Assembly: GCA_963719505.1 (NCBI GenBank)
Contig: CAVRCF010000001.1
Coordinates: forward strand, 352,001-416,000
Length of the DNA stretch: 64,000 nt
DNA from: Halobacteriovoraceae bacterium
GTDB taxonomy: Bacteria > Bdellovibrionota > Bacteriovoracia > Bacteriovoracales > Bacteriovoracaceae
Direction: 5' to 3'
The position numbers and the translations under genes were made by a program. Positions 1 through 64,000 of this stretch are shown one piece after another (the first letter of the stretch is position 1; each line of letters begins with the position of its first letter). Below the pieces are notes generated by a model, which ran no database searches, was not told the origin of the DNA, and saw only the letters and a list, made by a program, of their open reading frames with translations.

Positions 1-797
1 AACCCTTCACTCCAACAGCTGTGCTCATTGATAAATTTTATCCCTTTTTGATCATGGCTAAATGATATCGTTTTTCCTATGGTCCCAAATCTATTTTTAT
101 TCGTCTCTACCCTTATAAAACCACTACTGAAAGTTAGGCTAATACTAATATCAACCATATGTTCAAGAGCTTTTGGGCCAGCGATCGCCCCTGCTTTATT
201 GACCTGACTTATAATGAAAAATGTTATTCCTCTAGACTTTGCTAAATCAAGAATTTCACTAACTATTTCCTTAACGACACCAGTAGATCCGGCTTGCCCC
301 AGGAAATCTTCATGTTGAAGAGCTTGTATCGAGTCAATAATGATAACATCGAACAAAGGAATTTCTCTTTTAATTTGGTTCCAACTGGATGCAAAAGTAA
401 AACTTATATCACTGTCTAAAATTTCCATTCTTTTACAGCGTTTAAAGACTTGTGTATGAGATTCTTCTGATGAAATATAGAGAACTTTTTGATTTTTAAT
501 TGTGCTTATTAGATTAAGGACAAAAGTGCTTTTTCCCACACCAGGTTCACCAGAGGTAAGAATAAGGGCCCCAACAGAGACATCTCCTAAAATTTCTTTA
601 TAGATATTTCTATCATAACCTAGAGGTTTTTCTTTCACTTCTTGAATCTTAGAAATTGATCGTGAAGCCGAGGTTTCTTTTTGTATCGACTCTTCTTCTA
701 AACTATTCCAAGAAAGACAACTATTGCATTTTCCAATCCATTGAGAAGATCTATATCCGCATTCCGTGCAGATATAGGCTTTCTTCTTCTTTGTCAT
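1..797 (-). CDS. radA: DNA repair protein RadA/Sms (5' part; runs off window)
   Basis: Manual translation from ATG 797: MTKKKKAYICTECGYRSSQWIGKCNSCLSWN zinc finger, GEPGVGKST Walker A, YISSEES, IIDSIQ, IAGPKALEHMVD; ATGA overlap with ligA stop. Confidence 0.95.
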   Translation of the reverse strand, partial: MTKKKKAYICTECGYRSSQWIGKCNSCLSWNSLEEESIQKETSASRSISKIQEVKEKPLGYDRNIYKEILGDVSVGALILTSGEPGVGKSTFVLNLISTIKNQKVLYISSEESHTQVFKRCKRMEILDSDISFTFASSWNQIKREIPLFDVIIIDSIQALQHEDFLGQAGSTGVVKEIVSEILDLAKSRGITFFIISQVNKAGAIAGPKALEHMVDISISLTFSSGFIRVETNKNRFGTIGKTISFSHDQKGIKFINEHSCWSEG

Positions 798-2683
798 TGT
801 CCTATTAGCTCCTTAAAGCTTTCTTCATTAATTATAGGTATATTTAGCTCCTGTGCTTTTTTAAATTTGGAAGATGAACTTTCGACATCATTAGTGATAA
901 CGTAATCAGTCTTGGTGGAAACACTTGAAACAGCTTCTCCTCCATTTTCCTTTATCATTTTTTGCAACTCTGAGCGCTTCATAGAGAGACTTCCAGTGAT
1001 GCAAAATTTTAATCCAGAAATATTTGTGTCCTTTGGTATTTCAACAGATTTAAAGACAAATCCGTAGGAAATTAATTTCTCTATAATTTCTTTTTTTTCT
1101 TTTAAGGAGTTTATAAAATCTGTTGCTGATTTTTCAGCAAACCCATCCATTGAGATTAAATCTTCAATGGTCATGTTCATTACTTTTTCAATTGAGTCGT
1201 AACCACCAAGAACGACCTTTTCACACTTGTTGTAGGCACCACCTGTAATCCCTAAAGCGGAGAGGAACTGGATGAGTGAAACGTTTTTGCTTTTCTCAAT
1301 GTTGGCAATTACCTTTGATGCAAGCTTTTCCTTAACTTTCTCTAGTTCAAGAAGCTGGTCATTTTTAATAAAATAGAGGCTCGGAATATCCGTCACTATC
1401 TTATGTCTTATAAGTTCCTCTAACCTCTTCCCAGAGAGGTCATCTATTCCTATCTTACTGATAAAGTTTAAGATCTCATCCTTAACCTTTCCTGGACAGG
1501 TTTGGTTTTTACAAACTAATCTTATTTGCTCTATGACAACTGGCTCAAAACACGAAGGGCATTTTTCAGGATAGGTAAATTCATTTGAACTAGACTCGGA
1601 GACACCTAAAAACTTTGGTATTACTTCGCCAGATCTAACGACTTCGATGATGTCACCAGCTTTCAACTTAAACTGCTTAACCATTCCAAAGTTGTGAAGT
1701 GTCACTCGGGTAACTTTAGCACCACTTAAAACCGTTTCCTCAATATTTGCTACAGGTGTGAGAAAGCCATTCCTAGAGACCTGCCAAGAGATCGACGTAA
1801 TTTTTGCAAGCTTAAACTCCCCTTGAAACTTGAAAGCTAGTTTATAACGAGGATGGTGGGCCGTCTCCCCCATCGTTTGATGAAGGGTGAGGTCATCGAA
1901 TGAAAAAACGATCCCATCAATTAAATAGTCACCTTCAGACATAAATATTTTTGCATTTTCAATTTGATCTTTGAAGTCATCTTTAGTCTCACATAATTGA
2001 AAGTCGGGAATTTCAAAGTTTTCTTTTTTTAGCCATTTCATTTTTTCAGTCTCTGTACTTACTTCTTCTTTTTCAAATAAGACTTCGAAGGCTTGAAATG
2101 TTAAAAATCTTGAGAGGTCGTAATTTTCTTTTCTTCCTAAAAGTCCCGCTACAATATTTCTCTGGTTCGTTGGCTTCTCTAACCCTCTTAGTTCCATTTC
2201 TTCTGATAACATAATAAAGTTCTCCTCAGAGCAATAGACTTCACCGCGGACTTCAACCTTATTTTCGTAACTCTTCAATTTCTTTGGAATAGATCCTATG
2301 CATAAAGCTTTATTGAGAATATTTTCACCAATTCGTCCATCTCCTCTAGTCTTGGCCAAATGTAGAGAGCCATCTTCATAAACTAATGAACAACTAGAAC
2401 CATCAATTTTTAAAGTACTGATTACTTTTTTTCCACCAGCCCAAGAAATAAGGTCATCAATCTTATATGTCTTTGATAAAGAGAGCATTTTTTTATCATG
2501 TTCAATTTTTTCGCCAGATATAACTGAAGTTCCAACGATAGAGAGAATTTCATTTTCAGGGTCTAGGGACCTTAATTCTTCTTCAAGTTTGTCATACTCA
2601 ACATCTGAAATTTCAGGTTTCCCTTGATAGTAGAGACTTTTATGTTTGATAATTTCTTTTTCTAGAGATTCAATTTTTGACAT
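794..2683 (-). CDS. ligA: NAD-dependent DNA ligase
   Basis: KIDG adenylation motif, TRGDG, EVRGE, RSGEVIP, C4 zinc finger, C-terminal BRCT (FCITGSL). Confidence 0.97.
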   Translation of the reverse strand: MSKIESLEKEIIKHKSLYYQGKPEISDVEYDKLEEELRSLDPENEILSIVGTSVISGEKIEHDKKMLSLSKTYKIDDLISWAGGKKVISTLKIDGSSCSLVYEDGSLHLAKTRGDGRIGENILNKALCIGSIPKKLKSYENKVEVRGEVYCSEENFIMLSEEMELRGLEKPTNQRNIVAGLLGRKENYDLSRFLTFQAFEVLFEKEEVSTETEKMKWLKKENFEIPDFQLCETKDDFKDQIENAKIFMSEGDYLIDGIVFSFDDLTLHQTMGETAHHPRYKLAFKFQGEFKLAKITSISWQVSRNGFLTPVANIEETVLSGAKVTRVTLHNFGMVKQFKLKAGDIIEVVRSGEVIPKFLGVSESSSNEFTYPEKCPSCFEPVVIEQIRLVCKNQTCPGKVKDEILNFISKIGIDDLSGKRLEELIRHKIVTDIPSLYFIKNDQLLELEKVKEKLASKVIANIEKSKNVSLIQFLSALGITGGAYNKCEKVVLGGYDSIEKVMNMTIEDLISMDGFAEKSATDFINSLKEKKEIIEKLISYGFVFKSVEIPKDTNISGLKFCITGSLSMKRSELQKMIKENGGEAVSSVSTKTDYVITNDVESSSSKFKKAQELNIPIINEESFKELIGQ

Positions 2684-2686
2684 CTA

Positions 2687-4027
2687 TTAAACCTTAAATT
2701 TTTTGTTATATTCCTTAAGTTTTCTTTTAACATTTGAAGCGAGATAAACAGTCCCTATAATGTTTGGAATTGCCATAAGGGCGAATGCTATATCAATAAA
2801 GTTTACGATATCACTCATCTCAACCATAGCCGCTAATACCAGGGAGCCAGAATAGAAAAGAATGAATGCTTTTTCACCAAGGAAGTATTTACCTCGAAAC
2901 AGATAGTTCCAGCACTTTTGACTATAGTTTGCCATTCCTATCATTGTGGAAAATGAAAAGAGGAGGATAATGATTCCTAAACCATGGCGGCCAAATGCGC
3001 CTAAAGAATTTTCAAAGGCAAAAGTTGTAAGATTTATTCCATTTAGATCTGATGCTGTTGAATCAAAGTTTACAAGTATGGTTAAGGCTGTAAGCGTACA
3101 CACTAAAATAGTATCAATAAATGGCCCTAACATGGCAACATAGCCCTCTGATACCGGCTCACTTGTTTGTGCATTTCCATGGGCCATAGGCGCTGTTCCC
3201 ATCCCCGCCTCATTTGAAAAGGCTGCTCTTTTCACACCGGTTTGAATGATATGCATAATTCCATATCCAAGCGCTCCCCCACCGACAGCTTTTCCAGTTA
3301 ATGCTTGAGAAAAAATATTAGCGAAGGTTGCTGGTATCTCTTCAAAATTCAAAACCAAGATAATGATACATAAAATGACATAAAGTGCACTCATGGTTGG
3401 TACGACTTTCGTGGTAATACTAGCAATTCTTTTTAGTCCTCCCAAAAGGATATAAAAGATTGCAACAGCGAAGATAGATCCCGTTAGAATCTTAGGGGAT
3501 CCATAACTTTCAAATGCAAATAAAGAGAGTTGGTTAATTTGAAAAAGAGCAAGTGTACCTATCACGCCAAAAATAGCAAAGAGGATGGCCATGAATTTAA
3601 ATTTCGATCCCATTCCATGTTCGATAAAGTACATAGGACCCCCCTGAACTTCACCTCTATAGTCTTTTCCTCGGTAAAGAACAGCGAGAGTACACTCGAA
3701 AAATTTTGTATTCATCCCTAAAAGTGCAGCAATCCACATCCAAAAGATCGCTCCAGGACCACCTTGATAAATAGCGATAGCAACACCTGAAATATTTCCA
3801 AGTCCAATCGTCGCTGCCAGGGCATTACATAAAGCTTCAAAATGTGTCAGTTGCCCCTCAACTTCTGAATGCTTTGTTTTCCCTGAAACAAGTTTCAATG
3901 CGTGAACAAAACCTCTTAAGGGAATAAACTTTGAGTAAGCGATAAGGATTATATTAGCGACAAGTAAGAGACTTAAAAGAGGAACCCCCCAAATAAAACC
4001 GGCAAAGTCTGAAAGTATATCGCTCAT
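2687..4027 (-). CDS. Alanine/glycine:cation symporter (AGCS family)
   Basis: ATIGLGNISGVA, GGPGAIFWMW, FSNEAGMGTAP, FIDTILVC motifs. Confidence 0.93.
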   Translation of the reverse strand: MSDILSDFAGFIWGVPLLSLLLVANIILIAYSKFIPLRGFVHALKLVSGKTKHSEVEGQLTHFEALCNALAATIGLGNISGVAIAIYQGGPGAIFWMWIAALLGMNTKFFECTLAVLYRGKDYRGEVQGGPMYFIEHGMGSKFKFMAILFAIFGVIGTLALFQINQLSLFAFESYGSPKILTGSIFAVAIFYILLGGLKRIASITTKVVPTMSALYVILCIIILVLNFEEIPATFANIFSQALTGKAVGGGALGYGIMHIIQTGVKRAAFSNEAGMGTAPMAHGNAQTSEPVSEGYVAMLGPFIDTILVCTLTALTILVNFDSTASDLNGINLTTFAFENSLGAFGRHGLGIIILLFSFSTMIGMANYSQKCWNYLFRGKYFLGEKAFILFYSGSLVLAAMVEMSDIVNFIDIAFALMAIPNIIGTVYLASNVKRKLKEYNKKFKV

Positions 4028-5493
4028 TAATATGAAAACAATGCGCCAAGTTTTAGCATTGTATCCCTGTAAGTTACTTCAGAGACGTCTCCACTGAAAT
4101 CCGCACTATTATTTGTTATCTCTACGCCACCAATTAAAGTGACTTCTGGTGCATATTTAAAACTAGCTCCCGCTTCAAAATGAAGAGAGTTTGAGTCTTT
4201 ACTAGATCCATATATATTGTCATCATCTTTGAATTCAGAAAATGGAATAATTTCTCCCTTGGCAAAAATTCTTATCCCTCTTTGAAGTGGCATGTTTCCA
4301 CCAACACCCACTAGAAAGCCAGATAAGCTGTTGGAGCCAAATCCGTCTACATTACTTCTTTCAACATTGTAAGAGTAATTGACATAACCACCATAAAGAT
4401 TAACTTGAGGTCCATAAAAGAAACCCATGGGTAAATACTTATAACCACCAACGACTTTAAGAACACCATTTGATACGGATACCGTTTTTAAATCTGGGCT
4501 GCCTGAATCCTTTGAAAGGTTACCCAACGTTCGGGAAAATTCACCAGCAACAAAGTAATTTCTGGTTATCCAAGCCTCACCCTCTACACTTAAACCGTAG
4601 GTTAAGCCTGACATTTTTATTGAGCCAGCTGAAGGAGAAGTACCAATAGAACTTGATCCCATCTTCAGACCTATCGTAAGGGTTCCTAGTTTTCCAAATG
4701 TTTTCTCTTTTGCATCATCGAAATTTTTATTTCCAAGGCTATTAAGAGCAGTAACCTCTTCTAATGTTACCCAGTCGCCTGGTTTAATTTTAGTATTTGT
4801 ATTGTAAACTTTGATAATTCCGAGAGCTTGTTTAGTACTCTCATTAAAAATCTTTCCTTCTGCAATATCATCAAAGTCCCATTCGACAACAGTTTTTAAA
4901 AGCCTATGTCTGGTCTTATTTTTATATCTTTTTACTGAAAATTTTTGTCCAATTGATTTTTTCTTATTTGGTGAAACGGTGAACGTGACCTGGTCTCCTA
5001 ATACACCGATGACTTGACCATCATAGGGAATACTTTGTTCGTAAGTTTCTAGCCATGTTACCAGCTGATTAGAAACACTCTCAACATTTGCATTCTCAAT
5101 AATTGTTTTTTCATTAAAGTATAAATCAATTCCATTTTCACCCAAGACATCCATCTCGAGTTCAACTTTATTGACCACATACTTAATATTAATTCTAATG
5201 AGTGATCCTACCTGAAGCTTATTTATAACTGTTCGAAGGACCTGTGGATCCTCGAGGTGCTCGGCAAGTCTTTCACGGTATTTACTAAAAACTGTTAACA
5301 ATGAAGCCGTCGATTCGTAATCGCACCAGTTTCCTTCCTTTAAATAGTCTTCTAGCCGCTCATAAACTCTGTAACCCAACGCATGGCCAGCACTATCAGT
5401 GACAGGAAGCATAGAGCATTTTCGCATACTAAATCGTTCTGCATATAGATTTCCAGAGAGAAGAAGAAAAACACTTATAATAAATATTTTCAT
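4027..5493 (-). CDS. Exported hypothetical protein, probable C-terminal outer-membrane beta-barrel
   Basis: Signal peptide; alternating Gly/aromatic beta-strand pattern in the C-terminal ~220 aa; ends in aromatic LFSY. Confidence 0.6.
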   Translation of the reverse strand: MKIFIISVFLLLSGNLYAERFSMRKCSMLPVTDSAGHALGYRVYERLEDYLKEGNWCDYESTASLLTVFSKYRERLAEHLEDPQVLRTVINKLQVGSLIRINIKYVVNKVELEMDVLGENGIDLYFNEKTIIENANVESVSNQLVTWLETYEQSIPYDGQVIGVLGDQVTFTVSPNKKKSIGQKFSVKRYKNKTRHRLLKTVVEWDFDDIAEGKIFNESTKQALGIIKVYNTNTKIKPGDWVTLEEVTALNSLGNKNFDDAKEKTFGKLGTLTIGLKMGSSSIGTSPSAGSIKMSGLTYGLSVEGEAWITRNYFVAGEFSRTLGNLSKDSGSPDLKTVSVSNGVLKVVGGYKYLPMGFFYGPQVNLYGGYVNYSYNVERSNVDGFGSNSLSGFLVGVGGNMPLQRGIRIFAKGEIIPFSEFKDDDNIYGSSKDSNSLHFEAGASFKYAPEVTLIGGVEITNNSADFSGDVSEVTYRDTMLKLGALFSY

Positions 5494-5798
5494 GATAGCT
5501 CGTTTTGAAGTTGAGGAACTGTTTGAGAAGAGTTTTCATATATTGTGACAAGCATTTTTATTTCTTGTAGCTCTTCAATTTTTAACTGAAGTTCTCTTTG
5601 GAGACGTTGGTTTTCAAATTTTAATTTTATAATTTCTTTCTCTGGTGAGTTCTCATCAAAGTTTTTAACGAATATATAGTACTTTCCGTTTTCTTCTTTA
5701 TGCTTTACTCGATCAGCTTTTATATATCTTCTCACTGTCGATATAGATTTTTTCTTGTAAGCTGCGAATTCTAAGACACTTAACCATTTACCTTCCAT
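5490..5798 (-). CDS. Small MerR/Xis-like HTH protein with C-terminal coiled coil
   Basis: WLSVLEFAAYKKKSISTVRRYIK resembles HTH_17/MerR-type winged HTH; heptad-rich C-terminus; RBS AGAAGGG. Confidence 0.7.
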   Translation of the reverse strand: MEGKWLSVLEFAAYKKKSISTVRRYIKADRVKHKEENGKYYIFVKNFDENSPEKEIIKLKFENQRLQRELQLKIEELQEIKMLVTIYENSSQTVPQLQNELS

Positions 5799-5847
5799 AG
5801 TAAATACCCTTCTTTTTTGCTCAGTTATTGGGTTTTATTCCCTCTAT

Positions 5848-5876
5848 ATAATAATGAATTAGTTGTAATATCGCAA
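5848..5876 (-). promoter_or_regulatory. Putative sigma70 promoter of the HTH-OMP-symporter-ligA-radA operon
   Basis: TTGCGA-17 nt-TATTAT on the minus strand. Confidence 0.4.
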
Positions 5877-5904
5877 AATCAAACTTTTATAAGTTTTCTT
5901 TAGC

Positions 5905-7122
5905 ATGTCGTTATTTTATACTTCTCTTATGATTGATGTGAACCTAAGTGAATTTAAAAACAAAAAAACCGCCCTTGTTCTATCCGGAGGTGTTGTTAAG
6001 GCAGCTTCCTGGCATTTGGGTGTGGCTTTGGCTTTAGAAGAGTTGGGATTCAATTTAAAAAGTAACAAAAATTCCACGGAAGACCAGTTTAATTTGTCTC
6101 GTTCACTTGAGATTGGGACCTATGTTGGGTCTTCAGCTGGAGCGATGATAGCCATTTTTTTAGCAAGTGGATTTACCCCCCAAGAGGTCATTAATGGTGT
6201 TCTTGGCCTAAAAAGCTCAAGAATGGAGAAGCTCTCCTATAAACATATGTTTCATTTGGCCAAAAAGAAGTCAAAGCCACTCAATTCGGATATCTATCAT
6301 CCTTTGGATGAATTTCCTCCTCTGATCAGGAGTTTGATTAAACCTTTCTCCAGCTTTTCAGGATTTTTTTCCACAGAAGGTGTTAGAAAATATCTCATCG
6401 ATCATATTTTAGACTTCGATACTTTTGAGGAATTTGTTCCAGATCTTTTTATTGTAGGAACTCAACTGGACCACTCCAGAAAGGTGATTTTTAGCAAGTA
6501 CAATTATCCATCACCTTCTCACGATGCTACTGCTTGTTACTATACAGGAACCTCTATTTCAGATGCGGCTGCGGCCAGCATGTCTGTTCCTCCCTTTTAT
6601 ACCCCTTATCCAATCATTAATCCAAAGACTGGGGAGAAAGACTACTATATAGACGGGGAAATCCGAGAAACTCTATCGACTCACGTTGCGGAAGACAATG
6701 GTTGCGATATTATCATAAGCTCTTGGACTCACACACCTTATCATTTCTTTGATGAGATTGGCTCACTCGCAAATTATGGGCTCCCTAGTATCGCAATTCA
6801 ATCGATTTATCTTATGATTCAGAAAAAGATTGTAGCCTCTAGAGCTCGCCGTGCTACTGCCAACGATATTATCAACACTGTATCTGGATATATGAAAAGC
6901 CAACAGTTTACCGAAAAGCATAGAAGAGAGATTTTAGCCATTCTTGAAAGAAAGCTAAACTATAAGAAGAATGTTAAGTTAATAGACATCTATCCTGATC
7001 ACCAAGATTACAAACTCTTTTTTGGAAACTCCTTCTCTCTTAATCCGAAAGTCGCCGCCCACACCGTCAAAGCTGGTTACAAGAAAACTATGCAGGTTTT
7101 TTATCAGTCTGAATTTCTATGA
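5905..7122 (+). CDS. Patatin-like phospholipase
   Basis: LVLSGGVVKA Gly-rich loop, GSSAG nucleophile motif, ASMSVP, YIDGE catalytic Asp. Confidence 0.85.
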   Translation: MSLFYTSLMIDVNLSEFKNKKTALVLSGGVVKAASWHLGVALALEELGFNLKSNKNSTEDQFNLSRSLEIGTYVGSSAGAMIAIFLASGFTPQEVINGVLGLKSSRMEKLSYKHMFHLAKKKSKPLNSDIYHPLDEFPPLIRSLIKPFSSFSGFFSTEGVRKYLIDHILDFDTFEEFVPDLFIVGTQLDHSRKVIFSKYNYPSPSHDATACYYTGTSISDAAAASMSVPPFYTPYPIINPKTGEKDYYIDGEIRETLSTHVAEDNGCDIIISSWTHTPYHFFDEIGSLANYGLPSIAIQSIYLMIQKKIVASRARRATANDIINTVSGYMKSQQFTEKHRREILAILERKLNYKKNVKLIDIYPDHQDYKLFFGNSFSLNPKVAAHTVKAGYKKTMQVFYQSEFL

Positions 7123-8507
7123 TTAAAATCTTTTTGCTCATCTTTTCTCTTTCAGCCCTTTCGTGGACTAATCCAGACTCCTTTAAAAGCGGAGTTATTG
7201 AACTTGAAGAAAGAGTAAACAGGACCAATTTAAAATCTTCATTACTCTCTGGTGGTGGAGCAATAAGCAATTCTTTGGTAGAAAAAATCTTAAAAGACTA
7301 CGAGAAAAAAATTGATTCAAACTTTGCCATCGACAATTATTTTAAAGACAGAGTTAATTTTTGGTTTCGAATCTATACACAATTCACTTCTAATCAGGTG
7401 GTTATTCATGACAAAGAAAACTTGGCGCTCGTTTATAATGTGGTCGATTTCAATGATATTGCATCCTCAAGCCTTAATCGGTATGTAAAAGCAAAGTTAC
7501 AAACAAAACTCTCGCTAGAACAAACAAGGAATATAAAAGCTGATTTTACAAAACTATCGACAAGCTTCTCAAACCTTACCAATAACCAAAAACTTTTACT
7601 CGAGAAGGTTAAAAAGGTTTTTAGTATACCTAAAGGAAAGAAGAGGAGAAAATCCTTTTTTATTGGTTTGGCCGACAACCTTAGAACCCAGACAGGGCAA
7701 AGAGATATGATTGAAAGAGGAGTTATTAGAGCGATTCCTTATTTTCCTTACCTTGAAGAGAAGATAAAGCTTTTTAATATCCCAAAAGAGCTTTTAGCAA
7801 TTCCCTTTTTAGAATCTTCTTTTAATCCAAATGCCCACTCCAAGGTTGGAGCTTCTGGTGCTTGGCAGTTTATGCCTTTTATCTCAAGTCTCTTTATGCC
7901 AAGAAGGAATAAATACCTCGACTACCGAAGAAATATCTTTGTTTCAAGTATTTCAGCTTTTGATCTTCTAAGAGAAAATAAAATGATCCTTAAAAGGTGG
8001 GACCTAGCAGTAACTGCTTATAACTCTGGCACTAAACATCTTTTAAAGGCCAAAAAACAGCTTTTAAAGAGTAAACAGGATTTCAACCTTCCGAATGTTT
8101 TAAGGTTTTATGATCACGATCATCTGGGGTTTGCATCCAAGAATTTTTACTCTGAGTTTCTGGCCCTTGTTCATGTTTTAGCCTATCGAGATCAGATATA
8201 TTCTATTGACCAATATGAGAAGGAAAAGAGAAGATTTAACTCCGGAAATATAAACTTCTTTATTGCAAAATGTCGAATCCTTCCTAAAAAGATTGATTTA
8301 CTTCTAAAAAAATCTTCACCTAATCATCGAAAACTGAATATGCATTTTAGAAATCCAGAGCGATATTATAAAAGAGGCCATATTTTAGTTTCCGATATCG
8401 ACCTCAACAAAAGAAGCTATCACAAAGTGGAAGATCGTATCTTGAAGAAATACAAACCAATAGATTGGTTTAAGAAAGCAAATGTTAAAAGATGTGGAAG
8501 GTTATAG
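7119..8507 (+). CDS. Lytic transglycosylase (SLT/MltD-like)
   Basis: PFLESSFNPNAHSKVGASGAWQFM and AVTAYNSG motifs; signal peptide. Confidence 0.9.
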   Translation: MIKIFLLIFSLSALSWTNPDSFKSGVIELEERVNRTNLKSSLLSGGGAISNSLVEKILKDYEKKIDSNFAIDNYFKDRVNFWFRIYTQFTSNQVVIHDKENLALVYNVVDFNDIASSSLNRYVKAKLQTKLSLEQTRNIKADFTKLSTSFSNLTNNQKLLLEKVKKVFSIPKGKKRRKSFFIGLADNLRTQTGQRDMIERGVIRAIPYFPYLEEKIKLFNIPKELLAIPFLESSFNPNAHSKVGASGAWQFMPFISSLFMPRRNKYLDYRRNIFVSSISAFDLLRENKMILKRWDLAVTAYNSGTKHLLKAKKQLLKSKQDFNLPNVLRFYDHDHLGFASKNFYSEFLALVHVLAYRDQIYSIDQYEKEKRRFNSGNINFFIAKCRILPKKIDLLLKKSSPNHRKLNMHFRNPERYYKRGHILVSDIDLNKRSYHKVEDRILKKYKPIDWFKKANVKRCGRL

Positions 8508-10646
8508 TTGCTCAACCAGATATGTTGAGTTTGAACAATAAGACTGAAGATGATCAACTGATCCATCAATATATTCTATTTTTGCATTTATAATTCCCTG
8601 TTCTTCTCCAAGGATAAATATTTTTTTAGATTCTGCACTAAAGTCACTATAGAATAATCCATCAGTATCTAATATTTTAGTTTGAATACCCATCATTCTG
8701 TCTGCGGCTTTACCAGATAAACTGTAGGAGTTCGCCTTTTTACTAAGGTTTATCTGAATCAGACACTGAGTTCCTACGCTTCCAAGAGAGAATTGTCCAA
8801 GGACAAATCGCATATAGGTTTCACTAGGGATGGTAACTTCCTCATTTTTCCAACGACCAACAAATACTGTTTCTCTCAGGTGGCTAAGTTGAAGGTATGA
8901 ACGAGTTCCAAGGGGATAGAGAACATCACCAGCTTGGTACTTATTTAGAGTTAACTTCTTGTATTTTGTATCAAAAGTTAACCCTGCGATGTCTGTATTA
9001 TCAATACTTAGGGGTGAAATAGACTTTGATAGTAGATTTTCTTCATTTAGATCGAACTCATCAGCCAAGACTTCTCTATAGTAGTTCGGCTCAAAATAGA
9101 TTTCTTCTGCTTGAAGATGAATAATTTTTGAAATTGTTTCATTCTTAGTATTTAGGAAATTTATTATAGTATTTCCAGGCATTGCATCGATAAAAAGAAT
9201 ATAATTGAAGTCACTATCAGCTCTGTTGACTACTTTGAATTTTGAATCCAAAAAGACTTTACCTGAAAACTTACCATCAATTTCTACATCTTCTGTTCCT
9301 CTGTCGAGTTCAACCAAAAGAAAGGCTTCATTTCCTCTAAAATTTTGACTACTCAAAATTGATTCCATCTTTTTATTAGAAATCATAGGAACAGAAGCTA
9401 TATCTTCCCCCTCTTCAAACACTAAATCTATCGTTGTCGGCATCATATCTTTTACGACAATCGTACTTCTTCTGATCGCCATTTCATTATTAATTTTAGT
9501 CGATATATTAACTTCGCCATTGCCTGAGTCAGATAGTATATCATTACTGTCATCAGAGAATCTTATATCAAAGTTTCTCACCGATTTTTTAGTTCCCACG
9601 ACATAAGGCTTGATAAGAAGATTACTTTTATAGTTTCTCTTATTTATTATTTTTGCACTTGTTTTCGTTTGAGGAATAAGGTTTTTCACCGTTTTATTTA
9701 CTTGTTCGGAGCTTGGTACTATCTCCTGTTTTGACTGGGTGGCTCCAGCATCAGCGAATAAGTTCCATACCTTATCAGCTTCTTTTTTCGTATCTGATAT
9801 TTTTGGAGGGACACCCTTGCTTACTTTTGTCTTCAAAGCTTGAGCAATTTGCACTGTCGTTTGCGATGCCGCAGAAACAACTGCCTTCTTCCCTTCATTA
9901 GATTTTTCAACATCTTTTGAGTAGTCAAAAAATACTAATTCATCTTTAACCGGATTTATAGCCTCAGACTTTGTTGATTGCGCAACAACTTTAATCTCTT
10001 CTAGAGGTAGATCCTCTAGAGCTAAATCAAGATGCTTAGGCTTTTCATTCGACGCTTGAGTCGTAGAAATCCTATCGTAATCTGGTTTTGTCTTGGCAAT
10101 AAGAGTAGGTTCAGACTTTTGTGAGTAATCTCTAATTTTAATGTCAATAGCCGCCCACTTCGATGAAGCAACAGTCTGTTCCAACACAATCTTTTTCACA
10201 GTAACTGGGTCAGAAATATCTAACTCATAAACCTTTTTAGAAAGAGATTCCTGTCCTTGAGAAGCAGATAATGAATCTAAAACCTTTTGAGACCTGTTTG
10301 GTAGATTGTATCCTTTAACTTGTTTTGGAATTGCTGCACTTTCTTTATTTAGAAATTCAACATCTACTTTTTTCGGTTCGGAAAGATTTTCCTCATTTAT
10401 TGATACATGATAAAAATCGAGACTTTCTACATCGTTGAAATTCTCTTCATTTATTAAAATATTGGCTTGTTTTGGAGTTGTTTTTAGATCCGAAACCTTT
10501 TGAATTTTTTCAGAAGATTTCTTTTGGAAAGAGCTCGTAAGCACCTTATCAAAAGCCTTTTCAGCTTTACTGTCGTCTAGCATTTTCGGTATAAAAATGG
10601 CAAAACTAAGAATAAATGTCAGTAAAACTAGACTTTTCTTTTTCAT
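8502..10646 (-). CDS. Hypothetical membrane-anchored/exported protein
   Basis: 714-aa ORF with N-terminal hydrophobic segment, low-complexity linker and beta-rich C-terminal half. Confidence 0.7.
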   Translation of the reverse strand: MKKKSLVLLTFILSFAIFIPKMLDDSKAEKAFDKVLTSSFQKKSSEKIQKVSDLKTTPKQANILINEENFNDVESLDFYHVSINEENLSEPKKVDVEFLNKESAAIPKQVKGYNLPNRSQKVLDSLSASQGQESLSKKVYELDISDPVTVKKIVLEQTVASSKWAAIDIKIRDYSQKSEPTLIAKTKPDYDRISTTQASNEKPKHLDLALEDLPLEEIKVVAQSTKSEAINPVKDELVFFDYSKDVEKSNEGKKAVVSAASQTTVQIAQALKTKVSKGVPPKISDTKKEADKVWNLFADAGATQSKQEIVPSSEQVNKTVKNLIPQTKTSAKIINKRNYKSNLLIKPYVVGTKKSVRNFDIRFSDDSNDILSDSGNGEVNISTKINNEMAIRRSTIVVKDMMPTTIDLVFEEGEDIASVPMISNKKMESILSSQNFRGNEAFLLVELDRGTEDVEIDGKFSGKVFLDSKFKVVNRADSDFNYILFIDAMPGNTIINFLNTKNETISKIIHLQAEEIYFEPNYYREVLADEFDLNEENLLSKSISPLSIDNTDIAGLTFDTKYKKLTLNKYQAGDVLYPLGTRSYLQLSHLRETVFVGRWKNEEVTIPSETYMRFVLGQFSLGSVGTQCLIQINLSKKANSYSLSGKAADRMMGIQTKILDTDGLFYSDFSAESKKIFILGEEQGIINAKIEYIDGSVDHLQSYCSNSTYLVEQL

Positions 10647-10757
10647 AATAGTTATTCTATTTTACATGTTCTCTAATAAAACAAAACTCTAAAGCGGCTT
10701 ATAGAGCAAGTTTGTGAATAGCCACTTGTTTTTTAGTGGTGAGTACTCAACAAAAAG

Positions 10758-11276
10758 GTGACTATGCAAATTAAAAATTTCGAACTCAAAGCCAAATTGA
10801 AAGATCCAGATAAAGTAAAAGATATTCTTCTTGAACTTAATGCTGATTATAAAGGATGTGATGAGCAGTTAGATTCTTATTTTAATGTTCCCAGTGGAAG
10901 ATTAAAACTTAGACAGGGAAATATTGAAAATTCTCTCATTTTTTACAAAAGAGAGGATACAAATAAAGCTAAGGAGTCAGATATCTCCTTTTCTAAAATT
11001 CCTTTTGAATCTGATAATATACTTGATGTTCTCACTCATGCTTTAGGGGTTAAGAAGGTTATAATAAAGAAGAGGGATATATATTTTATCTACCATGTAA
11101 AGTTTCATATCGATTATCTAGAAGGACTGGGCTCTTTTGTTGAAGTAGAAGTTATTGACGATAAAAATGAGTACTCAATTGAACAGATGAAGGAGCTTTG
11201 TCTCTTTTATAAAAACAAACTCGAAATTAGTGATTCTGATTTAATTGATAAGTCTTATTCTGATATGGTTCTATAG
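10758..11276 (+). CDS. CYTH-domain protein (class IV adenylate cyclase-like)
   Basis: NFELKA (ExExK-like), QLDSYF, GRLKLR, KKRDIY, GLGSFVEVE. Confidence 0.9.
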   Translation: MTMQIKNFELKAKLKDPDKVKDILLELNADYKGCDEQLDSYFNVPSGRLKLRQGNIENSLIFYKREDTNKAKESDISFSKIPFESDNILDVLTHALGVKKVIIKKRDIYFIYHVKFHIDYLEGLGSFVEVEVIDDKNEYSIEQMKELCLFYKNKLEISDSDLIDKSYSDMVL

Positions 11277-11343
11277 GACCAGGTTTTTTGGTGGTTCTAT
11301 GGGGGCACTGTCAAAAATGCAAAAAAAATGCCCCGATAGGGGC
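11267..11343. repeat. Three copies of the 14-bp palindromic motif (11267, 11293, 11330)
   Basis: GGTTCTATAGGACC, GGTTCTATGGGGGC, GCCCCGATAGGGGC; same family as the mnmE repeats. Confidence 0.8.
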
Positions 11344-11347
11344 ATTT
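11321..11347 (-). terminator. Intrinsic terminator of the atp F1 operon (possibly bidirectional)
   Basis: AAATGCCCC-GATA-GGGGCATTT hairpin with A8 on + (U tract on -), between convergent CYTH gene and atpC. Confidence 0.8.
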
Positions 11348-11358
11348 AATTTATCTTT

Positions 11359-11769
11359 TTAATTTTGATTACCAAGCTTGAGCCTCATTTTGGCCCTCTC
11401 AAGTTTTCTTCTAAACTTAATAATGTCTACATCTGTAAGAGAAGAGTCACCCTTTAGTCTAGATTCAGCTTTTGCTTTTGCAGCTTTTGCTCTTGCAATA
11501 TCAATTTGATCAGCTGTTTCTGAAGTTGTTGAAAGAACATTTACTTCTTTTTCAATCACTTTTAGTAAGCCAGCTGTCACTGAAAATTTTCTCTCACCAC
11601 TACCAACTTTAGCCGTTAGGATACCAGTTGCTAATTCAGAGATTAAATTTATATGTCCAGGTAGAACATTAATTTCACCATTAACAGTTGGTATTGTAAA
11701 AGAGTCACAATCGAGACCCTTTAAGATAACACCATTTGGAGTGAAAATATTTAATTTAAAGTTACTCAT
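11359..11769 (-). CDS. atpC: ATP synthase epsilon subunit
   Basis: IFTPNG, PTVNGEINVLPGH, IDIARA; follows atpD. Confidence 0.95.
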   Translation of the reverse strand: MSNFKLNIFTPNGVILKGLDCDSFTIPTVNGEINVLPGHINLISELATGILTAKVGSGERKFSVTAGLLKVIEKEVNVLSTTSETADQIDIARAKAAKAKAESRLKGDSSLTDVDIIKFRRKLERAKMRLKLGNQN

Positions 11770-11772
11770 TTT

Positions 11773-13177
<1,405 letters not shown>

Positions 13178-13189
13178 TATTATGTCTCC

Positions 13190-14060
13190 CTAAGAGTTAA
13201 GCGACTCAGCACCAGACACAATTTCTGTTAATTCTGTCGTAATCGCTGCTTGTCTTAATTTGTTTATTGTTAATGTTAAATCTTTAATCATATCTCTTAC
13301 AGTTATTTGTCGCATTATCCATCGCCGTCATTCTGGCTCCGTGCTCAGCTGCAATTGCATCAAGAATACATGTGTAAATTGTCGTGTTTAATACTTCTGG
13401 GATTAAGTTATCCAAAATCTTTGCAGCACTTGGCTCGTAGATAAAATCTATTGGAATTGTTTCAAGATTTACCACTTCACCTGTTGTTACAGTCATTGGA
13501 AGAAGCTTGTTTTACACTCGAGTTAAATTCAATTGCTGAAACAAAAGCATTATAAGCCGAGGTAGACATTAGCAACTTCGCCAGAGACAAATTTTTCAGC
13601 AAGTTCGCTTGCAATGGCCTTAACTTCATCAAAAGTTGGGTCATTTTTTGCGAACTCGTATTTTTTCGTCGATGGTATCCCTTCTCTTTTAAGAAGGCTT
13701 TCACTTTCTTTCCAATAAAGTAAAACTCAAATTTTTCTTGAGATTCCTTTTTAAACTTTAGGACTCTTTTATAGAGTTGTGAGTTATAACCCCCACATAA
13801 TCCCTTATTAGAAGAGACGACGAGTACAATTGATTTTTTAGCTTCTGTATTTTCCTTAAGGTACTCATGAGAATAGTTTTCTACAAGTGAGGAAGCCATA
13901 CGAACAGTCTTTCTAATTCAGAAGAATAAGGCTTAAAGTTCGTTATCTTTCCTTGAGCTTTTGACAGCTTTGCTGCAGAAACCAGTTTCATGGCACTAGT
14001 GATCTTGAAAGTATTTTTCGTACTTTTAATTCTAATTTTAAGATCTTTAATATTAGCCAT
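13190..14060 (-). CDS. atpG: ATP synthase gamma subunit (frameshifted in this assembly)
   Basis: MANIKDLKIRIKSTKNTFKITSAMKLVS start, SNKGLCGGYN, EHGARMTAM, RQAAITTELTEIVSGA end. Confidence 0.93.
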
Positions 14061-14080
14061 TAGTTCCTCTTAAGTTTCTA

Positions 14081-15590
14081 TTATTTATTAGCGTCAACAA
14101 AAGCTTTAATAACTTCGTTTAACTTCGCTTCAGATTCTGGCGAGATTTTTTTCTCGTTAGCAATAGCATTACGAAGGTCAGAGTGTTTCGCTGTAACGTG
14201 TTCGATTAAGTTTTTCTCTATAGAAACAATTTTAGATTTATGAACTGAATCGAAGAAACCTTTTGTTGCAGCATAGATACTAATAACTTGATCTTCAACT
14301 TCAAAAGGTGAGTATTGTGGTTGCTTAAGAAGTTCTACCAATCTCTCCCCTCTTTCAAGTTGCTTTCTTGTTGCTTCATCAAGATCTGATGCAAACTGAG
14401 AGAAAGCTTGAAGTTCTCTATATTGAGCAAGGTCTAGTCTAAGAGTACCAGCAACACCTTTCATTGCTTTAATTTGTGCAGAACCACCAACTCTTGATAC
14501 TGAGATACCAACGTTAACAGCTGGTCTAACACCAGCGTTAAATAGATCACCCTCAAGAAAGATCTGACCATCTGTAATCGAAATAACGTTCGTTGGAATA
14601 TAAGCCGAAACGTCACCTTCTTGAGTTTCAATAATTGGAAGAGCTGTTAATGAACCAGCACCAACATCATCACTCATCTTTGCTGCACGCTCAAGAAGTC
14701 TTGAGTGAACATAGAATACATCCCCTGGGAATGCTTCTCGTCCTGGTGGACGTCTAAGAAGAAGTGATAATTGTCTATATGCTTGAGCTTGTTTAGTTAA
14801 GTCATCATAAACGATAAGTGCATGTTGTCCGTTATCTCTATAGTACTCACCCATTGTACAACCAGTAGTAAGGTGCAATGTATTGAAGAGGAGCTGACTG
14901 AGATGCTGAAGCATTTACGATAATTGTATACTCAAGGGCACCAGCTTCTTTAAGTTTTTGATAAACTTGTCTAACTGTTGATTGCTTTTGTCCGATCGCC
15001 ACGTAAATACATTTAACGTCTTTACCTTTTTGATTGATAATAGTATCGATAGCAACGGCTGTTTTTCCAGTTTTTCTATCACCAATAATTAGCTCTCGTT
15101 GTCCTCTTCCAATTGGAATCATAGAGTCGATTGCTTTAATACCTGTTTGCATTGGCTCATGAACTGGTTTTCTTTTAATAATACCAGGTGCTTTGATTTC
15201 AATATTTCTATATTCAGTAGCATTGATTTCACCTTTACCATCAATTGGCTCACCTATTGAGTTTACAACTCTTCCAAGAAGACCGTCACCTACTGGAACC
15301 TGAACAATTTTTTCAGTTCTTTTAACAGTAGATCCTTCTTTAATGTGTGAAGATTCACCTAGAACAGCAACACCAACGTTATTTGATTCAAGGTTTAAAA
15401 CCATCCCCTTAACGCCACCGTCGAACTCAACAAGTTCTCCAGCTAAAACGTTTTTTAAACCAAAAACTCTTGCTACACCATCACCGATAGTTAGAACAGT
15501 TCCGATTTCGTTTACATCTAATTTAGTTTCGAAATTCGCAATTCTTTCTTTGATAATTCCCGTAATTTCTTCAGGTCTCATTGTACTCAT
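14081..15590 (-). CDS. atpA: ATP synthase alpha subunit (one frameshift near 14868)
   Basis: [30 protein letters not shown]. Confidence 0.96.
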
Positions 15591-15634
15591 CCAACTAATC
15601 CTTATGTTATTGTTAAGTTATTTTTCGTCTTTTT

Positions 15635-16177
15635 TTAGTTCTCTAAAACTGACTCTTTAAAATGCTTTAACTGGTTATCAACTGACGCATCTACTTGTAG
15701 GTCATCAACTGTTATTCTATATCCGGCTGTTACGCCTTCATTCTTTTTATATTCTAAAACTGGCTCTTTACCACCAAGTTGACTTTTCAAAGCGGCAAGA
15801 AGTTTATTCTTGTGGTCGTCAGAAATTGAATCTGAATGCCCTTCGATTGTTCCTCTTAAAAAACCTTTTTCATGATCATCTATAACAATCACTTCCTTAA
15901 AAATTAAAGGGAGAAGACTTATTCTTCCTTCATTAATTAGGTAATCAACTGAGGCTTTTGTATATTTATGAAGTCCAATTTTGTCGGCGATAGCTCCAAA
16001 AACAGAAAGCTTATCTTCTTGAGAGAAAACATCTAAAAACAAAACGTTTTCTAAATCATTTGAAGAGTTAATAACCTCTGTTAATGATGTTAGCTCTTCA
16101 GCCATATTGAAGTTATTTTCTTTTGCTAAGTCTAAAAAAGACTTCGCATAAATTTTTGCTGTATTTTGCTCTTTCAT
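15635..16177 (-). CDS. atpH: ATP synthase delta subunit
   Basis: AKIYAKS N-terminus, AGYRITVDDLQVDASV C-terminus; position upstream of atpA. Confidence 0.9.
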   Translation of the reverse strand: MKEQNTAKIYAKSFLDLAKENNFNMAEELTSLTEVINSSNDLENVLFLDVFSQEDKLSVFGAIADKIGLHKYTKASVDYLINEGRISLLPLIFKEVIVIDDHEKGFLRGTIEGHSDSISDDHKNKLLAALKSQLGGKEPVLEYKKNEGVTAGYRITVDDLQVDASVDNQLKHFKESVLEN

Positions 16178-16713
16178 TATCTTAAACCCTCTAGGATTTT
16201 ATTGGTCGCTTCGGTATTTAGACCTTGGTCTGCTTTGATTTTAGTTTTTGCATTTGCGATAACAGCGTCAAGTAGCTGCTCGTTTAAATTATTAGCTAGT
16301 TCTTGTTTTTCGGTTTCAATTTTTTTAGATGCTTCTTGTTTCAAATTAGAAATTCTACTTTCAACATCTTTTTCATAATTAGATTTGTAAGTTGAAACTT
16401 CAGTTGCTCCATCTTTTTTGATGGCTTCAACTTCAGATTCTAAATTGGAAAGTTTTTTCTTTTGAGCTGCCATCAACATATCAGCTTCCTTGGCCTTAAC
16501 ACTTGCTCTTTCCATGATATTTTTAACATCTTGTGATTTTGTTTTAAAATAGTCTTTCATGATAGGGATCAAAATATACAGGAGACCGGCAGCTAAAAGA
16601 CCGATATTAACGAACGATGGTATAAGGTCAGATGGGCTTCCATGTCCAGTACCGCCGGCAGCGTGCACAGTCCCATTAACTAATAATAAAGCTAAGATTG
16701 ACTTCATTTTCAA
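16177..16713 (-). CDS. atpF: ATP synthase subunit b
   Basis: N-terminal TM (FVNIGLL) plus long charged helix; operon position. Confidence 0.8.
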   Translation of the reverse strand: MKMKSILALLLVNGTVHAAGGTGHGSPSDLIPSFVNIGLLAAGLLYILIPIMKDYFKTKSQDVKNIMERASVKAKEADMLMAAQKKKLSNLESEVEAIKKDGATEVSTYKSNYEKDVESRISNLKQEASKKIETEKQELANNLNEQLLDAVIANAKTKIKADQGLNTEATNKILEGLR

Positions 16714-17160
16714 TTATCCTTTTGTAATTTTTTGTACGAGTGACATTGCGAGTTCTTCAGCACCAGCTAGAACTTCATCTTTTTGTGCAGCAACTTTTTC
16801 TTCTGACTCTCTTCTAGATTGATCAACAAAATCGTTTACTGATTTTTCTTCTGTTCTATATTGAGATTCATACTTTTTTGTTAACGCATTTTTTTCTGCT
16901 TCTATTCTTTCTCTTTCAGCTTTTGTTGCATGAGAAATCTTCTCTTTATATTCAGCAGCAAGCCTATCAACTTCAACGAATTGTCTATCGGCATCACCCT
17001 CAAGGCCAGTTGTATTTTTTTCTCTTTTTTCGATAATGTTTTGTAAATGACCAAGAAATAAAAAGTTTGAAGCGGCTAGCACTACAATGACCATAATCAG
17101 CTGAGTCCATAGGGTTTTATCAGCACCTAAGCTCGTAAAAATACCTAAAACCATATCCAT
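16714..17160 (-). CDS. ATP synthase subunit b'
   Basis: TLWTQL TM, LFLGHLQNIIEKRE, coiled coil; first gene of the operon. Confidence 0.8.
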   Translation of the reverse strand: MDMVLGIFTSLGADKTLWTQLIMVIVVLAASNFLFLGHLQNIIEKREKNTTGLEGDADRQFVEVDRLAAEYKEKISHATKAERERIEAEKNALTKKYESQYRTEEKSVNDFVDQSRRESEEKVAAQKDEVLAGAEELAMSLVQKITKG

Positions 17161-17237
17161 AGTTTGAATCCTAATTTATTGAAGTTAAATTTAACAATAT
17201 TTGATATTCGTTCGGGGCAACATAGTCAAGTAAGATC

Positions 17238-17573
17238 TTACTTTTTATCTTTCATTTTCGTTACACCGTGAAAGATAACGCCCTCTTCTACAATAAGACT
17301 CGGAGAGGTAACAGTACCCTCAAACCTTGCAGGTCTTCTTATCTCCACTCGCGATGTCGCTTTTATGTTTCCTTTGACGGCACCTGAGATGAGAATGATA
17401 TTGGCGTTGATGTCTGCGTTGATGACAGCCCCTTCTGATATAATAAGAGTGTCATTGGAGAAGATACTTCCTGTGACGATTCCTGAGATTCTAACAATCC
17501 CATTAAATGAGAGGTTGCCTTCAAAACGACAACCCTCTTCTATAATCGCACATATTTCATTTTTGCTTGCCAC
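17238..17573 (-). CDS. Bactofilin (polymer-forming cytoskeletal protein)
   Basis: IIEEGCRFEGNLSF, ISGAVKGNI, LIVEEGVIFHG beta-helix repeats. Confidence 0.92.
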   Translation of the reverse strand: MASKNEICAIIEEGCRFEGNLSFNGIVRISGIVTGSIFSNDTLIISEGAVINADINANIILISGAVKGNIKATSRVEIRRPARFEGTVTSPSLIVEEGVIFHGVTKMKDKK

Positions 17574-17604
17574 AAAGATCTCCCTTGATCTTTATAAAGT
17601 AGAA

Positions 17605-18483
17605 TTATTTAGATATTAAAAATTTGTAAATATCATTAAACTCGGCTTCATTTGTATACTTTAGAGTAATTGTACCAGAACCATTATTTTTTGTCTTTAA
17701 TTCAAAATGGTATCCAGTTTTATTTTCGAGTTTTTGTTTAATACTATCAAGTTTCTCGTCAAAAAATTTATTACTCGTTTTAGGCTTAGATGCTCTTTTT
17801 GTTTTAATAGCTTTTTCTAAGTCTCTAACTGACATCTTCTCATCAATAGCAAGTCTCGCAAATCTCTTTGTTGCCTCGTCATCTTTTAGTGATGCTAAAA
17901 CCTTTGCATGACCAAATGAGATGTCTTCTTTCTGAAGATGCCCAATGACTTCTCGAGGAAGCTTAAGCACTCTGAGAAAGTTAGCAATTGTCGATCTCTC
18001 TTTACCAATTTGTTTTGCTACTTCTTCTTGAGTTAAACCAAATTCATTCATTAAAGAATAGTAAGATAAAGCCTCTTCAACGCAGTTTAAATCTGCTCGC
18101 TGAACGTTCTCTATAATGGCCATGGCCATATGCTCTTTCTTACTGACTTTTTTGGTCACAACAGGAACCATCTCAAGACCAGCAAGCCTTGAAGCCCTAA
18201 GTCTTCTCTCTCCAGAAATTAAAAGAAATGTTCCGTCACTTTGTTCAGTGACGATAAGGGGCTGGATAATACCATTTTCTTTTATTGAAGCTGATAATTC
18301 AGTAATCTCTTTATCTTTAAATATTTTTCTGGGCTGATCTTTATTTGCTTTAACTTTTTCTATAGGCACTAATAATGACCCATTACCTTGGCTTTTTGGC
18401 TGTCCCATATTCGGTGAAGCATTCCCACCCAATAATGCGCTCATTCCTTTACCCAGTGCTAACTTATTTTTCGTTGTTGCCAT
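17605..18483 (-). CDS. parB: Chromosome partitioning protein ParB
   Basis: ALGKGMSALL N-terminal peptide, QPRKIF, GIIQP, GERRLRA, IENVQRADL, HTH. Confidence 0.96.
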   Translation of the reverse strand: MATTKNKLALGKGMSALLGGNASPNMGQPKSQGNGSLLVPIEKVKANKDQPRKIFKDKEITELSASIKENGIIQPLIVTEQSDGTFLLISGERRLRASRLAGLEMVPVVTKKVSKKEHMAMAIIENVQRADLNCVEEALSYYSLMNEFGLTQEEVAKQIGKERSTIANFLRVLKLPREVIGHLQKEDISFGHAKVLASLKDDEATKRFARLAIDEKMSVRDLEKAIKTKRASKPKTSNKFFDEKLDSIKQKLENKTGYHFELKTKNNGSGTITLKYTNEAEFNDIYKFLISK

Positions 18484-18497
18484 CTCAATTTCCTCTC

Positions 18498-19361
18498 TTA
18501 TATTTGGTAGTCATCAAAACTTGGAATATTTAATTCATCTTTGTTTATGATTTTTTCGATAATTGGTTCATCTTTCTTTTTTAAGTCTGACTTCGCTTTA
18601 TCTTTATAAATGATTTCTTTTGCTACATTGAGGTATGCCTCTGATCCCTTGGATGTAATGTCATAAATAATTATGGGCTGACCATGACTAGAACATTCAG
18701 ATAGTTTTACGTTTCTTGGGATAATTGTTTTAAAAGTATCATTTGGAAAAGTATCTCTGATTTCCTGAGCAACTAATTTTGATAGATTATTTCTTCCATC
18801 AAACATCGTTAGCAAAATACCTTCTAATTCAATAATTGGATTTAGGTTTTGCTTTATGAGTTTTACGGTATTGATAATTTGAGCTAGTCCTTCCATCGCA
18901 AAATATTCAGTTTGCAGTGGTACAATGTAACTATCCGCTGCACTTAAACCGTTGACCGTTAATAAGGATAAAGACGGTGGACAATCGATAATAATATACT
19001 CGTATAAAGCCTCTAGAGGCTCAAGGGCAGACTTTAACTTAGACTCGCGAGCGAATGCTTGCATAAGTTCTACCTCTGCACCAATGAGGTTATTATCAGA
19101 CGGGCAGATATGAAGCTGAGGAAGTTCTGTTTCATAGATACAGCTTTCAATATTTTCACCACCTATCATCGCATGATAGATATTAGCCGTTGAAAAGTTT
19201 TCTTTACTTAACCCCAGTGCAACACTTGCATTACCCTGAGGATCTAGGTCAACTACTAGTGTCTTCTTCTCAGCTACAGCTAAGCATGCTGCTAAATTTA
19301 TGGCAGTGGTCGTTTTACCTACCCCACCCTTTTGATTTGCAATTGCTATTATTTTAGCCAT
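18498..19361 (-). CDS. parA: ParA/Soj ATPase
   Basis: [24 protein letters not shown]. Confidence 0.96.
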
Positions 19362-19402
19362 TTATTCTACCTCTTATATTAATTCTTCTTTAAGATTAGT
19401 TT

Positions 19403-20053
19403 TTAAAGAAGAGTGGAAAGTTTGACAAGCTCGTTTGTAATTTTTGTTGTTCCACATGGAACATTTTTTGATCTAAATCCAATTAAAAGTCTTTTTTCTG
19501 TTCCCTCAACAGACAATTCCTTCTCTTCTATTATGTCCCAATTCTTTTTTGCTAGTTCTATCTGATCTCTTTCAAGCTCGTAGAAACCAGGCCCCTTATA
19601 AAAAAACACTGTTATTTCGCATAAACTATTTATTTTTTCCAAAAAGTCATGAACCTTACCTACAGCTTTGAGGGTACAGGTCGTTGGCATATCAAAGATA
19701 ATATTCTCAATCCTAGAGTGTACTAGTTTGAAATTATCTAGCCCGAGCTTTTTTCCAATTTCGGTTACAACAATAACTTTTTTCTTTCTAGTCTCGACAC
19801 CGATAAATTTTTTGTCTGATAACCTGTGGGCCATTGGAAGGATGGGAAAACCACCACCAAACCCAATATCTATCATTACACCAGTGCTATCTAACTCTTT
19901 TACAAAAACATCAGATTGATCAAGTGGTGCAAGTGAATCATCTATCTGTTTTAAGACAAAGTCATCATAATCCACAATTCTAGTGAGGTTTATGCCTGCA
20001 TATTCGGTTGTTAATAAATCGAAGTATTTTCTTGAAAACTCTTGTTGATCCAT
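19403..20053 (-). CDS. rsmG: 16S rRNA m7G527 methyltransferase
   Basis: INLTRI, DIGFGGGFP; position between mnmG and parA. Confidence 0.88.
   Translation of the reverse strand: MDQQEFSRKYFDLLTTEYAGINLTRIVDYDDFVLKQIDDSLAPLDQSDVFVKELDSTGVMIDIGFGGGFPILPMAHRLSDKKFIGVETRKKKVIVVTEIGKKLGLDNFKLVHSRIENIIFDMPTTCTLKAVGKVHDFLEKINSLCEITVFFYKGPGFYELERDQIELAKKNWDIIEEKELSVEGTEKRLLIGFRSKNVPCGTTKITNELVKLSTLL
19448..19463. promoter_or_regulatory. parS site
   Basis: TGTTCCACATGGAACA, 1 mismatch from TGTTCCACGTGGAACA. Confidence 0.85.
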
Positions 20054-21882
20054 TACATTCCTGCCACAACAGCTAAAGTAGCTGGTCGAAGACCATCAAT
20101 AAGTTTCAATTGTCCAAAGGTTTCAGGCTTAATCTTCTCAATTCTTTGTTTACACTCAAAACTGATATTTTCTGATGAAACAAGCCTAGACCAAGATATC
20201 TTTTTAGCATTTAAGCCCATTATTTTTTGATTATGAGTAACAGCTTTAGCTATGTAGCCACTGTATTTTGTATCAATTGCAACGTTTCTAAGGACCGTAC
20301 CGTCAATAGATATCCCACTGTAGTCACAATATAACTTTAAGGTCGAAATTGGGTTAAAATTTGTATTTTTTAATAAATCAGATAGAGAAATCTTCTCTGA
20401 TACGACTAATCCAATTTCTTTAAGAAAAGGAGATTGAGGATTTATACTATTTCGCTCTACAGATTCGCTCAATGAAAAATATGTTGATAAATAGGATTCA
20501 TTGTACTTATCAACATCAGTATTTAATCCAAGTTTCTCTCTATACTTCGCTATTCTAGTAACAGTGTTATCCTCTCTCACTGATAGTCTATTTTCATTCC
20601 TAGCGGTAAAAAGTCGATAAGGTTCATCTCTAGTGTTAGATATGAGATCCTCAATCATAACTCCTATATAGCTATCAGTACGGCTCAAAACAAACTTTTC
20701 TCTGCCCAAAACACTCAAGGCTGCATTAACTCCAGCAATTAACCCCTGCCCAGCTGCCTCTTCATAACCAGAAGTACCATTGACTTGTCCAGCAAAGTAT
20801 ATGCCTGGCATTTTTTCTAATTCTAAACCATATGTTAATTGTGTTGTATCAATAACATCGTACTCAACAGCGTAACCATATTGTTCCACGTGGCACTTTT
20901 CGAGACCCTCAATCGTTTGTAAAAATTCTTCTTGAATCTCTTTGGGTAAACTTGTTGATATACCACTTGGATAGACGGTGTTTAGGTTTAAGCCTTCTGG
21001 CTCTATAAACACATGATGAATATTTTTATCAGGATATCTATAAGCCTTATCCTCAACAGAAGGACAATATCTCGCACCCACCCCTTGAATCTGGCCATTA
21101 AACATTGGAGATTTTTCTTTATTATTTCTAATAACTTCTAGTGTTTTCGTATTAGTTCGAGTTAAAAAACACGATACTTGCTTAAGATTTCTGTAAGAAT
21201 CTTTGTGCAAGCAGTGAAATGAAGCAACTGTCTCATCACTTTTTTGCTCTTCCATCAATGAGAAATTAACACTATCTTTGTTGAGTCGTGCTGGTGTACC
21301 AGTCTTAAAACGAGCAGAGACTGTATCTATATCTTTAAAAAATTCAGCCAGAGACACAGAAGGGTCAGCACCCGAACGACCACCACTTGTTTGTTCACTT
21401 CCAGTATGCATTTTACCGTTCAAGAAAGTACCAACTGTAATTACAATCTTTTTAGTGTTCCACGTGGAACTTTCTCCGTGAATGATAAAACCATCTTCGG
21501 TAGATTCTATCTTCTTAGCTTTATTTCTAATTATATCAATGTTTTCAATTTTAGAGATGAGTTCCTCAGCAAATACAGAATACATTTCTTTATCGATTTG
21601 AATTCTTGTGGATTGAACTGCAAAGCCTTTTGATTCATTTAATGTTCTGAATTGAATTCCGGCCATGTCAGCTAATTTTCCGGTAATTCCGCCTAGAGCA
21701 TCAATCTCTCTTACAACTTGACCCTTGCCTACTCCACCAATAGATGGGTTACATGGCGCAGACGCTAGGCCAACACCTGGAAGTGTAAGAATAGCTACTT
21801 TTAGACCAAATTGAGAGGATAGAAATGCGGCTTCTATACCTGCATGTCCACCACCAATGATAATGATATCGTAATTTTTCAT
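20053..21882 (-). CDS. mnmG: tRNA uridine-5-carboxymethylaminomethyl modification enzyme MnmG
   Basis: GGGHAG, CNPSIGG, RFKTGTP, RYCPSVEDK, GQVNGTSGYEEAA. Confidence 0.97.
   Translation of the reverse strand: MKNYDIIIIGGGHAGIEAAFLSSQFGLKVAILTLPGVGLASAPCNPSIGGVGKGQVVREIDALGGITGKLADMAGIQFRTLNESKGFAVQSTRIQIDKEMYSVFAEELISKIENIDIIRNKAKKIESTEDGFIIHGESSTWNTKKIVITVGTFLNGKMHTGSEQTSGGRSGADPSVSLAEFFKDIDTVSARFKTGTPARLNKDSVNFSLMEEQKSDETVASFHCLHKDSYRNLKQVSCFLTRTNTKTLEVIRNNKEKSPMFNGQIQGVGARYCPSVEDKAYRYPDKNIHHVFIEPEGLNLNTVYPSGISTSLPKEIQEEFLQTIEGLEKCHVEQYGYAVEYDVIDTTQLTYGLELEKMPGIYFAGQVNGTSGYEEAAGQGLIAGVNAALSVLGREKFVLSRTDSYIGVMIEDLISNTRDEPYRLFTARNENRLSVREDNTVTRIAKYREKLGLNTDVDKYNESYLSTYFSLSESVERNSINPQSPFLKEIGLVVSEKISLSDLLKNTNFNPISTLKLYCDYSGISIDGTVLRNVAIDTKYSGYIAKAVTHNQKIMGLNAKKISWSRLVSSENISFECKQRIEKIKPETFGQLKLIDGLRPATLAVVAGM
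20882..20897. promoter_or_regulatory. parS site (degenerate)
   Basis: TGTTCCACGTGGCACT, 2 mismatches. Confidence 0.65.
21456..21471. promoter_or_regulatory. parS site
   Basis: TGTTCCACGTGGAACT, 1 mismatch. Confidence 0.85.
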
Positions 21883-21893
21883 TTAAGACCTAA

Positions 21894-21909
21894 AGTTCCA
21901 CGTGGAACA
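21894..21909. promoter_or_regulatory. parS site in the mnmE-mnmG intergenic gap
   Basis: AGTTCCACGTGGAACA, 1 mismatch. Confidence 0.88.
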
Positions 21910-21910
21910 A

Positions 21911-23404
21911 TTATTTTCCTATACAAAAATTTTGGAAAATATTTTCTAAAATATCGTCTGGCGAAATTATACCAACGAGTTCGGAAATACAATGGCCTAC
22001 TATATTAAATTCAGAGGAGATGATCGAAATATCTGTAGATTTATTCAAGGTTTTTTCATACTCTGAGAGTAAATTATAAACATTATTTATTTGATCTACA
22101 TGCCTTTCTAGTAATATCGGCTCTTTATTGGAAATTTCTGTATATTTTAAATAAATTCTATCGAGAATAAATAAATTAAGTTTACTATTGGTATTTTTCA
22201 AGTTTGCCCCGATAGGACCACAGGTGATAACTGGTTCTATAGGACCAACATCACCCTTAGCAATACTAGTTTTTGGCTCTATAGGACCATTTAAGAAAAT
22301 TGGTTCTATAGGACCATTTAAGAAAATTGGTTCTATAGGACCAAGAATCTTCAATTCTTTAAAAATTTTAGATGAGTTTTCAATGAACCCTTCTTGATCT
22401 GCATTGGTGAACAAAATAAGATCAAAAAAGTTGTCTTTAAAAACCTCTGTTAGGTCGGAGGAACTCTCGAATGGATTAATGACCAATATTTTGAAAAATG
22501 CATTCTTGGCAATTTTCCAAGTCTTTTCAATTCCAGCTGTTTCAATCACGTCCGACGTCTCTCTCACACCGGCTGTATCGATAAGTTTAAATCGAGAGCT
22601 TTTAAAAAATATTTCTTCACTGATATAGTCTCTAGTTGTGCCAGCGATATTTGAAACTATGGCACGATGATTTTTTAAAAGAGAATTAAAGAGTGAACTC
22701 TTTCCTGCATTAGGCTCACCTATCAAAACAATCTCTGGCTCTATTAAATTACCCTTACCTGATATGATTCTATCTTTTAAAACTGAGATACTATCTTTCA
22801 ATTTATCTAGGGTGACTTGAATTTGCCTATTTCCCTCCTCTTCACCTACATCATCCATAAAATCAATAGACAACTCAATAGCTGAACGGTGCATCTTATA
22901 AGAAGAAAGCAACTCCAAATATGCCTCTTGCAAAGACCCATTTAAAAGAGACATTCCCTGCTTAAGACTGAGGGGATTATTCGCGTTTAGAAAAAGATCG
23001 AGCCCTTCGACTTGGCTTAGTGATAATTTTTTATTTCTATAGGCCCTATATGAGAACTCACCTGGGTAGGCTCGTCTAATATTAAGTTTTTTACAAAGAA
23101 GACTAATAATATTTTGAACATTTATAGCATTCCCATGAACTGAGAGCTCAAGAATATTTTCACCATTAAAGGATTTGGGCCCCTTAAAAAATGTAAGGAC
23201 AATTTCATCGATAACATCTTTACCATCCAAAATTTTACAATAATGGGCAAAGCGATTTTTAATTAAACTTGGACTGATTGAAAATACATCTTCAAATAAC
23301 TCTAGAGAAGAAAAACCTGAAATTCTAATAATTGCAATTGCTGTATTGATGTCGCCACCGGAGCTACATGCAATAATACAATCATTAGAATCGAAAAAAT
23401 CCAT
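21911..23404 (-). CDS. mnmE: tRNA modification GTPase MnmE, with GPIEP repeat insertion
   Basis: SFNGENILE, GEPNAGKSS, AGTTRD, DTAG, C-terminal FCIGK. Confidence 0.96.
   Translation of the reverse strand: MDFFDSNDCIIACSSGGDINTAIAIIRISGFSSLELFEDVFSISPSLIKNRFAHYCKILDGKDVIDEIVLTFFKGPKSFNGENILELSVHGNAINVQNIISLLCKKLNIRRAYPGEFSYRAYRNKKLSLSQVEGLDLFLNANNPLSLKQGMSLLNGSLQEAYLELLSSYKMHRSAIELSIDFMDDVGEEEGNRQIQVTLDKLKDSISVLKDRIISGKGNLIEPEIVLIGEPNAGKSSLFNSLLKNHRAIVSNIAGTTRDYISEEIFFKSSRFKLIDTAGVRETSDVIETAGIEKTWKIAKNAFFKILVINPFESSSDLTEVFKDNFFDLILFTNADQEGFIENSSKIFKELKILGPIEPIFLNGPIEPIFLNGPIEPKTSIAKGDVGPIEPVITCGPIGANLKNTNSKLNLFILDRIYLKYTEISNKEPILLERHVDQINNVYNLLSEYEKTLNKSTDISIISSEFNIVGHCISELVGIISPDDILENIFQNFCIGK
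22206..22342. repeat. Array of five 14-bp palindromes inside mnmE (22206, 22233, 22275, 22302, 22329)
   Basis: GCCCCGATAGGACC, GGTTCTATAGGACC x3, GGCTCTATAGGACC; spacings 27/42/27/27 nt; encodes GPIEP x4 and GPIGA. Confidence 0.92.
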
Positions 23405-23412
23405 ACAAACTT

Positions 23413-24861
23413 CTAGTTTCTTCTATAGACAAACAACTGTTGTAACATGGCCACGAAAGTTGAGATGACAATATAAAGTGTCAGACCTGCAGGAAAATCT
23501 TTCATAAATACCGCAAAAATGAGGGGCATAAACATCATGATTTTTTTCTGAGTTGGATCCATAGTTGTTGAAGGAGTAAGTCGTTGATGAAAAAACATTG
23601 TAATACCCATTAAAACAGGAAGAACATAGTAGGGATCTTTCGATGATAAATCTGTGATCCACAACATAAAAGGAGCATCTACGAGCTCTACAGCTGAATA
23701 AAGAACTCTATAAAAAGCGAAAAATATTGGCATTTGTAAGATCATGGGAAGACAACCGCCAAGAGGATTTGTACCTGCTTTTTTAAACAAAGCCATAGTC
23801 TCTTTTTGCATTCTTTGAGGATCTTCTTTATATTTTTCTTTGATCTTTGTAAGCTCAGGTTGAATCTCCTGCATCTTCTTCATACTTTTGAAAGACTTAT
23901 ACTGGAGTGGGAAAGTTAACATTCTCATGAGGATCGTTAATAAAATTATCGAGACACCCCAATTTGGAATCAATGAAAAGAAAAACTGTAATCCTCTTAA
24001 AATAGGTACTGCTAAAATTGACCAAAAACTAAAATCTACTGCAGCTTCTAAATTATTGCCAAGATCAAGCAGGTGATCGTATTCCTTTTTTGCGAATATA
24101 TAACTAAAACTTAGTTTTTTAACTTGTTTCAAATCTTGAACCGTTAAAACACCAGCCTCTGTCATTTCATAAACAAGAGGCCTTTTATCAATTTTGTACA
24201 TAAAGATGTGATAGTAAAAATCAAGACCAAACCACTTAAGCTCTACATCACCTTTGTCGTCGTCACCGACATTAGAAGCATCAAGACTATCAGAATACAT
24301 AACAAATTGTTTATATTTGCCACCTTCTAACTCTTCCTCTTTCTCATTTATAGTAAAACGATATTTAAAATCTCTAGATGAAAGAACATCAACCTTAAGA
24401 AAACCTTTGTCATCAAGGCTCAACGTACCGTTTAAATCGTAAGTTGAATTGGAAAGCCTGAATTCTCTATCTGAAATTTTTGAAACAGAAAAATTAACGG
24501 ACTTGAACTTCCCGTCAAAATTAAAAAGAACCTTGTTGTTATCCTCAATTGGAAATAAATCTTTAAAAGTTTTTCCAGTTTGATTAGAAAGAATATCTTT
24601 TATGATTAAATCAGAAGAGATGAAATATGTAAGCTCTTCGCCTTTAACTTCGATGACTGTATTAGCAGTCTTTTTTGAAACTTCACTTTTGACAGTATCT
24701 ATCTTTTTATCGTCAACAACAGGTGGATTTTTATCAATCTCCACTTTCTTAACATTATTATCGACAGTTGCTACTGGTGGCGCAAAGTAATATTGCCAAC
24801 CAAATAGAATTAAACCAGATATAATTACCGCAACTATAGCGCGTCTTTGTTCACCACTCAT
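23413..24861 (-). CDS. yidC: Membrane protein insertase YidC
   Basis: NWGVSIILLT, NPLGGCLPMILQMPIF, WITDLSSKDPYYVLP. Confidence 0.96.
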   Translation of the reverse strand: MSGEQRRAIVAVIISGLILFGWQYYFAPPVATVDNNVKKVEIDKNPPVVDDKKIDTVKSEVSKKTANTVIEVKGEELTYFISSDLIIKDILSNQTGKTFKDLFPIEDNNKVLFNFDGKFKSVNFSVSKISDREFRLSNSTYDLNGTLSLDDKGFLKVDVLSSRDFKYRFTINEKEEELEGGKYKQFVMYSDSLDASNVGDDDKGDVELKWFGLDFYYHIFMYKIDKRPLVYEMTEAGVLTVQDLKQVKKLSFSYIFAKKEYDHLLDLGNNLEAAVDFSFWSILAVPILRGLQFFFSLIPNWGVSIILLTILMRMLTFPLQYKSFKSMKKMQEIQPELTKIKEKYKEDPQRMQKETMALFKKAGTNPLGGCLPMILQMPIFFAFYRVLYSAVELVDAPFMLWITDLSSKDPYYVLPVLMGITMFFHQRLTPSTTMDPTQKKIMMFMPLIFAVFMKDFPAGLTLYIVISTFVAMLQQLFVYRRN

Positions 24862-24928
24862 TAAATCTCCGAGAATAGAATTTTTGAGGTTCTATCATAT
24901 TAAAAACAAAGATAAAATAACCAATTAA

Positions 24929-25291
24929 TTAAACAATTTTTTTAAATACTCTTGTGAGGTCATCTCGAATAGAAGATATCTGAGATTCGCTCAATGAATC
25001 TTTTTGCTTAGTAAACCTATTGTTTGTCACAACAAGAATATCGTACCCTGAATGTTTGTGAGATGAATGTCTAAAAAATTCTTTGACGACTCTTTTAAAC
25101 TTATTTCTTTTGACTGCATTACCAAATTTTTTAGATGCGCTGATACCGAGGCGGGAGACTGATAACGTGTTTTTCTTATAATAGATCAGAGCTGAATCTG
25201 AACGCAAAAAAAGACTACCCTCTCGTAGTGAGAGGAAGTCTTCCTTTGATAATAATCTAAATATTTTTGAATAATCTAAAATACTTTTCAG
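24929..25291 (-). CDS. rnpA: Ribonuclease P protein component (probable non-canonical CTG start at 25291)
   Basis: RLGISASKKFGNAVKRNKFKR motif; frame stays open upstream through YSKIFRLLSKEDF. Confidence 0.9.
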   Translation of the reverse strand: MKSILDYSKIFRLLSKEDFLSLREGSLFLRSDSALIYYKKNTLSVSRLGISASKKFGNAVKRNKFKRVVKEFFRHSSHKHSGYDILVVTNNRFTKQKDSLSESQISSIRDDLTRVFKKIV

Positions 25292-25296
25292 TGATA

Positions 25297-25449
25297 TTAT
25301 TTTGTACCAGTTGAAACTGTAAGGCTTTTTCTACCTTTTTTTCTTCTAGCGGTAATAACATTTTTCCCACCTGGAGAAGACATTCTTTTTAGAAAACCAT
25401 GTTTTCTTAGTCTTTTTAACTTCTTTGGTTGCCAAGTTCTTTTACTCAT
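25297..25449 (-). CDS. rpmH: 50S ribosomal protein L34 (not in ORF track)
   Basis: Manual translation: [50 protein letters not shown]. Confidence 0.96.
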
Positions 25450-25641
25450 AACTAATCCTAAAACAAAATATGTTTATATTAAAATCTTTTTTGGAGCCTA
25501 TAATTACAAGAAGAATGAGAATGGGTCAACAAATTAAATACTAATAATAGTATGGTAAAAAATTGTAAATTTAATATTCAATGTTGAAAAGTATACGGCC
25601 ACGTGTTAAAAAACGTCTCAATCAAATTATACAGGGGTCAT

Positions 25642-27264
25642 ATGAGCGATAGTTTTCCGTTTGACAAGTTCATCAAGTCTAATAAAAACAATACCTTAGA
25701 GAATTCAAAACAAGACATCTCAAAATTTTTTAAAACTGAGGCAACTGCTGCAACTATTGAAAAAAATGAACAAAAACAAATAGTTAACCACGATTCAGAT
25801 GAGTTATACACAATAACTAGCGAAATACTCTCTATTGTTAAAAACAATATACCATCTGAAAAATTTAGCACCTATTTTTCAAATACATTCGTCCTGACAA
25901 GCTTCGATGAAATGGACTTCCACTTTAGTGTTACGACAAAGTTTATTAAAATGATGATTGAAAATCATTACAAAGAATATATCAACCAAGCCGTTATTGA
26001 ACTCATGGGTAAGCCCTTTAATATCAATATCAACCTGCTAGACAATATAGAAACACAATATTCACAACCATCAACAACGAGTAAAATACTTGATGCTACC
26101 ATTAATGAAACTCAAAAATTTGATCTTCAAAAAAGTATATCAGTAAAAGATATGAGTTTTAAAATTGATCCATCATTCACGGCTTCAAGAGAGGACATCG
26201 CTGGCGTTGTCAGAAGCAGTGAATTAAAACATCTCAATGGAAACGTGTTTGGTAGAATTGATAAAACAAAGACTTTTGATAATTTTGTTGTCGGTCCATC
26301 AAATAATATGGCCCACGCATTTTCTTTAGCTGTTTCAAAAGATCCAGGTTTGGCTTACCCGCAGTTATATCTTTATGGAAATTCTGGTCTTGGTAAAACT
26401 CACCTTTTGCATGCCATTTGCAATTATATTGATGAGCAGAATCCAGAAAAGAGAATATGCTTTACGTCAGCGGGTGACTTTACCAAAGAGATGGTTATGT
26501 CCATCCAAAGCAAAACGATCGGTGACTTTCAGCGCAAATATACAGACCTTGTCGATGTTCTAATCATCGATGATATTCACGAACTTAAAGATCGAGCTAG
26601 AACACAAGCAGAATTTTTTCATATCTTTAATGAGCTCCAAAATAAGAAAAAACAACTTATTTTTACCTCTGATAAAGCTCCAAAGGAGATATCTGGCTTG
26701 GAAGACAGAATCAGAACTAGACTCTCTAGCGCGCTTCTCACTGACATTCAGCAGCCAGATTTGGAAACCAGAATCGCTATTTTAAAGAATAAAGCAAACG
26801 AGAGAGACATCTATATCGGTGATGATGTCATCAATCTCATCGCAAGTTGTGTGCGAAATAATGTTCGAGAGCTTGAGGGTAAACTAATAAAATTAGGTGC
26901 TTACTCAGACCTTATGAATGTCGACATCGATTTAGAAATTGCAAAAGAGCAGCTCAACCTCTCTGAAGACAATCAAGACAAACTTCTAACTGTAGAGAGT
27001 ATCGCTAAAACTGTAGCATCCTATTATAAACTGCCCCTTGGCGATATAAGAGGGAAAAATAGAAAAGCTGAACTGGTACTGGCCCGCCATATATCGATGT
27101 ATCTTATCCATAAACTACTAAAAAAGACGTTGGAAGAAATCGGAGAATATTTTAACAAGCGGGATCATAGTACGGTTATTCATGCCATCGATAAAATGAA
27201 AAAACGAATCTCTGACGAAGCTTCTTTTTCACAACTCATCTATGAAATAGAATCGAACGTATAA
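25642..27264 (+). CDS. dnaA: Chromosomal replication initiator DnaA
   Basis: TFDNFVVGPSN, GNSGLGKTHL, LIIDDI, NVRELEG, RDHSTV; ATG 25642 preceded by AGGGG. Confidence 0.97.
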   Translation: MSDSFPFDKFIKSNKNNTLENSKQDISKFFKTEATAATIEKNEQKQIVNHDSDELYTITSEILSIVKNNIPSEKFSTYFSNTFVLTSFDEMDFHFSVTTKFIKMMIENHYKEYINQAVIELMGKPFNININLLDNIETQYSQPSTTSKILDATINETQKFDLQKSISVKDMSFKIDPSFTASREDIAGVVRSSELKHLNGNVFGRIDKTKTFDNFVVGPSNNMAHAFSLAVSKDPGLAYPQLYLYGNSGLGKTHLLHAICNYIDEQNPEKRICFTSAGDFTKEMVMSIQSKTIGDFQRKYTDLVDVLIIDDIHELKDRARTQAEFFHIFNELQNKKKQLIFTSDKAPKEISGLEDRIRTRLSSALLTDIQQPDLETRIAILKNKANERDIYIGDDVINLIASCVRNNVRELEGKLIKLGAYSDLMNVDIDLEIAKEQLNLSEDNQDKLLTVESIAKTVASYYKLPLGDIRGKNRKAELVLARHISMYLIHKLLKKTLEEIGEYFNKRDHSTVIHAIDKMKKRISDEASFSQLIYEIESNV

Positions 27265-27272
27265 TTTATTTG

Positions 27273-27302
27273 AAAAGCCTCTATATATATAGAGGTTTTT
27301 TT
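27273..27302 (+). terminator. Hairpin/terminator after dnaA
   Basis: Perfect 18-bp palindrome CCTCTATATATATAGAGG followed by a T run. Confidence 0.65.
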
Positions 27303-27758
27303 ATCTCTTTAAACGTTATCTACATAAAAGACCCATGTTAATAAGTATAAGGTGTTGTTGGCCCTAATCTTTTACACAATGTGGATAAATTGATGATAAA
27401 AATGGTAGATTTCAATATTTAATGCGTTTCAATAAAAACAAATCGGGTTTAATGTCGATAACTGGGTGGAAAAGAAAAATATAAAAATTTTCTTTGTCTA
27501 TTAACTCTATAATATCCGCATGAAATATAAATTGTTTATGAAAATTCTATTGATAACTATTCTAAACTTTTCTTATAACTCATTAAAATTAAAGGAAAAG
27601 TTGAGTTCTCCACAGCTGTACCCTTTTAATAATAATAATCTTTTTTATATATAAATATTAAACTTATAAAACATCTAAAATTTGGGTACTTGCAAATTAG
27701 AATTTTAGAAGCTAAATATTTGCCATCTTAAAAATTAATTTAACGGCTAGGTAATGCA
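27303..27758. other. oriC (dnaA-dnaN intergenic)
   Basis: DnaA boxes TTATCTACA 27316, TGTGGATAA 27380 (perfect), TGTCGATAA 27453, TTCTCCACA 27606, then short GC spacer, TAATAATAATAAT trio-like tract and AT-rich DUE; gene orientation flips around the rpmH-dnaA region. Confidence 0.85.
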
Positions 27759-28883
27759 ATGAAAATAAATATCCAATCACAGGTTCTTCGAGATGGTTTG
27801 AATAAGGTACTAACCGTGATCGACAAGAAAAACTCTAGACCGATACTTACGAATTGCTTAATTAATTCATTCTCAGATCACATTGAGCTTATCGCAACGG
27901 ATCTTGAGGTCATGGCGAAAATTAAAATACCAGCACAAGTTTCTGAAACTGGAAATTTTTGTATCAACACGAAAAACATTTTTGATATCGTCAGAGAATT
28001 ACCAGATGCAGAAATGCAAATGGATATAAACAAAGAAAGCAATTTACTTAATTTAACATGTAAAAAAATAAATTATTCACTTCTCATCACAAACTCTGAA
28101 GATTATCCACAAGTAAATTTTGACAAAATTCTGGAGAAGGCTTTAAATTAAAATCTAATGATCTTTACAAAATCATTCAATAAAACATCTCATGCAATTT
28201 CAACTGATGAAACTAGAATTAATTTAAACGGAATTTACCTTCAAGAAATTAGATTCTAAACTAAGAGCAGTAGCGATCGATGGACATAGATTAGCACTTC
28301 TTGATATTCATAATTTTGATTCAGACAATCAAAGTTTAGTGGATGGTGTTATTATTCCTAAAAAAGGAATCATTGAACTTAAAAAAATAGCTGATAAATA
28401 ATTTAGATAGTGATCTTGTTATATCTCTTGATGACTCATTTATTACATCAATTGCGAATGACAATTATTTCTTATCAATTCGATTAATTGCTAGAGAGTA
28501 TCCAAAGTACCAAACAGTTATACCTTCTAAAACAGTTCAATACAATGACCGTTGAGAGAAGTGCACTTTTTAATGCTGTAAAAAGAATCAGAATCTTATC
28601 TAATGAAAAAACAAATGGAATAAAAGTCTATTCTTACAAAGAATCAACTTAACAATATCAGCCAATCATCCTTCATTAGGTCATGCTACAGAAGTTATTC
28701 CAGTCAATTATGATGGTGATGAAATGGAAATTGGATTTAATGCAAAATATATGCTGGATTCTTTCAAGTCCTCGATGTTAATGAAATTATATTTGAATTT
28801 AATAATGAGTTAAGTCCTGTGATCATAAGCTCTAATGAGGAACCTGAAATTTTCTTGGAATCATAATGCCTCTTAAATTATAA
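27759..28883 (+). CDS. dnaN: DNA polymerase III beta clamp (multiple indels, probably artefactual)
   Basis: RPILTN, ATDLE, ISTDETRINLNG, AIDGHRL, IGFNAKY, IIMPLKL across frames. Confidence 0.93.
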
Positions 28884-29983
28884 TGGCACGTAAAGTTACA
28901 TAAACTTCAGGTAACAAATTTTAGAAATCTATCAAATGACATTTTTGAATTTTCCGAAAATATAAATTGTATTTTCGGTGATAATGGAAACGGAAAAACT
29001 AATATCCTTGAAGCGATATAACTATCTTATAAACAGAAAGTCATTTCGTAAAAAATACAGCTTTTCCACAAATAATCAGTATCGAGTGTGAAAAACCTGA
29101 AATATTATTTTCTTCAATTTTAAAAGAAGAAGGAAATCTACTATCCATACACTGGCAAAGTGGTCTTTAAAATCTAGTGAGTGGTATATTGATAATGTTC
29201 CAACAAAAAAGAAGCCCAACCTTCATACAGTTTTTATTAATCCTTTTGACTCATATTCTTTTCATTCAATACCAGCGTTTAGAAGAGATTGGTTTGATGG
29301 TCATTTTTCAAAATTGAGTAAAGACTATAAAAAAACCTTAAAACAATTTAGTGATTCATTGAAATTTCGAAATAATCTCCTCTCAAAGAGACCACCGCAA
29401 TACAGAGAACAAATAAAAGCGATAAATCCCTCACTTGCAGAAAATACATTTAAACTTTTAAAACTCAGAGATGAATACGTTGCAGGAATAGAAAGTTATT
29501 GCACAAAAATATTTAAAGACATTTTTCACGAAGAGCATGAATTAGAAATAAAAATGGAATCAAAATTCCATGGAAAGTCGATTAAAGAAATTCACACTTT
29601 TTACGATGAATCAATTCAAAAAGACGAAATTATGTTCAAAACGCACTACGGAATTCACCGAGATGACTATGTGCTTCAATTTTGATGGATTTAATTCCTA
29701 TGAATATTGCTCTTTAGGACAACAAAAAATGAGCTTTCTGAGCCTTATATTTGCCTATATAGAGCTTTTTCGGTATAAATTTACCTCTTACCCTATTGTA
29801 CTAATTGACGATGTATCTGGGGAACTAGATAGTCGTCGTTGGAAAAACTTAATTTATTATCTTAGAGATAAAAAATTTCAAGTTATGATCACGACCGCGA
29901 ATGAAAATTTTAAGAAAGAACTTGAGAAAATAGAGGAATCAAGAAAGTTTTTTATATCCAACGGACATGTAGAGCAAAATTGA
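28883..29983 (+). CDS. recF: DNA replication/repair protein RecF (frameshifted in this assembly)
   Basis: NFRNL, GDNGNGKTNILEAI, GIHRDD, SLGQQK, LIDDVSGELD. Confidence 0.9.
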
Positions 29984-30012
29984 TTCCATAGAGTGAAAGG
30001 GAGATTCATCAT

Positions 30013-32486
<2,474 letters not shown>

Positions 32487-32505
32487 TTATTAAGGAAGAA
32501 AAAAA

Positions 32506-35002
32506 ATGAGTGACGAAAATAACAACACACCGCACATAACCACGGACATATAGCTCCACTTATTAATTCAAGATGAGATGAAAGAGTGTTATCTCGATTA
32601 CGCCATGAGCGTTATTGTAGGCCGAGCACTTCCGGATGTCCGCGATGGACTAAAGCCAGTTCACAGACGAGTTCTCTATGCTATGCATATGCTTAACTAA
32701 TTATCACAACAAACCCTTTCTAAAGTCAGCAAGAGTTGTTGGTGATATCATTGGTAAGTATCACCCCCACGGTGATTCATCTGTTTATCAAGCAATTGTT
32801 AGACTAGCGCAAGAATTCTCTATGAGATATCCAGTTGTTGATGGACAAGGAAACTTTGGATCTATTGATGGTGATAACGCAGCAGCAATGAGATACACCG
32901 AAATAAGAATGAAAAAACTTGCTGAAGAGATGATCAAAGATATCGATAAAGAAACTGTCGACTGGCAACCAAACTACGACGATTCTTTAACGGAGCCTAG
33001 AGTTCTTCCAACTAAAGTTCCAACACTTTTAATTAATGGTTCAGCTGGTATCGCAGTTGGTATGGCCACAAATATTCCTCCTCACAATCTTACAGAAATC
33101 ATGAGTGGTTTGAAATCTGTTACTAGACAGATACAGACATTACGATCGATGAGTTAATGGAAATTATTCCAGGACCTGATTTTCCTACTGCTGGTGACAA
33201 TCCAAGGAACTGCTGGAATTAAATCAGCTTACCATACTGGTAAAGGAATTATTCAAGTTCGAGCAAAAGCTGACATTGAAGTTCATGGAAAACAAGAGCG
33301 TGAGCGAATTATTGTTAACCGAAATTCCTTACCAAGTAAATAAAGCAAAACTTATTGAAAAAATAGCTAAGCTTGCTTGTGATAAAGTTCGTGACGGGAA
33401 TCTCTGATATTAGAGATGAATCTAATCAAACTTGGTATCAGAGTTGTTATCGATATTAAAAGAGGTGAACCAGCAAATATCATCTTGAATAAATTATTTA
33501 AAATGACTCAAATGCAAATCTCATTTGGAATTATTTTCCTATCTATAAGAAATGGTCAACCAAAAGTCATGAATCTTAAAGAACAACTTCAATGTTTTAT
33601 TGATCACAGACGAGAAGTTGTTATTCGTAGAACAATGTATGAGCTTAAAAAAGCAAAAGCTCGAGCTCATATTTTAGAAGGTCTAAAGATTGCAGTTGAA
33701 AATATTGATGAAATTGTTGAAATCGATAAAAGCATCTGAAGGACCTGCTCAAGCAAAAGCTTCATTAAAATCAAAATTATGAATTATCTGATATTCAAGC
33801 GCAAGCCATTCTTAGATATGCGACTACAAAGACTTACCGGTCTTGAAAGAGATAAAATTATTGCTGATTATGAAGCAGTCATGAAAGAGATAACTCGATT
33901 AGAAGAAATTCTAGCTAGTGAAGATCTTATTAGAGGAATTATCGAGAATGAGTTTGCTGAAATTCTTGAATCTTATGGTGATGAAAGAAGAACAGAAATT
34001 GTTGAGCTGCAGCGGATGAAATGCAAATTGAAGACTTTATTAAAAATGAAGAAGTCATCGTTACAATAACTCATAAAGGCTATTTAAAACGAATGCCACT
34101 TGATACATACAAGGCTCAAAAACGAGGTGGTAAAGGTGTTAAAGGATCATCTAACGAGGGTGATGAAGATTTCTTTACATAATATTTTTACAGCAGAGAC
34201 ACATGATCAATTAATGTTCTTTACGAACCAAGGATATGGTTTACACCCTTAAAGTTTACCAAGTTCCTGAAGGTACAAGAACAGCCAAGGGAAGAAATAT
34301 TGTTAACCTTCTTCCACTAAAACCAGGTGAAAAAGTTACAGAAATGATTGCTGTGCCTAAAAACTTTGACGATCATTATTTGTTATTGTCAACGAAGAAA
34401 GGATTGGTTAAGAAATCTAAACTTTGATGAATATAAAAACGTTAAACAACTCTGGAATTCGAGCGATTAAAGTAAACGACGGTGATGAAGTTTTAAGCGT
34501 AAGAGTCACAGATGGTAAAAAAGATATTCTTACTCTGTGCTGACTCAGCGGTAAAATAATTAGATTCTGCTGAAGCTGATTGTCGTCCACTTGGACGAGT
34601 TTCTCAAGGTGTAAAAGGTATCTCCATTGACGATAATGAAGAAGTAATTGGAATGGCCATTATTGATGATGGTGTTGAGATCCTAAGTATCACTTCAAAA
34701 GGATATGGTAAGAGATCAAGTGCAACAGAATACAGAAAGCAATCCGAGGTGGTAAAGGTATTATCGCGATGAAGCTTACTGAAAAGACTGGAGAATTAGC
34801 TCAAATTAAACCAGTTTCAGACAAAGATGATCTTATGATCATTACAAATAATGGTCAGGTTATTAGAACTAAAATCGCAGGAATTTCACTTCTGGGTAGA
34901 AATACTCAAGGTGTAAGATTAATTAGACTTAAAGATGGTGAAGAAGTTGTTGCCATCGAAAAGATTATTGATCCTGATGAAACTGACGAGAATGAAGAAT
35001 AG
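32506..35002 (+). CDS. gyrA: DNA gyrase subunit A (multiple indels, probably artefactual)
   Basis: [30 protein letters not shown], GyrA-box QKRGGKG near 34117, GRNTQGV. Confidence 0.95.
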
Positions 35003-35774
35003 TTACCTCTTTTTTATACTTTTTATAATAGCTGGATGTGGATTCACGTCCGGCTCTTATAAAGAAATTCTACAAGCCCAAGAACATATTAGTGATAGAG
35101 AGTATGACAAAGCAGTTAGGCTCTATAAAAGTATTCTCCTAAGAAGACCATCAAAGAATATTGATATCAAAATAAGCTATCAGTTAGCAGAAATTGATTA
35201 TCTTTACCTAAATAAGTACAGGGAAGCCGTATCCTATTACGAAAGAGTCTCCACCATAACTGACGATCCCCTTTGGCAAACTAAAGCACTAGAGAAAATT
35301 GGCTTAATAACTTTTGAAAATCTAAAGGACTACAAAGTCTCTCGAGAAGCCTATAAAAAATTGAAGAACTTCATGCCACGCCTAGAGAACCAAGACTTCT
35401 ACAATCTAAGATTTGCTTTGACATATTTTCATGAACAAAACTACTCCATGGCTTCGGAATACTTGAAAGAGATTGTTGTCGAAGAAAAATCGAAATATAT
35501 TACAGATGCTTATTACCACATTGGGCTTATTAACTTTTATCGCCGTAAATGGGAGACAGCTGTTTCTTATTGGTTTGAATATTTGAAACGAGAAAAAAGA
35601 AAAGATAAAATTGTTCAAATTAAATTTCTCATCGCCAATGCCTATGAAAGTGGTGAAAAGCTTAAAGAAGCCTATAATGTTTATTATAGTATTATTGGAA
35701 GTTATCCCAATCCCGATGTTATAAAAGCAAGATTAAATTCCCTATATCAAAGAAGAGTGGCGAGAAAGCGATGA
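34992..35774 (+). CDS. TPR-repeat lipoprotein
   Basis: ATG 34992, lipobox IAGC, several TPR-like helical repeats. Confidence 0.75.
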   Translation: MKNSYLFFILFIIAGCGFTSGSYKEILQAQEHISDREYDKAVRLYKSILLRRPSKNIDIKISYQLAEIDYLYLNKYREAVSYYERVSTITDDPLWQTKALEKIGLITFENLKDYKVSREAYKKLKNFMPRLENQDFYNLRFALTYFHEQNYSMASEYLKEIVVEEKSKYITDAYYHIGLINFYRRKWETAVSYWFEYLKREKRKDKIVQIKFLIANAYESGEKLKEAYNVYYSIIGSYPNPDVIKARLNSLYQRRVARKR

Positions 35775-35959
35775 AAAAATCAAAATTACTCGCCATAGCC
35801 GTTGGTCTCCCTTCAAGTATTATAGGCGTTACAATGTTTGCGTTCTATTTAGAAAAGAATAAATACATTGGGAGTTTGCAAATGGTGGGTATTATTGTAA
35901 TTAATATTTTCGTTCAACTTTATTTTCTGGTTCTGTATGCAAATAAAAAATCAAATTAG
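35771..35959 (+). CDS. AtpZ/AtpI-like small two-TM protein
   Basis: Two TM segments with YLEK loop; position ahead of atpI-atpB. Confidence 0.6.
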   Translation: MKKSKLLAIAVGLPSSIIGVTMFAFYLEKNKYIGSLQMVGIIVINIFVQLYFLVLYANKKSN

Positions 35960-36299
35960 CCTTACACGTTATATCGTTTTATCCTTTCTCCACCTAGCAG
36001 CGACTGTTTATTATGTAGGCCAAGGAAGCGTTAATGTTCTTCTTGTTGTTTTTGCGGCAATTTTTCTCAATCAAGCCTGTCTTTTTGGAGCGATGCACAA
36101 ACTTTTAAATGTTCCTTCTGAAGAGCGGGACAATACCGGGATATTCATTTTATTTACGGCAAAGTTTCTTATTTTAGCAGCTGGACTATGGTACGGTATG
36201 GCTAATTTTGACGGAAATAAGCTAATAATCATTGGAAATTACATATTTCAATTGATTATCCTTTCTTTAAGTATTAAAAGATTAGGTAAAAAAAATTAA
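35937..36299 (+). CDS. ATP synthase protein I-like four-TM protein
   Basis: Four TM helices, AKFLIL motif, directly upstream of atpB. Confidence 0.65.
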   Translation: MQIKNQISLTRYIVLSFLHLAATVYYVGQGSVNVLLVVFAAIFLNQACLFGAMHKLLNVPSEERDNTGIFILFTAKFLILAAGLWYGMANFDGNKLIIIGNYIFQLIILSLSIKRLGKKN

Positions 36300-36308
36300 G
36301 GAATATAT

Positions 36309-37076
36309 ATGAAGTTTATTTTAGCTTTAATGCTTTTATTAACGAGTGCAAGTGCTATGGCGGCTGGCGGATTTATGTGGCTAGAAGGCATAACTCAATC
36401 ACTAAACCAACCCGATCATGTTGTAACTTTTGCGATCATGTGTGTTTTATTTTTAATCCTTGGAATTATTTATAGAGCAAAAACGAGTAATGTAGAAAAA
36501 GCACTTGTTCCAGATAAAGGAATAACTTTTAGAAATATTTACGAATTCTTTGGCGATTTTATTTATAACCTTTCAAAAAGCACGATTGGTGAAAAAGAGG
36601 GACCTGAGTATTTTAGATTTTTCATGTTCTATTTTCTCTTGATCTTTATGAGTAACCTCATTGGTTTAGTTCCAGGTTTCATGCCACCAACTGAAAACTT
36701 AAACACAGGTTTAGGTTTGGGAATCTTAGTCTTTTTATACTACAACTGGCACGGAATTAGAGTTCAAGGTTTAAAAGCACACATAGCTCACCTTATGGGA
36801 CCTATTGCTGCAATGGCTCCATTGATTTTTGTCATCGAGCTTATCTCTCACCTTATGAGACCTCTTACTTTAGGCTTAAGAATTAGAGGAAATATGATGG
36901 GAGATCACACGGTTTTGGCCGTTTTCTCTGATCTAGTGCCTTATATTATTCCAATACCATTCTATGTATTAGGTATTTTTGTTTGTTTTATGCAGGCATT
37001 CGTTTTTACAATTTTATCAATGGTTTATATGAACTTAGCGGTGGAACTTCACGATCATGGAGACCACGCGCACTAA
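36309..37076 (+). CDS. atpB: ATP synthase subunit a
   Basis: SNLIGLVPG, PPTENLN, RPLTLGLRIRGNM (essential Arg), QAFVFTIL. Confidence 0.96.
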   Translation: MKFILALMLLLTSASAMAAGGFMWLEGITQSLNQPDHVVTFAIMCVLFLILGIIYRAKTSNVEKALVPDKGITFRNIYEFFGDFIYNLSKSTIGEKEGPEYFRFFMFYFLLIFMSNLIGLVPGFMPPTENLNTGLGLGILVFLYYNWHGIRVQGLKAHIAHLMGPIAAMAPLIFVIELISHLMRPLTLGLRIRGNMMGDHTVLAVFSDLVPYIIPIPFYVLGIFVCFMQAFVFTILSMVYMNLAVELHDHGDHAH

Positions 37077-37107
37077 AAATATTTTTTAAACTTTAAAGGA
37101 GTTTTAA

Positions 37108-37344
37108 ATGGACAGTCAATCAATGTTAGCTTTAGGTGCAGCAATCGCAATCGCAATTGGTGCTTACGGTGGAACTTCAGCTCAAGGTAAAGCAGTAGCT
37201 GCTGCTCTTGAAGGGATCGCAAGAAACCCAGCTGCAAAAAGTGATATTCAAACACCAATGATTATTGGTCTTGCACTTATCGAGTCACTAGTAATTTTAT
37301 CTTTTCTTATCGCATTCTTTCTTCAAGCGAAGATTGGTGCATAA
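37108..37344 (+). CDS. atpE: ATP synthase subunit c
   Basis: GIARNP loop, ALIESL ion-binding Glu. Confidence 0.97.
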
Positions 37345-37370
37345 TTAACCATTTTTTTATAAAAAGTAAC

Positions 37371-37394
37371 AACCCCGTGAATGCGGGGTTTTTT
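37371..37394. terminator. Terminator between convergent atpE and pdxA
   Basis: AACCCCG-TGAATG-CGGGGTT followed by TTTT. Confidence 0.8.
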
Positions 37395-38283
37395 ATGCCT
37401 GCCACCTAAGTATTTCATCAAGTAGATAGTTCATTCCAAGATAATTAGCGCGATTTTTTCCGTAGAGATCAAAAGCTGTTCCATGATCAGGAGAGACTCG
37501 TATAAAGGGAAGGCCTAGAGTTAGGTTGATTCCTTGAAGTCCATTATGCTGTTTAAAAACACTTAGCCCCTGGTCGTGATACGCATACACAAACAAAGTA
37601 TCAAGTGCATGTTTATTAAAATAAAGAGTATCAGCAGGAATAGGACCTAAAAAATCAATTGTCTGAAATTTGTTTTTTAAAGACAATATAGCTTTATCAA
37701 TCTCATTATCCTCATCACCCATCATCCCTTTTTCACCGTTGTGTGGATTAATACCTGAAAAATAGATTTGGGAAATCTTCCTAAGATTTTTTATATTATC
37801 GAGAAAAAGAGAAACCTTGTTTTGGATCATCTCTTTATTTATTGAGCGTCCTATATCATTCAATCTAATATGGTCGGTCAGCAGGAGAACATTAAAGTCT
37901 TTTGAAATAAAACTCATCACAATATTTGAATCACTATAAACATTTCGAAAATACTCTGTGTGGCCACTCAATACTTTATTACGGTAAACAAATTGTTCTT
38001 TTGATGAGGGAAGAGTTAAAAGGATATCCCGTGGATGGATCTCATCAATAGCTTTGTTCATTGAACGTACCGTTTGAAACTCACTAGATTCAACAAAAGA
38101 GAGCTTCAATTTTTTTACAAGAGATTCATAACTTATATTTATTGAAGCTAAAGTTTTTAAAAGCGTGGCTTTGTGGCAGTAAAGTTTGAATTGGGACTGT
38201 GAAAGACTTGGAAGACATAAAAAACTTTTAATGAAAACCTCTAAGCCAATTCCTTTTTCATGACCTTGAGTAACGAGAATCAT
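37393..38283 (-). CDS. pdxA: 4-hydroxythreonine-4-phosphate dehydrogenase PdxA
   Basis: GHTEYF, LTDHI, GINPHNGE, YHDQGL, RVSPDHGTAFD; likely ATG at 38283. Confidence 0.92.
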   Translation of the reverse strand: MILVTQGHEKGIGLEVFIKSFLCLPSLSQSQFKLYCHKATLLKTLASINISYESLVKKLKLSFVESSEFQTVRSMNKAIDEIHPRDILLTLPSSKEQFVYRNKVLSGHTEYFRNVYSDSNIVMSFISKDFNVLLLTDHIRLNDIGRSINKEMIQNKVSLFLDNIKNLRKISQIYFSGINPHNGEKGMMGDEDNEIDKAILSLKNKFQTIDFLGPIPADTLYFNKHALDTLFVYAYHDQGLSVFKQHNGLQGINLTLGLPFIRVSPDHGTAFDLYGKNRANYLGMNYLLDEILRWQA

Positions 38284-39197
38284 TAAATATTTTCTAAGAT
38301 ATAGTAGTTTAGATATTCTCTGGAGAACCAACTTTGAGTTACACCCACACTTCTTTGAGCATAGAGCTGACCATAAAGTTGGTCTCTGCTATTAAGGAAG
38401 TCTTGAGAGGCTTTAAGTTCTTTCTTTTTCAAATAGAAAAAATGAGCTGTCCCATCTTTAACATAGGCTTCAGAAAATGATTTGGCATTAGTACTTTTTA
38501 AAACAGTATTTAAATCTTTTGGAAGATCATCACCAGAGAGTTTGCCTAAGTTGTTGGTTTCAAGTCGCGAATAAATGGCAGGAAGGTTTCCAGTTTGTTG
38601 ATAATTAGACAATATTTCTGGTATTTTAGAAAGATCGCCCTTTTGAATTTTTGATTCAGGAAGTGTGAAATCTACAATATCGTATTCAAAGCTTAAGGCT
38701 TTGTTGGATGAATTATTTTGGTAATAAAGGTTTTTTAACTCTTGGTCGGTAATATTAACAAGGGGAGCTATAATTCTTCTATTAAAAATATTGAACTCAG
38801 TGGCTTGCCTAATGAGCTCAAAATACTCGTCGAAGGTGATTCCTTTAGCTTTTAAAAACTGAATAAGATCCGCTCTTCTTAGTCCCAATTTTTTCTCAGT
38901 ATCTTTAATTCGCGCCTCAACACTGTCATCCGACACAACAAAACCTTGAGCTGAGAGCTTATCTTTAACGATAAATTTTTGCTGTTGAATTTTTAAGATA
39001 TCGTTGAGGCTGTAATTTTTTTTATTTGCATAAATAAAAGGTGCAATTTCTGTTCTCGCTGGTATCGTCGCTTGAATTCTTTCTAATTCAGACAAAGAAT
39101 AAACTTTATCATTAATAACACCAGCTATCTTATCAATAAGTTTTCCATGGGACTGGAATGAAATGAGAATTAAAAAAACAGAAATATACTTTTTCAT
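38283..39197 (-). CDS. surA: SurA-like periplasmic chaperone
   Basis: Signal peptide, LIDKIAGVIND N-terminal domain, degenerate PPIase; position upstream of pdxA. Confidence 0.75.
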   Translation of the reverse strand: MKKYISVFLILISFQSHGKLIDKIAGVINDKVYSLSELERIQATIPARTEIAPFIYANKKNYSLNDILKIQQQKFIVKDKLSAQGFVVSDDSVEARIKDTEKKLGLRRADLIQFLKAKGITFDEYFELIRQATEFNIFNRRIIAPLVNITDQELKNLYYQNNSSNKALSFEYDIVDFTLPESKIQKGDLSKIPEILSNYQQTGNLPAIYSRLETNNLGKLSGDDLPKDLNTVLKSTNAKSFSEAYVKDGTAHFFYLKKKELKASQDFLNSRDQLYGQLYAQRSVGVTQSWFSREYLNYYILENI

Positions 39198-40028
39198 TTA
39201 TTTTAAATTTTCCTTGAACAACTTTATTTTAGCAGTCTTTCTTTCACCTTCGAAATAGTTCTCTAAGATGGAATCTCTTTTTACATCGTAAATGATCTTT
39301 TTGTACAATTTAATATCAATTTGCTCAAAAGTCTTTTTTCCAAGAACCTTAGCGATGTGAAATCCATACTGAGTTCTAAAAGGTTTAGTAATGAAACCAA
39401 TAGACTTATCCTTGATAGCTTCGTAATACTCTGGTGTAAGTTTCGTCTTAGGTTGGTACCCTAGGTCACCACCAATAGGAGCGTCAGAAGTTTGCGAAAA
39501 CTTTTTTGCCATCTCCATAAAATCATCAGGTTTCTTTTGAAGTTGATTATAAATATTAGCTGTTTGTGCTTGAGCGGCTTTGACATCATCAGGTGATGGA
39601 TTGGCCCTTAATCTATAAAGAATTTGAGCGGTACGGTATTCTGGGTTTTGCGCATAATATTTTTTTACTTCATCGTCGCTTACCGTTATTTTTTTAAGCT
39701 CAGGTTCTAAGTCTTTTGAAATTTGTGCGTGGTAAACAACATCATTCATCTTTTTGATTACAACAGGATTTTTATGAAGTTTGTTTTTCTTTGCTTTATC
39801 AATTCCTACAATTCTATTAACTAAGTCATTGAGTGAACTTTCCAATGTAACTTTTTTAGCCCCTTGAACAAATTTTAAACTATTTGTATGGTATCTATAA
39901 AGTTCAGACTTTTTTATTTTTCTTCCATTAACCTCTGCAACAACTGGATCTTTGGCCTGTTCTTTTTTGTCTGTTTGTGAAAACGATAAAGTCGGTAGTA
40001 ATAATAAGCTTAATAAAATCCATTTCAT
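39198..40028 (-). CDS. Parvulin-type peptidyl-prolyl isomerase (exported)
   Basis: VVAEVNG, FMEMAKKFSQ, GGDLGY, PFRTQYGFHI. Confidence 0.9.
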   Translation of the reverse strand: MKWILLSLLLLPTLSFSQTDKKEQAKDPVVAEVNGRKIKKSELYRYHTNSLKFVQGAKKVTLESSLNDLVNRIVGIDKAKKNKLHKNPVVIKKMNDVVYHAQISKDLEPELKKITVSDDEVKKYYAQNPEYRTAQILYRLRANPSPDDVKAAQAQTANIYNQLQKKPDDFMEMAKKFSQTSDAPIGGDLGYQPKTKLTPEYYEAIKDKSIGFITKPFRTQYGFHIAKVLGKKTFEQIDIKLYKKIIYDVKRDSILENYFEGERKTAKIKLFKENLK

Positions 40029-40071
40029 AAGAGTTCCTAATTGTTGTTTAAACTATATTCTAATAAAAACA

Positions 40072-43000
40072 CTAACATGGGTCTATTTGCTGTGCAATAT
40101 AATTCGTGAATTCAAGCAGTGTTTCGGGCTTTACGGAATCTTTGAAAGAACAGTTGACTGAAAAATTCGGATTTAGTTTATAGACCTTTGGCCTTTCCAT
40201 AAAAAATTGAATAACTTTGTTGCGCAGAGTCACATCTTCTGCAATTTCCAGCTGATTAAAATTGAGAATGATTGATTTAGACAGCACTTTTATACTATCT
40301 AGTGCGAGGTGTTGTAAATTGATACGAGATTTGAGGATCAAATATAGGTTTTGCGCCTCTTGAGGAGAGAGACCAAATTGATCTTCAATTTCTTCAATAA
40401 TTTCATCGAGTAGATCGTGAGATTTACAATTAGATAGACGCTTATAATACTTTAATCTCAGCCCGGTATCTTCGATAAATTTGTTTGGTAAAAAAGAAGG
40501 AAAGGGTGTTTGAATTTCAATCGATCGGCTGTGATTAACAGGCTGCCCTTTTAATTCCTCAATAGATTCTTGAAGGAGCTCCATATATAGTTCTAAACCA
40601 ATATTTGCGATATGACCTGATTGCTCAGCTCCTAGTATATCCCCGCTTCCTCTAATTTCTAAATCTGAGGTTGCTAGCGAAAAACCAGAACCCATATCTG
40701 CATAGGTCTGAAGAGCTTTAAGTCTCTTTGTTGCTATGTCGGAGAGGTTCCTATTCGACGGCACTAGAAAGTAAGCATAAGCTTTTCTATCAGAGCGGCC
40801 GATTCTCCCTCTTAATTGATGAAGTTGAGAAAGTCCAAAGGTATCGGCCCGATCGATGATCATCGTATTAGCAGCTGGGATATCAATTCCAGATTCGATA
40901 ATCGTTGTCGAAATTAAAATATCGAATTTATGTTCATAGAAATCTTTTATTCTTTTTTCTAGCTCCCTCTCAGGCATCTGACCATGCGCCACAACCAAGG
41001 AGGCGTCGGGAACTAATTTTTTAATGGATGCTGCATACTCTTCAATGTCATTAACCTTATTGTGAACGATAAAAATCTGTCCACCTCTAGACAATTCTTT
41101 TTCAATGGCATCTCTAACAGTTTTACCGTCATCCTTGATAATATAGGTCTTTATAGACTGCCTCTTAAGGGGCGCTGTTCTTATTAATGAGAGTTCTCTG
41201 ATTCCGAGAAATGACATTTGTAGTGTTCTTGGAATTGGAGTGGCCGTCATAACAAGATTATCTACAGTAGCCTTTAGTAACTTTAGTTTCTCTTTATGAG
41301 CAACACCAAACCTCTGTTCTTCATCGATAATAATTAAACCGAGATCTTTGTACTTTATTTTATCTGAGAGAAGTTTATGAGTTCCAATTAATATATCTAC
41401 TGTTCCTTGCTCTACTCTTTGCAGGATTTCTTTAACTTGGGAAGCTGACTTAAACCGCGACACATACTCAATATTGACGGCAAAGCCTTCAAAGCGCTTT
41501 ATAAAAGTGTTGTAGTGTTGATAAGCTAAAACTGTTGTTGGAACCAGGATCGAAACTTGCTTTTTATCGAGAACAGCTTTAAATGATGCCCTCATTGCAA
41601 CTTCAGTTTTTCCAAAACCAACATCACCACAAATAAGTCTATCCATTGGTGTTTCTTTTTGCATATCTTCGAGGACATCATCAATAGCTGATAGTTGATC
41701 GGGAGTTTCTTCAAACGGGAAATCCAACTCGAACTCTTTAAAGTGATGGTCAGGCTCAGAAAAAGCAAATCCTTTTCTGAGTTTTCGTTTGGCATTTAAT
41801 TCTAAAATATCAAATGCCAGTCTCTTAACTGAGCTTCTCGCTTTTGATTTAGCTAATTCGAATTTTTTTGTTTTAAGGCTATCAACTCTTTGCTCAGTAA
41901 TTTGATTGGCATGTTTTTGAATTAAGTTCAGCTTGTAAACGGGCAGGTAAACTTTATCATTATCTTTGTATTCGATGATAATAAAATCATTTTCTTGGTT
42001 GCCCATTTTTATATTTTCCATACCTAAATACTTACCAACACCATGAACCTTATGAATGAGGTAATCACCAATTTTTAGTGTTGACAGCTGTTCAGCAAAA
42101 AGGTCTTCAGTATTTAGTTTTTTAGATTTTCGCGTTTTCTTAATCTTTTCTGCGAAAAGATCAGACTCCGAAAGAAAGAATGTGTTTTCATTTTTGTAAT
42201 AAAATCCAGACGTGAGGGAAATTTGAAAATATTCAATCTTAGATTTTAGCTCTTTGCTAGAAATATTCTCTGAGATTAAAAATTCCAATTCCTTTCTAGA
42301 GCTATCATTTCTATAAAGAATATACAGTTTGCCTGAAGCACCTAATTTAGACTCAATTGCTTTTATGAGCTGATGGAGGTACTCATATTTATTTTTGGGC
42401 TCAACTTGAGAATATTTCTTTAAGAAAACCTTTGTTGATTCAAAATGAAGATTCAAAGAATTATCTAAGTTGTCACCCAGGTCAATATTGAGTGATATCT
42501 CGTCAATATTAAACTCCTTAAAATCTTTCTGCAATAACGAGTTGAAATGGTAAATCTGTTCAGGTTGAGGAAAGACTTCATCATCACTTGGATCTTCAAC
42601 TGACCTTTTAACTGATTCATAAAAGTTAGCTTCGCTTTCATTAAACTGATTTTCTGAGGTATCTTTTTCAAAAAAATGAAGCTTATAACTTGGAGTTAAA
42701 AAATCAGTTAAAAGCAAGTTCGTTTCAAAAAAAAGAGGAAAAAACAGCGGATAATTCTCAAACAACATTCCCTGAGATAATTTTTCAAAAATTTCATTTT
42801 TATTCTTATTCTTTAACTTTTGTGTTGGCGAATACTTTGGAAGTTTTGATCTAAGTGATAACACAGAATCTGGAGAGATAATCCCTTGGGGGGATTGTGC
42901 AATCGATACCGTTTGAACAGGTTGGTCCTTTAAGGTTTTGAGGTTATCTTTATCAATTTTGTATATTTCCTCAATCATATCGTCGAAATATAAAAGGCGA

Positions 43001-43557
43001 ATTGGATCACCGTCCAAAGGAAAGATGTCAAAGATCTCTCCTTTTTTAGAAAAGACCCCAGGCTCTTCAACTGTTGGTGATTTACTATAGCCAAAAGAGC
43101 CAAGTTTTAACGCCAGATCATCTGGGGAAATAATGTCTGAGACTTCTATCTTAAAGGAGTTTAAAAAATGCTCTTTTGGAGGTAGCTTTAGGTGCATTGC
43201 AGAATAAGTTGTAATGATAACTCTTTTTCTCTCCGGATGAGATACCAAAGCTTGCAATGTGAGCTGCCTTTTGTAGAGTGCTGCTTCAGACTGAATAATT
43301 GACGAAAACGGATTATCAGTAAGACCTGGAAAAAAAAGGATCTCTTTTTTGTATTGCTTTAAGGTCTCATATGCCTTTTCAGCTTGCTCCTCTGTTCGAA
43401 AGATAAAAACATCTGAATTTTGAAAATTTGTCTCTTTCTTAAAGAAATTAAAATAAATAAAGCTCCAAGTAGAAAAATCAACACCAGACAGTTTTACTAC
43501 GCTATTTTTATCAAAAATAGTTTTTATGTTTTTTACAATACTCGAAAAGTCGGACAT
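40072..43557 (-). CDS. mfd: Transcription-repair coupling factor
   Basis: HKVHGVG (RID), GDVGFGKT, DEEQRFG, TATPIPRT, QLRGRIGR, DLEIRGSG. Confidence 0.97.
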   Translation of the reverse strand: MSDFSSIVKNIKTIFDKNSVVKLSGVDFSTWSFIYFNFFKKETNFQNSDVFIFRTEEQAEKAYETLKQYKKEILFFPGLTDNPFSSIIQSEAALYKRQLTLQALVSHPERKRVIITTYSAMHLKLPPKEHFLNSFKIEVSDIISPDDLALKLGSFGYSKSPTVEEPGVFSKKGEIFDIFPLDGDPIRLLYFDDMIEEIYKIDKDNLKTLKDQPVQTVSIAQSPQGIISPDSVLSLRSKLPKYSPTQKLKNKNKNEIFEKLSQGMLFENYPLFFPLFFETNLLLTDFLTPSYKLHFFEKDTSENQFNESEANFYESVKRSVEDPSDDEVFPQPEQIYHFNSLLQKDFKEFNIDEISLNIDLGDNLDNSLNLHFESTKVFLKKYSQVEPKNKYEYLHQLIKAIESKLGASGKLYILYRNDSSRKELEFLISENISSKELKSKIEYFQISLTSGFYYKNENTFFLSESDLFAEKIKKTRKSKKLNTEDLFAEQLSTLKIGDYLIHKVHGVGKYLGMENIKMGNQENDFIIIEYKDNDKVYLPVYKLNLIQKHANQITEQRVDSLKTKKFELAKSKARSSVKRLAFDILELNAKRKLRKGFAFSEPDHHFKEFELDFPFEETPDQLSAIDDVLEDMQKETPMDRLICGDVGFGKTEVAMRASFKAVLDKKQVSILVPTTVLAYQHYNTFIKRFEGFAVNIEYVSRFKSASQVKEILQRVEQGTVDILIGTHKLLSDKIKYKDLGLIIIDEEQRFGVAHKEKLKLLKATVDNLVMTATPIPRTLQMSFLGIRELSLIRTAPLKRQSIKTYIIKDDGKTVRDAIEKELSRGGQIFIVHNKVNDIEEYAASIKKLVPDASLVVAHGQMPERELEKRIKDFYEHKFDILISTTIIESGIDIPAANTMIIDRADTFGLSQLHQLRGRIGRSDRKAYAYFLVPSNRNLSDIATKRLKALQTYADMGSGFSLATSDLEIRGSGDILGAEQSGHIANIGLELYMELLQESIEELKGQPVNHSRSIEIQTPFPSFLPNKFIEDTGLRLKYYKRLSNCKSHDLLDEIIEEIEDQFGLSPQEAQNLYLILKSRINLQHLALDSIKVLSKSIILNFNQLEIAEDVTLRNKVIQFFMERPKVYKLNPNFSVNCSFKDSVKPETLLEFTNYIAQQIDPC

Positions 43558-43644
43558 TCCCTTAACCTATTAAAAACACTGTTTTCATCATGTTAATTAT
43601 TAGCTACCCTATACTAAGTCAACCTAATAAGAGAAGCAAATTAC

Positions 43645-43917
43645 ATGGATGTTAAGCTTTACATTTTCAATGCACTTATTTATCTCATTGTGCCAGCGGG
43701 ATTCTTCTGTCTATTCTTTAGACCCAATAAAGACAAAAACTTGTCTTTTCGTCTTCAGTTTTTAAAAACCAAAAGACCGGATCAATCTAAAATAATATCT
43801 GTCATAGGACTGGTTATTTTGACTTGCCTTATATTGATCTATAGAGCTGATCTCATTTTTCTGATGTCGACAATTCTTCTTTTGTTGCTCCTTTTTAGAA
43901 AAAGATTTATCAAATGA
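43645..43917 (+). CDS. Three-TM protein, highly diverged NuoA-like
   Basis: TM1 followed by RPNKDKNLSF loop (cf. NuoA RPxxxKxxxYE), then two TMs. Confidence 0.5.
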   Translation: MDVKLYIFNALIYLIVPAGFFCLFFRPNKDKNLSFRLQFLKTKRPDQSKIISVIGLVILTCLILIYRADLIFLMSTILLLLLLFRKRFIK

Positions 43918-44732
43918 TTGAAATACTAAAAATGTCATTGATACAAGTAAGTGGGGCATTTATGGGTATGCTCCTTATTGCCATCAGCGGATATGTTGAA
44001 ACCTTTAAGATTTCTAGAGGGGTCTTCAATTTAATTAAATACTTTAAATTGACGAGTAGAAAAATAACAGTCTCCAGCTTTAAAAATAAAATGCCAGCAA
44101 ACTCTTATCTCATTAAGTTTTTATTATATATTCTCTTTTCCTTTTTTATTTTTAATACAACGACTTCAAATATTGAAATGCAAAGATACACTTTTTTGAT
44201 CTTAACCGTTTTATATTTCATTTTTGATGTCACGCTTTACTTGGAAGACAGTACACCCAATAAGAGTATAGAAGGTTATTTAGCAAGAAAATCAATTTTG
44301 ATGGTTCTGATTCTGAGTAGTTCTATATTCTCTTTATACCTTCTTGAAAAAGTCCCGGCGGGGAGTATTTATATTATTGCTTTAAAAATAGTAATCTTCC
44401 TCAATACCACTGGCCTAATCTATCTCTACGATTTTTTGTCCGAAAAATCATCTGAAGAAGTCTTGAATGCATTCCTTAGAAAAATTCTTTTTTACTTCCT
44501 CTTAATGAGTTTGTTCGTTTCATTAAACTCTTTTGGTTCGAGTGCTCAGTCATTGATTAAATACGGCTACTTTAGCGTGAGCATTGTCCTTGTAGAGTTC
44601 ATGGCAACATATGTAAAAACGAACCTAGGCTTCGTAAAGATAAATAGTGCCCTGAACCTTCTGGTTGATAACTTACTCGTTTATTTAATTATTTTTTGCG
44701 TTGTCATCGCGGGGTTAATCTATGTTGTTTAA
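43914..44732 (+). CDS. Multi-TM protein, highly diverged NuoH-like
   Basis: GYVETFKI ~ YxERKV; FKLTSRK ~ LKLLxKE; YVKTNLGFVKINSALNL ~ WVRATLPRxRYDQLMNL. Confidence 0.55.
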   Translation: MIEILKMSLIQVSGAFMGMLLIAISGYVETFKISRGVFNLIKYFKLTSRKITVSSFKNKMPANSYLIKFLLYILFSFFIFNTTTSNIEMQRYTFLILTVLYFIFDVTLYLEDSTPNKSIEGYLARKSILMVLILSSSIFSLYLLEKVPAGSIYIIALKIVIFLNTTGLIYLYDFLSEKSSEEVLNAFLRKILFYFLLMSLFVSLNSFGSSAQSLIKYGYFSVSIVLVEFMATYVKTNLGFVKINSALNLLVDNLLVYLIIFCVVIAGLIYVV

Positions 44733-45144
44733 TATCTCAATATTGATAGCTATCGTTTTATGTGTATGGTCACTTTATACGAAAAAATATTTTTACGACT
44801 ATCTTTTAGCCATCGTTATGACGACTGTCTTTGCTTACCTTATGGCACAAAGAGTTTCACTTTTGGGAACAAGCTTAATTACATTTTTAGCGTTTATGAG
44901 TTTAGTGCTCTTGATGAGTAATTTTCTAGCCACATCGGAAAAAATTAAACGAAGAATTTATAAATCTTATTGGGGAAAAGTATTTATTTCTATGGTCTTT
45001 GGAGCTGGGATTGTTTTTACTTTCAAAAAAATAGCTCTGCCAAATCTCACCTTTAATAGAATTGAGTTTACCGAGGACTATTACCTTCTCATTGTTGTTT
45101 TTTTAATATCGATAAGTTTAAAGAAACAGAAGGAAGAAAAATGA
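44722..45144 (+). CDS. Membrane protein, diverged NuoJ-like
   Basis: About 5 TMs, SLYTKK loop after TM1, FTEDYYLL ~ LFTxYLLP; gene order. Confidence 0.5.
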   Translation: MLFNISILIAIVLCVWSLYTKKYFYDYLLAIVMTTVFAYLMAQRVSLLGTSLITFLAFMSLVLLMSNFLATSEKIKRRIYKSYWGKVFISMVFGAGIVFTFKKIALPNLTFNRIEFTEDYYLLIVVFLISISLKKQKEEK

Positions 45145-45392
45145 TATACTTCTCAATAATCTCTTTTATCTTGTCCGTTAGATACGTCTTTATTAGCTGG
45201 AATACCCCTGATAAACTTATTGGTGGATACTACTTAATTTTGGGTGGAGTGTCGTTAGTTGCAGCACATCCACGTATTTCCGACGAAAACATTATTCTCA
45301 CTGGTGTAGCTATTTGCTGTTCTGTATTGAGTCTTGGATTACTACTAGGAAAAATTGGAAAGCAGATGAAAAATGATGAGGAACTTATATGA
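45141..45392 (+). CDS. Three-TM protein, diverged NuoK-like
   Basis: 83 aa; VAICCSVLSLGLLL ~ VAAAEAAVGLAI; conserved Glu residues absent. Confidence 0.5.
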   Translation: MIYFSIISFILSVRYVFISWNTPDKLIGGYYLILGGVSLVAAHPRISDENIILTGVAICCSVLSLGLLLGKIGKQMKNDEELI

Positions 45393-46225
45393 TTCTCATC
45401 GCTTTTACTATTCAAATTATTCTTTTATTTTTCTTAAAAAGTCATAAGACTTTCTCGGTGATCGGTGTTGGGTTACTAATGTCTTTGATAAACTTCTTTG
45501 ATTTATTTTCACAGTATTCATTATTAAAGCTCTCGATAACTGCGAATATTATCTATATCATCATTATGATTATCTTTTTGATCCAACAGATAAATAAAAA
45601 AAATGTAAAAGCAAAAAACATCATCTTCTTTAGCTTTATATTTGCCACAATGAATACGTACATTATTGCTGTGAGTTTACTTCTTTCGCTAATCTTTAAT
45701 CAAGAAACAGGTTTAGATGACAGGCCAAAAACTTTAATAAAACTGCTTTGTGTTATTTTTATAGGGGACTACTTTTTTGGAGGGTGGAATATATCCTTTC
45801 TTATACCATTTCTTATTCTTGTAGGATTAGCTTTATCTCAACTTCGGCTATTTACTGCTAGCAGCTTTTCGTACTTTACTACGAGTGCCTTTATAACAGC
45901 TGCAGAAGGTGGACAATACTATACCTTTTCCCTAGTGGGCGCGGTTTTAGCTATCCTTATTTTGAGAGAATTTATTGCCAATAGAAAAGAGAAGATAGTC
46001 AGGAATGACTTTATAGATAAAGTCACTTTTAGTCTGTTGATAACTCCACAACTAAGAGTTAAGAGAGCTAATATTGTTGAGACACAGACACAGTCTTCTG
46101 AATCTACAGATATAGCTCAGTATAGAAATGATATTGTTAATAAAGAGGATATTCTTGATCTTTTGTTGGCTTTCTTGGCCGTCGGATCAATAACCTATCT
46201 GGGGGCAACTTATGGAAATATATAA
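45389..46225 (+). CDS. Membrane protein, shortened NuoL-like
   Basis: KLLCVIFIGDYF ~ KAFxVNRIGDxG; FIDKVTFSLLITP ~ YxDELYxxLIVxP. Confidence 0.5.
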   Translation: MILIAFTIQIILLFFLKSHKTFSVIGVGLLMSLINFFDLFSQYSLLKLSITANIIYIIIMIIFLIQQINKKNVKAKNIIFFSFIFATMNTYIIAVSLLLSLIFNQETGLDDRPKTLIKLLCVIFIGDYFFGGWNISFLIPFLILVGLALSQLRLFTASSFSYFTTSAFITAAEGGQYYTFSLVGAVLAILILREFIANRKEKIVRNDFIDKVTFSLLITPQLRVKRANIVETQTQSSESTDIAQYRNDIVNKEDILDLLLAFLAVGSITYLGATYGNI

Positions 46226-46838
46226 AGTACTCCTTGATTATTGGGGACTACTGGTTCCGCTTTCAACTCTGATATTTATAAAGAAAAATTTTTATAATAC
46301 TTTAAGTATCTTCCTTTTGAGTTTGATCTTAGTCTTTCCAAAAGATTTAAAAGAGTTTCAGATCTACATTGCCCTTTTTGTAGTTGCTTTGATTATTCCT
46401 AAAGAAAAAAGTAAACTTGATGAGACAATATCGAGATTTGTTTCAGCGATTTGCCTTGTTGCCTTTTTGATATTGAACTCAGAAGAAAGTTTAAAGATAG
46501 ACGAAATATACTTTCTGATTCTAGTCTCATCGATACTGTTATCGATTAAAGGGTTTAAAAGAAAGCTTCTGACAATAGCCAGTGTTTCTATGCCCATTGT
46601 GACTACCGTGCTGAGCATACCGACAAAGGTATTACTTGTGATCCCGTTCTTATTTCTCCCATTATTATTTGAACGACTGAGCAAAAAAGAGTTTAGTACC
46701 TATTGTTTAGGTTGTCTTATAAGCTTAGGAAGTTTCACATCCGAACCTATTCTTTCAACCTATGTGGGATTTGCGATACTATCAATATTTGTGGTTTCTC
46801 CAAACGGAGAAAAGGCTCTTTCCGAGGATGAGATATGA
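46212..46838 (+). CDS. Hydrophobic membrane protein at the NuoM position
   Basis: About 8 short TMs; NuoM assignment rests on gene order only. Confidence 0.4.
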   Translation: MEIYKVLLDYWGLLVPLSTLIFIKKNFYNTLSIFLLSLILVFPKDLKEFQIYIALFVVALIIPKEKSKLDETISRFVSAICLVAFLILNSEESLKIDEIYFLILVSSILLSIKGFKRKLLTIASVSMPIVTTVLSIPTKVLLVIPFLFLPLLFERLSKKEFSTYCLGCLISLGSFTSEPILSTYVGFAILSIFVVSPNGEKALSEDEI

Positions 46839-47950
46839 GCGCACTATCGATAATTGGTATTATTTCTGTCTTTTATGCTCTTTGCTCAGAAAAATTAAAC
46901 TTTCTAAAGGGTACACCTACTCGATGTATTATTTTCTTCGTATTTTTAGCTTTTACGGTGCAATCCTTTCTTTACACAAATATTTTACTATCACCTTTTG
47001 GGTTACTTGTTCTCATCACCCCCCTACTTTATGGCTTTTCAGTTCTCATAAAAGAACAAGATGATAGGCATGATATTTTTTATATATTAATTATGATGAT
47101 ATTAGTTCGAAATATTGAGTCTACGACTTTCTTCCTTTTCTTAATTATAGCGAAAGGTATTTTTGTAGCCTTTCAGACTGAAGGAAGAAAAGAAGAGCGT
47201 TTAAACTATATCAAAAATAGCCTTTCACAACTTTTTATAATGCTAGTAGCTTTTTTGGCCTATTTGTATCTCAATTCTAGAAATACTATCTATCTCATTC
47301 CACTACTATTATCACTATACTTCCATATGAAGTCGATTGGGCTAAGGGTCTCTCACAAGATGTTTGATGACAGGCCTGCAAATATTGCAAAGTCAATAAT
47401 ATCTACATTAATGATACCTTACCTCATTCTTTACAAGATCTCCGCTGTTGAGAATGGATTAAACTTTCTGGTTCTTGATGGAGCAAAGTACACTGTTTTT
47501 TCTTTCTTTATAAGTTTTTCACTTTATATAACTATTCGATATAGAAGTAATAGAGTTATCTATCCTATTTTATCTTCTCTATTACTGGGATATTTATACT
47601 TGAGTTCCGCCATCTCTTTTGAACTCATGGTAGCACTAGACCTCCTTTCATATTTTTGTATCTTTATCGCTAGAGGAATAAGTAATCCAAAGGTAAGAAA
47701 TATATTTAAGTCCCTTTTATTACTAACTCCAATGAGTCCATTTTTCTATTTGGTATTTAAAAAAATTGGGGATGCTGATCTTGGGCGTCTGGAACTTTTT
47801 GGAATTATGACTCTTTTAGTTTTATTTTACCTAAACGTTATTAGTATTAAAGAAAATCTATGGAAAAAAAATTCAAAAATATTACAAGCAAAGCTGTTGG
47901 CATGCTTCTTATCAATATTAGTGGTAGTATACATCTATGACACAATATAG
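46835..47950 (+). CDS. Multi-TM protein, diverged NuoN-like
   Basis: EGRKEERLNYI ~ RSxEAALKYF; LLLGYL ~ HAGYM; LTPMSPFF ~ GIPPxxGF. Confidence 0.5.
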   Translation: MSALSIIGIISVFYALCSEKLNFLKGTPTRCIIFFVFLAFTVQSFLYTNILLSPFGLLVLITPLLYGFSVLIKEQDDRHDIFYILIMMILVRNIESTTFFLFLIIAKGIFVAFQTEGRKEERLNYIKNSLSQLFIMLVAFLAYLYLNSRNTIYLIPLLLSLYFHMKSIGLRVSHKMFDDRPANIAKSIISTLMIPYLILYKISAVENGLNFLVLDGAKYTVFSFFISFSLYITIRYRSNRVIYPILSSLLLGYLYLSSAISFELMVALDLLSYFCIFIARGISNPKVRNIFKSLLLLTPMSPFFYLVFKKIGDADLGRLELFGIMTLLVLFYLNVISIKENLWKKNSKILQAKLLACFLSILVVVYIYDTI

Positions 47951-50900
47951 AGTTAGACTCCAAAATGACCGAGTTATTGGACCTCTAAACCTAGAGGATC
48001 TAATTGAACTAAAAAAAGCCGGTAAGATTGACGGAAGTGAAGAAGTTCAAATTTTTCCAACTGGCGATTGGAAAAAGATGAGTTCTTTCCCCGAGCTTTC
48101 AACACTATCAAATGTCCTCGAAAATGATGACGATGCTGCAACATTTATAAGAAAGATAAACTTAGAAGAACTCAAAGAAGAAGCTGACCAAACGCAGCAG
48201 TTTCCAAAAAAGTTTGAATATGAAAAAAAGACTCCCTTCTCTAGTAAGTCAGAAAAGGTTGAAAAAGAAGATGAAACGATTGTCCCAGAGAAAAAGGATG
48301 AAGTTGAAATTCCAGATGCAACTGTCATAAAGAAAGTCGCTAAGCCAGCTGAGCCTCAAGATGATGATAAAACAAAAATAAATACGAATACATTGAAGTA
48401 TCTTGAAGAGTTAAAGAAAGCCAAGGAAAAAGAGCTTGAGGAAGAAGCACTGGCTGTAGAGCCTGAGCCAGAAATTGACCTAGATTCTGATGCGACACAA
48501 GTAATCTCATTAGATGCTCTGAAAGACCTAAAGCACTCGGAGAAGTCTTCAGAAAAAGAGTTTGCAAAGGAAAAAGCAGACTTTCTCAAAGAGAAAAAAG
48601 AGATTGAGAAAAAAATAAAAGAATCTGTCGTTGAGGAAGAAGAAGAGGACGAAGATAATGAGGATGATGCAAAAAAAGCAAAGAAAAAGAAACTTCTACT
48701 CATCTTTGTCGTTTTTCTAATAGCCTATGTTGTCTTATTTCCTGAAGAAGAAAAGAAATCTACCTTGAAGAAAATAGTTTTACAGGAACCAAGAATTGAA
48801 TTTCCTATACGATTCGATCAACCTGACAAGACTAAAGCCTCTATCCTTTATAAAGAGGGACTGATTTTAGAAAAAGAAGGAAGTTACTTATCAGAAATAA
48901 AAGCAGGAATTAAGTATAAGTTATCGGCGGAGAATCAATTTAATTCGAACCCTGCTCTGGCTCGTCTTATATTCCTCTACTCAAGCCATCTGGATAACTC
49001 TACAAATAAAAAGGAAGATGCAAATACGATTTTCAAATTGGTACAAATCTTTAGAACCAAAGCTCTGCAAGACCCCGATTTCACAGCCGCTGTTGCTTTG
49101 TTTTACATCCAGACAGAAAAATATGCAGCTGCTGTTAATACCGTAGAAAAATATAACGCCATTAAAAAGAGTAACCCCACTGTTGAGCTCTTTGCGGTCT
49201 ACCTGGAAGCGCTTCTAAAAATTGGAGATCTCGTTAAGGCAAAGGCTGTTGCAACTAAAATAGAAACAGTACCAATGAAGGACAGGTCGATATACGTTCA
49301 CCTCTCTCTCATCAATTATTATAGCCTAATTGGTAATTTTGAACGTCCTTCTGAAATTATAGCTGAAGCAAGAAAGATATTTAAAAGATCAATTCCTATA
49401 AACTTAGAAAGAGCGAGACTTCTTTTTTACAAAGAAGATTTCGAATCTTTAAAAAAGCTTTTAAGACAGTTACGAACAGTTAATCTTGGAAAGTCTAGAG
49501 TTCACTATGCTAAATACCTAGAATATATGGGACTGGTTGCAGCGAAAGAAGGTGATGAAAAGAAGGCTGAGTACTATTTTGATAAAGCTTTAAAGACTCA
49601 TGAGTCTTTAGAGTTAAGGTCACGCCTAGCCGAACTCTTTGTTCCGGGGGCTGCAGATCAAAACAGTATGGTCGCAGAAAGTAAGGCCATTCAATTAATT
49701 GCAAACTCAAAAATTCAAGCTAAAAAAGGAAACTGGAAATTTGCTTTTAAGGATGCTCTTGAGGCAAATAGAATTGCGTCTAACTTTATTCCGGCCAAAA
49801 TATATTTAGCCAAATTACAAATAGATCAGAGTATCTTTAAAGAAGCGATTGAAACACTTGAAGAGCTTTATAAAAATAATTCAAGAAATCCTGAAATAGT
49901 ATTTACGCTAATTGATGCTTATATAGAGTCTTACAAGTTTACTGATGTACAAAGGCTTCTGACGATTTTAAATACTTCGGAGATGAGAAATAGACCGGAG
50001 TACACCTCTTTGACGGCTAAGTATTATATCTACAAAGAGGATTTTGCTAGTTCAGTCGCCTGGCTTCAACGTGCGATAAATAAAGACCCTTTAAATGATC
50101 AAAATCAATTTGAACTTGCTAAAATGTTTATTCGTTACAATAAGTTTAACCGTGCAAAAACTCGTTTGAATAAGGCGATGGATCTGGATCCTGCGAACAC
50201 CGACTACCGTGTTGCTTATTCAAAAATTCTTTACGAAGTCGATGGTGCCTCTTTTGCGATTGGATATCTTTATGATGTTCTCCAAGACTTCCCTGATAAC
50301 GGCAAGATTTTAAGTCAAATCGGTATTTCATATTATAGAAGTGGGCAGATAAAAAGCTTTGAAGGTATTAAGGAGAAGCTGCAATCTATACCAAATAAGG
50401 ACACGACTCTTTATGAATTCTTAATTAAAGCTGCCGTGATCGACGGCAAGCCACAGGATCAAATAAAATATAGTCAAAAACTTATAGAGCTTAATCCAGG
50501 TGATCTAAAAACGAGATTGAATCTAGGTAAGATCTATATGCAACAAGAAAAGTATAAGAAAGCCTTGATAGAGTTTAAAGCAATTGAAGATCGGTTGGAA
50601 ACATATCCTATGCTACAGCTCTATATGGCAAATCTTTACGTCTTAACAGACAATCTGGATATGGCGACCGAGTTAGCGATGAAGGAGATAAAAGCCAATT
50701 CCTCGAGTGAACTTGGATATATTCTACTTGGTGATATTTATTCAAAAAAGAAAGATTATGTAGAGGCTGAAAACTATTATAAGAAAGCTCAAAAGATAAA
50801 CGGCGAGAACGTTGATATGCTTTTGGGACTGGCAAAGATAAACTTCAAAAAAAGCCAATATGACTTAACACTTGATCTTTTTCTAAAAGCTCGAGAAAAT

Positions 50901-51059
50901 GCTCCAGAAAGAGCAGAAATACATAAGCTATTGGGCGACGCTTATAGAAAAATGGGACAGAGTTCATTGGCCTTAGAGTCATATAAATTGTTTCTTGAGC
51001 TTTCACCAACGTCAAAGTATAAAGATGAAATAAGCACTTATATTCAAAAAATGCAGTGA
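47937..51059 (+). CDS. Bitopic membrane protein: N-terminal GYF_2-like domain, acidic linker, TM, long TPR array
   Basis: VIGPLNLEDLIELKKAGKI...WKK; poly-E/D then KKKK and a TM; many TPR repeats. Confidence 0.8.
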   Translation: MTQYRVRLQNDRVIGPLNLEDLIELKKAGKIDGSEEVQIFPTGDWKKMSSFPELSTLSNVLENDDDAATFIRKINLEELKEEADQTQQFPKKFEYEKKTPFSSKSEKVEKEDETIVPEKKDEVEIPDATVIKKVAKPAEPQDDDKTKINTNTLKYLEELKKAKEKELEEEALAVEPEPEIDLDSDATQVISLDALKDLKHSEKSSEKEFAKEKADFLKEKKEIEKKIKESVVEEEEEDEDNEDDAKKAKKKKLLLIFVVFLIAYVVLFPEEEKKSTLKKIVLQEPRIEFPIRFDQPDKTKASILYKEGLILEKEGSYLSEIKAGIKYKLSAENQFNSNPALARLIFLYSSHLDNSTNKKEDANTIFKLVQIFRTKALQDPDFTAAVALFYIQTEKYAAAVNTVEKYNAIKKSNPTVELFAVYLEALLKIGDLVKAKAVATKIETVPMKDRSIYVHLSLINYYSLIGNFERPSEIIAEARKIFKRSIPINLERARLLFYKEDFESLKKLLRQLRTVNLGKSRVHYAKYLEYMGLVAAKEGDEKKAEYYFDKALKTHESLELRSRLAELFVPGAADQNSMVAESKAIQLIANSKIQAKKGNWKFAFKDALEANRIASNFIPAKIYLAKLQIDQSIFKEAIETLEELYKNNSRNPEIVFTLIDAYIESYKFTDVQRLLTILNTSEMRNRPEYTSLTAKYYIYKEDFASSVAWLQRAINKDPLNDQNQFELAKMFIRYNKFNRAKTRLNKAMDLDPANTDYRVAYSKILYEVDGASFAIGYLYDVLQDFPDNGKILSQIGISYYRSGQIKSFEGIKEKLQSIPNKDTTLYEFLIKAAVIDGKPQDQIKYSQKLIELNPGDLKTRLNLGKIYMQQEKYKKALIEFKAIEDRLETYPMLQLYMANLYVLTDNLDMATELAMKEIKANSSSELGYILLGDIYSKKKDYVEAENYYKKAQKINGENVDMLLGLAKINFKKSQYDLTLDLFLKARENAPERAEIHKLLGDAYRKMGQSSLALESYKLFLELSPTSKYKDEISTYIQKMQ

Positions 51060-51065
51060 GGAAAT

Positions 51066-52358
51066 ATGCACGATATAAAACAAATCGAATCAAATTTAGA
51101 AGACTTCAAGAAAAACTTAAATAAAAGAGGGTTTGATCTGTCTGTCATCGATAGCGTCGTCGAGTTAAATTCACAAAGAAAGGCGCTCACTACTAATGTT
51201 GAAACGGCCCAAGCTCAAGTTAAAGCTAAATCAAAAGAAGTTGGATCTCTTATGAAAAGTGGAGATAAAGATGGTGCTGAAAAGATTAAAGCAGAAGTTA
51301 CAAATATTAAGTCTTCCATTGATGAAGATAATACAAAGCTTGGTGAAATAAAATCAACGCTAGAGTATCAACTTTCAACGATTCCCAATCTTATTTCCGA
51401 TGACACACCTATTGGGTCTGACGAAAGTGCAAATATTGAGGTCAATAGATGGGGAAAGCCCAGAGAATTTGACTTTAAGGTAAAGGACCATGCAGACCTT
51501 GGAGAAGAGCTGGGTATGCTTGATTTCGAAAAAGCTGCTGAGCTAACTGGTGCACGGTTTTGTGTCTATAAAGCTGATTTAGCTCGAATGGAAAGAGCTC
51601 TTGCAAACTTTATGTTAGATTTTCATTTGGAAAATGGTTACGAAGAAATTATTCCACCTTTTATTGTTAATGAAAAAACTCTCTATGGTACAGGCCAGCT
51701 TCCCAAATTTGGAGAAGACCTTTTCAAGTTAACTTTGGAAGATAAAAACTGGTATCTTATTCCAACATCAGAAGTACCTTTGACAAATCTTGCAGCCAAC
51801 GAGATATATAACGAAGAGCAACTTCCATTTAAGTATACAGCTTTTACACCTTGCTTTAGATCAGAAGCTGGTTCGCATGGAAGAGATACCAGAGGGCTTA
51901 TTAGAGTCCATCAATTTAACAAGGTAGAGATGGTTAACATAACTCATCCTGATCAATCTGATAAAACCTTGGACGAGATGGTAAAGTCTGCTGAGACAAT
52001 CTTAGAGAAGCTTAACCTACCCTTTAGAACAGTTAGACTTTGTACTGGAGACATAGGCTTTGGATCAAATAAGACATTTGATCTAGAAGTTTGGGTTCCT
52101 TCTCAAAAAACTTATAGAGAAATTTCATCATGTTCAAATTGTCATGACTTTCAAGCGCGCCGCGCTAGTATTCGATTTAAGAAGCAAGGCGAAAAACCTC
52201 AGTTTGCTCACACCTTAAATGGATCAGGACTAGCTGTTGGACGTACGATGGTTGCTATACTTGAGAACTTTCAAAATGAAGATGGGTCGATTACTATCCC
52301 CGAAGTTTTAAGACCATATATGGGTGGAAAAGAAAAAATTGTCCCTAAAAATAAATAA
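51066..52358 (+). CDS. serS: Serine--tRNA ligase
   Basis: LIPTSEVP, FRSEAG, RVHQFNKVE, EISSCSNC, HTLNGSGLA. Confidence 0.98.
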   Translation: MHDIKQIESNLEDFKKNLNKRGFDLSVIDSVVELNSQRKALTTNVETAQAQVKAKSKEVGSLMKSGDKDGAEKIKAEVTNIKSSIDEDNTKLGEIKSTLEYQLSTIPNLISDDTPIGSDESANIEVNRWGKPREFDFKVKDHADLGEELGMLDFEKAAELTGARFCVYKADLARMERALANFMLDFHLENGYEEIIPPFIVNEKTLYGTGQLPKFGEDLFKLTLEDKNWYLIPTSEVPLTNLAANEIYNEEQLPFKYTAFTPCFRSEAGSHGRDTRGLIRVHQFNKVEMVNITHPDQSDKTLDEMVKSAETILEKLNLPFRTVRLCTGDIGFGSNKTFDLEVWVPSQKTYREISSCSNCHDFQARRASIRFKKQGEKPQFAHTLNGSGLAVGRTMVAILENFQNEDGSITIPEVLRPYMGGKEKIVPKNK

Positions 52359-52387
52359 TTGATTTATTAAGGTTTAGGCCTTATATT
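52359..52387 (+). promoter_or_regulatory. Sigma70 promoter for tRNA-Ser genes
   Basis: TTGATT-17 nt-TATATT, 20 nt upstream of the tRNA. Confidence 0.55.
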
Positions 52388-52406
52388 CTTGAATAAGTTT
52401 TTCAAT

Positions 52407-52496
52407 GGAAGTGTGCCCGAGTGGTTGAAGGGAACAGTTTTGAAAACTGTCGAAGGTTCGCGCCTTCCGTAGGTTCGAATCCTATCACTTCCGCCA
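52407..52496 (+). tRNA. tRNA-Ser(TGA)
   Basis: GGAAGTG/CACTTCC acceptor stem, ACAGT-TTTGAAA-ACTGT anticodon arm, long variable arm, GTTCGAAT, CCA. Confidence 0.96.
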
Positions 52497-52582
52497 TTTT
52501 TCTCAGTACATTCATTCGTATTTTTGAAAATGGAGAAAAACTTTTGCTACTTAGCCGGTAGTAATTATTAAATGCATACAAC

Positions 52583-52671
52583 GGAAACGTGGGTGAGTGG
52601 CTGAAACCAGGCCCTTGCTAAGGGTCCGAACGTTCTGCGTTCCGCGAGTTCGAATCTCGCCGCTTCCGCCA
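52583..52671 (+). tRNA. tRNA-Ser(GCT)
   Basis: GGCCC-TTGCTAA-GGGTC anticodon arm, long variable arm, T-loop, CCA; A5-C68 mismatch in the acceptor stem. Confidence 0.93.
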
Positions 52672-52674
52672 TTT

Positions 52675-52707
52675 AAAAAACCGAGTTTCATAGCTCGGTT
52701 TTTTTTG
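52675..52707 (+). terminator. Intrinsic terminator after tRNA-Ser pair
   Basis: AAAAAACCGAG-TTTCATAG-CTCGGTTTTTTTT. Confidence 0.85.
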
Positions 52708-52758
52708 TCCTTTTTTTCTCTTTTAACCTCTATCTTTAAATAAAGTTAAGCAGAAATA

Positions 52759-54111
52759 ATGAATTTCTATGCTAGCCTTAAGAGACTAAATCAACTCTAT
52801 AAAAAGGTTTACATGAAAGAGAAAGATAATATTTGTATAAAGCCATGGACTCATTTGGTCCAACATACGAATGGCTTTTTCTCTCCTTGCTGTAAGATTG
52901 AGGATCTTTTGTTATCAAACGGGAAGCTTGCTAGAAATTTAGATGAGGCTTGGAATGGAGAGACATTAGAAAATCTAAGAAAAGAGTTTTTAGATGGTAA
53001 AAAGCCATCACTGTGTAAGCAGTGTTGGAAGGAAGAAGTTTCTGGTAACGAGTCAGATAGAACCTTAACTAATAGAAGAGTGTTAAATGAAAAGGGACAA
53101 GAATATTTTGACTCTGCCATTCATACCACAGATCCCACACCAAGAAGTTTAGATTTAAAAATATCAAATCAATGTAATTTGAAATGTAGAATGTGTTCAG
53201 GTATCTACAGTAACCAAATAATGAATGAAATTACAGATAGTGTGAATGAAGACAATGCCCAACTAAAACAAAGTTACAGTGGAGACAAGTGGGTAGGAAA
53301 TAGTGAGACGATAGCCATCTTCAAAAAATGGGTCTCAAAACTAGAATACATGGAGATCTATGGTGGAGAGCCATTTTTGCAAAAAGACCTTGGAAAAATT
53401 TTAGATCTTTGTGAAGAAATGAACAGATGTTCACAAATTACTCTCAGATTCCATACAAATGGTATGGTTGATTTAAGACCATGGTTTGAAATTTTATCAA
53501 AATTCAAAAGAGTAGAAATCCACTTTAGTTTAGATGATGTCGGACCCAGACTTGAGTATCAAAGAAAGGGGTCGAGTTGGAGTTATATTCAAAAAAACTT
53601 CCAAAGAGCAAAAGAATGGGAAAATGAACTTCCCCATAATCGCCTCGTTGCAGTTTTTGCAACTTTCAGCATCTTCAACTCTCTCTATATCGAAGACCTA
53701 CTCGATTGGACTTTGGAAAATAACTCAAAAATTTTTGTCTCTCCTTTGCACGACCCTCCTTATTTAAATATATCCTTCTTTCCTGAGGAATTTAGAACTC
53801 TAGTCGCCGACAAATTAAAAAAAATTACTCATCATAAAGCTCTCTATCCGGGCTTAAATTTAGACGGACTTATAAACCTCTCGCTCGATGATAGATTTGA
53901 TAAAGTTAGGGTTATTGACTTCTTTGTCTACACTGGGATGCTCGACAGAAAGAGAAGGGAGAGCTTTGAAAAAGTCTTCCCTGAGATTATGGCCGTTGAA
54001 TGCTTGCTACCCTTTCAGGATTATTTACAAAATGAGGAGAGAGGGGATCTTTTTTCAGGTGAAATGTACTCAAATATCATATATGAGCACAGCAAGTTAG
54101 AAAGGTCTTAA
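52759..54111 (+). CDS. Radical SAM protein with N-terminal Twitch/SPASM-like Cys cluster
   Basis: CNLKCRMC, GGEPF, HTNG; N-terminal CIKPW...PCC...CKQCW. Confidence 0.88.
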   Translation: MNFYASLKRLNQLYKKVYMKEKDNICIKPWTHLVQHTNGFFSPCCKIEDLLLSNGKLARNLDEAWNGETLENLRKEFLDGKKPSLCKQCWKEEVSGNESDRTLTNRRVLNEKGQEYFDSAIHTTDPTPRSLDLKISNQCNLKCRMCSGIYSNQIMNEITDSVNEDNAQLKQSYSGDKWVGNSETIAIFKKWVSKLEYMEIYGGEPFLQKDLGKILDLCEEMNRCSQITLRFHTNGMVDLRPWFEILSKFKRVEIHFSLDDVGPRLEYQRKGSSWSYIQKNFQRAKEWENELPHNRLVAVFATFSIFNSLYIEDLLDWTLENNSKIFVSPLHDPPYLNISFFPEEFRTLVADKLKKITHHKALYPGLNLDGLINLSLDDRFDKVRVIDFFVYTGMLDRKRRESFEKVFPEIMAVECLLPFQDYLQNEERGDLFSGEMYSNIIYEHSKLERS

Positions 54112-54164
54112 CTCTAAGCATTCAAAACTTTCAAAAGCTAAATAAATAATGTTAATATTGGCTT

Positions 54165-54854
54165 ATGAAAATAGTCCTAATGAGCCTTTTACTCCTCTGC
54201 TTTTCTTGTTCTGAAGAAGAGTCAATCCAGGTGGAGAATGAGTCTTTTGAAATTAAAAAAGACATAAAGGTTAATCTTCGCAACAAAGCTCGTGGAATCA
54301 CCGGATCTTATTGGATTAGTGAAGCTGGTTGTAAAATCAAGTGGGCCTATTCAATCTCAAGCTCTAAAAATGAGAAGAATATAAATTTGGAGCTTGTCGA
54401 CAGCGGCTTGAGTAAAGGTTGTCAAAATGATTTCAGCCTCCTTCTCAATATGCATTCGGCTATTTTGAAAAAATTTAATTCTGAGTATGATAATAAGAAA
54501 GTAAATAAAGTTAAAATAAGAGGTCTTAGATCCATTGATCCTTTGAAACGTTGCAATAAGGTAATAGCACAGAGTTCTTCTAGCTCTAGTCTGTATCAAG
54601 ATTACCGAGATAAATATCCAAAGCATGACTCAAAGTTAAGTATTAATGAAATTTTTAAAAAAATCATGGAGACAGACAATGTCTGTGGTGAGTTCTTTGC
54701 CGTTTTAAAGACAAATGGGATACCCGTGTCTATTTACTCTGTCGAAAGAGTGTTTACCAACAAAAAAGAGAAACTGACAAAATACTTTGAGAGCCTTAAA
54801 AGCCTTTCATCCCGTGTGATTTGGGATGCAGGATATTTCTACTTAAAAGACTAG
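54165..54854 (+). CDS. Hypothetical lipoprotein
   Basis: Signal peptide with CFSC lipobox. Confidence 0.65.
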   Translation: MKIVLMSLLLLCFSCSEEESIQVENESFEIKKDIKVNLRNKARGITGSYWISEAGCKIKWAYSISSSKNEKNINLELVDSGLSKGCQNDFSLLLNMHSAILKKFNSEYDNKKVNKVKIRGLRSIDPLKRCNKVIAQSSSSSSLYQDYRDKYPKHDSKLSINEIFKKIMETDNVCGEFFAVLKTNGIPVSIYSVERVFTNKKEKLTKYFESLKSLSSRVIWDAGYFYLKD

Positions 54855-54976
54855 AGCAATTCATACCAATGTCTAGAAAATGAACAGTCATAGCTGCATG
54901 ATCGTCGATTTAATAAACAGATAAAATGACTCAACTTATTACTAAAGATAAATAATTTTTATGCCGATAAGAATTC

Positions 54977-56050
54977 ATGAGAATGACCCTTGCTGCTTTT
55001 ATATTAATACAAAACTTGAGCTACGCCGCAGGGCCACTGGATAAGTGTTTTGATGTCTTTGTCCCCAATAAATTAGCTGCAGACTCTACAAGAGTAAAAG
55101 CCGTAACAGCTAACGGGTATAAATACCTCAACAAGAGTGTCGATAAATGGTTTCAAAACTCTAATGTCAGAAACTCTCAAAAGTGCCTTTCGTGTCATAC
55201 AACTTTGCCATATATGATGTTGGGTGCAGCCGATAATTTACTCACTAAAAAAAATTATATTAGAGAATTGGTTCAAAAAAGAACAGATAACTTTAAAAGA
55301 GATGGTTTTGTTGAAGCAGAAAATCTTCCTTGGTATGAGCTCGATAAATCTTACTCCACTGAAGTCGTGCTGAATGCTTCATCAGTAGTCATGGCCGAAA
55401 AGCTTGTGGCGAGAAATGCCAATCTTTCAGATCTTGCTCAAGATGCTTATAAGCTCATGTGGCAAAGACAAAAGCAAGATGGCTCTTTTGAGTGGTTAGA
55501 TCATTTTGGATTAAGACCGCATGAGTCCCAAAATAGTGGTTACTGGGGAACATCAATGGCTGGTGTCATGGGTGGACTTGTCGAAAATCAGGCCAGTAGT
55601 AAGCTTAAAAAAACGTATAAGTACTTAGCCGATGAGTTTGAAAATCAATCGAATCACAATAAGCTCTTTGGTCTATGGGCCAACGCAGAAGCAAAGGCAG
55701 ATTCATTTCTTCCTGCGACTAAAATTGAAAAACTATTGAAAGATATTAAAGCCAAACAAAATGCTGACGGTGGATGGAGTGCAGATTTCATTCTAGGGAC
55801 TGGGGAAACTCAAACCGATGCCTATGCAACTTCAATTGTAGCTTTTGTTTTAAAAAACTCAGGTAAACCTATTCCTAATGAAAGAGCTGTAAGAAAACTT
55901 TTGGTAGAAAGATTTGAAAAAGCTGGAGAGAGAATTGGTTCTAGAAGTATGAATGGAGCGGCTGTTTCAGTTTCACCAAATGGTATTTCTGGTTCTGACT
56001 TTTTTAGTGATATGGCAACCTCTTATGGACTTATGTATTTAAACAAATGA
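54977..56050 (+). CDS. Exported squalene-hopene-cyclase/prenyltransferase-fold (QW-motif) protein with CxxCH
   Basis: CLSCHTTLPY; WQRQKQDGSF and KQNADGGW QW-type repeats; signal peptide. Confidence 0.7.
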   Translation: MRMTLAAFILIQNLSYAAGPLDKCFDVFVPNKLAADSTRVKAVTANGYKYLNKSVDKWFQNSNVRNSQKCLSCHTTLPYMMLGAADNLLTKKNYIRELVQKRTDNFKRDGFVEAENLPWYELDKSYSTEVVLNASSVVMAEKLVARNANLSDLAQDAYKLMWQRQKQDGSFEWLDHFGLRPHESQNSGYWGTSMAGVMGGLVENQASSKLKKTYKYLADEFENQSNHNKLFGLWANAEAKADSFLPATKIEKLLKDIKAKQNADGGWSADFILGTGETQTDAYATSIVAFVLKNSGKPIPNERAVRKLLVERFEKAGERIGSRSMNGAAVSVSPNGISGSDFFSDMATSYGLMYLNK

Positions 56051-56367
56051 AAGCTTTCCATGCCCACCTCTATTACACAGAAGACACCCTCGATGTAGCT
56101 TTGAAAATTATCGAAAAAGCCAAAGACCTTGACTATGTGGATGTTGGTACAGCTCATAGAAAGCCTGTTGGGCCCCACCCGTTATGGAGCTGTCAGTTTC
56201 TTTTTCGTCGTAAAGACTTAGATCAAATGATCCCATGGCTTTTAAATAACCATGAGGGACTAACCTATTTTATCCATGGCTTAAGCGGTGATGACCTTAA
56301 AGATCACACCGACTATGTTATGTGGATAGGTAAAAGCTATGCTCTAAACTTGTCTATTTTTGAATAA
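56047..56367 (+). CDS. DOPA 4,5-dioxygenase family protein
   Basis: FHAHLYY, PVGPHP, WLLNNH, DHT..VMWIG. Confidence 0.88.
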   Translation: MKAFHAHLYYTEDTLDVALKIIEKAKDLDYVDVGTAHRKPVGPHPLWSCQFLFRRKDLDQMIPWLLNNHEGLTYFIHGLSGDDLKDHTDYVMWIGKSYALNLSIFE

Positions 56368-57219
56368 TTCAACAGCACCTTTATTAAAGTCCAACGTTCT
56401 AATAGGAAATGGTATAGAAATTCCATTATTGTCGTAAGCCTTTTTAAGCTTTTTAATGGCATCGTGTTTAGCTTGCAAGTAAGAGGCGTTGTTAGGATAG
56501 TCTATCCAAAACCTTGCATTGAGATTTATTGAACTGTCTCCGAATTCTTCGAAATAGACTTCAACATCACTTCCAATAATATTTTTAGTTGATTTAAGAG
56601 CTTCTCTTGTAACATCTTCAACTTTGTCGAGATCATCAGAATAACTTACACCGACGTTGAGGATCATTTTTCTTTTTGGAATTGTTGTGTAGTTAATAAA
56701 TGGCTTTGTGAACATATCTTTATTGGGAATGATCACATCCAAACCTTCTATGTCTATTATTTTAGTGACGCGCAAGTTGATCTCAGTTACCTGTCCAAAA
56801 AAATCTTCGATTTTAATGGTATCGCCAATACTATAAGGTTTCCTAAAAGCAATAAGCACTCCAGAAACAAAGTTTGCAGCGATTTCTTGAAAGGCGAAAC
56901 CTAAAGCAAGTCCTATAACTCCGGCACCTGCTAAGATTGAGGCTACTGTTTTTTCAAGGTTGAGAATTTCAAGCGATATAAAAAAGCCGATGATAAATAT
57001 AGAAACCGACAGCATGGAGCTCAATAGGTTTGAGATAACTTGGTTTTTAGTGAGCTTCATAAATGGTTTGTAAGATAGCTTTTTGACCATCTTTGCAACA
57101 AACAGAAAAACAAAAAGAACAACAACACCGACAAGGATATTAGGTATACTTTTAACAATTACTTCGTACCAAGTAATTACTTTATCTGTTAATAAACTCA
57201 CTGGGCTTTTTGCATCCAT
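56344..57219 (-). CDS. mscS: Small-conductance mechanosensitive channel
   Basis: AGAGVIGLALGFAFQ, NFVSG, IPN, FGDSSIN, ISIPFP. Confidence 0.93.
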   Translation of the reverse strand: MDAKSPVSLLTDKVITWYEVIVKSIPNILVGVVVLFVFLFVAKMVKKLSYKPFMKLTKNQVISNLLSSMLSVSIFIIGFFISLEILNLEKTVASILAGAGVIGLALGFAFQEIAANFVSGVLIAFRKPYSIGDTIKIEDFFGQVTEINLRVTKIIDIEGLDVIIPNKDMFTKPFINYTTIPKRKMILNVGVSYSDDLDKVEDVTREALKSTKNIIGSDVEVYFEEFGDSSINLNARFWIDYPNNASYLQAKHDAIKKLKKAYDNNGISIPFPIRTLDFNKGAVELFKNRQV

Positions 57220-57228
57220 TGCTTTCTC

Positions 57229-57972
57229 CTAAAAAAATATCTTAAAATCTTTAATATTAGCTTTTTTCCATTCGCCTTGCACTTTTAAGTCTAGGGCAAA
57301 TTCATCATTATGGGCACCCTCTTTCAAAAGAAGTTCTGAGCACAGGTGTCTAATGACGGATTTATTTGGGTCTATCGTTTTAATCTTGTAGGTCGACTCT
57401 ATATGATTTTTAATAAGGGGATAATGAGTGCATCCTAAAATTAAACCATCGTACTTTTCAAAATCAATGGCCTTAAGCTCTTCATCAATCTCTTTCTGTA
57501 TAGATTCAAAAGGCTTATTTAAAAGCCTCTCAACCACCAAGGCCAATCCCTTTAGTGGATAGATATCAACCCTACCTTCGGGGTCATGCGTCTGTTTTAG
57601 GTAGGAGAATCTTTTTGATCTGAATGTTGAAGTTGTAAGGATAAGAGCGAGTCTTTTTGATTCACTGTGATTGAGGTAGTTAATATAGGGCTCAATACCT
57701 ACAAACTTCATTTCAAACTCTGCTCTTAATTGGTTGATGGTCTCAACTGTTGCCGTATTGCAGGCAATGACAATGGCATTGACATGAGCTTCCATTAGCT
57801 TTTTGACCATCAGTCTCAATCTGACCAGAATGAAGTCCTGCCCTTTTTCGCCGTATGGCACATTGTCATTATCACTTATATAAAAGTATTCAGCGGCTAA
57901 GTTTGAATCGATTAGGTCTTTTAAAATAGAGAATCCACCGATACCTGAATCTAAAATTCCGATTTTTTTCAT
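57229..57972 (-). CDS. murI: Glutamate racemase
   Basis: IGILDSGIGG, PYGEK, ACNTA, LGCTHYP. Confidence 0.95.
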   Translation of the reverse strand: MKKIGILDSGIGGFSILKDLIDSNLAAEYFYISDNDNVPYGEKGQDFILVRLRLMVKKLMEAHVNAIVIACNTATVETINQLRAEFEMKFVGIEPYINYLNHSESKRLALILTTSTFRSKRFSYLKQTHDPEGRVDIYPLKGLALVVERLLNKPFESIQKEIDEELKAIDFEKYDGLILGCTHYPLIKNHIESTYKIKTIDPNKSVIRHLCSELLLKEGAHNDEFALDLKVQGEWKKANIKDFKIFF

Positions 57973-58101
57973 GACATATAATATTTTGCCGAGAACCCTT
58001 TTACAACTCTAACTTATTAAAATTATTAAAAGAAATTTCAGAAAACAATTAAGCTCTTGATATTCTGTTGATTATGGCTTAAAAATATCTCTCAACTAAA
58101 C

Positions 58102-58165
<64 letters not shown>

Positions 58166-58178
<13 letters not shown>

Positions 58179-59134
58179 CTTTTATTCCACTTCTTGTCAT
58201 TTCTAATTGCTTTAAAAAGAAAGTCTATCAGGTAGATATGCCGACGCATTGTTCGATCATAGCGGTGTTTCTTAACAGGATTAAACAGCCCAAAAAGGGA
58301 AAAGATCTGAATGGGATTTTTCTTCACCCAAGCCCAAGACCCAAGTTCTAAAGTAACGGGAATAAAAGTATTTTTGCTAAACTGTGATTTTGAGTGGAGC
58401 TCCAGAGCATAGTCCCATAAGTCGCCATGAGTAGTGTAGGTCAACGACTGGGCTTCAATTTTATAGACGTGATGAGAGTAGGTCTCCTCGAAAATTTTTG
58501 CAAGATTTAAAAACTGCTGTAAAAAAGAAAAAGGCTTTTTAGATTTTGCATAAGGGTACCAAAGTTGGTCGCGAAGGCCAAAGCCGGAGTGAAAATCGAG
58601 TGCAATTGAGCATTGAGATGCAAACATATACTTTTGAACAAAGTCTAAAAGAATTGAGGACTCAACTTCCATCTCAGAGTTCTTTTTACCGCGATACCAT
58701 GGAAGCTTATTAGATATCCGATGACCGCCGACGAGAAATGTAGCTCTCCCCTCAGCATCAATAGGTGCATTTCTCATTAAGTCGACACCATTGATATTAC
58801 TTCGGCTAAAGTTTATTAAACCCCAAGGGTTAACCATTGGAATGCAGACAATACGCGTCGTTTTCAAATGATCGACAAAGTCTAAGTCCCACTCAAGCCT
58901 CGCTTCTAGGATTTGAAGAAACGAAATTAATACCTGACTACCAATCTTCTCTAACCCATGAACACCGCCAAATAGACCTAGCGTAGGATGGGATGGCTCT
59001 TTTGATCCAATAACGAGTCCATGAATCGGTAGTTTATCCGGTCCTATAGAGCCAAGAACTTCAATCTCAACGAGTTCACTATGTGCTTTTTGAAATTGTT
59101 TTAATATTTCGACTTCGGCGTTTAGATTTTTCAT
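58166..59134 (-). CDS. M14-family zinc carboxypeptidase
   Basis: GGVHGLE (HxxE), NINGVDLMRN, LDFHSG, TLELG. Confidence 0.87.
59040..59053. repeat. Isolated copy of the 14-bp palindrome
   Basis: GGTCCTATAGAGCC, exact reverse complement of the 22275 copy. Confidence 0.7.
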
Positions 59135-59176
59135 ATACTACTCATACACTAACCTGGTTCCTATAAGCAATATGGT

Positions 59177-60553
59177 ATGGTAAAATTGAGGCTTATGTCA
59201 GAAGTAACTACAAACAAGAAAGTCTATATATTCTTATGTATCCTTTTCACCATTAACGCTTTGATGGGTGGGTTTGTTGAGCTCTCCTATGACGAAGCTT
59301 ACTACTGGATTTATTCCCAATTTTTGTCTTTTGGATATTTTGATCATCCACCTATGGTTGCTGTTTTTATAAAGCTGGGTACACTTTTTTTTAACAATGA
59401 GTTTGGCGTAAGACTCTTTTTTAATATTGCCTCAGTGGTTACCCTTTATACTCTTTGGACTATGACCAATAAAAAGAGGCCATTTGTTTTCATGATGCTT
59501 TGTTGTGCGCTTCCCCTTATCCAATCCGCTGGGTTTTTAGCACTGCCTGACACCCCACTTTTACTTTTTTCGGTCTTATTTATAAAGCAAACTTACAGAT
59601 ATCTGGAAAAGGATTCTTTTGCCAACTCCATGCTTTTGGCCCTTTCAATAGCATTAATGTTCTATAGTAAGTATCACGGGCTTTTGATTGTGCTTTTAAC
59701 AGTCGCCGCTATTCCGAAGGTTATAAAAAGAAAAAGTTTCTGGATGGTGGTTTTGACGACAGTCGTTCTCTATATGCCTCATATGTACTGGCAGTATTTA
59801 AATGACTTTATTAGTTTTAAATTTCACTTAACGGGAAGAGATGAAAAGCATTTCGAGATTGCAAATATTCTCAACTACCTCACCAGTCAGGTAGGACTCT
59901 TTGGTATTTTCATTTTCTTCACTTTTCTTTTTCACATAAAGAAATTTAACTTAAAAGATGAACATCAGAGAATTCTTCTTTTTAACGTATGTGGCTTTTT
60001 AGGACTTTTGTTTTTTATCTCATTTAGAAATCAAATTGAGGCAAATTGGACGGTTTCCGCTTGTGCATGCTTCATTCTGTTAATGCATACTCTTTTTGAT
60101 AAAATGAATTCCTCTCTAAGAAAAGTGGCGATCTTATCAGCTCTATCCATTGTGATCATTCTAAGCCTAAGGGTAATAATCTTACTTCCTGATTCTTTTT
60201 ATAAAGAAGAACAAATTGGTAGACTCAATGAAATTAAATTTTGGAAAAAGAGAATTGAAAGAATTGAAGCGGTAACAAAGGGTTACCCTCTTGTCGCTGA
60301 GACTTATCAATATGGTGCTAAGGTTTCTTTTGAGATGAAAAAAATAATACCCGTTCGACACTTTAGAGGAAGAGACTCTCATTATTCAATTTTGAATCTT
60401 ACTGAAGACATGAACAAAACGGAACCGATTTTCTATATGACGCCAAAAAAGCAGGTAAACGCTATTAAGATAGAGACAGGTTATAAAGATCCCATCTATA
60501 TTATAGAAACAACTCTCGAAGAACTTGAACAAAGGTATCCTCAAGATGAATAG
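59177..60553 (+). CDS. ArnT/GT39-like membrane glycosyltransferase
   Basis: DEAYYW, GYFDHPPM, ALPDTP, SKYHG; many TMs. Confidence 0.88.
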   Translation: MVKLRLMSEVTTNKKVYIFLCILFTINALMGGFVELSYDEAYYWIYSQFLSFGYFDHPPMVAVFIKLGTLFFNNEFGVRLFFNIASVVTLYTLWTMTNKKRPFVFMMLCCALPLIQSAGFLALPDTPLLLFSVLFIKQTYRYLEKDSFANSMLLALSIALMFYSKYHGLLIVLLTVAAIPKVIKRKSFWMVVLTTVVLYMPHMYWQYLNDFISFKFHLTGRDEKHFEIANILNYLTSQVGLFGIFIFFTFLFHIKKFNLKDEHQRILLFNVCGFLGLLFFISFRNQIEANWTVSACACFILLMHTLFDKMNSSLRKVAILSALSIVIILSLRVIILLPDSFYKEEQIGRLNEIKFWKKRIERIEAVTKGYPLVAETYQYGAKVSFEMKKIIPVRHFRGRDSHYSILNLTEDMNKTEPIFYMTPKKQVNAIKIETGYKDPIYIIETTLEELEQRYPQDE

Positions 60554-61289
60554 ATTTTTTGAAAAAGATATAAATGATGACTTTAGAAGAGCGATTTTGA
60601 CTCAGAATGCTCTTTTGACTTTTCTCTTTGCTCTCAGTCTTTTTTCGGCGATTGCTGAACAAAAGATATTCAATTTTTCATACTTTATTGAGCTCATTTT
60701 TCTGGTTTGGGGAAGCGTTTTTTATTTTAAAGCCCAAAGAAATAGAAACTATGCCTACTGGACAATTAGTCTAGGTGTCTTCATCTACCTTTTACTAGAT
60801 ATCCTTCATTACACTTTCGTCGCTGGAAATATGTTTATTCTTTACTTAGCTTTTCTCGCACTTATTTTTCTTATTTTAAATTGTTACACAATGTCCTCGC
60901 CTCTGTTTTATCCAAGAGTTCAGTGGTGGGAATATGACTATCACTTTCGCGGTGATTTAAAAGCTTTGATTAGGTTTGAGGGTTCAGTTATGAAAGCCAG
61001 ACTGACCGACTATAGGAGATATAGCGCTTGTGTCGAGTGCTTTGACTTCATTCCTCTCGATAGCGATGTTTTTTTAGAGGTGGACTTTGATAACAAAAAC
61101 TTTCTTTTAAAAGGAAAGGTAAAGACTTATAAAGGAATTATTGCGGGTAGGCCTTTCAGATATGGAGTAAAATTCACCTTTGACGATGTTATTACCAAGG
61201 ATGTTTATTTAAAATTGTTGAAGATTTGGAAAAATAATAAACAAGTAAAACTGAGAAAGAAGTTTAATAAAAATGATATCCAGCAGTAA
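60546..61289 (+). CDS. Four-TM protein with C-terminal PilZ-like domain
   Basis: N-terminal TMs, YPRVQWWE, LTD..., RYGVKF PilZ-like barrel; degenerate c-di-GMP motifs. Confidence 0.55.
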   Translation: MNRFFEKDINDDFRRAILTQNALLTFLFALSLFSAIAEQKIFNFSYFIELIFLVWGSVFYFKAQRNRNYAYWTISLGVFIYLLLDILHYTFVAGNMFILYLAFLALIFLILNCYTMSSPLFYPRVQWWEYDYHFRGDLKALIRFEGSVMKARLTDYRRYSACVECFDFIPLDSDVFLEVDFDNKNFLLKGKVKTYKGIIAGRPFRYGVKFTFDDVITKDVYLKLLKIWKNNKQVKLRKKFNKNDIQQ

Positions 61290-61746
61290 AATAGACTTTT
61301 ATTTTGAAATAGCTTTAAGGCTCGCTAAAGATGCGGCCTTTAAAGATGAAGTTCCTGTGGGTGCTCTCATTATTTCTCCCTCTGGAGAAATTCTGGCCGA
61401 AGCCTTCAACTTAAAAGAAACAAGAAATGATCCAACGGCACATGCCGAAATTTTGGCCATCCAAAAAGCTGCAGAGTCTCTTGGATCTTGGAGGCTTATT
61501 GATTGCACGATGATTGTTACTTTAGAGCCATGCCCAATGTGTCTAAGTGCCATTGCGCAATCGAGAATAAAATCATTATATTTTGGCGCGTACGATAAAA
61601 AGGGTGGAGCCCTTAGCCTTGGTTACAATCATGCCACCGACGAGCGTCTCAATCATAAATTTAACCTCTACGGTGGTTTTAAGCATATTGAGTGTGCCTC
61701 TATCCTATCAAACTTTTTTAAAGCAAAACGAAAGAACTATCGTTAG
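61273..61746 (+). CDS. tadA: tRNA adenosine(34) deaminase
   Basis: [34 protein letters not shown]. Confidence 0.93.
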
Positions 61747-61781
61747 ACTTCTTAGAAAAAATAAAATATCCTTTTTGGCAC

Positions 61782-61871
61782 GGAGAATTGGTCGAGTGGT
61801 CGAAGACGCATGCTTGGAAAGCATGTAAGGGGGCAACTCCTTCGAGGGTTCGAATCCCTTGTTCTCCGCCA
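61782..61871 (+). tRNA. tRNA-Ser(GGA)
   Basis: GGAGAAT/GTTCTCC acceptor stem, CATGC-TTGGAAA-GCATG anticodon arm, long variable arm, CCA. Confidence 0.95.
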
Positions 61872-62127
61872 TTTTTTAATCACTTACAACTCCGCTTGCA
61901 CTCATTTTTTCATTCAAAAATATTAAGTACGCAGATTGTACGCAGTTTTAACAAGCTAGAGTTATTAATTATAAATAAACACTAATGTTTCTTAAGATAA
62001 GGTAGCAACCTTCAAGTGTCTGTAATTGTGTTTGCTCCTGATAGGAAACCAGCTACACTAGCCTTTTAATAGTAGCTTCTAAACTTCTGGTATATGTATC
62101 TAATCTAAATATTAAAAAGGTTAAAGT

Positions 62128-62412
62128 GTGAGTATAAAACAGCAACTTCTAGTACCAATAAAGAAAAATCTATTTGACGATTTTTTCTTAAATAGATTGG
62201 ATCAGAAAGTGATCGATGATCTCTATAAAAGACTTTCAAACGATGACCAAAGGTTCATAAACCTCATATTGAGACGCTTAAGATTAGCTGATAATTTGTT
62301 TAACACGGATGCATCTACTCCTGATAAACTGAAAAAAAGAAAAGCGATGGAGATTAAGCATTATTTTGACGAATCAGCTAAAAATAAGCCAGTACATATC
62401 ACTTATGTTTGA
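62128..62412 (+). CDS. Hypothetical protein
   Basis: 94-aa ORF, GTG start with AAGG upstream; no recognised motif. Confidence 0.5.
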   Translation: MSIKQQLLVPIKKNLFDDFFLNRLDQKVIDDLYKRLSNDDQRFINLILRRLRLADNLFNTDASTPDKLKKRKAMEIKHYFDESAKNKPVHITYV

Positions 62413-62538
62413 GCAATAAGCCGTCTAACAAGCTCAAGAATACTTTTTGGGACAGGAAGCAGTAGTAATACTTAAGCTGCTTCGTGTTGTGACCATTTTT
62501 ACCATATATTTAAAACTACGATGAATGGTTAAAATAGT

Positions 62539-63510
62539 GTGATGAAGATCAACTTTAAATTTATTTCTATCTTGTTTATGCTTTCTATATTTTTGTCGTG
62601 TGGTCAAAATTCTCCTAGTGAAGAAATGGAGCAGTTCTCACTTGCTAAAAAAGAGTTGAACTCAAGAAACTATAGTAAAGCTAATGAGCTTTTAATTAGT
62701 CTAACCACTCAGCATCCAAATAATAAGAAGTATAAACAGCTATTAGCAGATAGCTATCTGGGTTTGGGAGGGTTTGAGTTATATAAATTCTTGTTCTCTA
62801 TCGAAAAACTAACAGAACGCTCTTTTAAGACTGAAGACATTTTAAAGGAATTGAAAAGCTTTGTTGCAGGGTTTATTAGTATTACGAATGTAAAAAAAGA
62901 GAACCTATCCCAAGCTTTAAATATTTATAATCAGCTAGATATTAATGAAGAGTCATCAAAAGAAGAAAAGCTCAAAAAAGGCCTCGTTCATATATTTTTA
63001 CTAACTCAATCTTTAAAGGACTTAGTAATGAAAATAGAGGATATGGTAGAAGATAACAAAACTAGCGACTTAGAAGCTTTTTATAAAAAATTTGTATATA
63101 AATACATAGTACATATTGATGAAATGATTTTTCACTCATTCAGTGCTTATAGTAACTTTAAAAACTCGTTTGCTGAAGTCTTAAAGCTTTTATCTGAGAT
63201 TGACAGAGCAATGAAAGATGTTTTTGGAACTCCATATAATGAAATAAGAGAAGAGTTTAACGATATGAACATTGAAAAATTCGCTGTGTTATTTATCAAA
63301 TATAACCCAGAAATATACAAAGAAGTTATGCTGAGACTGTTTAATACATGTAATAAAGTTACAGTGTTAAAAAAAATTAGTATTTTAGAAAGAACGATAA
63401 TCTCAGACTATAATAACCATAGCTTCAAAAATCATGCATATAGAATGATTAAGACAGTTAAAGAATATGTTAACAACCATGATGAAAATATATGCAATAA
63501 TTACCTTTAG
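62539..63510 (+). CDS. Helical lipoprotein with a TPR-like N-terminal segment
   Basis: FLSC lipobox; NYSKANELL...LADSYLGLGG. Confidence 0.7.
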   Translation: MMKINFKFISILFMLSIFLSCGQNSPSEEMEQFSLAKKELNSRNYSKANELLISLTTQHPNNKKYKQLLADSYLGLGGFELYKFLFSIEKLTERSFKTEDILKELKSFVAGFISITNVKKENLSQALNIYNQLDINEESSKEEKLKKGLVHIFLLTQSLKDLVMKIEDMVEDNKTSDLEAFYKKFVYKYIVHIDEMIFHSFSAYSNFKNSFAEVLKLLSEIDRAMKDVFGTPYNEIREEFNDMNIEKFAVLFIKYNPEIYKEVMLRLFNTCNKVTVLKKISILERTIISDYNNHSFKNHAYRMIKTVKEYVNNHDENICNNYL

Positions 63511-64000
63511 TTTAATCATTACCTCAACGGTAAAAGCAAGTAACCTTAACTTTATTAAATTGTCAGCTTTAAGAAACCAGCATGAATTTATAAAGCATAA
63601 CGGAGGTAGTACCTCTTTATATGTTAATTCTAGTCAACGCTTCATAGACCTTTATGATTCTGTGCAGTCTGACGATATAAGTGAAATTGGGCAAGAGATA
63701 GAGAGTGCATATAATCACCCATATAAGACTGAATTGTTTTTAGCTCAGAGAATACGTTACCAGAAATACATATTTGAAGTGTCTGCATTTGAGTCTATTG
63801 TCGCTACAATTAATAATCCTGTTTTTCCAGAACTTGAACTTTTTAGTGTTCGATCAGATACATTTGGAGTCCAACGAAGTTTTGAACTAGATAAAGTAAA
63901 ATTAATTACAAAGTTATCAATTTCTAATAGATGGTACATTGATGAACAGTTTTCTCTTGAAGAAATAGTTCAGGATGAAGTTGAGGTCGATCTTAATAAC
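63482..64000 (+). CDS. Exported protein, partial (not in ORF track); possible beta-barrel
   Basis: Frame open from ATG 63482 (MKIYAIITFSLIITSTVKA signal peptide) to the window end. Confidence 0.7.
   Translation, partial: MKIYAIITFSLIITSTVKASNLNFIKLSALRNQHEFIKHNGGSTSLYVNSSQRFIDLYDSVQSDDISEIGQEIESAYNHPYKTELFLAQRIRYQKYIFEVSAFESIVATINNPVFPELELFSVRSDTFGVQRSFELDKVKLITKLSISNRWYIDEQFSLEEIVQDEVEVDLNN

Follow-up and report, generated by a model that had tools for sequence, protein, structure and literature searches.

Does a run of small hydrophobic genes without any recognisable family match encode the membrane arm of complex I and, if so, of which complex I? The question is raised by a 64,000-nucleotide stretch of the genome of a Halobacteriovoraceae bacterium (the window), in which an initial annotation made from the letters alone had read seven overlapping hydrophobic open reading frames as an intact, highly diverged nuoA-H-J-K-L-M-N operon. 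The ORF listing of the window returned seven hydrophobic plus-strand frames of the same lengths (90, 272, 140, 83, 278, 208 and 371 residues), all intact and each starting with ATG. The array and its neighbours are:

40072..43557, minus strand: putative mfd, divergent, 1161 aa; left border of the conserved frame
43645..43917, plus strand: gene 1, NuoA-like, 90 aa, 3 hydrophobic segments
43914..44732, plus strand: gene 2, NuoH-like, 272 aa, 8 hydrophobic segments
44722..45144, plus strand: gene 3, NuoJ-like, 140 aa, 5 hydrophobic segments
45141..45392, plus strand: gene 4, NuoK-like, 83 aa, 3 hydrophobic segments
45389..46225, plus strand: gene 5, NuoL by position only, 278 aa, 8 segments versus about 14
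46212..46838, plus strand: gene 6, NuoM by position only, 208 aa, 7 segments versus about 12
46835..47950, plus strand: gene 7, NuoN-like, 371 aa, 12 segments
47937..51059, plus strand: TPR membrane protein, 1040 aa, TPR families in Pfam; synteny anchor
51066..52358, plus strand: putative serS, closing the probable transcription unit
52675..52704, plus strand: terminator-like hairpin, 13-pair stem with a T run behind it; consensus match

The names mfd and serS are those of the initial annotation and are provisional. Consecutive genes of the array overlap by 4, 11, 4, 4, 14 and 4 nt, gene 7 overlaps the TPR gene by 14 nt, and the hairpin is the strongest terminator-like one on the plus strand from the start of gene 1 onward to that point. 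All seven products are hydrophobic (GRAVY 0.80–0.94). Since the other two forward frames carry 6–37 stops per gene at a GC content of 31–34 %, the seven frames are open well beyond chance.

The array occupies the canonical nuo slot

The serS product is 85 % identical to its counterpart at the same position in a congener, and the conserved TPR gene is present in 77 of 80 other genomes of the family. In one relative (G023), mfd, nuoA-H-J-K-L-M-N and the TPR gene follow each other in the same frame as in the window, and the arrangement at the mfd-side border is repeated both there (L080) and in the congener G001 (L081). In relatives, the mfd–TPR slot, where the initial annotation had proposed to look for canonical nuo genes, holds the canonical operon, behind which another set of seven genes usually lies.

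Our survey of the TPR locus in 42 genomes found a diverged set immediately before the TPR gene in 35, a well-conserved second set in one (G021), a canonical set alone in three (G023, G082, G054), an ambiguous locus in two (G011, G062) and no set in one, G001. In gene count and order, the window array matches 33 other seven-gene arrays in the slot. An operon restricted to the membrane arm occurs in G023 too, is stated for Bdellovibrionota in the accessible part of PMC13147790, and is the normal arrangement in this group.

Second sets link the array to complex I

None of the window proteins matched a Nuo or Mrp model in Pfam or NCBIfam at E≤10. Searches of PDB profiles with genes 2 and 7 gave no match at E≤10, and the AlphaFold models of these two products (pLDDT 46–47) were unusable, fold searches with them finding nothing (best E>1). 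Window-clade profiles showed no link to canonical profiles in hhalign either (maximum 7.2 %, off-diagonal). In the strict sense, then, the direct profile or structural similarity to Nuo or Mrp subunits on which the initial annotation had staked its reading is absent, and the case for homology of the array to Nuo is built on synteny and intermediates instead.

These intermediates are the second sets of other genomes. In hhalign, 28 of them aligned with the canonical subunits along the diagonal (H 99.8, J 88.2, K 96.5, L 93.8, M 99.1 and N 99.6 %), with non-paralogue off-diagonals of at most 0.9 %; phmmer linked some second-set genes directly to canonical subunits (E<1e-5), and one second-set gene 7 (G068) passed the Pfam PF00361 threshold. 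Compared with the other second sets, the window clade gave diagonal values of 26.7, 0.5, 95.1, 87.7, 0.1, 0.1 and 75.0 % for genes 1 to 7, the top cell among the 42 off-diagonal ones reaching 28.1 %.

The links are strongest for gene 3 (E 2.9e-8 over 103 columns), whose five segments equal those of canonical NuoJ, for gene 4 (E 3.4e-6), a congener's copy of which was picked up by the NuoK HMM, and for gene 7 (E 2.5e-5 over 43 C-terminal columns), whose genus profile also scored best of the seven positions (36.5 %). Gene 1 has no Pfam match; it too aligned best at its own position, through a block of 11 columns (residues 24–34), and has three segments in all seven clade members. Gene 2, which matched neither Pfam nor PDB profiles, is 26 % identical to a congener's gene (z 17); its clade profile yielded the mere 0.5 % given above and its genus-level profile 15.6 %, the best of seven positions, and a language-model search of an atlas returned a NuoH cluster as its look-alike (score 0.90, 201 of 256 features), which we treat as a lead. 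Gene 5 gave no signal in hhalign, Pfam or the atlas and has two non-self relatives among 5.8 billion proteins; gene 6 gave none in hhalign and matched nine proteins at E≤0.001 among 1.84 billion representatives, none of them bridging to NuoM. With no detectable similarity outside close kin, genes 5 and 6 are L and M by position alone.

The numbers of hydrophobic segments in genes 1 to 7 (3, 8, 5, 3, 8, 7 and 12, versus canonical medians of 2, 6, 5, 3, 14, 12 and 13) agree with the proposed order, which thus stands on synteny, on profile links at genes 3, 4 and 7 with weak ones at genes 1 and 2, and on helix counts, and is positional for L and M. These two are indeed about half-length, as had been noted: gene 5 has 278 residues against a canonical median of 732 (38 %) and gene 6 has 208 against 504.5 (41 %), and genes 5–7 become progressively shorter across the family. 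The strings quoted as motif remnants (RPNKDK, YVETFK, FTEDYYLL, LITP, EERLNYI) are present in the translations, and the RPNKDK stretch is the only one inside a profile-aligned block, that of gene 1; the remaining strings are not conserved even within the window clade, whose alignment shows a single invariant column in gene 7 and none in gene 2, and are thus not demonstrated as remnants.

A degenerate hydrophilic operon lies elsewhere in the genome

The initial annotation had described the array as lacking hydrophilic subunits. This holds for the locus, which has no nuoB-G or nuoI, and does not hold for the genome: the genome-wide search that it had suggested recovered NqrA (128 bits) and, about 0.85 Mb from the array, a lipoprotein-NuoB'-NuoCD'-NuoI' operon (G000:C1:1204278-1208198; the Q' operon) with the only Complex1_49kDa match of the genome (G000:C1:1207071-1207511, outside the window). 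Pfam identified NuoC (64.5 bits), NuoD (108.7 bits), a 2x4Fe-4S protein and, weakly, Oxidored_q6 (18.3 bits) in this operon, from which NuoE, NuoF and NuoG are missing; G021 has the same lipoprotein-headed operon with all three. The rest of the genome contained no PF00361, PF00146 or NuoF.

Phylogenetically, the CD' clade (SH-aLRT 96 in the tree) is closer to the fused second type of the family (type 2) than to the canonical type 1, whose NuoD has no match in the window genome. The best PDB matches of the CD' profile are NuoCD chains (7q5y_B, 7awt_D), and CD' is 42 % identical to a congener's protein and has 32 invariant columns across 14 sequences. Thirty-eight genomes have a set in addition to, or in place of, the canonical one; fused CD is clearly present in 31 of them, ambiguous in four and not found in three. 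In the congener G001, neither the set nor CD' is present. Of the eight genomes whose TPR locus carries no second set, four nevertheless have CD' (G082, G054, G004, G087); a NuoH' profile, insensitive enough to miss the known set of G018, found no extra copy in these four. Membrane set and Q' operon are therefore imperfectly coupled across genomes.

A complex prediction combining H', B', the D' domain and I' scored 0.32 versus 0.00 for the best control, which is a weak pass (≤0.60) of a mark that, in calibration, 58 of 80 solved complexes reached, as did 2 of 110 mismatches; partner pLDDT was at least 64 and at least 58 % of contacts agreed between runs. This score may stem from memorised solved complex I.

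The position of the array, exactly in the canonical slot by mfd as in G023, would also be expected had the canonical (type 1) nuoA-H-J-K-L-M-N operon decayed in place after the genus lost complex I function, and the genus, having one set only, offers no canonical set for comparison. We consider this unlikely, as the window-clade profiles link to second sets (95, 88 and 75 % for genes 3, 4 and 7) and not to canonical-like ones (0.6, 1.5 and 0.6 %), the surviving hydrophilic partner is a type-2-derived fused CD' behind a lipoprotein gene, and the shrinkage of genes 5–7 extends a trend of second sets that lie beside an intact canonical set. The window set is not the recognisable nuoAHJKLMN cluster itself and seems to derive from the second copy in tandem with it.

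Catalytic residues are lost while the frames are kept

Both arms have lost residues of the canonical enzyme. The two NuoK glutamate columns are V and L in gene 4, as the initial annotation had suspected, and most transmembrane Lys, Glu, Asp and His columns invariant in canonical L, M and N are lost from the array, with the proviso that residue-level alignments at 15–25 % identity are uncertain. In the Q' operon, all four N2 cysteine columns are replaced (D, I, M and P); of 12 reduced operons, 10 have lost these cysteines, and G006 and G012 still have all four. The window genome also has other residues at the conserved His/His/Tyr columns of NuoD' and keeps the eight cluster cysteines of NuoI', as do 9 of the 12 reduced operons.

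Frames, gene number, lengths and helix counts are kept despite the loss of charges. In the one congeneric pair from other genomes used for the proposed dN/dS check (G012/G091), second-set dN is 0.04–0.36, far below a dS of at least 1.18, and canonical nuoN has dN 0.025 and dS 1.18. Between the window and its congener, where dS is saturated, genes 1, 2, 3 and 7 are significantly similar (z 4.6–17), whereas genes 4 and 6 are no more similar than shuffled sequences (z 0.2 and -0.7), so that their constraint within the genus is seen solely in kept frames, lengths and hydrophobicity.

These observations bear on whether the array is a functionless relic, its frames held open solely by polarity on the coupled TPR gene and serS while it shrinks by in-frame deletions. 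Every junction overlaps, including that with the TPR gene, the sole strong terminator-like hairpin follows serS, genes 4 and 6 keep their lengths at shuffled-level similarity, genes 5–7 shorten over the family, and G001 survives without the array, all of which a relic would accommodate. Polarity does not need the conserved hydrophobicity and helix number, however, and the low dN of G012/G091, the similarity of genes 1, 2, 3 and 7 between congeners, the presence of the array in 35 of 42 genomes despite clean deletion evidently being possible, and the conservation of the unlinked CD' all make this explanation improbable. The earlier view that the uninterrupted frames are kept by selection is supported by these data.

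Could the complex still convert energy, with the NuoI' clusters accepting electrons from a donor such as ferredoxin, or with non-canonical residues translocating ions? The NuoI' cysteines, the invariant columns of CD' and the N2 cysteines remaining in G006 and G012 would fit, but the window system has none of the four N2 ligands, no NuoD His/His/Tyr and no NuoF, has lost the NuoK glutamates and most invariant charges of L, M and N, and has about half the helices in genes 5 and 6, which renders this highly unlikely.

Comparison with known systems

According to the accessible part of PMC13147790, Bdellovibrionota carry nuoAHJKLMN at a conserved chromosomal site with the other nuo genes elsewhere ('split arrangement'), and predatory taxa have a second nuo system with fused nuoC/D; a tandem copy that has degenerated is not mentioned in that part, nor is a cofactor-less NuoB'-CD'-I' operon. 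The window shares the frame of this cluster, mfd, seven genes, TPR gene and serS corresponding to the canonical slot of G023, and differs in that its set shows no similarity at the level of Pfam, has genes 5 and 6 at about 40 % of canonical length, and has lost the charged residues. Marine actinomycetes, as described in the accessible part of PMC6676996, have an extra partial operon, nuoA-hyp-H-J-K-L-M-N, beside a complete complex I; its genes are annotated as recognisable Nuo, and proton pumping or salt tolerance was proposed. It resembles the window set as an additional membrane-arm-only set of the same gene content and order, whereas, compared by description, the window sequences are unrecognisable, have lost the pumping residues and come with a dedicated degenerate Q-module.

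The 13/14-subunit NADH:quinone oxidoreductases with NuoCD (for example type 2 of G021 and G022) share with the window system the C-D fusion, the B-CD-...-I order, the cysteines of NuoI and seven membrane genes in the order A-H-J-K-L-M-N; unlike them, the window system lacks NuoE/F/G, the N2 ligands, the NuoD His/His/Tyr and the transmembrane charges, and its L' and M' are halved. The Mrp (Mnh/Pha) cation/proton antiporter, which is related to the membrane arm of complex I without being a redox enzyme and retains charged transmembrane residues, is also encoded by seven hydrophobic overlapping genes. That an Mrp-type antiporter or an unrelated orphan membrane operon replaced nuo here, as the lack of a direct Nuo family match might suggest, is extremely improbable given that no Proton_antipo_M or other Mrp family matched even at E≤10, that profile links at genes 3, 4 and 7 are position-specific, that gene 2 has a NuoH look-alike, that count and order are shared with the 33 other arrays, and that the lengths fit A/H/J/K/L/M/N and not the Mrp subunit size pattern.

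A probable degenerate second complex I

We conclude that the array, fast-evolving and shrunken, is likely the membrane arm of a paralogous complex I that has degenerated and that probably still assembles, without oxidising NADH or pumping. The canonical complex I of the family is split, with nuoA-H-J-K-L-M-N between mfd and the TPR gene and nuoB-C-D-I elsewhere. The type 2 complex has its membrane-arm operon in tandem right after the canonical one and, elsewhere, a lipoprotein-NuoB-NuoCD(fused)-NuoE-F-G-NuoI operon, and would have decayed on both arms in most genera. The genus of the window would have lost the canonical complex and retained the decayed type 2 alone, of which A' H' J' K' L' M' N' and lipoprotein-NuoB'-NuoCD'-NuoI' would survive.

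The products probably still form an L-shaped membrane complex, which would be unable to oxidise NADH or to reduce quinone via N2 and would probably not pump ions. Relaxed purifying selection would keep this complex for a non-bioenergetic, structural or scaffolding role, perhaps linked to the conserved lipoprotein or to the co-transcribed TPR protein, and NADH oxidation would then be left to Na+-NQR. The array thus looks like part of a relative of a core enzyme of energy metabolism, conserved yet without catalytic activity.

Gene array and transcription unit

Seven plus-strand ORFs of 90, 272, 140, 83, 278, 208 and 371 aa, all starting with ATG, occupy positions 43645–47950 of the window, which bears out the overlapping hydrophobic ORFs described in the initial annotation. 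Neighboring genes overlap by 4–14 nt and gene 7 overlaps the start of the gene for a 1040-aa TPR protein by 14 nt; serS follows, and a divergent 1161-aa gene, a putative mfd, lies upstream of the array. The seven products have GRAVY values of 0.80–0.94, each gene has 6–37 stops in its two other forward frames, and the hydrophobic segments of genes 1–7 number 3/8/5/3/8/7/12 versus canonical medians of 2/6/5/3/14/12/13 for nuoA-H-J-K-L-M-N.

43645–47950, plus strand, array of seven hydrophobic ORFs
47937–51059, plus strand, TPR protein gene, a constant neighbor downstream of nuo membrane operons
52675–52704, plus strand, terminator-like hairpin 3′ of serS, the sole strong one on this strand (consensus match only)

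Because the only strong plus-strand hairpin comes after serS, the seven genes, the TPR gene and serS probably form a single transcription unit of nine genes. A promoter scan found 26 candidates, which is not above the 31.4 expected by chance. The N-terminal ~55 residues of the TPR protein are conserved between genera.

Synteny across the family

In the congeneric genome G002, the same array (90/273/143/83/269/209/372 aa) stands ahead of the TPR gene and serS. SerS is 85% identical between the window and G002 and the TPR protein 65%, versus 16–28% for the seven array proteins, with genes 4 and 6 aligning no better than shuffled sequences. Of 80 other family genomes, 77 have the TPR gene, which was therefore chosen as the synteny anchor; we surveyed the 7 kb upstream of it in 40 of these, giving 42 genomes with the window and G002.

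Table. State of the region upstream of the TPR gene in 42 genomes.
State; genomes; remarks
Diverged hydrophobic set; 35; 33 seven-gene and 2 five-gene sets
Well-conserved second set; 1; G021
Canonical set only; 3; G023, G082 and G054
Unclear; 2; G011 and G062
Array absent, mfd adjoins the TPR gene; 1; G001, a congener of the window's genome

The initial annotation had suggested looking for canonical nuo genes at the array's position, and G023 has them: mfd, nuoA(144)-H(369)-J(190)-K(105)-L(732)-M(508)-N(487) and the TPR gene reproduce the window's own frame (lengths in aa). The order A-H-J-K-L-M-N is thus found in the orthologous slot, between mfd and the TPR gene and serS, and in 28 other genomes the array adjoining the TPR gene corresponds to H/J/K/L/M/N at each position. 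Given the canonical set of G023, a membrane-arm-only operon is the normal layout in this family. The accessible part of PMC13147790 describes a nuoAHJKLMN cluster at a conserved site in Bdellovibrionota, in a split arrangement, and this membrane-arm-only layout is common to the present family.

The G023 arrangement is what a rival explanation, in-place decay of the canonical operon, would start from. Most of the 35 diverged sets come after a canonical nuoN of ~490 aa. In our reading, a second, paralogous complex I (type 2) has its membrane set in tandem behind that of the canonical, split one (type 1). We consider the array most likely to represent the membrane arm of such a paralogous complex in degenerate form.

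Several loci depart from the common pattern. In G001 (L081, C15:405000-415000), mfd lies ~116 bp from the TPR gene with no membrane array. The five-gene second sets of G046 (L050) and G084 (L073) comprise A′, H′, J′, K′ (primes denote diverged versions) and one protein of 400–459 aa directly before the TPR gene. The NuoL-position gene of G011 (L044; 66%-complete genome) is split into three ORFs of 343, 133 and 179 aa, reflecting either a disrupted gene or assembly errors.

Selection on the second set

The closest pair with both kinds of genes, G012/G091, has a canonical nuoN dN of 0.025 and dS of 1.18, and its second-set genes 1–7 have dN values of 0.04–0.36, genes 5 and 6 being the fastest. 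Set against a dS of 1.18, these values indicate that the second set of that pair is under relaxed but real purifying selection. Two more distant pairs have dN of 0.7–1.0 versus dS of 1.2–3.4, and dS is saturated between the window and its congener and between G092 and G013. Selection, which the initial annotation had read from the window's uninterrupted frames, is seen in G012/G091, dS being saturated for the window itself. A rival explanation of these frames is that their integrity serves only to spare the TPR gene and serS polar effects, in keeping with the probable nine-gene transcription unit; the purifying selection in G012/G091 bears on the genes themselves.

Subunit-by-subunit homology

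To follow homology through intermediates, we compared three alignment groups: A, the window clade (seven genomes with a short gene 5); B, 28 other second sets; and C, canonical-like sets.

Table. hhalign values (%) for genes at matching positions; the B versus C value for NuoA is not judgeable because a single canonical NuoA sequence was available.
Subunit/gene; B versus C; A versus B
A/1; 0.2; 26.7
H/2; 99.8; 0.5
J/3; 88.2; 95.1
K/4; 96.5; 87.7
L/5; 93.8; 0.1
M/6; 99.1; 0.1
N/7; 99.6; 75.0

Between B and C, all off-diagonal values outside the paralogues are ≤0.9%, and genes 5, 6 and 7 have L, M and N, in that order, as their top-scoring counterparts. Direct phmmer links at E<1e-5 and a single PF00361 pass are consistent with this homology. 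Between A and B, the highest of the 42 off-diagonal cells is 28.1%, and hhalign detected no signal between A and C. Genus-level profiles of gene 2 (15.6%) and gene 7 (36.5%) each gave their best value of seven positions against the corresponding second-set subunit, and hhalign of gene 5 and gene 6 profiles (the latter covering 22 of 28 genomes) against single second-set proteins gave no signal. Even between the two genera within clade A, gene 2 reaches only 1–7%, so sequence tests have weak power here. At the level of sequence, the identities of J′, K′ and N′ are supported and those of A′ and H′ weakly supported, whereas L′ and M′ are assigned by position only; the A-H-J-K-L-M-N order of the initial annotation stands to that graded extent.

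Direct comparison of the array with complex I and Mrp, by contrast with this stepwise route, failed in every form (Pfam, NCBIfam, PDB profiles and fold search). At E≤10, Pfam and NCBIfam returned no Nuo or Mrp family for genes 1–7. Neither Proton_antipo_M (PF00361), the family of NuoL/M/N, for genes 5–7 at E≤10, nor NADHdh (PF00146), the family of NuoH, for gene 2, gave a match, and a six-frame search of the whole genome (3.69 Mb, 5 contigs, 83.5% complete) found neither; the controls of that search were positive in 13/14 and 11/14 genomes. The gene 7 at the orthologous position in G068 does pass PF00361 (35.1 versus 21.5 bits). Window-clade alignments of genes 2 and 7 had no match among PDB profiles at E≤10, and their AlphaFold2 models were unusable (mean pLDDT 46.9 for gene 7 from a 9-row alignment, 46.2 for gene 2 from 7 rows), Foldseek searches of these models against the PDB being uninformative (best E >1). 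MrpA/D (PF00361) and the MrpE/F/G families are absent among all Pfam matches at E≤10, and we rejected an Mrp antiporter.

The products of genes 1–7 are near-orphans. Among 5.8 billion proteins, gene 7 has two non-self relatives, the gene 2 alignment five and the gene 5 alignment two, none with a Pfam domain; the gene 6 alignment has nine among 1.84 billion representatives. The ESM atlas gave no usable match for gene 5, and in the language-model atlas the best named look-alike of gene 2 is a NuoH cluster (score 0.90, 201/256 features), which we treat as a lead only. Matches of the window proteins to all fetched sets with phmmer were limited to the congener's genes 2 and 7, iterative HMMs built from canonical subunits did not recruit them, and a single-protein scan of genome contigs found no relative. 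Family, profile and structure tools miss the array, and only synteny and intermediate sequences led to its identification.

A putative hydrophilic partner operon

The initial annotation listed nuoB-G and nuoI as absent from the locus, which holds for the locus only: NuoB′-CD′-I′ genes lie ~0.85 Mb away on the same contig. The single Complex1_49kDa match of the genome (C1:1207071-1207511) sits in a four-gene operon, hereafter the Q′ operon.

First gene, G000:C1:1204278-1205801 (window's genome; L054:7278-8801), 507-aa putative lipoprotein, N-terminus judged by eye
NuoB′-like protein, 141 aa, Oxidored_q6 at 18.3 bits, below the cut-off of 27
NuoC–NuoD fusion (CD′), 509 aa, PF00329 at 64.5 bits and PF00346 at 108.7 bits, above cut-offs
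NuoI′-like 2×[4Fe-4S] protein, 149 aa, Fer4 families found

The PF00346 match in CD′ spans profile positions 20–167 of 271 only. This lipoprotein-headed operon also occurs in 11 other genomes examined. G021 and G022, which have a well-conserved second membrane set, carry lipoprotein-NuoB-NuoCD-three genes-NuoI, the three extra genes in G021 being NuoE, NuoF and NuoG by Pfam, and the type 1 operon of G023 and G006 reads NuoB-C-D-I. In a NuoD tree, to be read with caution because of long branches, the reduced CD′ proteins group in a single clade (SH-aLRT 96) that falls closer to type 2 than to type 1. Conservation of CD′ greatly exceeds that of the membrane genes: it is 42% identical to its counterpart in the congener, and 32 columns are invariant among 14 sequences. 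Pfam and the PDB contain no relative of the 507-aa putative lipoprotein, whose conservation is well above that of the Nuo-like genes (phmmer E reaching 6e-144). It may be an unrecognized accessory subunit or the reason for the operon's retention.

Loss of catalytic and channel residues

We compared Q-module residues with four intact references and across 12 reduced operons, and a further check confirmed the result. The four N2 cysteine columns of NuoB′ read D/I/M/P in the window's genome, and they are lost in 10 of the 12 reduced operons, G006 and G012 retaining them. In NuoD′, A/S/A replace two conserved His residues and one conserved Tyr, which have a putative role in quinone binding. All eight ligand cysteines of the two CxxCxxCxxxCP motifs of NuoI′ are retained, here and in 9 of the 12. 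NuoE/F/G are absent from the Q′ operon of the window's genome and present in the homologous operon of G021; NuoF (Complex1_51K) was found nowhere in the 83.5%-complete genome. Given an NqrA match (128 bits, 451-aa frame, G000:C1:1072773-1073054, L093), NADH is probably oxidized by Na+-NQR here. The whole-genome search for nuoBCDI or nqr proposed initially thus yielded both NqrA and degenerate B′, CD′ and I′.

In the membrane set, the NuoK glutamate columns hold V and L in the window, in agreement with the initial annotation within the limits of a low-identity alignment; glutamate is retained in 1/28 and 2/28 B sets and in no A set. None of the five invariant NuoN columns is retained in the window (4–9 of 26 B sets keep them), and the invariant charged L and M columns are likewise mostly lost. 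Overall, other second sets retain invariant charged columns in 1–9 of 26–28. We treat this loss as a trend, since low-identity alignments are uncertain. The L- and M-like genes are shortened as first described (278 and 208 aa), gene 5 falling from a median of 732 aa (C) to 485 (B) and 217–296 (A) and gene 6 going from 504 aa (C) to 330 (B) and 208–353 (A). A still-active energy converter, the rival explanation to which the intact NuoI′ cysteines would be congenial, has these losses against it.

Probable coupling of the membrane set and the Q′ operon

The membrane set and the Q′ operon decay in parallel across the family. Of the 38 genomes whose set is second or non-canonical, 31 clearly have a fused CD, 4 are ambiguous and the other 3 gave none, as read from the result tables. 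G001 has neither the membrane set nor CD′. No CD′ match turned up in this 87%-complete genome, as if both parts had been cleanly deleted in nature. A complex predicted for H′ together with B′, I′ and the D′ domain scored 0.32 versus 0.00 for the best of three controls, with partner pLDDT of at least 64 and runs agreeing in at least 58% of contacts; by the calibration of the tool so low a pass is weak support for pairing of H′ with these partners, and it may derive from solved complex I structures known to the predictor.

Against such coupling, CD′ is still present in four (G082, G054, G004 and G087) of the eight genomes that lack a second set next to the TPR gene, four of these eight being judged from coordinates only. 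A NuoH′-profile search of these four and G018 found canonical-type NuoH only, and was insensitive, missing the known second set of G018. NuoI′ cysteines are partly lost in G054 and G082, and G004 has CD′ alone detected, on the longest branch; anecdotally, these three genomes fit erosion after partner loss. G054, whose TPR locus holds a canonical set only, has a reduced lipoprotein-B′-CD′-I′ directly after nuoN of a third, contiguous nuo operon (L075, C6:46500-60500).

Interpretation

An unrelated orphan operon is rejected, as the array keeps the nuo slot and order and has profile links at genes 3, 4 and 7. We favor a degenerate paralogous membrane arm, probably assembled with B′-CD′-I′; the resulting complex would be unable to oxidize NADH or to reduce quinone through N2, and is unlikely to pump. 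Beyond this, and with slightly less than even confidence, we propose a family-wide, purifying-selected "pseudo-complex I": an assembled L shape without NADH module, N2, quinone-site residues or proton-channel charges, serving a non-respiratory job. A candidate job would be an envelope or membrane scaffold acting with the conserved lipoprotein and the probably co-transcribed TPR protein.

Complex I is among the most conserved energy converters, and we know of no description of catalytically dead yet conserved versions. The accessible part of PMC6676996 reports extra partial nuo operons in marine actinomycetes. In the accessible portions of the literature searched (including PMC13147790, PMC12361115 and PMC6676996), we found neither a degenerate tandem copy nor a cofactor-less B′-CD′-I′ operon described.

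The array is also a warning that ~4.3 kb of real, selected genes can be missed by Pfam, NCBIfam, PDB profiles and structure prediction. The family forms a graded natural series from the intact, NADH-oxidizing type 2 of G021/G022 to the window's minimal form, through loss of the N-module, then of N2, then of channel charges, and finally halving of the antiporter subunits. This series could show which architecture is needed for assembly versus catalysis, and how the complex I scaffold is reused. If our proposal is true, the pseudo-complex I would be the sole complex-I-like machine left in the window's genus.
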